From Gemmatimonadota bacterium (GTDB taxonomy: Bacteria; Gemmatimonadota; Gemmatimonadetes; Gemmatimonadales; GWC2-71-9), in NCBI GenBank assembly GCA_039591655.1, contig JBDHDE010000027.1, forward strand, positions 1 through 35,872: 35,872 nucleotides of DNA, given 5' to 3'. A model generated the notes under the pieces. The model had not been told where the DNA came from. It worked only from the letters and a program-made list of their open reading frames with translations, and ran no database searches. Shown in pieces: positions 1 through 35,872 of this stretch. Numbering within the stretch: position 1 is the first letter of the stretch; every line of letters begins with the position of its first letter. The translations under genes and the position numbers were made by a program.

Positions 1-975
1 GCGCCCGAGGAGATCTATCACGTTCTGACGCGCCGCGTCGCCAACGTGCTCAACGTCTCCCGGTGCTCCCTGGTGCTTGCCAAGCTCGGCGACAGAGTGG
101 GCCGGGTGGTGGTAGCCGCCGAGAGCCCGATGGTGCGGAACTTGGAGATCGTGCTGGCGCGGTATCCGGAGGTGCGCAAAGCTCTCAAGACCAATCGGCC
201 CGTCCTGGTGACGGACATACACACCGATCCGCTGTACGAAGAAGTGCGCCAGGAGTGGGCGCGAGAGGGCTTGAAGGTGGCCACCCGCAGCGTCATCGCG
301 GTGCCCTTCGGACTGCGCGAGGAGCAGTCGGGAGTGTTCTTCCTGCGGAACATGGGTGACGCGCCGGCCCTGACGCGGCAGGACGTGGAGTTCGCCGAGA
401 GCGTGGTGCGCACGGCGGTGGGCGCCATCGAGAAGGCCTACGCGCTGCAAACAGCGCAGTCGGACAAGGAGCGCTATCAGTGGCTCGCCATCACGGATCC
501 GCTCACGGGCTGCCTCAACCGCCGGGCTCTGATGGAGAAGCTCGATGAGGAACTCGACCGCATGCGCCGCTACGACTTGGCGCTCAGTGCCCTGATGATA
601 GATTTAGACCGCTTCAAGCAGGTCAACGACACACGCGGCCACATTGCGGGCGATCGGGTGCTGCAGCAGGTGGGAGAGATGCTGCGCCTCGAGGTGCGCT
701 CGGTGGACGTGGTGGCCCGGTACGGCGGGGAGGAGTTCGTGATCGTCTTGCCGGAGACGGCGCTCGAGGGCGCGACGAGCTTCGCGGAGCGGATTCGTGA
801 GCGGATTGCCGACCACAACTTCGCCGACGCCAGTGAGCCGCTGATGACAACGGTCTCCATCGGCGTGGCCAGTGTTTCACCGGACAACCTGGTTGGTCCA
901 GACTCCGTCATCGCCATGGCTGACGAGGCCCTCTACCGCGCGAAGCACGACGGACGCAACTTAGTGCGTGCATGA
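1..975 (+). CDS. GAF-domain diguanylate cyclase (GGDEF), 5' end outside window
   Basis: Frame is open from base 1 (APEEIYHVL...). GAF-like region, then TDPLTGCLNRR, DLDRFKQVNDTRGH, RSVD I-site (RxxD), RYGGEEF, ADEALYRAK..GRN. Confidence 0.95.
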   Translation, partial: APEEIYHVLTRRVANVLNVSRCSLVLAKLGDRVGRVVVAAESPMVRNLEIVLARYPEVRKALKTNRPVLVTDIHTDPLYEEVRQEWAREGLKVATRSVIAVPFGLREEQSGVFFLRNMGDAPALTRQDVEFAESVVRTAVGAIEKAYALQTAQSDKERYQWLAITDPLTGCLNRRALMEKLDEELDRMRRYDLALSALMIDLDRFKQVNDTRGHIAGDRVLQQVGEMLRLEVRSVDVVARYGGEEFVIVLPETALEGATSFAERIRERIADHNFADASEPLMTTVSIGVASVSPDNLVGPDSVIAMADEALYRAKHDGRNLVRA

Positions 976-1059
976 GCCGACGCTGCCCGAAGTGTAAGAC
1001 CGACGGGCGAAGCCAGGACCGGGGTGCGCCAGGCCTCGAAGCGCGGCTTCGGCCCGAGT

Positions 1060-1956
1060 ATGAGTCGTGCGGGGTCACTCACCAACCAGGTCCTGGACCA
1101 GCGGTACAAGATCATGCGCAAGCTGGGGGAGGGAGGCATGGCCTTCGTCTACCAGGCGCACGACTCCAACAGCGGCGAGGAGGTCGCGATCAAGGTGCTG
1201 AGCCCCAAGCTCAGCAAGGACGCGAGCTCCGTGGAGCGGTTGCGGCGCGAGGCGGGCCTAGCCATGCGCCTCGAGCACCCCAACGCGTGCAAGATCCTCA
1301 GGTTGGGGGAGACCGAGGACGGACTCATCTATCTGGTGATGCCCTACCTCAAGGGCGAGCTGCTCTCGGACCGCGAGGTGCAGCAGGGACCGATGACGCC
1401 GGATCAGGGAGTCGCGATTCTGGTGCAGTCCTGCGCCGGTCTGCACCACGCCCACCAACTCAACATCGTGCATCGGGATCTGAAGCCGGAGAACATCATG
1501 CTGGTGCCGGGTTCCGAGGGGCAAGAGAACGCCGTGGTCATGGATTTCGGCCTGGCCAAGGAGAACCGGGCTGGTCCGGGCGTCGCCAAGCTCACCGCCA
1601 CGGGCATCATCCTGGGCACTCCCGAGTTCATGAGCCCCGAGCAGATCCGCGGAAAGCTGCTCGACGCCCGGAGCGACGTCTACGCGCTGGGCATCGTGGG
1701 GTTCGAGATGTTCACCGGCAAGCTTCCGTTCCAGGGACGCACGCCGCAGGAGATGATGATCGCCCGGCTGCGCGGGAAGCCCACGCCGCTGCGTGCGCTG
1801 CGGCCCGACTTTCCCAAGCAACTCGAGGCCGTCATCATGAAGTCCCTCGAGTCCGAGCCGGCGGAGCGGTACAACAACGCACTGGATTTCGGCAACGCCC
1901 TGGCGGAGGCGTTCGAGGGCGGTGACCGCGAGCGGCTCTACCACTACCTCCAGTAG
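1060..1956 (+). CDS. Hanks-type Ser/Thr protein kinase (start uncertain, see findings)
   Basis: LGEGGMAFVY, VAIK, HRDLKPEN, DFG and GTPEFMSPEQ motifs are intact. ATG at 1060 or GTG at 1024. Confidence 0.93.
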   Translation: MSRAGSLTNQVLDQRYKIMRKLGEGGMAFVYQAHDSNSGEEVAIKVLSPKLSKDASSVERLRREAGLAMRLEHPNACKILRLGETEDGLIYLVMPYLKGELLSDREVQQGPMTPDQGVAILVQSCAGLHHAHQLNIVHRDLKPENIMLVPGSEGQENAVVMDFGLAKENRAGPGVAKLTATGIILGTPEFMSPEQIRGKLLDARSDVYALGIVGFEMFTGKLPFQGRTPQEMMIARLRGKPTPLRALRPDFPKQLEAVIMKSLESEPAERYNNALDFGNALAEAFEGGDRERLYHYLQ

Positions 1957-2038
1957 TCTCCCGGCGAGTACCGACCTCGGATGGAAGCGCCCGGCTGCCG
2001 GCTGGACTGCGTCTGCTGGGGGGGGCGGTGAGGCCGCC

Positions 2039-2875
2039 CTAGGGACGCTCGAACTTGGTCTGTGGGATGGCCGGGTTGAGCACCACGTCGGAGATCAGCA
2101 GTGTCTTGGTCCGCTTCCCCGATACCGTGATCCAGTCCCGCTGGACCACGTAGCCGTACCCACCGTCAGCGGCGCGCTCGGTGCGGCCCCAGAGGAGGCG
2201 GTTCAACTCCGTCTTCCCTTCCTCCACGTAGGTGACCTCGTAGGGGAATCCGCGGCCAGGCGGGAAGTAGTAGGTGAAGACGTCCTGATGCTCCCCGACG
2301 CCCTCTCCGAAGGAGACGCCGACGGCATGGTAGCCGCCCCGGGTCTCCGGGCGCCCTTCCTCGTCCACCCAGGCAGCCCCCGGGCGCTGCTGCAGACCGA
2401 GGTACCTGAGGTAGACCCCGGGATCCGTCAGCTTGTACGGGAGTCCAAACCAGTAGAACACGTCCCGGGCGACGTACAGCGCCTCTCGTGCGTCCTTGGT
2501 GCTGTCCGGCAGGAGCGTACCATCCAGCGCGGCCCACGTGGCCCGGCCGTCGAAGCCCTGCTGGATGAGGCCGGGAGACTCCCAGCGCTCGATGCGGGCC
2601 TCCTCACCGTGGGGGCCCTTCTTGACCCACACGTAGCGCGGACGGCTCCGCTTGATGCGACCCGTGAGCGTGTCGTACAGCACCGTGGTGACGGTGAACG
2701 ACGCGGACTGGAATCCGTGGTAGGCCTCCATACCGCCGACGGAGTCGATCCACAGGCCGATGAGGGAGTCTGCGGTCCCGTCCAGGGGCGATCGCCCCTG
2801 GACGCTGTCGGCGGGCGTCACGAAGGCGCCCAGCGCCAGCAACCACAGCATGGCTACGCTCGTCTTGCTCGTCAT
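2039..2875 (-). CDS. Hypothetical exported protein
   Basis: Signal-peptide-like N-terminus (MTSKTSVAMLWLLALGAFV); YWFGLPYKLTDPG segment; long ORF with GC-typical codon use. Start 2875 chosen over 2908. Confidence 0.75.
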   Translation of the reverse strand: MTSKTSVAMLWLLALGAFVTPADSVQGRSPLDGTADSLIGLWIDSVGGMEAYHGFQSASFTVTTVLYDTLTGRIKRSRPRYVWVKKGPHGEEARIERWESPGLIQQGFDGRATWAALDGTLLPDSTKDAREALYVARDVFYWFGLPYKLTDPGVYLRYLGLQQRPGAAWVDEEGRPETRGGYHAVGVSFGEGVGEHQDVFTYYFPPGRGFPYEVTYVEEGKTELNRLLWGRTERAADGGYGYVVQRDWITVSGKRTKTLLISDVVLNPAIPQTKFERP

Positions 2876-2928
2876 GGCTCGCTCGGGGATATTAGGCGCT
2901 GCATGCATTCACAGCAACGCTCTCGTCC

Positions 2929-4017
2929 ATGAAACGGTTTCCCGCCTACGATCCCCCGGAGTACGTGGATTGGCAGCCGGATGCGGCCCTGGTCGAGGCA
3001 TATCCGGCTGCCTGGAGCGGCGACGAGGGCCGTCGCACCGCGGTGGAGGCGCTGAGCCGCGAGGCGAAGCTCGGGCTGTACGCCGGGATGCTGCGAGCAC
3101 GGCTGCACGACGTCATGCTCGAGCGATGGGTGCGCCAGGGCGTCATCTCGAAGGCATGGCTGGGGACCGGCGAGGAAGCCGCTACGATCGGGCCGGTGCA
3201 CGCGATGGATCGGTCGACGGACATCGTGGCGCCCATGGTCAGGAACGCGGGCGCGTGCTGTGAGATGGGCATGTCGCTGGCCGACATGCTACGGGGATAC
3301 CTGGGCACCTACGATGCGCCGTCCAAGGGTCGCGACGGGCACGTGGGCGACTTTGCGCACCGCGTGCTCCAGCCGATCTCCAACATCGGCGCCATCCCGC
3401 CGGTCGTGGTGGGGATCGCGCTGAGCTTCGCGATGCGGGGGGAGCGGCGCGTGGCGCTGACCTGGATCGGTGACGGCTCGGTCAAGGCGGGCCCTACGCA
3501 CGAGGCGTTCAATCTCGCGGCGGTGCAGCGGCTACCCGTCGTGTTCATCATCCAGAACAACCAGGTGGCCCTGGGCACGCTGGTGGAGCAGCATCACCGC
3601 GCCGAGGGCTTCGGCGAAGTGCACCGGGCCTACGGCTGCGCCGGCGGCTCGTTCGACGGCAACAACGTGCTGGACGCCTACGCCGCCACCAAGCTGGCGG
3701 TGGAGCGCTGCCGCGAAGGCGACGGCCCGGTCATTCTCGACGGCGAGACCTTCCGGATGGGTGGGCACGCCACCCACGATGAGCAGGATGCCCGGCGCCT
3801 GATCGCCCCGGAGGTGTACGCGCACTGGGGCAAACGCGACCCCGTGGGCCTGTACGAGGAGTTCCTCAAGGCTCACGGCGTGAGCACGGCCGAGCTAGAG
3901 CAGGTGGAGGCGGAGGTCGCGGCGGAGGTCGATCGCGCGGCGGACGAGGCGCTGGCGAGTCGCGATGGCAACCTGCCGCCCCCGGAATCCGCGGTGCAGG
4001 ACGTGTGGTCGGAGTGA
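2929..4017 (+). CDS. TPP-dependent 2-oxoacid dehydrogenase E1 alpha-like subunit
   Basis: GEEA, GDG-x(n)-NN TPP motif (WIGDGS...IIQNNQ), DGNNV, TFRMGGHATHD, RDPV. Confidence 0.9.
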   Translation: MKRFPAYDPPEYVDWQPDAALVEAYPAAWSGDEGRRTAVEALSREAKLGLYAGMLRARLHDVMLERWVRQGVISKAWLGTGEEAATIGPVHAMDRSTDIVAPMVRNAGACCEMGMSLADMLRGYLGTYDAPSKGRDGHVGDFAHRVLQPISNIGAIPPVVVGIALSFAMRGERRVALTWIGDGSVKAGPTHEAFNLAAVQRLPVVFIIQNNQVALGTLVEQHHRAEGFGEVHRAYGCAGGSFDGNNVLDAYAATKLAVERCREGDGPVILDGETFRMGGHATHDEQDARRLIAPEVYAHWGKRDPVGLYEEFLKAHGVSTAELEQVEAEVAAEVDRAADEALASRDGNLPPPESAVQDVWSE

Positions 4018-4061
4018 GCGGTCGTTAGGCGCCGGCGCGCACCAGCAACTCGGGAGTAGCC

Positions 4062-4868
4062 ATGCAGCTCCGTTACGGGTCCCTGATTGCCGTGGCCGTG
4101 ATTCTCATCATCGGGGTCGCGGTCCTCGCCATTGGTCCGTCAGTCTTTTCCCGGGCGCAGCGGGACTACCGGGAGCAGTTGGAGGCCGCCACGACTCACG
4201 GCGAGTGGGTGAGGGTCGCCGGGGCCGGGGGGGACACTGTGGTGGGCTACCTTGCCTACCCCGAGCGCCCCGATCCGGCGCCCGGCGTGATCGTCATCCA
4301 CGAGATCTTCGGGCTTACGGATTGGGTCCGCACGGTGGTGGACGACTTCGCGGCGCGGGGCTACGTAGCCATCGCGCCGGACCTCCTGTCACGACGCGGC
4401 GGGACCCCGAGCCCCGACGAGGCGCGGCGCCTGATCAGCGAGCTGCCGCGGGACTCCGTCTGGGTGGATCTGGATGCCACCTTCGAGTACCTGCGCTCGC
4501 TGCCCGCCGTACGGGGCGAAGCCATCGGCGTCATCGGATTCTGCTGGGGCGGCAGACGCTCGTTCGGCTACGCCGCTCAGAACCCCCGGCTCCGCGCGGC
4601 AGTGGTGTGCTACGGCTCGACACCGGGGCCCGAGGCCTTGAGCCGCATCGAGGCGCCGGTCCTGGGCGTGTACGCCGAGAATGACGCGAGGATCAGCGAG
4701 GAGATCCCGCAGACCGTGGCGGCCATGCGGGACCTGGAGAAGCGCTACGAGTACGCCGTCTATCCGGGGACGGGACACGGCTTCCTGCGGCGGGGAGAGC
4801 CCGCCGGGCAGGTCGAGCGCGGCTGGACGGATATCTTCGCGTTCCTGCAGGAGACGCTGTGGTGGTGA
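4062..4868 (+). CDS. Dienelactone hydrolase family protein with N-terminal membrane anchor or signal
   Basis: VIHEIFGL, APDL, GFCWGG nucleophile, END and GHGF triad motifs; RBS GGGAG upstream. Confidence 0.92.
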   Translation: MQLRYGSLIAVAVILIIGVAVLAIGPSVFSRAQRDYREQLEAATTHGEWVRVAGAGGDTVVGYLAYPERPDPAPGVIVIHEIFGLTDWVRTVVDDFAARGYVAIAPDLLSRRGGTPSPDEARRLISELPRDSVWVDLDATFEYLRSLPAVRGEAIGVIGFCWGGRRSFGYAAQNPRLRAAVVCYGSTPGPEALSRIEAPVLGVYAENDARISEEIPQTVAAMRDLEKRYEYAVYPGTGHGFLRRGEPAGQVERGWTDIFAFLQETLWW

Positions 4869-4877
4869 CTACGCCCT

Positions 4878-6254
4878 CTATCCCCTGCCGAACGTCACGA
4901 TGGTCAGAAACGCCTGCCACGCCTTCGGCATCATGAAGTAGCTCACGACGAGCAGCAGCACGGGGGTGAGGTAGCGTACGAAGACCGCCCAGATCTGCCT
5001 CGCCGCGGGATTCTCGAAGCCCTTGGCCAATTCGGCGTCCGCCGGACCGATCAGCCGGTATCCCACGAGTATGGTGGTGAAGAACCCGCCGACGATGAGC
5101 AGGAAATTGCCCACAAAGGTGTCCGCGGCCCCCAGGAAGTCGATGTTGAACGCCGCCGGCAGCCCCCCGAGCGCGATGAGGAAGCCGAACACCAGCGCGG
5201 CCTCCTTCCGCCGCCAGCCCCACCCGTCGATGATGGCCGCCACCACGACCTCCAACAGCGAGATGGCAGAGGTGAGGGCGGCGAAGAACAGCATGATGAA
5301 GAACGCGGCGAGCACCACGTTCCCGAAGCCGCCCAGGCTCTGGAGTCCCGTGGGCAGCGCGATGAAGAGTGTGCCGACGGTGTTGTCGGAGATCTCGCCG
5401 CCCAGGCCGATGGTGGTGCCCAGGCCGAAGTGGAAGATGATGGGGAAGATTACGAGTCCGGCGATGAACGCTACGCCGAAGTCCGCCAGCGCCACGGTCG
5501 CCGCTTCCCTGGCCAGGTTCTCCTCAGAGCGGAGGTACGACGCGTAGGTCATGAGCGCGCCCATACCGAGGCTGAGGGAGAAGAACGCCTGCCCCGCTGC
5601 GAGGCTGATGACGTTGGGATCGAGTAGCTCACCGAGTTGCGGCCTCAGGTAGTAGCCATAGCCCGCCCCTGCGTCGCTCAGGGTGGCGGCCCATGCGGCC
5701 AGGCCCACCAGCAGCAGGAACAACACCGGCATCAGGATCAGGGCGGTGCGCTCGAGGCCCCGCTTCACGCCGGCCACCACGATGGCCACGGTGATCACCA
5801 TGAACAGCAGGTGCGACGCGATGGCCGGAAAGCCGGTGGCGACGGATTGGAAGTAGGCGCCTGCGTCGGTGGGGATCGCCTGCCGCACCGCGTCGAACGC
5901 GTAGCGCATGGTCCAGCCGGCGATCACCGAGTAGTACGACAGGATGCCGAAGCCGCAGAACACGAACAGCCACCCCAGGGGTGCCCAGCCCTCCCCCCCC
6001 AAGCGCTTGACCGCCACCAAAGGAGACTGCTGGGACATGCGGCCCACGATGAACTCCGAGGTCATCAGCGGGACGCCGATGACGGCGACGAAAAGCAAGT
6101 ACAGCAGCACGAAAGCCGCGCCCCCGCCCTCGGCGGCCACGTAGGAGAAGCGCCACATGTTGCCGAGGCCGACCGCCGAACCGACGGCAGCGAGAATAAA
6201 GCCGGCCCGTGTCCCCCATGAATCGCGCCGGGGTGTCGCCGCGGGAGCCGTCAT
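4878..6254 (-). CDS. Sodium-dependent transporter, NSS/SNF family
   Basis: GFILAAVGSAVGLGNMWRF, SYYSVIAGW, GQAFFSLSLG, FFAALTSAISLLE; multiple TM segments. Confidence 0.95.
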   Translation of the reverse strand: MTAPAATPRRDSWGTRAGFILAAVGSAVGLGNMWRFSYVAAEGGGAAFVLLYLLFVAVIGVPLMTSEFIVGRMSQQSPLVAVKRLGGEGWAPLGWLFVFCGFGILSYYSVIAGWTMRYAFDAVRQAIPTDAGAYFQSVATGFPAIASHLLFMVITVAIVVAGVKRGLERTALILMPVLFLLLVGLAAWAATLSDAGAGYGYYLRPQLGELLDPNVISLAAGQAFFSLSLGMGALMTYASYLRSEENLAREAATVALADFGVAFIAGLVIFPIIFHFGLGTTIGLGGEISDNTVGTLFIALPTGLQSLGGFGNVVLAAFFIMLFFAALTSAISLLEVVVAAIIDGWGWRRKEAALVFGFLIALGGLPAAFNIDFLGAADTFVGNFLLIVGGFFTTILVGYRLIGPADAELAKGFENPAARQIWAVFVRYLTPVLLLVVSYFMMPKAWQAFLTIVTFGRG

Positions 6255-6375
6255 GGCGTGATCTCCTGGTGCAAAGTGCTCCAAGCTTATCCGGTGGCAG
6301 CCGGCTGTCTAGTTCCCGTGCTCTAAACCGGGCTATGAACCGTGCCGTTCCCAGGGAGCGCCCGCTGGCCCGTCC

Positions 6376-7008
6376 TCAGGCGCTTGTTGGCGTGTCTTGC
6401 GCGCGGATCGCATCCCAAGCGGCGTCGAACACCTGCTCCGGCCCCGAGTGCTGAGCCGTCCATTGTCCCTCGGTGATCCGCTCGAGGGCGAGCACCACCA
6501 GCTGCAGCCAGACATCGGTCCATGTCTGGACCGTGCCGGGTCGGACCTCGCCGGCCGCTTTTCCGGCCGCGATCACCGAGCCCAGCTCCTCATGCAACTC
6601 CCGCAGCGCGTCGCGGCTCTTGGCGTCCAACAGGGCGCCGTGACGGGTGAGGAATACCAGCTTGATGAGTGCGGGGTCGCGCCCGGCGAGGTCGCGCCAC
6701 GCCTCGGCGATGTGCAGCAGCCGTTGGCGGGACGCGACCGTGGTGGGCGCCTCCCGGGCCAGCCCGGTGAGCAGGCGGAGGGCGGCCCGGTAGATCTCGT
6801 TGAACAGATGCTCCTTGCTTTCGAAGTGCCGGTAGATGGTGCCCTCGGCGACTCGGGCCTGCTCGGCGATCTGCGGTGTGGTGCTGCTGTGGTAGCCCCG
6901 CGTGGTGAATAGCTCCAGCGCCGATCGCACCAGGCGCTCGCGCGTGCCCTTGGGATCCCGCTTCCGGCGAGGAGGGGGAGATGGGGACGTGTGGGGGTGA
7001 GTCATCAC
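6376..7008 (-). CDS. TetR/AcrR family transcriptional regulator
   Basis: ALELFTTRGY..IAEQARVAEGTIYRHFESKEHL HTH signature. Confidence 0.93.
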   Translation of the reverse strand: MMTHPHTSPSPPPRRKRDPKGTRERLVRSALELFTTRGYHSSTTPQIAEQARVAEGTIYRHFESKEHLFNEIYRAALRLLTGLAREAPTTVASRQRLLHIAEAWRDLAGRDPALIKLVFLTRHGALLDAKSRDALRELHEELGSVIAAGKAAGEVRPGTVQTWTDVWLQLVVLALERITEGQWTAQHSGPEQVFDAAWDAIRAQDTPTSA

Positions 7009-7155
7009 TCACAACTCTAGCATATCCCGGCTGAACTGCCAAACGGGAACGCCGTGGGAGGTGGCGACATTTCAGCTTCGGAGGCGATCATCTATCTTCT
7101 GCCCGTTGGGGCGGAGGCCGCAGGAGGCGTGCGAACGAAGGAGGTGGGTGCGGTG

Positions 7156-7680
7156 ATGGTGGGAGGCGGACTGGACTTTGAGCGGTTGTGGCAAGAGGCA
7201 ACGACATACGAGCGCTTCGCCGCGGAGGTCGAAGACCTGCGTGGTCTCTGGGAGGGGGTCTACCAGAAGGCCAGCATCCCCGAATGGGCTATCGATAAAG
7301 CGAGAGCCCGGGGACAGGGTGCCCGCTTCCTCGTGATCAACGAGGACTGGTGTTGGGACGGGGCCAATACGGTGCCCTACGTCGCCAAGCTGGCGGATGA
7401 GGCGGGGGACGTGGAGGTGCGGATCATCGGGCGCGACGAGCATCCCGAAGTCATGGACCGCTACCTCACCGGGGGAGCTAGATCAATCCCAATCGTGATC
7501 GCGTTGGACTCGGAGTTCCGCGAGCTGGGGCACTGGGGCCCTCGCCCCCGGGAGCTCCAGGCGTGGGCCACGGAGAAGAAGGGCAGCCTGCCCAAGCGCG
7601 AGTTCTACGGCGAGATGCGCCGCTGGCACGTGAATGACGGCGGCGAGTCGGTGATCCGGGAGGTGCTGGAGCTGCTCTGA
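7156..7680 (+). CDS. Thioredoxin-like protein (single-Cys EDWCxD type)
   Basis: EDWCWD, RDEHPEVMDRYLT, RSIP (cis-Pro), WGPRP. Start uncertain. Confidence 0.85.
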   Translation: MVGGGLDFERLWQEATTYERFAAEVEDLRGLWEGVYQKASIPEWAIDKARARGQGARFLVINEDWCWDGANTVPYVAKLADEAGDVEVRIIGRDEHPEVMDRYLTGGARSIPIVIALDSEFRELGHWGPRPRELQAWATEKKGSLPKREFYGEMRRWHVNDGGESVIREVLELL

Positions 7681-7701
7681 CGGCTGCGCCTTGGGCCGGA
7701 G

Positions 7702-9015
<1,314 letters not shown>

Positions 9016-9168
9016 GGTTCGCTCCTTTGACGGCGGCTCAGCCCTAATGGATGAACGGGAACACACACGGAGCGACCGGCACGCCTTCGGGCGAGCGGCT
9101 CAGAGCATCCCGGGTTGTTGGGCTGCGCGGCGGCTCTAAGACGTGCGGGCGCTAGCGCGCCGCCACGT
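9016..9168 (-). promoter_or_regulatory. Candidate attenuator / SD-sequestering leader of lat
   Basis: mRNA GGUCGCUCC (9077-9069) is complementary to GGAGCGA(A)CC (9025-9016), which contains the lat RBS. Hairpin 9141-9168 spans the leader stop codon. Confidence 0.5.
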
Positions 9169-9241
9169 TGGGGGGCGCGAAGATCCCGGGGCGGGCTCGC
9201 CGGGGGAGGAGCCTACTGGGTGAGAGACGACTGATCCGCAA
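9152..9241 (-). CDS. Putative 29-aa leader peptide upstream of lat (MRISRLSPSRLLPRRARPGIFAPPNVAAR)
   Basis: GGGGAG RBS 6 nt before a TTG start; TAG stop lies inside a hairpin; located in the 327-bp gap before lat. Confidence 0.45.
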   Translation of the reverse strand: MRISRLSPSRLLPRRARPGIFAPPNVAAR

Positions 9242-9342
9242 CTGGTTCTCCCCGTCGTATTCGACTCAGCGTCCGTATTGGAAATCTAACCTGGGGGACT
9301 GTGGGGGCCAGGCGTGAGGCCCTGGAATCGACTCGCTGCGCC

Positions 9343-10530
9343 TCAGTACGTCCAGGACGTGTAGAACAATGCCAGCAGGCGGTTATCGGGGCCGAGTCCT
9401 ACGGTGCCGCCGAGGATCGCGGCGCGGAAGAGATGCAGGACGAGTCCCACGCCGCCGCCCACCTTGAGGTCATCGGTGGTGAGCTTGAGCTCGTTGGCCG
9501 GGAACACGCGGCCCACGTCGAGGAATCCGACCAATGTGATGCGGTACAGTGTCGGCACCGCCAGGAGGTCGTACCGCACGTCGAAGTTGCCCAGGATCTT
9601 GTCCGAATCCAGGTAGCGCATGCGCCACAGGCCGCGGTGCGAGCTGGAGCCGCCGAACACCGTATATGGCCGCTCCATGTTCTCAATCCGGTAGTAGGTG
9701 CCGAGTCGCGGCGCCTTGTCCATCGTCTGGCCCATCAGCCGTGCCGCGAGCAGGAGCCTCGGGCCGATGGAGAGATACCCCTGTGCTGAGAGCAGAAGGC
9801 GAGTGTAGGTGAGATCGCCCATCACGCCGGAATCCGCCCCCGCTGCCACGGCCTGGAGCAGCACCCCGCGGCGCGGCGCCACCTCGTCGTTGCGGGTGTC
9901 GAAGATCAAGCCTATCCGGGCGGAGACGTCGCCGGTGGGAACGCCGATGGTGGGATCCAAGCCCGCCTGTCGGTCCAGGGCCAGTTGGCTCTCGCCCGCC
10001 AAGGTGTCGATGTGCCATTCCTCGACGTTGAATCCGACCATCAGCCTCAAGGGACCGATGATGCGCCGCTGCACCTCCCCGTAGACGAACGCCCGGCGGT
10101 TGTTGGACCGGTAGAAGAACTCGTTCTCGTCGGTGACGTTGGCCTCGTCGTACACCGACTCGTTTCCGATGCCGAAGTAGTTCTCCCGGGCGCGGCGCAC
10201 CCATTGGCCCTGGACGACGAAGCGCCAGCCGTTCAGTAGTCTGGGTGCCCGCCACTCCAGGTTGAACTGCTTGCTTCCCGTCGTGCCGAAGAAGAAATCG
10301 AAGGAGAGCTTGGCACGGTACGGCGGCGGCGCGCCCCAGTCGTCGTAGCCCAGCTGGTTGATCTGGGCGTAGTACAGCCCCAGGGCGAAGCCGTCCCGGT
10401 TGGAGTAGTAGAGCTTGGGGTACGAGACGTCGGTCCAGTTCTCGCCGAACGTCGGCAGATTGGGTAGCTGCGCCCGTGCTGCGCCGGCCGACGCCGCGAG
10501 GAGGACGAGGACCGCTAGTGCGCGCCTCAC
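9343..10530 (-). CDS. BamA/TamA (Omp85)-like outer-membrane beta-barrel protein
   Basis: Signal peptide (MRRALAVLVLLAASAGAARA-Q), FDTRNDE..PRRG, GGSSSHRG..RY, FLDVGRVF, aromatic C-terminus. GTGA overlap with upstream gene. Confidence 0.8.
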   Translation of the reverse strand: MRRALAVLVLLAASAGAARAQLPNLPTFGENWTDVSYPKLYYSNRDGFALGLYYAQINQLGYDDWGAPPPYRAKLSFDFFFGTTGSKQFNLEWRAPRLLNGWRFVVQGQWVRRARENYFGIGNESVYDEANVTDENEFFYRSNNRRAFVYGEVQRRIIGPLRLMVGFNVEEWHIDTLAGESQLALDRQAGLDPTIGVPTGDVSARIGLIFDTRNDEVAPRRGVLLQAVAAGADSGVMGDLTYTRLLLSAQGYLSIGPRLLLAARLMGQTMDKAPRLGTYYRIENMERPYTVFGGSSSHRGLWRMRYLDSDKILGNFDVRYDLLAVPTLYRITLVGFLDVGRVFPANELKLTTDDLKVGGGVGLVLHLFRAAILGGTVGLGPDNRLLALFYTSWTY

Positions 10531-11594
10531 TCGTCCTTGGCGAACAGGTACGCAAAGTCGTGCATCGCGGCCTCCTGGCCGTCGAATGCGGCGTACTGGC
10601 GGGCCGACCCATCCGGCTCTGGGCCCCACATGGTCGCCGCCCCGAACTCTCCCCGCTTGTTCACGGCGTAGAAGCTGAGCCCGAAGTCGGGGCGTCCCTG
10701 CTCGTCGAGCAGGGACTGCTCCGTGGTGGCGACGATGCGGCGCAGCGTCTCGAGGGCCGCGTCGGTGGCGCTCATCCCCCGCCGCATGAACTCGACGGTG
10801 AGAAAGGCGCCGCAGACCTTGATGTTCGCCTCGCCCCGCCCCGTGGAACCGGCGGCCCCGACGTCGTTGTCGGTATACTGCCCGGCGCCGGTGATCGGCG
10901 AGTCGCCCACCCGGCCCGGGATCTTCCAGGCGAGACCGCTGGTGGTGGTGACCGAAGACACGTCGCCCGCCGCGTTGACCACGTTGCAGTTGATGGTCCC
11001 GTGCCGCTGGAACTCGAGCTTCCCCTCCTTGGGCAGGTTCAGCCAGTCATCTTTAGGTCCCCGGTTCGCCCTCCAGCGGAGCCAGATCTCCCGTGACTTG
11101 TCGGTGAGCAGGTCCTCCTCCTCGAAGCCGTAGGACAGCGCGAAGCGCTTGGCCCCCTCACCCACCAGCATGATGTGGTCGGTGTAGAGCAGCACGTACT
11201 TGGCCACCATGCTGGGGGTCTTGATCCCCTCCAGGGCGCCAACGGCGCCGGCCCGGCGCGAGGGCCCGTGCATGCAGGAGGCGTCGAGTTGGACCACGCC
11301 CTCCTCGTTGGGGAGGCCGCCGTAGCCCACCGAGGTGTCCTCCGGGTCGAGCTCCTGGATCTTGACGCCCTCGATTGCCGCATCGAGGGTGTCGACCCCC
11401 TGGGCCATGAGCTCGCCGGCTCGCTGCACTGCCCGGAGCCCGTTGCCGGAGGCTACGGCCACGTTGCCCGATGGCCTGCGTATGTGGACGGCCGGGCCGG
11501 TCCCGGCAGCTGCCGAGTCGGGGGTGAATGCGGCGCCCGCGGCAAGTGCGGAGGCCGTGCCCAAGAACTGGCGGCGAGTGAGAGAATCCGACAC
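10527..11594 (-). CDS. N(4)-(beta-N-acetylglucosaminyl)-L-asparaginase / isoaspartyl peptidase family Ntn hydrolase with Tat signal
   Basis: TRRQFL twin-Arg signal; SVGYGGLPN, LDASCM, HGTI cleavage site, TTSG, GRVGDSP, STGRGE. Confidence 0.92.
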   Translation of the reverse strand: MSDSLTRRQFLGTASALAAGAAFTPDSAAAGTGPAVHIRRPSGNVAVASGNGLRAVQRAGELMAQGVDTLDAAIEGVKIQELDPEDTSVGYGGLPNEEGVVQLDASCMHGPSRRAGAVGALEGIKTPSMVAKYVLLYTDHIMLVGEGAKRFALSYGFEEEDLLTDKSREIWLRWRANRGPKDDWLNLPKEGKLEFQRHGTINCNVVNAAGDVSSVTTTSGLAWKIPGRVGDSPITGAGQYTDNDVGAAGSTGRGEANIKVCGAFLTVEFMRRGMSATDAALETLRRIVATTEQSLLDEQGRPDFGLSFYAVNKRGEFGAATMWGPEPDGSARQYAAFDGQEAAMHDFAYLFAKDE

Positions 11595-11755
11595 GGTTGA
11601 CCCTTCCTCCCAGGTGTGGAGCATCGATCGGGAAGCCCCGCGAATTAACGGGTCTCAGCGACTTCCTGTCAACTTGATTCCGGCTCGGGTGGATCGTACG
11701 TTCTGATCCTCGCCGACGGCTCCGGCGCGGCCGAAGCTCCTCAGGTCGGCGCACA

Positions 11756-12481
11756 GTGAGGTGTGAACGCCCCGTGGTGTCTGTGGTGCTACCTGTATAC
11801 AACGAGCGGGAGAATCTGGCGCCGCTGTTGGAGGAGATCGCCGTCGCCTTGCGTGACGTTTCCCACGAGGTCGTGGCAATCGACGACGGCTCGACCGACG
11901 GATCCCTCGATGAGCTCAGGCGGCTGAAGTCGCAGCACCGGATGCTGCGCATCGTCGCGTTCGAGCAGAACGCGGGGCAGAGCGCTGCCTTCGCGGCGGG
12001 GTTCGCCGCGGCGCGGGGTGACGTGATCGTGACGATGGACGCGGACGGCCAGAACGATCCGTCCGACGTACCTCCCCTGCTCGAGGCCCTGGAGCGGGAC
12101 GCCTCCCTCACCGCCGTCGTGGGCTACCGGGCGCGACGCACCGACTCGCGCTGGAAGATCGTCCAGAGCCGCGTCGCGAACGCGGCACGTAACTGGATCA
12201 CGGGCGACGCCGTGCGCGATACCGGGTGTTCACTCAAGGCGATGCGCCGAGCCCCGGTGCAGAGGTTGCTGCGCTTCAACGGCATGCATCGCTTCCTGCC
12301 CACGCTGATTCGCATGGAGGGTGGTGCGGTCCGCGAGGTGCCGGTTTCCCACCGGCCGCGGCGCCATGGCCAGAGCAAGTACGGCATGTGGAACCGGGCA
12401 GTGCGGGCACTGCGGGATGCGCTCGGGGTGCGCTGGTTGCGGCGCCGCGGGCTGGAGTACTCGATCAGGGAGGAGGACTGA
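11756..12481 (+). CDS. Glycosyltransferase family 2 (polyprenyl-phosphate glycosyltransferase-like)
   Basis: VVLPVYNE, DDGSTDGS, NAGQSAA, MDADGQND, DTGCSLK, MHRFLP, GQSKYG. Confidence 0.92.
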   Translation: MRCERPVVSVVLPVYNERENLAPLLEEIAVALRDVSHEVVAIDDGSTDGSLDELRRLKSQHRMLRIVAFEQNAGQSAAFAAGFAAARGDVIVTMDADGQNDPSDVPPLLEALERDASLTAVVGYRARRTDSRWKIVQSRVANAARNWITGDAVRDTGCSLKAMRRAPVQRLLRFNGMHRFLPTLIRMEGGAVREVPVSHRPRRHGQSKYGMWNRAVRALRDALGVRWLRRRGLEYSIREED

Positions 12482-12593
12482 GCGTGGGGTGTCGCAGGCG
12501 CCCTCGATCCGTCGACCCCATTAACTTGATGGCTCGAGCTGACGATTATCGCGATATGGACTACCGAGAGACTCCTACCCCAGGCCGTCCGGC

Positions 12594-13685
12594 ATGAGCG
12601 CACCCGAGTTCGGGCGCTTCTTCCTGCCCGGTCCCACCGAGGTTCACCCCGATGTCCTGACTGCAATGCAGCGGCCGATGATCGCGCATCGGGGGCAGGG
12701 GATGGTGGAGTTGTTGAAGGGCATGGAGAAGCCGCTCCAGCGGTTGTGGCGCACCGAGCGCAGTGTCTTCGTCGGTACGTGCTCCGCCACCGGATTCATG
12801 GAAATGGCGGTGCGGTCGGGGGTGCGGCACCGCGCCCTCTCGTTGGTGGGCGGCGCGTTCGGCGAGCGGTTCGCCGCCATCGTGGCGGCTACCGGGCGGG
12901 ACGTGATCCGGCTGGACGTTCCCCTGGGCCGGACCGTCGAGCCGGACATGCTGCGGGATGCCTTGAAGCGCTCCGATGTGGACGCCGTGACGGTGGTGCA
13001 CTCGGAGACCGCCACTGGGGCCCTGGCGCCGCTGGCCGAGCTGGCATCGGTGGTCGGGGAGTTCGACGGGGTGCTGCTGCTGGTGGATGCGGTGACCTCA
13101 CTGGCCGGCTCACCCGTGGAGACCGATGAGTGGAACCTGGACTTCGTATTCACCGGCTCCCAGAAGGCCTTGGCCCTGCCACCGGGGCTGGCGCTGGCAG
13201 TGGCCTCAGAGCGCATGCTGGAGACGGCGAAGGGAATCCCGGAGCGGGGCGCCTACCTCGACGTGCTGGCGTTCGAGAAGGCGGCGTCGAACTACCAGCC
13301 CACCAACACCCCGGCCATCTCGCTGCTCTACGCGCTCGAGGCGCAACTGGCCCGCATTGCAGCCGTGGGTGGTGTGGAAGCCCGCTGGCGGCGTCATGAC
13401 TCCATGCGGCACGTAGTGGAGCAGTGGATCGACGGACGCGGCGGGGAACTGGGGTTTGCCTACCTGCCGCCGGAGGGCCGGCGCTCCTGGACCATCTCGT
13501 GCCTCAAGGTGCCCCCGGGCCGGAACGGCCGTGCCATCGCGCAGGCCATGAGGGAGCGGGGCTGGATCGTGGGGTCGGGCTACGGGGAGCTCAAGCCCAG
13601 TACCATCCGCATCGGCCACATGGGTGACCACGAACCGGAGCGCGTGAGCGAGCTGCTGGCGTGTCTGGAGGATGTGGTGCGATGA
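12594..13685 (+). CDS. Class V PLP aminotransferase (AGAT/SPT-like), probable phosphoserine aminotransferase role
   Basis: PGPT, HSETATG, DAVTS, GSQKALALPPGL, RIGHMG; ATGA-coupled to serA. Confidence 0.88.
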   Translation: MSAPEFGRFFLPGPTEVHPDVLTAMQRPMIAHRGQGMVELLKGMEKPLQRLWRTERSVFVGTCSATGFMEMAVRSGVRHRALSLVGGAFGERFAAIVAATGRDVIRLDVPLGRTVEPDMLRDALKRSDVDAVTVVHSETATGALAPLAELASVVGEFDGVLLLVDAVTSLAGSPVETDEWNLDFVFTGSQKALALPPGLALAVASERMLETAKGIPERGAYLDVLAFEKAASNYQPTNTPAISLLYALEAQLARIAAVGGVEARWRRHDSMRHVVEQWIDGRGGELGFAYLPPEGRRSWTISCLKVPPGRNGRAIAQAMRERGWIVGSGYGELKPSTIRIGHMGDHEPERVSELLACLEDVVR

Positions 13686-15280
13686 GCTACGTGGTCGTGG
13701 TCGCCGACCGGATCGCCGATGCGGGCCTCGAGCTCCTGCAGGCCGAGCCCCAGCTGGACGTCCGTGCCGTCGCGGGGCACCCGGACCGCCTCCTCGACGC
13801 CCTTCAGACCGCCCACGCCCTCATCGTCCGGTCCGACACGTCGGTCACCGAGGAGCTCATGGCAGGGTCGCCGGGCCTCACCGTCATCGCCCGGGCCGGT
13901 GTGGGTGTCGACAACATCGACGTGGACGCAGCCACCTGGAGGGGGATCGCGGTACTCAACGCACCGGGGGCGAACACGGTGAGTGCGGCGGAGCACACGG
14001 TGGCGATGCTGCTGGCACTGGTGCGGCGCATCCCCTGGGCGGTCGACAGCATGTGGCGGGGTGAGTGGGACCGGAAGCGGTTCGCCGGAAGGGAGCTGCG
14101 GGGCAAGACGTTGGGGCTCGTGGGACTGGGTCGCGTGGGTGTGCATGTGGCAGCCATCGCCCGGGCGTTCGGAATGCGTGTGGTGGCCCACGATCCCTAT
14201 CTGCCGGAGGCCCGTGCCAAAGAGCTGGGAATCGAGCTGCGCTCGCTGGACGACCTCCTGGCTGCCGCCGACGTGATCTCCCTCCATGTCCCCCTCACCG
14301 AGGAGACCCGCGGCTTCATGAACCGCGAGCGGCTGGGCGCGATGAAGCCGACGGCGGTTCTGGTGAACGCGGCCCGGGGCGCCCTGATCGATGATGCAGC
14401 GCTGGTGGAGGTGCTCGAGGAGGGCCGCATCGCCGGGGCGGCGCTGGACGTCTTCGAGCCGGAGCCCCTGCCCGCCGAATCGCCGCTGCGGCAGTCGAGC
14501 AAGATCCTACTGACGCCGCACCTGGCCGCTTCGACCTCCGAGGCCCAGGAGCGGGTCGCCAGCGAGATCTGCGCCAACGTGCGCGACGCCCTGCTCACCG
14601 GGGCTCTGCGGGGAGCGGTGAACCTCCCGGGGATTCCGGGTGACGTCCTCGTGAGACTGAGCGGCGCGTTGGACCTCGCCCGTCGGCTTGGCCGACTGGC
14701 GGCCGGGGTGGCGCACGACCGGGTCCGGTCGGTGGAGGTCTACTACGGGGGCGACGACGACGCGGCGCCCCGCCCCACAATGCTGGCGGCTCTCGAGGGC
14801 GTGCTATCCGCCATGGGCATGGACTCGGTGAGCATGGTGAACGCCGCCGCCCGCGCCGAGCAGCGCGGAGTGGCTGTCGAGCGCCGGGTGGGAGCCCCCG
14901 TGTCCGGGTTCGAGACCACGATCGGGGTCAGCCTCCAGACGCCCGACCGGACGGTCACGGTGGACGGCGCCATGCTGGGCGACCGAGTGGGCCGCATCAT
15001 CAGGATCAACGGGTTCGGGGTTGACGTGCCCGCCGAGGGACACGTGCTCGTCCTGCGGAACCGTGACGTCCCCGGCGTCATCGGCAGGGTCGGGACCCTG
15101 CTGGGAGAGTCCCGCGTCAACATCGCCTCGTACCATCAGTCGCGGGTGGATGCGGCCGGCACCGAGGCCCTGGCAGCAATCGTGGTGGACCAGGTGTTGC
15201 CTACCGGCGTGATGGAGGCCCTCGGGGGGCTGGACGACGTCCTCGAGGTGCGGTTCGCCAGCCTGAACGGCGGCGCCTAG
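13682..15280 (+). CDS. serA: D-3-phosphoglycerate dehydrogenase (long form with ASB and ACT domains)
   Basis: [36 protein letters not shown]-terminal [12 protein letters not shown] domain. Confidence 0.95.
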
Positions 15281-17436
15281 CTCGTTACGCGCGCGGCCTC
15301 CGCTGCTGGCGGGGGGGTGTGGTCGGAGGGCTCTCCCGCCCGCTCGCCGAACACCCGGAAGGAGCTCACGACCGCCGTGAGCCGATCGGCGGCTTCGGCG
15401 AGCTGGGCGGCGGAGCTGGCGATCTCCTCGGTGGAGGCGCTCTGCTGCTCCGCGGATGCCGCTATCTGCTCGGCGGCGGCCACGACCGACTCGGTGCCTC
15501 CCGCGATCGTCTGCAACCGCCCCGTGATCTCCTGAACCAGCCGGCGGGTCTCGTCTGCCGCGTTCGAGATCTCGCCCGTCCAGGCGCTCGTTTCTGCAGC
15601 GCCGCCGGCCACCTCCTGTAGTCCGCTGGCCGCGGCCTCGGCCACCTCCCGCACCGCCGAGCTGGCGGCGGCGAGGCGGGTGAGGCGCTCGCCCGTCACT
15701 TGGAGGTTGGCGAGGACGTTGTGCACGGTGTCGGAGGTGCTTCCCGCTGCACGGGCTGCCTGGGTGGCGAGCTTGCGCACCTCGTCGGCCACGACCGCGA
15801 AGCCCCGGCCTTCCCCACCGCTGGCCCGGGACGCCTCGATGGCGGCGTTCAGCGCCAGCATGTTCGTCTGGTTCGCGATGGTGCGGGCCTGCTTGATGAA
15901 CGTCTCGATCTCCTCGGACATGTCGGCGATGCGCTTGGCGTCGGCCACGCCGGCCTCGAGGTCGGTTGCCAGCTGGCCCAGCTGCTCGCTGCCTGCCAGG
16001 AGTCGCTGGCGGTGCCGCTCCGCCGTCTCCAACAGCGAGGTGTTGCGGTCGGCCGCCAGACCGGCGCCTTCGGCAAGCTGGGTGGTGATCCCGCTGATCC
16101 GCGTGGCGTCGTCCACCGCCCGACGCACCATGTCGGATTGGTTCCCGGCCTGGGTGGTGAGGTTCTGGCTGGTGTTCGCCATCTCCTGGGTGGACGCCGA
16201 CATCTCCTGCGTGCTCGCCGATATCTCCTCCGCCATCGAGGCCGACTCCTCCGAGGCGATACGGATCTGTCCCACGAGGCTGCGCAGCGCGTCGACCATG
16301 CTCTCGACGGCGTCGAGCAGCAGCCCGACCTCCTCCGAGCCCGCTCCCTCCGCCCCAACGGAGGCCGATAGGTCGCCGCTGGCCACGCGGCCCGCGACGG
16401 CGCCGGCCCGCCTGATCGGGACGGTCACCTTCCGGTTGAGCCACGAGGTGACGTAGAACACCACGGTGAGGACGCCCAGCAGGACCACTGCGGCCCCCAT
16501 GTAGAGGGCGTTCTTCAGGGATCGCGCACCGGCGAAGGTCACGCTGGTGGGCTCCCGCAGGACCACCCACCACCGCCCGTCGTTCGCGGGCACGGTGGCC
16601 ACCAACTGTCGGCCCTCTGTGGGTGACTCGAGGGTGACGACCTCGGTGGTGGCCGCTCGGGGGATCGCCCCGGCGTCCGGGATGGGGCGGAGCAGGCCGG
16701 ACGCGTCGGGAGCGATGATCGCACGGCCGGCCGAGTCCACCACCGACAGGATGACGGCGCTCTCCGGGTCCGCGACGCCCAGGAGCCGGGCGAGCCGGAA
16801 GAACGCCGCCCTTCCCCGCATGACCCCCAGGGGGCGGCGGGTGTCGGCGTCCACCACGGCCACGGCGAGCGCCATGGTCAGTAACCCGGTCTCCTCGTCA
16901 TACTCCGGTGCTCCCTGATAACTCCCCAACTCGAAAGCCGCCTGCCACCACTCCTCGGCCACGTGGAGCAGCTCGTTGCCGACGGTGGTGCGGTTGACCG
17001 TGAAGCCGTGCCACTCGGTGAAGAGGATCGCCGCGAACCCGGTGGCGTCCCCGGACTCCTCGAGGAATCGCGCCAGGGCGGTATCGGGTCGGAGGCCCCG
17101 GGTCTCGGCGAAGCGCCGCTCCAGCTCCTCGGGAGGGAGCCGGTCCAGGCCGCGGCGGGTCACCTCGCGACCGGCGGCCTGGGTTGCCTGCACCACATCC
17201 GGCACGTTCGCCAGCAAGCGTAGACCGGTGGTGCGCTCCCGGACGTACTGGTCGACGATGCCCGATGCGCGCTCCACCGCGCCGGCAATCCGGGACTCGG
17301 CGGTATCCGCGAATTCGGCGTCTACGATCCTGCCAGCCACCCAGGCGGCCAGCGCGACGGTGATAAAAGCGAGGGGCGCGCCGATGAGGAGCGTGCGTTT
17401 GTGGAGGTCGGCAGTCTTGACTGTGGTGGCGGGCAT
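15277..17436 (-). CDS. Methyl-accepting chemotaxis protein (TM, Cache-like sensor, TM, HAMP, MCP signalling domain)
   Basis: Two TM helices, HAMP region, [34 protein letters not shown]. Start 17436 or 17448. Confidence 0.93.
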
Positions 17437-17499
17437 ACGGTTGCGCAAAACCTACGGCCGCCTTCCAGGCCGGGCAAGCCGTGCTAGATTACGCGTGCT

Positions 17500-19938
17500 A
17501 TGCCCGTAGAACGCGCTGGTATCGAGACCTACGACCCCCAAACCGTGGAACGGAAGTGGTGGGAGCGGTGGGGGGAGCGCCGCACCAACGCCGCGGACCT
17601 GCACGGGGCCGGGCGGCCGTACTTCAACCTCATGATGTATCCCTACCCCTCGGCCGAGGGGCTGCACGTCGGCAACGTGTTCGCCTTCGTGGGTGCCGAC
17701 GTGCATGGCCGGTTCCGGAGGCTGCAGGGGTGGAGCGTGTTCGAGCCCATCGGATTCGACGCGTTCGGGATCCACTCGGAGAACTACGCTCTCAAGGTCA
17801 ACACCCACCCGGCGGAGCTCATCCCGCAGAACATCGCGCGCTTCAAGGAGCAGCTGAAGCGCTGTGGTCTCATGCTCGACTGGGACCACGAGGTGCAGAC
17901 CATCGATCCGCGCTACTACAAGTGGACGCAGTGGATCTTCCTCAAGCTCTACGAGGCCGGACTCGCGGTGAGGAAGAAGGCGCCCGTCAACTGGTGCCCG
18001 GAGTGCAAGACGGTGCTGGCCAACGAGCAGGTGATCAGCGGGATGTGCGAGCGTCACCCGGACACCGCGGTGGAGCTGCGCTTTCTCGAGCAGTGGTTCT
18101 TCAAGATCACCGATTACGCCCAACGGTTGCTGGCAAACCACGACCGGCTCGACTGGTCCGAGTCCACCCGCACGATGCAGGTGAACTGGATCGGCCGCTC
18201 CGAGGGCGCCGAGCTCGTGTTCGAGACCCCGACGGGCGTCTCGCTCCGGGTGTTCACCACGCGGCCAGACACGGTGTTCGGTGCGACCTACATGGTGCTG
18301 GCGCCGGAGCATCCGCAGGTGGATGAGTTCACGACGAGCGAGCAACGCGGGGCCGTGAACGAGTATCGCAGCCAGGCGGCGGCGATGGACCTGGTATCCC
18401 GGCGTGTGGGAGAGAAGGAGAAGACCGGCGTCTTCACCGGGTCCTATGCGCGCAATCCGGCATCGGGCGAATCGGTTCCCATCTGGATCGCAGACTACGT
18501 ACTGATGGAATACGGCACCGGGGCGATCATGGCGGTGCCGGGGCACGACGAGCGGGACCTCGAGTTTGCGCGGAAGTACGAGCTCGAAGTCAGGCAGGTC
18601 GTGAGGCCCGATGATCCCGAGGAGGAGGGGATCGGCTACACCGGCTGGGACGGCACGCTCATGAACAGCGGGCAGTTCGACGGGATGCCGTGCGCCGAGG
18701 CCGTCCCGGCTATCACAACCTGGCTGGAGGGGCAGGACGCGGGCGTCAGGCAGGTACAGTACCGGCTCCACGATTGGTGCATCTCGCGGCAGCGCTACTG
18801 GGGCCCGCCGATTCCCATCATCTACTGCGATGAGTGCGGCACCGTCCCGGTCCCCGAGCAGGATCTACCGGTCCTGCTGCCGCCGCTGGAGGATTTCCGG
18901 CCGGACGAGAGCGGCGTCTCGCCACTGGCGCGGGTCGAGGACTGGTACCGGGTCCCCTGTCCGAAATGCGGCGAGACCGCGCACCGCGAGACGGACGTGT
19001 CGGACACGTTCCTCGACTCGGCGTGGTACTTCCTGCGCTACCCCTCGACCGAGTTCGACGACCGGCCGTTCGACAAGGGGCTCACCAACAAGTGGCTCCC
19101 GGTCGACTCCTACATCGGCGGCAACGAACACGCGGTGCTCCACCTGATGTACGCCCGCTTCATTACCATGGCGCTGCACGACCTCGGGCACCTGGAGTTC
19201 GAGGAGCCGTTTACCCGGTTCCGGGCCCACGGGACGATCGTCAAGGACGGGGCCAAGATGTCCAAGTCCCGGGGCAACGTGGTGATCCCCGATGAGTACA
19301 TCGCGAAGTGGGGCGCGGACACCTTCCGCATGTACCTGATGTTCCTGGGTCCGTACCAGGAGGGGGGCGACTTCCGGGAGGAGGGGATCTCGGGTATCCG
19401 GCGGTTCCTGGACAAGGTATGGGGGCTCGTCGCAGCGGCCACGCCGGGCGAAGCGGGAGGCGCGTACGGCGACGCGCTGCGCAAGCTGCATCAGACCATC
19501 CGGGGGGTTGGGAACGACCTCGAGGAGCTGCGCTACAACACGGCGATCTCCAAGCTGATGGAGTATGTCAACGTGCTGCGGGCCTCGGACGACGGAGCCC
19601 CGGTCCCCGCCGCCCTGCTCGAGCCCCTGGCCATCATGCTGGGACCCCTGGCGCCGTACTTCGCCGAGGAGAGCTGGGAGCAGCTGGGCCACGATGCCAG
19701 CGTGTTCGACGCCGCCTGGCCCCAATACGACGAGCAACTGGCCCAGGAGGAGCAGATCGAGCTGGTGGTCCAGGTGAACGGCAAGGTGCGGGGCCGGCTC
19801 AAGGTGGCCCCCGGCCTCTCGCAGGATGAGGCCGTGGAACGGGCCCTCGCCGAGGAGAGCGTGAAGCGGTTCGTGGAGGGCAAGGATCTCCGCAAGACCA
19901 TCCACGTGCCCGACCGGCTGGTGAACCTGGTGGTCTGA
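17500..19938 (+). CDS. leuS: Leucine--tRNA ligase
   Basis: PYPSAEGLHVGN (HIGH), FTTRPDT and GTGAIMAVPGHD editing domain, DWCISRQRYWG, KMSKS, VQVNGKVR. Confidence 0.98.
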   Translation: MPVERAGIETYDPQTVERKWWERWGERRTNAADLHGAGRPYFNLMMYPYPSAEGLHVGNVFAFVGADVHGRFRRLQGWSVFEPIGFDAFGIHSENYALKVNTHPAELIPQNIARFKEQLKRCGLMLDWDHEVQTIDPRYYKWTQWIFLKLYEAGLAVRKKAPVNWCPECKTVLANEQVISGMCERHPDTAVELRFLEQWFFKITDYAQRLLANHDRLDWSESTRTMQVNWIGRSEGAELVFETPTGVSLRVFTTRPDTVFGATYMVLAPEHPQVDEFTTSEQRGAVNEYRSQAAAMDLVSRRVGEKEKTGVFTGSYARNPASGESVPIWIADYVLMEYGTGAIMAVPGHDERDLEFARKYELEVRQVVRPDDPEEEGIGYTGWDGTLMNSGQFDGMPCAEAVPAITTWLEGQDAGVRQVQYRLHDWCISRQRYWGPPIPIIYCDECGTVPVPEQDLPVLLPPLEDFRPDESGVSPLARVEDWYRVPCPKCGETAHRETDVSDTFLDSAWYFLRYPSTEFDDRPFDKGLTNKWLPVDSYIGGNEHAVLHLMYARFITMALHDLGHLEFEEPFTRFRAHGTIVKDGAKMSKSRGNVVIPDEYIAKWGADTFRMYLMFLGPYQEGGDFREEGISGIRRFLDKVWGLVAAATPGEAGGAYGDALRKLHQTIRGVGNDLEELRYNTAISKLMEYVNVLRASDDGAPVPAALLEPLAIMLGPLAPYFAEESWEQLGHDASVFDAAWPQYDEQLAQEEQIELVVQVNGKVRGRLKVAPGLSQDEAVERALAEESVKRFVEGKDLRKTIHVPDRLVNLVV

Positions 19939-19957
19939 CCGCCGGAAGGCGGGAAGG

Positions 19958-19998
19958 GAAGCGGGGAGCGGACGTAAGCCTGCTCCCCGCTTCGTGTT
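19958..19998 (+). terminator. Intrinsic terminator-like hairpin after leuS
   Basis: GAAGCGGGGAGC (19958-19969) / GCTCCCCGCTTC (19982-19993) inverted repeat with a weak T tail. Confidence 0.7.
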
Positions 19999-20073
19999 AC
20001 GTGCCGAGCGCAGGGGTTGGGCCACACCATCCCTGCGACCCTCCGCCCCCCCCAAGAGTCTATCTTCACGGGC

Positions 20074-20625
20074 ATGACAGAGATCACGCTGGCGGCCGTG
20101 GACGAGCTCGCGATCCAGCGGGCCAAGTCGGGCGATCTGACCGCTCTGGAGGGGCTGTGCCGGGCCTACGAAGGCACGGTCTACACCCTGGCGCGGCGGG
20201 TCTGCCGGACGGCCGAGGATGCGGAGGAGGTGCTGCAGGAGACCTTCCTGGAGGTCTGTCGCAGCATCAAGAAGTTCCGGGGCACCGCTCCCGGCAGCCT
20301 TGCGGCGTGGATCAAGAAGATCACGGCCAGCAAGGCGCTCATCCGCATCCGGTACGAGAAGTACCGAGAGACGGACGAGCTGCAGGAGGAAGGTGGTTGG
20401 GCCGGGCGGCGTGACGGGGACGTGGGACTCCAGCTGGATCTGGAGGCGGCCCTGGGGCGGCTGTCCGAGACGTCGAAGGCGGTCGTCTGGCTGCACGACG
20501 TAGAGGGCTACACACACGAGGAGATAGCCGAGCTGATGGGCAAGACGGTGAGCTTTTCCAAGTCCCAGCTATCCCGCGCACATGCGCGGCTGCGGAAGCT
20601 GCTCGGCGAGGAGGTGCAATGCTGA
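20074..20625 (+). CDS. ECF RNA polymerase sigma factor
   Basis: DAEEVLQETFL region 2, WIKKITA, LHDVEGYTHEEIAELMG..SKSQLSRA region 4. ATG at 20074. Confidence 0.93.
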   Translation: MTEITLAAVDELAIQRAKSGDLTALEGLCRAYEGTVYTLARRVCRTAEDAEEVLQETFLEVCRSIKKFRGTAPGSLAAWIKKITASKALIRIRYEKYRETDELQEEGGWAGRRDGDVGLQLDLEAALGRLSETSKAVVWLHDVEGYTHEEIAELMGKTVSFSKSQLSRAHARLRKLLGEEVQC

Positions 20626-21215
20626 GACACTGCACCATGGCGGAACTCCTGGACCTGCGGGACGGAGAAGGGTCGGCTGCGGCGCGGGATCATGTCGACG
20701 AGTGTGCGGCGTGCCGCGCCGAGCTGGACCGGGTGCACCAGAGGGTGGCCGGCCTCAAGGCGCTACCCGGCTTCTCGCCCCCCCGGGACCGCTGGCCGGT
20801 GGTGCGCGAGGAGCTTCGCCGGTCACGGCGCCGCGGCCGGTGGCAGCGGGCCGGATGGGGTGCGCTGGCAGCGGCTGCAGCCCTGGTACTGCTCGTCGGA
20901 GTGAGAGGCGTCGGAGGCGCGGGGCCCACCGTCCTCGCAGCACAGGAAGTTGACGAGCTGAAGGCGGAGTCCCGCGAGCTGGAAGAGGTGCTCCAGAGGG
21001 TCTCCCGGGAGGGCCGTGTGATGAACGGCGTGACGGCCACCGTGATCATCCGCCTCGAGGACCGGATCGCGGTGATCGACGCCGGGATCGCGGAGATCCA
21101 GACGACCGACAACAGCGTGACCATCGAGCTGCGGGACCTGTGGCGCCAGCGGGTGCAGCTGATCGATCAGCTGGTGATCACGCATGTGCAACAGGCCTCG
21201 TACGTGGGCTATTGA
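20619..21215 (+). CDS. Zinc-finger (ZAS-type) anti-sigma factor
   Basis: HVDECAAC (Hx3Cx2C) plus one TM helix; overlaps the sigma stop codon. Confidence 0.85.
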   Translation: MLRHCTMAELLDLRDGEGSAAARDHVDECAACRAELDRVHQRVAGLKALPGFSPPRDRWPVVREELRRSRRRGRWQRAGWGALAAAAALVLLVGVRGVGGAGPTVLAAQEVDELKAESRELEEVLQRVSREGRVMNGVTATVIIRLEDRIAVIDAGIAEIQTTDNSVTIELRDLWRQRVQLIDQLVITHVQQASYVGY

Positions 21216-21276
21216 AGAGTGCAATCAGGGCTGAGGAGATCGCAAAAACACGAGCAAACGAAGGAGTGAACATACG

Positions 21277-22386
21277 ATGCGAGTACGAAACCTGATACTG
21301 ATTCTCCTCGCCCTGGGTTTGGGAGCGCCGGCCGCTGCCGTCGCCCAGGAGGAGCCGGACCGCGCGGAGCGGGAGCGGGCCCAGCGCAGGGTCGAGGAGG
21401 CGCAGCGCGAGCTCGAGCACGCGCTACAGCTGCTGCGCACCGAAGAGATGGAAGCCACCCAGGTTGCGCTGCAGGCGGCCATGGAAGCCGTGCGCGCCGC
21501 GCAGCGACAGCTCCGCGCCGAAGTCTACCGCGGCTACAGGGACATCTACCGCGATATGGCCCGCGCGCGGGTTTGGGCCGAGCCCAACGTCGTGGTTAGC
21601 TTCGGGCGGCCGCGCATGGGCGTGATTCTCGAGACGGACCGGTGGCGCTCCGACACCGACTCGATCGGTGCCGTGATCCAGGCGGTCACGCCCGGCGGGC
21701 CCGCAGACGAGGCTGGCATCGAGGCCGGCGACATCATCGCCGAGGCCAATGGCCGACCGCTGGGCCGCACCGAGCGACGGGAAGACGCGCCGGGCGAGAA
21801 GCTCGTGGAGGTCATTGGGGAGCTGGAGGCGGGTGAGACCCTCAGCGTGAAGTTCCGCCGGGGAGACCAGACCGGGACGGCCGACGTGGTGGTGCGCCCG
21901 CTGGAGCCCTCGGTCTACTCACTTGGGGTGCCCCTCGACTCGAACGTGTTGATCGTCGAGCCGCCCGACGTCCGGGTGCGGGTACCGGAGCCGGCACGGA
22001 TCCGGATGCGGTACGGCGAGCCGATATTCGAGGCGTTCCTGCCCTTCGGCTGGCTCAGCATGGAGCTGGTCACGCTGGACGAGGAGCTTGGGGCGTATTT
22101 CGGCGCCAGTGAGGGGCTGCTGGTGATCCGGGCGCCGACGAGCGAGGTGATCGACCTCAAGGCCGGCGACGTGATTCTGAGCATCGACGGTCGCGCACCG
22201 GAAAGCCCGTCGCACGCGCTGCGCATTATGCGGTCGTACGAGCCTGGCGAGTCCATGACGCTGCACATCATGCGCGATAGGCAGCGCACGACGGTGGAGG
22301 TCACGGTGCCGGAGCGCGACGGAGGGTTCTTCTGGCAGGGCGAGTGGGACCACGACGACCACGAGGACGGCGACCAGGAGCGCTAG
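21277..22386 (+). CDS. Exported protein with coiled coil and two PDZ domains
   Basis: Signal peptide; VTPGGPADEAGIEAGDII and LKAGDVILSIDG PDZ motifs; RBS AAGGAG. Confidence 0.88.
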   Translation: MRVRNLILILLALGLGAPAAAVAQEEPDRAERERAQRRVEEAQRELEHALQLLRTEEMEATQVALQAAMEAVRAAQRQLRAEVYRGYRDIYRDMARARVWAEPNVVVSFGRPRMGVILETDRWRSDTDSIGAVIQAVTPGGPADEAGIEAGDIIAEANGRPLGRTERREDAPGEKLVEVIGELEAGETLSVKFRRGDQTGTADVVVRPLEPSVYSLGVPLDSNVLIVEPPDVRVRVPEPARIRMRYGEPIFEAFLPFGWLSMELVTLDEELGAYFGASEGLLVIRAPTSEVIDLKAGDVILSIDGRAPESPSHALRIMRSYEPGESMTLHIMRDRQRTTVEVTVPERDGGFFWQGEWDHDDHEDGDQER

Positions 22387-22423
22387 GACCGGCGACCGGT
22401 CGGGCGCGACGTTAGAAGGCAGA

Positions 22424-22453
22424 GAGGGGCGGCGCCGAATGGCGCCGCCCCTC
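22424..22453. terminator. Hairpin between convergent genes, likely a bidirectional terminator
   Basis: GAGGGGCGGCGCC-GAAT-GGCGCCGCCCCTC, perfect 13-bp stem. Confidence 0.75.
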
Positions 22454-22476
22454 GATGTTCGTGGAGGTGATTCGGG

Positions 22477-25206
22477 CTACCGCCCCGTGCCGAACAGGAT
22501 GGCGTTGGTGAGGAGCCGGGCGGGTCCCCGCCAAAAGGCCCGGTACAGCGGGTCATCGGCGAACAGAACGACCTGGCCGCGGCCCTGGCGCTCGGCCGTG
22601 GCCCAGACGGTCTCCTCGAGCAACCGCTCCGTGTTGCCGGGCCAGGCGAAGCCCGCGAGAAGCAGGTCGTCCCCCACGAACACCGCCGGGTTGTCGCCGC
22701 TCTTAGAGGGTGCCAACAGTGTGCTTCCACGGAGCATCAGGGCGAGACCTTTGCTCTCGTAGCCCAGGGTGAGCCAGTGCGTGAGATCCAACGTACCCCG
22801 GAAGATGGAGCCGGGGATGTACTCGACGTCGTCGGGCGTCGCCGACGGAGATGCCAGCGGCGGCGAGAGCTCGGGGTCGCTCTCCAGGGTGTCTGCTTCC
22901 GGCTCACCTTCGTCCGTCCCCAGCGCCGCGACCGAGCTCAGCCCCACGTCTTCGTGTCCCGGGAACAGCGCGGCGTTGTCGTAGGCGATCAGCACCCCTC
23001 CGTCCTGCACCCAGCGCTTGAGTCGCTCGATCCCGCTCTCCCCCAATTGCTCACGGATGCTGCGGGCGCTGCCGCCGGGAAAGAGCAACACGTTGTAGTC
23101 GGACAGGGTGTGCATCCTCCCGAGCGAAGAGAGCGACACGGGAACGAACGGCTGCCCGAGCTCCACTTCGAGGAAATGCCACAGCGTACCGTATCCGGTG
23201 GTGCTGATGCCGCGTCCCGACGCGACGGCTATGCGTGGCCGGAAGACAGGATCCACGCTGTGCGAGCCTACGCCCACCTGTCCCGAGTCGGGGTATGCCG
23301 ACTGCACGGCTGACACCCAGACGCCCGCGTCCTCCGCCAGCGTGCCGATGCGCTCGTGCAGCTCGTCAGGGTTGCGGGAGACGCGCAGGACGAACGTGCC
23401 CCGCGGGTAACTCGCGCCGTCCGCCCGCAGCGGCTCGTTGCTGACATTCACCACGAACCCCTGACGCAACAGCGCCATCGCGAGCTCCGCTGCCCCCCGG
23501 CGGTCGTTGGGAAAGACGTAGGCCGAGCGCGCCCTGCCGGAAACGCCCCCCTGGGGGCCGAGGGTGCGGACTGGGTCGCTCCCCCCGGCCAGGGTCAGGC
23601 CGGTGCCGGCCACCGGCCGAGCGTCCTCCGTCCAGTACGCCTCGAGTCCCAGGGTGAGCGGTAGAGACCAGGCGGTCACATCGTAGAACTCGTACCACTC
23701 GCTGGTGGCGCCGGAACCGCGCCGTCGGTTGCGCTCGTAGATCGCGACCTGGCGCCGCACGAACTCCCGGTCGAGTTCTGTCCGCGGCTCGAGCAGGGCC
23801 CGCGCCATGCGTCCCTGGGGCTGCGCCAGGTCCACGATCAGCACTCCCGCCGGGAACGTGCGGCGGACCGAGGGCGCACCGGGACCGTCCATGTAGCCGT
23901 GCGCCGCTGAGGCGGAGTAAGGCGCCTCAGTCCGGGTGACTTCCACCTCGTGCCGCAGGAGGACCGCAGCCAAAAGTGCAGCGTTCGTGGGATCGTTGTC
24001 CGGCACAACTACGATTCGCTTCATCGAGGCGTCCCGTGCCTCTTCCATGGCCGAGCGGTGGAAGTCGTAGTAATCCAGCAGCTGCGGCTCCCGATGGGCC
24101 GCCGCGGTCTCGACGGTCGCCAGCGACGCCACGTAGTGGTGTGCAATGCCCTCGGCGAAGGTGATGACCGTACCGTCGTCGCGGCGCCGTTTCAGGGCCT
24201 TGCCGCCGTCGGTTTCGTAGGTCATGCCCGTGGCGCCGTGCAGCGTTGGGCCGGCGTCGAAGTAGCCGACGTAGAGCAGGTCGAAGATGTCGCGAGTGTA
24301 GTACTGCCAGCCGTAGCGGTCGAATGCTGCGGCGTTGCCCTGCCCGAATGTCTCCATCCAGCGCACCGTCTGCGCCGAGACATTTGGGTTGATGGGTGCC
24401 GGCGGTGGTGGGAAGAAATACTGCTCGGTGGTGCTGTGCAGGTCCACGAACACCTGCGGGTGCCACCGCATGATCGCTCCCAGCATTGCCCGAGTTGGGG
24501 CCTGCGACAGCGCGATGAAGTCGCGGTTCATATCGAAGCGGTAGTGACTGTACCGGCCCCAAATCCCCCACGGCTCGTTCCACTCGTAGGAGAACGGCTC
24601 GTCCGAGCCCACCGCCAACGAGTTGTACCATACGGCGAACCGTTCGTGACCGTCGGGGTTGGCGGACGGGATCAACACGACCAGGGTGCTTCTTAGCATG
24701 TCGACGGTGGCTGTCTCCTCGGAGGCGAGGAGCTGATATGCCACCCACATCGCCGCCTCGAATCCCGCCGGCTCGTTCCCGTGGATGGAGTAGGACAGCA
24801 TTACCACCACGGGGTCGCGGTCGGCGATGGCCCGGGCCTCGGCGAGGCTGGTAGTGCGCGGGTCGGCGAGCCGCCCCAAGTCGGTCCTGATCTCTTCGAG
24901 GCGCTGCAGGTTCTCCGGGGCGGAAATGAGGAGCGCGCGCATCACCCGGCCCTCCTCGGTGGACCCGATCTCCTCGGAACGCACACGGTCGGGCGCCGCC
25001 GCGATCAGCGCATCGAGAACGGCCTGTTGCTCCGCGTATTGGGTGTGCCTGGCGCCGGCCTCGTAGCCCAGGAGATCGCTGGGACGCGGCACCTCGGAGC
25101 GGTATGGGCCGCGGCCGAAGAACTCGAATCGCTCTTGCGCGTCAGCCAGCGTCGAGCCGGCGAGCACGAGCGCGATGAGCCATGTGATAGAGTGAGTGGT
25201 CCTCAT
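22477..25206 (-). CDS. Exported M14 family zinc carboxypeptidase with C-terminal GATase-like region
   Basis: Signal peptide; SIHGNE, NPDGHER, DMNRD, VDLHS motifs. Confidence 0.9.
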   Translation of the reverse strand: MRTTHSITWLIALVLAGSTLADAQERFEFFGRGPYRSEVPRPSDLLGYEAGARHTQYAEQQAVLDALIAAAPDRVRSEEIGSTEEGRVMRALLISAPENLQRLEEIRTDLGRLADPRTTSLAEARAIADRDPVVVMLSYSIHGNEPAGFEAAMWVAYQLLASEETATVDMLRSTLVVLIPSANPDGHERFAVWYNSLAVGSDEPFSYEWNEPWGIWGRYSHYRFDMNRDFIALSQAPTRAMLGAIMRWHPQVFVDLHSTTEQYFFPPPPAPINPNVSAQTVRWMETFGQGNAAAFDRYGWQYYTRDIFDLLYVGYFDAGPTLHGATGMTYETDGGKALKRRRDDGTVITFAEGIAHHYVASLATVETAAAHREPQLLDYYDFHRSAMEEARDASMKRIVVVPDNDPTNAALLAAVLLRHEVEVTRTEAPYSASAAHGYMDGPGAPSVRRTFPAGVLIVDLAQPQGRMARALLEPRTELDREFVRRQVAIYERNRRRGSGATSEWYEFYDVTAWSLPLTLGLEAYWTEDARPVAGTGLTLAGGSDPVRTLGPQGGVSGRARSAYVFPNDRRGAAELAMALLRQGFVVNVSNEPLRADGASYPRGTFVLRVSRNPDELHERIGTLAEDAGVWVSAVQSAYPDSGQVGVGSHSVDPVFRPRIAVASGRGISTTGYGTLWHFLEVELGQPFVPVSLSSLGRMHTLSDYNVLLFPGGSARSIREQLGESGIERLKRWVQDGGVLIAYDNAALFPGHEDVGLSSVAALGTDEGEPEADTLESDPELSPPLASPSATPDDVEYIPGSIFRGTLDLTHWLTLGYESKGLALMLRGSTLLAPSKSGDNPAVFVGDDLLLAGFAWPGNTERLLEETVWATAERQGRGQVVLFADDPLYRAFWRGPARLLTNAILFGTGR

Positions 25207-25349
25207 GGTCCGTTTGTGGGTGGAAGACGCTGCCAAACTACTGTGCCTTCCCTCTCGGGGCGAGGGCCACCGGCCGCTTGCGCAATACCGCTCGGCGACG
25301 CATCGTGTGGCGTCTCGAGACAGCGACTTCCAGGTCCTGGAGGACAAGG

Positions 25350-25760
25350 ATGCCGGAGCAACTATACCCGTGGATGCACCTCGTAGGACGTGTTCTCTTT
25401 TCGCTGATCTTCATCGCCAGTGGGCTCAATCAGCTTCTCAAGGTGAACGACTACGCGGCGTATGCCCAGAGCAAGGGGCTCCCCGCGGCGAAGCTGATGG
25501 CGATCGTGAGCGGACTGATGATTCTGGTGGGCGGAGTGTTCGTGCTGCTGGGCTGGCATCGCTTCATCGGCGCCGGGCTGCTCTTCGTCTTCCTCGCGCT
25601 CAGTTCGGTCACGATGCATCAGTTCTGGAAAGAGCGCGACCCGATGACGATGCAGAACGAGATGGCGCACTTCATGAAGGACATTGCCCTCGCCGGGGCG
25701 GCGCTGCTCATCGCTTTCTATGGCGGCACGCCCTGGCCCATGAGCCTGGGAGCACCGTAG
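25350..25760 (+). CDS. DoxX family membrane protein
   Basis: GRVLFSLIFIASG, H-x-FW, FMKDIALAGAAL; about 4 TM segments; RBS GGAGG. Confidence 0.9.
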   Translation: MPEQLYPWMHLVGRVLFSLIFIASGLNQLLKVNDYAAYAQSKGLPAAKLMAIVSGLMILVGGVFVLLGWHRFIGAGLLFVFLALSSVTMHQFWKERDPMTMQNEMAHFMKDIALAGAALLIAFYGGTPWPMSLGAP

Positions 25761-25773
25761 GCTAGACGCCGGG

Positions 25774-25844
25774 AGCCCGCTCCAGGAGCGGGCTGAGCCG
25801 GCTTCCCTCATCGCCCGGCCGGGTCTCTCGGACCTTGGCCGGGC
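25774..25844. other. Two tandem GC-rich hairpins downstream of doxX (terminator or stabiliser)
   Basis: AGCCCGCTC-CAG-GAGCGGGCT (25774-25794) and GCCCGGCC...GGCCGGGC (25813-25844); no clear U tract. Confidence 0.45.
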
Positions 25845-25920
25845 ATCCCCGACATCCCACAGCCAGGGCACCCGCGGCACCAATTCCCCAACCACCTCCC
25901 CCTGTAGCTGGTCCCAGCGG

Positions 25921-25977
25921 TTGACTCTTCCGATATATCGTGCGATATTACGTGCGATAGAACGGCACGATATATCG
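25921..25977 (+). promoter_or_regulatory. sigma70-type promoter with two CGATATATCG palindromes (probable PadR operators)
   Basis: TTGACT-17 nt-GATATT with TG extension; palindromes at 25931-25940 and 25968-25977. Confidence 0.75.
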
Positions 25978-25994
25978 CAGCGCAGGAGGCTTCC

Positions 25995-26549
25995 ATGCCC
26001 AAAGAGAGCGGCAACTGGGGCTTCGGCCCCGACGGGTTCTGGTGGGGCCGGGGTCCGAGACGGGGCCGGCGCGGCCGGCGGCGTCGGGTATGGTTCGAGC
26101 CCGGCGACATGAAGTACGTGATCCTCAAGCTCCTCAAGGACAAGCCGATGCACGGCTACGAAGTGATGAAGGCACTGGAGGAGCGGACCCACGGGTGCTA
26201 CAAGCCCTCGCCGGGGACGGTCTATCCCACCCTGCAGTGGCTGGAGGACGAGGGACTGGTGCGGAGCAAGGATCTGGAGGGCAAGAAGGTCTACGAGATC
26301 AGCGACGCGGGTCGGCAGTTCCTGGAGGAGAACAAGTCGGTGGTCGAGGAGATCTTCGACCGTGTGGAGGAGACCATCGACTCCGTCCTCAGCGACCCGA
26401 TCCCGGAAGTGACCCGCCTCATGGGTCGGCTAGTGTCGCAGACCTACCGGTCGGCGTGGCGCTTGCGTGAGGACGCCGAGAAGCGGGGCAAGGTGGCGGA
26501 GATCCTCGAGCGGACGCTCAAGGACCTGGAGGTACTAGTCTCCCAGTAG
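25995..26549 (+). CDS. PadR family transcriptional regulator
   Basis: PMHGYEVMK..PSPGTVYPTLQWLEDEGLV..KKVYEISDAG; RBS AGGAGG. Confidence 0.94.
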   Translation: MPKESGNWGFGPDGFWWGRGPRRGRRGRRRRVWFEPGDMKYVILKLLKDKPMHGYEVMKALEERTHGCYKPSPGTVYPTLQWLEDEGLVRSKDLEGKKVYEISDAGRQFLEENKSVVEEIFDRVEETIDSVLSDPIPEVTRLMGRLVSQTYRSAWRLREDAEKRGKVAEILERTLKDLEVLVSQ

Positions 26550-26560
26550 CGGGAACCCCG

Positions 26561-26740
26561 TCAGGGGACGCCGTGCGGCGGGTCGTCGTCACGCTTGAGA
26601 CGACCCGCCTGCTGCAACGCGCGCCGCAACAGGAACTCGATCTGGCCGTTCACGCTGCGGAGCTCGTCACGCGCCCAGCGCTCCAGGGCCTCATGGACCT
26701 GCGGGTCCATGCGGAGCAGGAAGGGCTTCCGCTGTGACAC
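26561..26740 (-). CDS. Arc-like ribbon-helix-helix DNA-binding protein (59 aa, not in ORF track)
   Basis: Manual translation [59 protein letters not shown]; starts 7 nt after the SPFH stop. Confidence 0.88.
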
Positions 26741-26747
26741 GATACGC

Positions 26748-27617
26748 CTATTGGTAGAGCGTGCCCGTGTTCACCACCGGCTGGGTGCCCCGGTCCGAAC
26801 ACAGCACCACCAGCAGGTTGCTCACCATCGACGCCTTCCGTTCCTCGTCCAGCACCACGATCGCCTTGTTGGACAGCTGATCGAGGGCCATCTCCACCAT
26901 TCCCACGGCGCCGTCCACGATCTTGCGCCGCGCAGCGATGATGGCGCTCGCCTGCTGGCGCTGCAGCATCGCGTGGGCGATCTCCGGTGCGTAGGCCAGG
27001 TGGCTGATGCGGGACTCGATCACCTCCACGCCCGCCTTGTCGAGCCGGTCTTGGATCTGCACCTGGAGCTTCTCTGCGATCTGGGGAGTGTGGGTGGTGA
27101 GAGCCATGTCGTCCGTCTCGTGCGCGTCGTACGGGTAGTTCACGGCAAGCCCCCGCAGGGCCGCCTCACTCTGCACGTGGACGAACTCCTCGTAATCGTC
27201 CACCTCGAACAGGGCCTCGGCGGTGTCGATCACGCGCCAGACGACCACGCAGGCCACCTCGATCGGGTTGCCCGTCCGGTCATTCACCTTGAGCTTGCCG
27301 GTCTCGAAGTTGCGGATGCGCACCGAGACCTTCCGCTTCGTGTAGAACGGGTTGGCGTAGCGCAATCCCGGCATCTTGCAGGTGCCTACGTAGGAGCCGA
27401 ACAGCTGCAGCACCCGGGCCTCGTTGGGGTTCACGATGAAGAACCCGGCATAGGCGATGGACAGGACGGTGGCCACCACGCAAGACGCGATGATGCCGAA
27501 GACCGACTCGGCGACGATTGCCCGGACCAGCCACCAGATGGTGAAGGCGCTCGCCGCGAGCAGGACGAACAGGGCGAGGTAACCCGATGCGACAGCGCGC
27601 TGCTTCTCGCGGATCAT
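26748..27617 (-). CDS. SPFH/band-7 domain membrane protein
   Basis: Two TMs, [50 protein letters not shown]. Confidence 0.93.
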
Positions 27618-27632
27618 TGAAACCTCCTGCGG

Positions 27633-27672
27633 ACAGTATCAATATGATATCATATTGATACTGTTACGTCAA
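27633..27672 (-). promoter_or_regulatory. SPFH operon promoter overlapped by a perfect 32-bp palindrome
   Basis: TTGACG (27672-27667)-17 nt-TATCAT (27649-27644); ACAGTATCAATATGAT|ATCATATTGATACTGT at 27633-27664. Confidence 0.85.
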
Positions 27673-28097
27673 GGGCTACGCCCGGACTCGGGCGAGCGTC
27701 CCGACAGCCGCGCGGCATGAATCAGGTACACTGCCGCCGCCAGCAGCAAGGGGGAGGAGTAGGTGCCGGGGATGATCCGCCCGGTGGCCAGCGATGCCCC
27801 GAGGTGGCCCAGGCCGTTCACGAACATGAGGCCGCCGAGAGCGTAGGACACGGGGCGCATCCAGCGCCAGCCGCGGAACGCGCCTACCGAGAGCGACAGC
27901 AGGAGCACGATCCCCACAACGAGGCCGCCCAGCCAGACATCGAACCGGAACACCGGTGGGAAGGGGAGCCCCAGGCGCTGGCGCATGCTCTGGGCAAGGG
28001 GATTGTAGAACGCGAGGAACTCCCCGGCGGCCTCATCCGCCACGTGTATCGCCAGCGCAAGGGCGAGAGCGATCCAAGCCATCCCCCAGTGACGCAT
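27669..28097 (-). CDS. HXXEE-like integral membrane protein
   Basis: MRHWG start overlaps the upstream stop (TGATG); HVADE, NGLGH, PGTYSS; about 4 TMs. Confidence 0.75.
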   Translation of the reverse strand: MRHWGMAWIALALALAIHVADEAAGEFLAFYNPLAQSMRQRLGLPFPPVFRFDVWLGGLVVGIVLLLSLSVGAFRGWRWMRPVSYALGGLMFVNGLGHLGASLATGRIIPGTYSSPLLLAAAVYLIHAARLSGRSPESGRSP

Positions 28098-28621
28098 CAG
28101 GCGTTGAGGATGCGGAGGTAAGCCTTCCACGGACCCACTGCGTCGGCGTACTGCCGCGCCATCGCCCGCGCGACCTGCGCGAGGTGACCCAGGTCGTGGG
28201 CCACCCAGGTAGAGAGGTGCTGTCTCAGGGTGACCCGCCCGAGCTCCGGGTGGCGGCCTGTACGGTCCAGGTCCGCAGCGCTCAAGCTCCACCCCGTGAG
28301 CGTCTCCAGGTTCGCTTCCCGCAGGGCGGCGAACTCGTCCAACAGCTCCTCGAGCGGCCTTCCCTTGGACGACTCGAACTGGGCGAAGCGATCGAACGGC
28401 TCGAACGTGCGGTCCTCGCCGTGCTCCAGGATGATCCGGGCTCGGGGGATCCAGTCGGTGCGCTCGCCGTGTATCAGGTGCCCCACGACGTCGTACGGAC
28501 TCCACGTGTGGGGACCCTCGGTGGCCTTTGCCCAGGGTGCCGGGAGGTCGCGCAACAACGCGCCAAGCGTGCCTGGCGTGCGTGCCAGGATCTCGAGCGC
28601 GTCGTCGAGGCGGTACTGCAT
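28097..28621 (-). CDS. DinB/YfiT-like family protein
   Basis: LARTPGTL, WSPYDVVGHL, GRHPELGRVTL, WVAHDLGHLAQ (His triad). Confidence 0.9.
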   Translation of the reverse strand: MQYRLDDALEILARTPGTLGALLRDLPAPWAKATEGPHTWSPYDVVGHLIHGERTDWIPRARIILEHGEDRTFEPFDRFAQFESSKGRPLEELLDEFAALREANLETLTGWSLSAADLDRTGRHPELGRVTLRQHLSTWVAHDLGHLAQVARAMARQYADAVGPWKAYLRILNA

Positions 28622-28674
28622 GATGGATCGGCTCCCACAGCGCGCCGGCCGGCTTGCGCCGGCCGCCGGCGGGT

Positions 28675-29142
28675 CTAGCGGCGCTCGTAGACCGTGGTCT
28701 GGCCTTCCTCGTCGAAAGTGAGGATTTCGTAGTGCTCGGCGGGTCGGTCGGGGCTCTCCATGCCCGGCGAGCCGATGGGCATCCCCGGGACGGCGATGCC
28801 GATGACGTCGGGCCGCTCCTCCAGCAGTCGCCGGATCACGTCGGCCGGGACGTGGCCCTCGACCACGTACCCGTCAACCACTGCGGTGTGGCAACCCTCG
28901 AGTTGACGCGGGACAGCATGCTCGGCCTTCACCGACGGCAGATCGGCCACTTCGTGCGTCGTGACCTCGAAACCATTCGCTTGTAGGTGAACCACCCACT
29001 GGTTGCAGCAGCCTCACGTCGGGGTCTTGTAGACCACGACTGCGGGGCTCTGCGCGCTCGCCTGTGTGAAGACCACGCCGGCGGCGGCGGCACCCGTCGC
29101 CAATACGGCGCCCAGCAGCAGCGCGCGACCTTTCGCTGTCAT
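28675..29142 (-). CDS. DUF411 metal-binding protein with in-frame TGA (probable selenocysteine, UGCC motif), 155 aa
   Basis: Signal peptide + VYKTPT-TGA(29016-29014)-GCCNQWVVHL..CHTA..YVVEGHVPA..GIAVPGMPIGSPGME. The two track ORFs (29014..29442 and 28675..28995) are in the same frame. G-rich RBS before ATG 29142. Confidence 0.88.
28981..29016 (-). promoter_or_regulatory. Candidate bacterial SECIS element
   Basis: mRNA UGAGG-cugc-UGcAACCA-GUGGG-UGGUUCA-CCUaCA: stem-loop right after UGA with a G-rich apical loop (folded by eye). Confidence 0.6.
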
Positions 29143-29197
29143 CGGTTCCCCCCTGGTCTGAGTTGGCGGCACCGCTCGGAGCGACGCCGTCCCGTTA

Positions 29198-30652
29198 CTA
29201 CCCCACGTAGAGATCGATGATGCGCTCGATGGCCCGACGACACACGCGACAGAACCCCCGCATGTTGCGCGTGAACATGATGCAGTCCACCTCGGACCGG
29301 TACAGGCCCCGCGCCTCATAGGCCGCGCCCTCGAACGCGCCCACCTTGCCGGCGTTGGGCGTCGAGGAGAGCATCTGTGTCTCGATCTCCCGCTGCTCTC
29401 GGAAGAGAGCATCATAATCGGCTTCCGAGGCGTTGGAGTCAATGAGCCGCTGCCGCCGCTCCCGGATCAGCCGCGCGTGCTCTTCGAACTCCTGCTTGTT
29501 CCAGGACGTGGGAAGTGGAGTGCCGGCCTCGACCAGATCTCGCCACTTGAGCTGGGCCGGATCGTGCAACGCCGTGACGTTGGCTTCCCAAGGCTCCGGG
29601 TGCTCCTCGCCGCCGGTCTCGTACGCTACTGACGACGTGTAGTACTCGTCTGCCAGGCCCGCGAAGTGGTGGCCGAACTCGTGAACGAAGACGTAGTCCG
29701 AGAACTCCGAGTCGACGGCGCTCACTGCCTGCCAGTTGTAGATCCCGCCGCCGCCGTACTGCGCGCCGTTCACCAGGATCGCCACGAACTCGTATGGTGC
29801 CGCCGACAGCACGTCCCGCAGGGTGCGGTTGTCGGGAGTCAGCAGGTACCGCTCGCTGTCGAAGATGCCGTACTGCGTGGAGAGCGGCGTGCGGCGCCAG
29901 CGCTCGGAGTGCGGTCGGGTCACCCCGGAGGCCGGAGAGGGCAAATCGATCCCCCGGACGTTGAAGTCCGACTTGCGGCTCCGGAATGGCTCGTAGGAGA
30001 ACAGTCCATCGATGAGCCGCTCGGCATCGGCGTGCAACTTCTCCTTTTCCTCGGCCGTGTACCCCACGCCCAGGACCACCAGGTCCACCTTCTCGCTCGG
30101 GGGGCCGTGCTCGAACAGCGTCCAGACCTCGCCCCGCGCCTCCAGGTCTGCCGGGTTGACGAAACGCGAGCCGGGGTCCACCTCGAACGTGGTGAGCTCC
30201 ACGAAAGCGCCTCCCTCGGATCGCTTCCGGAGGACGACCTTCACTGGCTGCCTCGGCCAGGGGAAGCGCAGGGACTCGTGAAAGGTCCGGTGCAGATTCT
30301 TGGCCTCCCCCGTGGTCTCCCATTCCCCGTACAGGGAGGCGAAGCCCCGGGAGTAGAGGAGCCTGCCGCTGGCTGCATCGATGACCTCGAAGAAGTACTT
30401 GCCGAAGTTGGTGTCGTCGACGAGGCGGACCCCGCTGCCGGCCCAGGCGCCATCCGATACGACCCGGTCCAGGCTCACGATCTCCCCGCTGGCGTCACCG
30501 GTGTGGTAGTAATCCACGCGCATCGTCTTGTCGACGAAGAAGTCGTCGAACGCGACTTGCTGTGCCGAGAGAGGTGCCGCCGCAAGCCACGCGAGCATCA
30601 GCGAAGCCACCAGCTTGTATGGGCGCACCGTTCCCTTGCTCATTGTCTTCAT
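29198..30652 (-). CDS. Peptidase M64 (IgA peptidase) family protein with N-terminal domain
   Basis: Signal peptide; YGGGGIYN, HEFGHHFAGLADEYY, EPWEANVT, GAFEGA..CIM..FCRVC. Confidence 0.92.
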   Translation of the reverse strand: MKTMSKGTVRPYKLVASLMLAWLAAAPLSAQQVAFDDFFVDKTMRVDYYHTGDASGEIVSLDRVVSDGAWAGSGVRLVDDTNFGKYFFEVIDAASGRLLYSRGFASLYGEWETTGEAKNLHRTFHESLRFPWPRQPVKVVLRKRSEGGAFVELTTFEVDPGSRFVNPADLEARGEVWTLFEHGPPSEKVDLVVLGVGYTAEEKEKLHADAERLIDGLFSYEPFRSRKSDFNVRGIDLPSPASGVTRPHSERWRRTPLSTQYGIFDSERYLLTPDNRTLRDVLSAAPYEFVAILVNGAQYGGGGIYNWQAVSAVDSEFSDYVFVHEFGHHFAGLADEYYTSSVAYETGGEEHPEPWEANVTALHDPAQLKWRDLVEAGTPLPTSWNKQEFEEHARLIRERRQRLIDSNASEADYDALFREQREIETQMLSSTPNAGKVGAFEGAAYEARGLYRSEVDCIMFTRNMRGFCRVCRRAIERIIDLYVG

Positions 30653-30674
30653 CCTCCCGTCTCCATCCGCTCAG

Positions 30675-31187
30675 TTAGCCTTCGGCCTGTGGGTACGCCA
30701 TCGAGGGGTATCCCAGCTGCTTCCTGAGAAAGGCGAGCTGCCCGATGTGAAACGCCTCGTGCTGCAGCAGGAATGCCACGCCCCCCAGCACGCTGGGATC
30801 CTCCACCGGGAACTCGTGAGGCGCCGGCGCGGCCAGCTCGTGCCACGACGCCGAGGCCATGCGCTCGGCCAAGGAGCCGGATGCCGCGCTCCACTCCGCG
30901 CGCAGCTCCTCGAGGGTCGGAAGCGATTTGACCTCGGAAGCGTCGGTGACGTCCTTCAGCCGCTCGCCAATGGGATTCGGCAGCTCGAGCCCGAGCATCG
31001 CAGCGAGGTGGCACCGGGCGTCCACCAAATGACTAGCGATGAATGCCATGCTGTTCGTGCTGTCGGTGAGTCGCCGGGCTCCGTGCTCCTCCGAGACGCC
31101 ATCCAGGCAGTTCAGAAACAGCGTACCGTTGAGTCGGAGCAGCGCGAGGTGGGAGCGAAGCGGCGTAGTGGGGTGACGGGCGCTCAT
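30675..31187 (-). CDS. DinB family protein
   Basis: NSMAFIASHL and QHEAFHIGQLAFLRKQLG motifs. Confidence 0.85.
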   Translation of the reverse strand: MSARHPTTPLRSHLALLRLNGTLFLNCLDGVSEEHGARRLTDSTNSMAFIASHLVDARCHLAAMLGLELPNPIGERLKDVTDASEVKSLPTLEELRAEWSAASGSLAERMASASWHELAAPAPHEFPVEDPSVLGGVAFLLQHEAFHIGQLAFLRKQLGYPSMAYPQAEG

Positions 31188-31210
31188 GGTGCCAAGGCCG
31201 CCCGGGTTGC

Positions 31211-31336
31211 TCAGCCCCGCTCCTTCTCGCGGGCCAGCTTCTTGAGCCGCCGCTTCTTGCTGGGGCGCGGGCGCCGCCTGCCGTACGTCCCACGGTACAG
31301 CTTGCCGCGCCTGGAGCGCTGATCTCCCTTGCCCAT
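31211..31336 (-). CDS. thx: 30S ribosomal protein THX (bTHX/bS31)-like, 41 aa (not in ORF track)
   Basis: Manual translation MGKGDQRSRRGKLYRGTYGRRRPRPSKKRRLKKLAREKERG matches the THX pattern GKGD.r.rRGK..rGtyG..RP. Confidence 0.9.
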   Translation of the reverse strand: MGKGDQRSRRGKLYRGTYGRRRPRPSKKRRLKKLAREKERG

Positions 31337-31430
31337 GAGTCGATTCCGCGTTCCCAATCGGTTCCCGGAGACTACACCGGGAGTCGCTCCGCGCGCAACG
31401 TGATGTGAGCTGGGGCGGGTCCCGTTGTCG

Positions 31431-31886
31431 CTACTTCTCGGAGTGCCTCAGCCAGCGTAGCCCGAACTGCTTGTTCGCTTCCGGATCTCGAGGAAGCTCC
31501 GCGGCGGGGACCTCCAGAAAGGTCTCGAGTTGCATGAGGGAGCCGCGGAGCACCTGCGCGGTGGCCTGCGCACGGATGTGCTTGTCCAGCAATGTGGAGT
31601 CGCGGCGTCCCTCCACGAAGTCCAGCAGGACAGCCAGGCCCTTGCGGATCTCCTCCTTGGGATAGGGGAGGAGAGAGGCCGGCTTGAATGTGCAGTCGAC
31701 GAACTCGTGGGACTGGTCGGCCAGGACCCTAGCGTAACGCTCCCGGATCTCATCCAGGAGCGCCACGTGTCCGGGACGCTCGAGGTTGTACCATCGCGGG
31801 AAGCGCGCAGCGCTCCTCAGGCGCGCTCGCCATCCGAGCAGCCAGAGCACGGCGAGGATCGCGAGGAGGGCGTAGAGCCACTCCAT
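31431..31886 (-). CDS. Hypothetical membrane-anchored protein
   Basis: N-terminal TM helix; tightly packed in a minus-strand gene run; no family recognised. Confidence 0.65.
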   Translation of the reverse strand: MEWLYALLAILAVLWLLGWRARLRSAARFPRWYNLERPGHVALLDEIRERYARVLADQSHEFVDCTFKPASLLPYPKEEIRKGLAVLLDFVEGRRDSTLLDKHIRAQATAQVLRGSLMQLETFLEVPAAELPRDPEANKQFGLRWLRHSEK

Positions 31887-31895
31887 CAGCTGCGC

Positions 31896-32246
31896 TCAAC
31901 TCGTCTTCCGGGCCCGGCCTGACACGCGCACGTAACCCATCCGGAGCTCCGTGAGGGCCGCCTGGAGGTACTCTCCCTCGTCCTCCGTCAGGTTTCCCTT
32001 AGTCTTCTCCTCCAGCATCGCCAACGTCTCTATCAGCCGCTGAGCCGAGGACAGACCGCTCCCGACCCGCTTGGTGATCTGATCCGGCGTCAACGGCTTC
32101 GGCTCGCCCTCGGCTCCCGACGGGGAATCCCCGGTGGACGCCGTGCCGTCCTCACGGTCCAGCAGCTCCTCGACCGTCTTCAGGGTGAGTACTGAAGCCG
32201 CCGCCAGACTCGCCACGAACTCCCGGAAATCCGCCGAGGGGTTCAC
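31896..32246 (-). CDS. DUF1844-like protein
   Basis: IETLAMLEEKTKGNLTEDE..LQAALTELRMGYV; GGAGG RBS before GTG 32246. Confidence 0.8.
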   Translation of the reverse strand: MNPSADFREFVASLAAASVLTLKTVEELLDREDGTASTGDSPSGAEGEPKPLTPDQITKRVGSGLSSAQRLIETLAMLEEKTKGNLTEDEGEYLQAALTELRMGYVRVSGRARKTS

Positions 32247-32463
32247 GGGCGCACCTCCCACCGAATCTCCATGCCTGCCTCCATGGTGGTCTCGTTCTCA
32301 GGGCGCCCCGTCATACACGGAAGGCCCGCACCGCGCGTCGAGCCGGCACCGGCATTCGGCGCGGCCAGGCGATCCCCTAAGAAAAACGTCGGAGAACGTC
32401 CACACAAGCACGCCGGCTTGACCCGTACCTGCGAACCAGGCATCGTCCGCCGAACTCCCTCCT

Positions 32464-34437
32464 TTGGGGGCGGAAGTGACCGGACTGTTGTCGAGAGCGC
32501 CCTGTGTCACGAGCTCGGCCGCCGGCGCCGGACTCCCGATTCGGGTGCTCGCACTGTGGCTCCTGCTGGTGAGCGGCCAGGTCCATGCCCAAGCGCCCGA
32601 CCGGGGCATCCCGCAGTACCGAGCCGTTCAGGAGCGCCTGGCCACCGGCTGGAACACATGGGACTCGAGGAGCGTGCTCCGCTATGTGCTCCTGCCCGAG
32701 GGGTTCGCGCTCAACCTGGCACTGAAGCAGCACTACTGGCTGGATGAGAAGTACCTCCCGACGGCATTGATCGGCCGGTGGCAGGAGGGCGCCGAGCGCA
32801 TTCGTCCCGGAGCGCGGACCTACGACGGCTCGTACTCCGAGCTCGAGATCAGCTGGGAGACGCTACAGGCCCGGGTCCAGACCGCGAGCGACGGTGACGA
32901 TCTGGTCGTGCTGGTGACCCCTCTGGCTACGCCCGCGTCACGAGTGAAGCTCGTCGTGGAGGCTGTGGTGTTGTGGAACCGTCCGGGAGCGCTTGCCCGG
33001 GAGGGGGAGATACTCACTGCCGAGTTCCCGCAGCGCCTCGTGCGCGTATTCGCGACGGCGCCTCACGTGGAGGATCCGTACGTCGCGAGCAAGACGCCGT
33101 ACCTGGCCCTCGAGCTGAGTGAGCCGGTGGGGCTCTCCAGCGGCCGGCCGCGGACGCTGGCGGAGATCCAGGACATCATCGCCGAGCGCCGCGAGGCGTT
33201 GCAGCAGGATGCGAACCGCTACGGCGAGCTGGCGGAGGCCCTCCTGGCAGTTCAGGCTGGAGTCGCTTGGAACCTGATCTACGAGCCGCGGCACGACCGC
33301 GTCGTGTCCACCGTGGGCCGCTTGTGGAACGAGGAGTACGGCGGATACGCGCTCTTCGGCTGGGACAACTTCTTCCTCGCCTACATCACATCGCTCTCGA
33401 GCCGCGACCTGGCGTACGCCAACGTGGTGGAGCACCTCCATGGCCTCACCGATGGGGGATTCATCCCCAACGACAACCGCGGCAACGGCAGCAAGTCATG
33501 GGATCGTTCCCAGCCGCCGGTCGGCGGGATCATGGTGAGGGAGGTGTATCGGCGCCATCCCGAGCAGTGGTTCTTGGAAGCGACGTTTGACGCGCTCCTG
33601 TCCTGGAACCGGTGGTGGCCGACCAGGCGGCTCAACGAAGGCCTCTTGAGCTACGGGTCGCACGAGGCTGAGAACCCGTTCAACGAGCCGGCGGTCCGGA
33701 CGAAGCGTACGGCCGGATACGAGTCGGGCATGGACGACTCGCCGATGTACGAGGACGTGCCTTTCAATCCGGAGAAGAACACTCTCGAGTTGCAGGACGT
33801 GGGCTTGAACAGCCTCTATATCGCCGACTGTCGGGCGCTGGCGGAGCTGGCTCACGCATTGGGCAGGGAGCAGGTGCGGGGTGAGCTCCTCGCTCGGGCC
33901 GACAGCTTCGCAGAGCGCATGGAGTCGTTGTGGGACGATGACGCCGGCTATTACTACAACCGGCGCACCGACCTGGGCACGCTCTCACACCGCCGCTCGC
34001 CTACGCTGTTCTACCCCATGCTGGCCCGGGTGCCGAGCCCGGAGCGCGCGGACCGTATGGTCCGAGAGCACCTCCTCAACCCCGGCGAGTTCTGGGGTGA
34101 GCACGTCCTGCCGTCTACGACCCGCGACGACTCGTCGTTTGCTCGGCAGCGGTACTGGAAAGGCGCGATCTGGCCGCCGCTCAACTTCCTGACGTACCTG
34201 AGCCTGAGGAACTACGGAATGGAGGATGTCCGGCGCGCCTTGGCTGAGAGGTCGTTGCAGATGTTCCTAACCGAATGGCGGCGGCAGGGATACGTGAGCG
34301 AGAACTACTCGTCGATCACCGGGACGGGGGACGACGAGCGCCTCTCCAGTGATCCCTTCCACTCATGGGGAGCGCTGTTCGGCTTCATGGCGTTCATCGA
34401 GGCGGGGGTGCTGGCTCCGCCCGAGGAAGGCCTGTGA
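32464..34437 (+). CDS. GH63/MGH1-like (trehalase-like, (alpha/alpha)6) glycoside hydrolase, probably exported; start uncertain
   Basis: LFGWDNFF, DRSQPPVG, YESGMDDSPMY, YWKGAIWPPLN, ENY, FHSWG motifs. Confidence 0.85.
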   Translation: MGAEVTGLLSRAPCVTSSAAGAGLPIRVLALWLLLVSGQVHAQAPDRGIPQYRAVQERLATGWNTWDSRSVLRYVLLPEGFALNLALKQHYWLDEKYLPTALIGRWQEGAERIRPGARTYDGSYSELEISWETLQARVQTASDGDDLVVLVTPLATPASRVKLVVEAVVLWNRPGALAREGEILTAEFPQRLVRVFATAPHVEDPYVASKTPYLALELSEPVGLSSGRPRTLAEIQDIIAERREALQQDANRYGELAEALLAVQAGVAWNLIYEPRHDRVVSTVGRLWNEEYGGYALFGWDNFFLAYITSLSSRDLAYANVVEHLHGLTDGGFIPNDNRGNGSKSWDRSQPPVGGIMVREVYRRHPEQWFLEATFDALLSWNRWWPTRRLNEGLLSYGSHEAENPFNEPAVRTKRTAGYESGMDDSPMYEDVPFNPEKNTLELQDVGLNSLYIADCRALAELAHALGREQVRGELLARADSFAERMESLWDDDAGYYYNRRTDLGTLSHRRSPTLFYPMLARVPSPERADRMVREHLLNPGEFWGEHVLPSTTRDDSSFARQRYWKGAIWPPLNFLTYLSLRNYGMEDVRRALAERSLQMFLTEWRRQGYVSENYSSITGTGDDERLSSDPFHSWGALFGFMAFIEAGVLAPPEEGL

Positions 34438-34443
34438 GGCCGG

Positions 34444-35872
34444 TTAGGCGAGCCTGACGCAATCCTCTCCCAGCACGGTAGCGAGGGTGGCGACCAGCCG
34501 GTCCGCGTCCTCCTCGGAGAAGACCAGGGGCGGCTTGATCTTGAGCACGTTGTCGTCGGGGCCGTCGGTGCTCAAGAGAATCCCATGCTCTTTCATCCGC
34601 TCGATGACGTAGCGAGCCTGTGCCGTCGCCGGGGTCCGCGCCTCATGGTCGGATGTGAGCTCCACCCCCAAGAATAATCCCCGCCCCCGCACGTCACCGA
34701 CCATCGGGTGCGATGTCATGAGACGCTGCAGGCCCTTCTTGAGGCGGGCTCCCACCCGGAGTGCCCGGGCCTGCAGATCCTCATCGCGGATCACGTCCAC
34801 CACGGCGAGTCCCACGGCGCACGAGACGGGATTGCCACCGAACGTGTTGAAGTACTCCATCCCGGTGTCGAACGACGCCGCGATGTCCGGTGTCGTGACG
34901 AGGGCCGCAAGGGGATGCCCGTTCCCGATGGGCTTGCCCATGGTCACTATGTCTGGCACGACGTCCTGGGTCTCGAACCCCCAGAAATGCGTACCCACCC
35001 GGCCGAAGCCCACCTGTACCTCGTCGGCGATGCATACTGCGCCCGCTTGCCTGGCGTGCTCGTATGCCGCGGATAGGTAACCGGTCGGCAGCTCGATCTG
35101 GCCCCCGCATCCGAGGAAGGTCTCGCTGAGGAATGCTGCGAAGCTGCGGCCCGTGTCGCGGCCGCGGTCGAGGGCTTCCCTCACATGCGCGGCGTACTTC
35201 TCGCCGCAATCCGGGTCGGGCCGGCGGTACGGCCCGCGATAGTCGTCGGGCATCACTGCTTTGTGCACGTGGGGTGGCGCGCCCTGCCCGCCGGGGCCAT
35301 CGAACTTGTACGGGCTCACATCCACGAGAGCGTTGGTGTTTCCATGGTAAGCCCCCTCGAGCACGACGATGTCCTCGCTACCGGTGTGCGCCTTCGCCAT
35401 GCGGAGCGCCAGCTCGTTGGCCTCGCTTCCCGAGCAGACGAAGTAGCAGACGCTGAGGGGTTCTGGGAGCAGCTCGCACAGCCGTGCGGCGTAGTGCACC
35501 GCGTGCTCGTGCAGGTAGCGGGTGTTGGTGTTGAGCAGGGCGATCTGCCGCCGCGCGGCCCCGACGACTCGGGGATGGCAGTGACCGACGTGGCACACGT
35601 TGTTCACGCAGTCCAGGTACGCCCGGCCGGCTTCGTCGTACAGGAACTGCCCCCGTCCCCGGACGATGTGGATCGGCGCTGCGTAGGCCAGGCTCAGGTT
35701 CGGTCCGAGCCGTCGGTTCCGGGACTCCATCAACTGCGCCCGGTCCATGGTGTCGTCGGCCCTGACGCCGCCGGCGAGTCCGAGGATTAGGTTGGGATCC
35801 GGCGAGAGACTGAGCCAGACGCTCCGTTCGCTGGGAGCAGCTACACCCGGGTACTCACCTTCCCGGTCGAGT
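34444..35872 (-). CDS. Class III aminotransferase-fold enzyme (PHYKPL/ETNPPL-like phospho-lyase), C-terminal part of a larger protein cut by the window edge
   Basis: YLDCVNNVCHVGHCHP, LNTNTRYLH, SGSEANELA, ADEVQVGFGR, TMGKPIGNG, EYFNTFGGNP, KIKPPL. Frame stays open to the edge (..EYPGVAAPSERSVWLSLSPDPNLIL..). Confidence 0.9.
   Translation of the reverse strand, partial: LDREGEYPGVAAPSERSVWLSLSPDPNLILGLAGGVRADDTMDRAQLMESRNRRLGPNLSLAYAAPIHIVRGRGQFLYDEAGRAYLDCVNNVCHVGHCHPRVVGAARRQIALLNTNTRYLHEHAVHYAARLCELLPEPLSVCYFVCSGSEANELALRMAKAHTGSEDIVVLEGAYHGNTNALVDVSPYKFDGPGGQGAPPHVHKAVMPDDYRGPYRRPDPDCGEKYAAHVREALDRGRDTGRSFAAFLSETFLGCGGQIELPTGYLSAAYEHARQAGAVCIADEVQVGFGRVGTHFWGFETQDVVPDIVTMGKPIGNGHPLAALVTTPDIAASFDTGMEYFNTFGGNPVSCAVGLAVVDVIRDEDLQARALRVGARLKKGLQRLMTSHPMVGDVRGRGLFLGVELTSDHEARTPATAQARYVIERMKEHGILLSTDGPDDNVLKIKPPLVFSEEDADRLVATLATVLGEDCVRLA

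Follow-up and report, generated by a model that had tools for sequence, protein, structure and literature searches.

The window, the whole 35,872-nucleotide stretch of DNA that was analyzed, carries on its minus strand a gene of the DUF411 (CopG) family in which a single in-frame TGA interrupts an otherwise continuous reading frame. The gene and its associated features are as follows.

28675..29142, minus strand: predicted Sec-CopG (DUF411) gene with the TGA read through, 155 codons (sequence, Pfam and PDB match)
29148..29154, minus strand: AGGGGGG, purine-rich and like a ribosome-binding site, 5 nt ahead of the ATG (sequence)
29053..29142, minus strand: likely signal peptide, residues 1-30 (judged by eye)
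29014..29016, minus strand: in-frame TGA at codon 43, predicted selenocysteine, aligned to Cys13 of the 6WIS chain (homologue alignment)
29005..29016, minus strand: U-G-C-C motif, CxCC in the Cys forms (homologue comparison)
28983..28999, minus strand: candidate SECIS hairpin GUGGGUG-GUU-CACCUAC with a 7 bp stem and a G-first triloop, 21 nt past the UGA
28759..28902, minus strand: Pfam DUF411 core, residues 81-128, with invariant C84, H85, H97, M121 and M128

The frame runs from the ATG at 29142 to the TAG at 28677-28675, with the TGA at 29016-29014, in the context VYKTPT*GCCNQW, as its sole internal stop. The read-through protein, in which the motifs CHTA, EGHVP and PGMPIGSPGME are all intact, scores 95 bits against Pfam DUF411 (PF04214; cut-off 27), and no other DUF411 copy was found in the genome (95% complete). 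The initial annotation had described just such a frame, broken once and with the remainder of the domain unharmed, and both statements are confirmed on the sequence. Its expectation that standard annotation would split the gene is likewise borne out, as an identity look-up in a protein collection found the 42-residue piece that precedes the TGA and not the read-through form (a record bearing U would escape such a look-up). By eye, the leader shows K4, R6, a hydrophobic core and ASA at residues 28-30, and other TGA forms have comparable leaders. Several TGA forms of the same genus (L010-L016) have instead a lipobox-like leader (LAAC, LTAC or VTAC), unlike the A-x-A without Cys found here; judging from these leaders, membrane anchoring of the TGA-form protein may differ within the genus. 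A promoter scan returned a single weak site, which falls within the upstream gene (29442-29414), and gave no terminator. The public sequencing runs that best match this stretch are marine sediment metagenomes.

A base-call error at 29014-29016 is very unlikely, because the contig of one public run (X2, possibly the source campaign and so not independent) covers the whole stretch with three differing letters, none of them at these positions, and because the TGA recurs in many other genomes. Three further runs (X5, X6 and X7), compared at the level of contigs, gave no near-identical contig bridging the TGA. Among 61 related genomes, 40 have a DUF411 match; one TGA is present in 14 of the 42 match rows, and extraction from 30 loci places all 14 at codon 43. 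Nine of the 10 genomes of the genus have the TGA in this position, and orthologues that are 57-73% identical share it. Across the best 80 loci in genome_contigs, codon 43 is TGA in 21, TGC in 45 and TGT in 14, with TAA and TAG in none. Removal of five duplicates left 105 distinct homologues, 32 of them TGA forms and 73 Cys (TGC/TGT) forms. The TGA forms come from at least five phyla, with record titles that name Gemmatimonadota, Acidobacteriota, Methylomirabilota/Rokubacteria, Chloroflexota and a Syntrophobacteraceae genome, and in all 32 the codon is preceded by P-T and followed by G-C-C. The check that the initial annotation had proposed, an alignment of the TGA with Cys and conservation on both sides of it among homologues, thus came out in favor of recoding, and its placement of the TGA at the first Cys of the DUF411 motif agrees with the alignment to Cys13 of the CGCC of 6WIS.

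Broader samples give a similar picture. Sequences from the same genus indicate Gemmatimonadota as the phylum. In a sample of that whole phylum, 237 of 301 genomes match DUF411, and the 150 match rows listed (with 105 further rows) include 18 with one TGA and none with TAA or TAG, a count made per row and not by codon position; the unpublished genome G188 enters this tally only. A metagenome pattern permitting TAA, TAG, TGA or TGG at codon 43 matched at least 120 stretches, and among the 80 matches listed the codon is TGA in 79 and TGG in one. This last homologue (L135) has Trp at the position otherwise occupied by Sec or Cys. The 32 TGA genes among the distinct homologues end in TGA (20), TAG (11) or TAA (one), so that the terminal stop varies while codon 43 stays TGA. 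Over the 65 codons past the TGA, comparison with this gene gives dN/dS values of 0.09-0.30 for 12 of 13 pairs (dS 0.9-1.8); the thirteenth pair (L046, 0.91) is invalid, as an indel breaks the ungapped comparison. Three genomes (G002, G108 and G181) have a TGA form together with a second, stop-free DUF411 copy, and one genome of the same genus (G001) has a Cys form only.

The genome encodes the machinery for the insertion of selenocysteine. Its selA, selB and selD each score over the cut-off, selD itself containing an in-frame TGA, and one tRNA-Sec(UCA) scores 77.6 bits against a cut-off of 47 and is the only tRNA with a UCA anticodon that was found. A second Rfam tRNA-Sec match just above the cut-off (contig C2) is a tRNA-Ser(CGA) according to ARAGORN. 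The same program also called a tRNA with a four-base anticodon loop (gtga) at G000:C98:3236-3333(-), possibly a false call. As the initial annotation had held, TGA is otherwise an ordinary stop: 267 of 567 long training ORFs of the genome end in TGA and TGG is in ordinary use, which together rule out a genome-wide reassignment of the codon. Its selenocysteine reading is supported by this machinery and by the hairpin described below, and none of the circumstances it had named as telling against that reading (missing Sec machinery, a TGA unique to this assembly, a base-call error) arose, the assembly from a public run also carrying the TGA. Within the phylum, selA is present in 26 of 26 TGA-carrying genomes tested, and the TGA occurs in 0 of 16 selA-negative genomes that have DUF411. 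This co-occurrence test is weak because most of the phylum has selA (55 of 61 and 67 of 80 genomes) and because kin are not independent, a caution that applies equally to its Fisher p of 0.02.

Published criteria for bacterial SECIS elements comprise a loop of 3-9 nt, a stem of 4-16 bp, a G in the first two loop positions, a spacing of 16-37 nt and a minimum free energy at or below -7.5 kcal/mol (PMC13188914). The CopG hairpin (loop GUU, 7 bp, 21 nt) falls within all of these limits, with a borderline energy of -7.5 kcal/mol as a bare 17-mer and -9.0 kcal/mol with flanks. A simple rule (a stem of at least seven pairs and a loop of 3-5 nt starting with G, at positions 19-28) fits 18 of the 32 TGA forms and 36 of 78 metagenome TGA forms, compared with 3 of the 73 Cys forms and, among the 1138 true TGA stops in the genome, 20; these rates are somewhat flattered because the rule was set after this hairpin and a few others had been viewed. 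Mean local folding energy is -7.5 in the TGA forms versus -3.6 in the Cys forms, and RNAalifold finds a consensus stem at the hairpin position in the former that is absent from the latter. Stem cells are paired in 79% of cases among TGA forms versus 60% among Cys forms, with slight covariation (4 cells). As the 60% pairing in Cys forms indicates, the hairpin is partly a by-product of the codons for W-V-x-H-L, and the wider region shows no excess of folding over shuffled sequences (z -0.08 to 0.26). The residue encoded by the loop is G, V, A or S in 28 of 32 TGA forms versus 8 of 73 Cys forms, 49 of which have D or E there, a shift that would be expected if the protein had sacrificed a residue for the RNA signal.

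A genome-wide screen with a six-pair version of the rule and a coding filter left 43 TGAs, the top ranks of which are occupied by the CopG gene and eight genes from known selenoprotein families.

G000:C3:63467(-): SelD
G000:C51:430(-): FdhA
G000:C29:403(+): SelW-like
G000:C33:10478(+): AhpD-like
G000:C52:14299(-): AhpD-like
G000:C20:44299(-): CMD-like
G000:C6:64128(+): PrdB/GrdB-like
G000:C20:30651(+): arsenite methyltransferase

Each of these eight has a hairpin of 6-8 bp with a G-first loop at positions 21-26, and the likely selenoproteins of the genome, CopG included, would number at least nine. C47:8886, one of nine hairpin candidates examined further, resembles a shadow frame and was set aside ahead of the NCBIfam scan. 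Among the metagenome TGA forms, a large subgroup with U-G-C-C-x-A-W-I/M (L131, L133, L137, L162, L172, L174, L176 and similar) fails the G-triloop rule but has folding energies of about -8 to -10 kcal/mol, suggestive of a second SECIS shape in this subgroup.

Trees built from 105 rows and 120 columns are compatible with a single origin of the TGA forms, with repeated origins and with transfer; Sec/Cys labels change 13 and 12 times on them versus about 27.6 times when shuffled, and a single clade of TGA forms is not rejected (p-AU 0.31).

Comparison with characterized proteins points to a particular metal site. The read-through protein matches PDB 6WIS/6WJE over residues 34-152 (E 8.8e-36), with the TGA falling on Cys13, the first Cys of CGCC. 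The 6WIS structure is that of Pseudomonas aeruginosa CopG (Hausrath et al. 2020), described in the portions of the literature consulted as a periplasmic, thioredoxin-like protein that binds a tetranuclear copper cluster by means of CxCC and a pair of methionines, with copper oxidoreductase as its proposed role (PMC7558416, PMC8456105). Like that protein, to which it is about half identical over residues 34-152, the predicted protein retains x-C-C, CHT, EGHVP and Met-x6-Met; unlike it, there is a TGA codon where CxCC has its first Cys, a SECIS-like hairpin with an altered loop residue follows, and there is no copper-resistance cluster. Rhodobacter capsulatus CutG offers a second comparison: the sections of PMC8456105 consulted give C40xC42C43 and M120x6M127 there, corresponding to U43xC45C46 and M121x6M128 here, where CxCC occurs as the Sec variant only (U43-G-C45-C46), whereas CutG is all-Cys and is encoded in the cutFOG operon with a multicopper oxidase. 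All 32 TGA forms and all 73 Cys forms have C45, C46, C84, H85, H97, M121 and M128 without exception. For the mature part, with Cys replacing Sec, an AlphaFold model has a mean pLDDT of 95.4 and a predicted order of strand-helix-strand-helix-strand-strand-helix, consistent with a thioredoxin-like fold plus a C-terminal extension. The CopG metal site thus appears intact, with Sec at the first ligand position and copper binding suggested by homology. The initial annotation, which proposed a periplasmic metal or redox protein, referred to the family as DUF411 and did not name CopG.

The genomic setting is of a different kind. In the window the CopG gene lies between genes for a peptidase M64 and a DinB-like protein (DinB_2), as it does in most of the genus, with no copper gene adjoining. 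The order peptidase M64, CopG, DinB-like, SPFH (26748-30652, minus strand) recurs in most same-genus loci, and we know of no functional link among the four. The linkage to copA, cueO or cusCBA that is usual for CopG, which is typical and not defining, is absent here. Of the 32 TGA loci, 30 were scanned (with 87 of 96 neighbor ORFs listed), and a single one has copper genes as neighbors; as the scan covered TGA forms alone, this scarcity may not be specific to Sec forms. The exception (L088) adjoins a multicopper oxidase and a CusB-like gene (4070-5533 and 1243-1662). Elsewhere in the genome of the window, a Cu-type P1B ATPase and multicopper-oxidase domains are encoded on other contigs.

Taken together, the in-frame TGA of this CopG/DUF411 gene is very likely decoded as selenocysteine. 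In the mechanism envisaged, SelB with Sec-tRNA would bind the downstream hairpin and insert Sec at codon 43; in the absence of selenium, translation would end after a 42-residue leader. In the protein, which is likely exported, U-G-C-C, Cys-His, His and Met-x6-Met would hold a copper cluster as in Pseudomonas CopG, selenium would replace the sulfur of the first cysteine at the predicted copper site, and the protein might interconvert Cu(I) and Cu(II) or hand copper on. Given recoding, a CopG-like copper role is the probable one, by analogy with the characterized proteins, and the full reading of a Sec-decoded, likely exported, copper-binding CopG is likely to be correct. The chances are about even for the broadest statement, namely that these proteins form a widespread and uncatalogued family of exported selenoproteins in Gemmatimonadota, Acidobacteriota, Methylomirabilota/Rokubacteria and further bacteria of soils and sediments, in which Sec directly coordinates a multinuclear copper cluster, making this a natural Cu-Se enzyme site, and a conserved acidic residue was given up when the SECIS element was carved from the first helix.

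The main rival accepts insertion of Sec and differs as to function: the protein would be a stand-alone periplasmic thiol/selenol-disulfide oxidoreductase acting through U43 and C46 in a thioredoxin fold, or a binder of some other soft metal or metalloid, and not part of copper resistance. It draws on the UxxC spacing of U43-G-C-C46, common among thioredoxin-fold selenoproteins (Table 1, PMC13188914), on a weak glutaredoxin match over residues 35-74, on the gene's place outside any copper cluster and on the part of PMC8456105 consulted, where motif mutants of R. capsulatus CutG were without effect on CutO activity. This function is nonetheless unlikely; the whole CopG site is kept, because C45, C84, H85, H97, M121 and M128 are invariant across TGA and Cys forms alike, and the copper-linked neighbors of L088 and the copper ATPase and oxidase domains elsewhere in the genome also speak for copper.

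Two further explanations deny selenocysteine altogether. That the TGA is a true stop, leaving either a pseudogene or a split gene that restarts at GTG 28995, is very improbable. A GTG does lie 7 codons past the TGA, here and in many TGA forms, gene callers have recorded the 42-residue piece, and a distant partial match (G053) has an internal TAG. Yet purifying selection downstream, evident from the low dN/dS, makes a pseudogene unlikely, and several TGA forms are without a start codon within the next 11 codons. Any restart would also leave unexplained the invariant G-C-C that precedes it and would yield a product without signal peptide and motif, and neither TAA nor TAG ever replaces TGA at codon 43 in the 30 related-genome loci, the best 80 genome_contigs loci or the 80 metagenome matches listed. 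Reading of the TGA as Cys or Trp by a near-cognate or suppressor tRNA could accommodate the single TGG among the metagenome matches listed and the failure of about half of the TGA forms (14 of 32, and 42 of 78 from metagenomes) to satisfy the hairpin rule. This too has very little probability, given that the sole UCA-anticodon tRNA found scores as tRNA-Sec, that TGA is a normal stop in this genome and that the hairpin matches those of the eight known-family selenoprotein genes beside which it ranks.

The selenocysteine-containing CopG would join a set of predicted selenoproteins with links to metals. A 2026 catalogue of 119 families includes an E1-E2 cation ATPase with UxxC, a CopZ-family 2Fe-2S protein, the SO_0444 Cu/Zn transporter, a mercuric transport protein and MbdU, along with Grx/Trx UxxC proteins (Table 1, PMC13188914). 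As with the metal-related members of that table, Sec here stands in for Cys within a metal or redox motif and was recognized from Cys/TGA pairing and a SECIS element; unlike this case, those belong to families other than DUF411/PF04214, and DUF411, PF04214 and CopG are absent from the table. DUF411/CopG is likewise absent from the new-family table of deep-Sep and the four supplements searched, these being the parts of that work consulted (PMC12013277). Full-text searches of the open-access literature returned nothing on DUF411 with selenoprotein and, by title, nothing relevant on CopG with selenocysteine. No NCBIfam model (June 2026) exceeds its cut-off for the read-through protein. The gene is therefore apparently an uncatalogued selenoprotein form of the characterized copper protein CopG. 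New predicted selenoprotein families turn up regularly, which limits the surprise. This one would enlarge the prokaryotic selenoproteome by a family whose genes are cut short by gene callers, so that CopG is undercounted in many metagenome-assembled genomes. To our knowledge, selenocysteine at a copper site is a setting that has hardly been studied. With closely related Sec and Cys versions, which at times seem to share a genome, and a Cys prototype whose copper-cluster structure has been solved, CopG offers a clean natural pair for probing the role of selenium at such a site.
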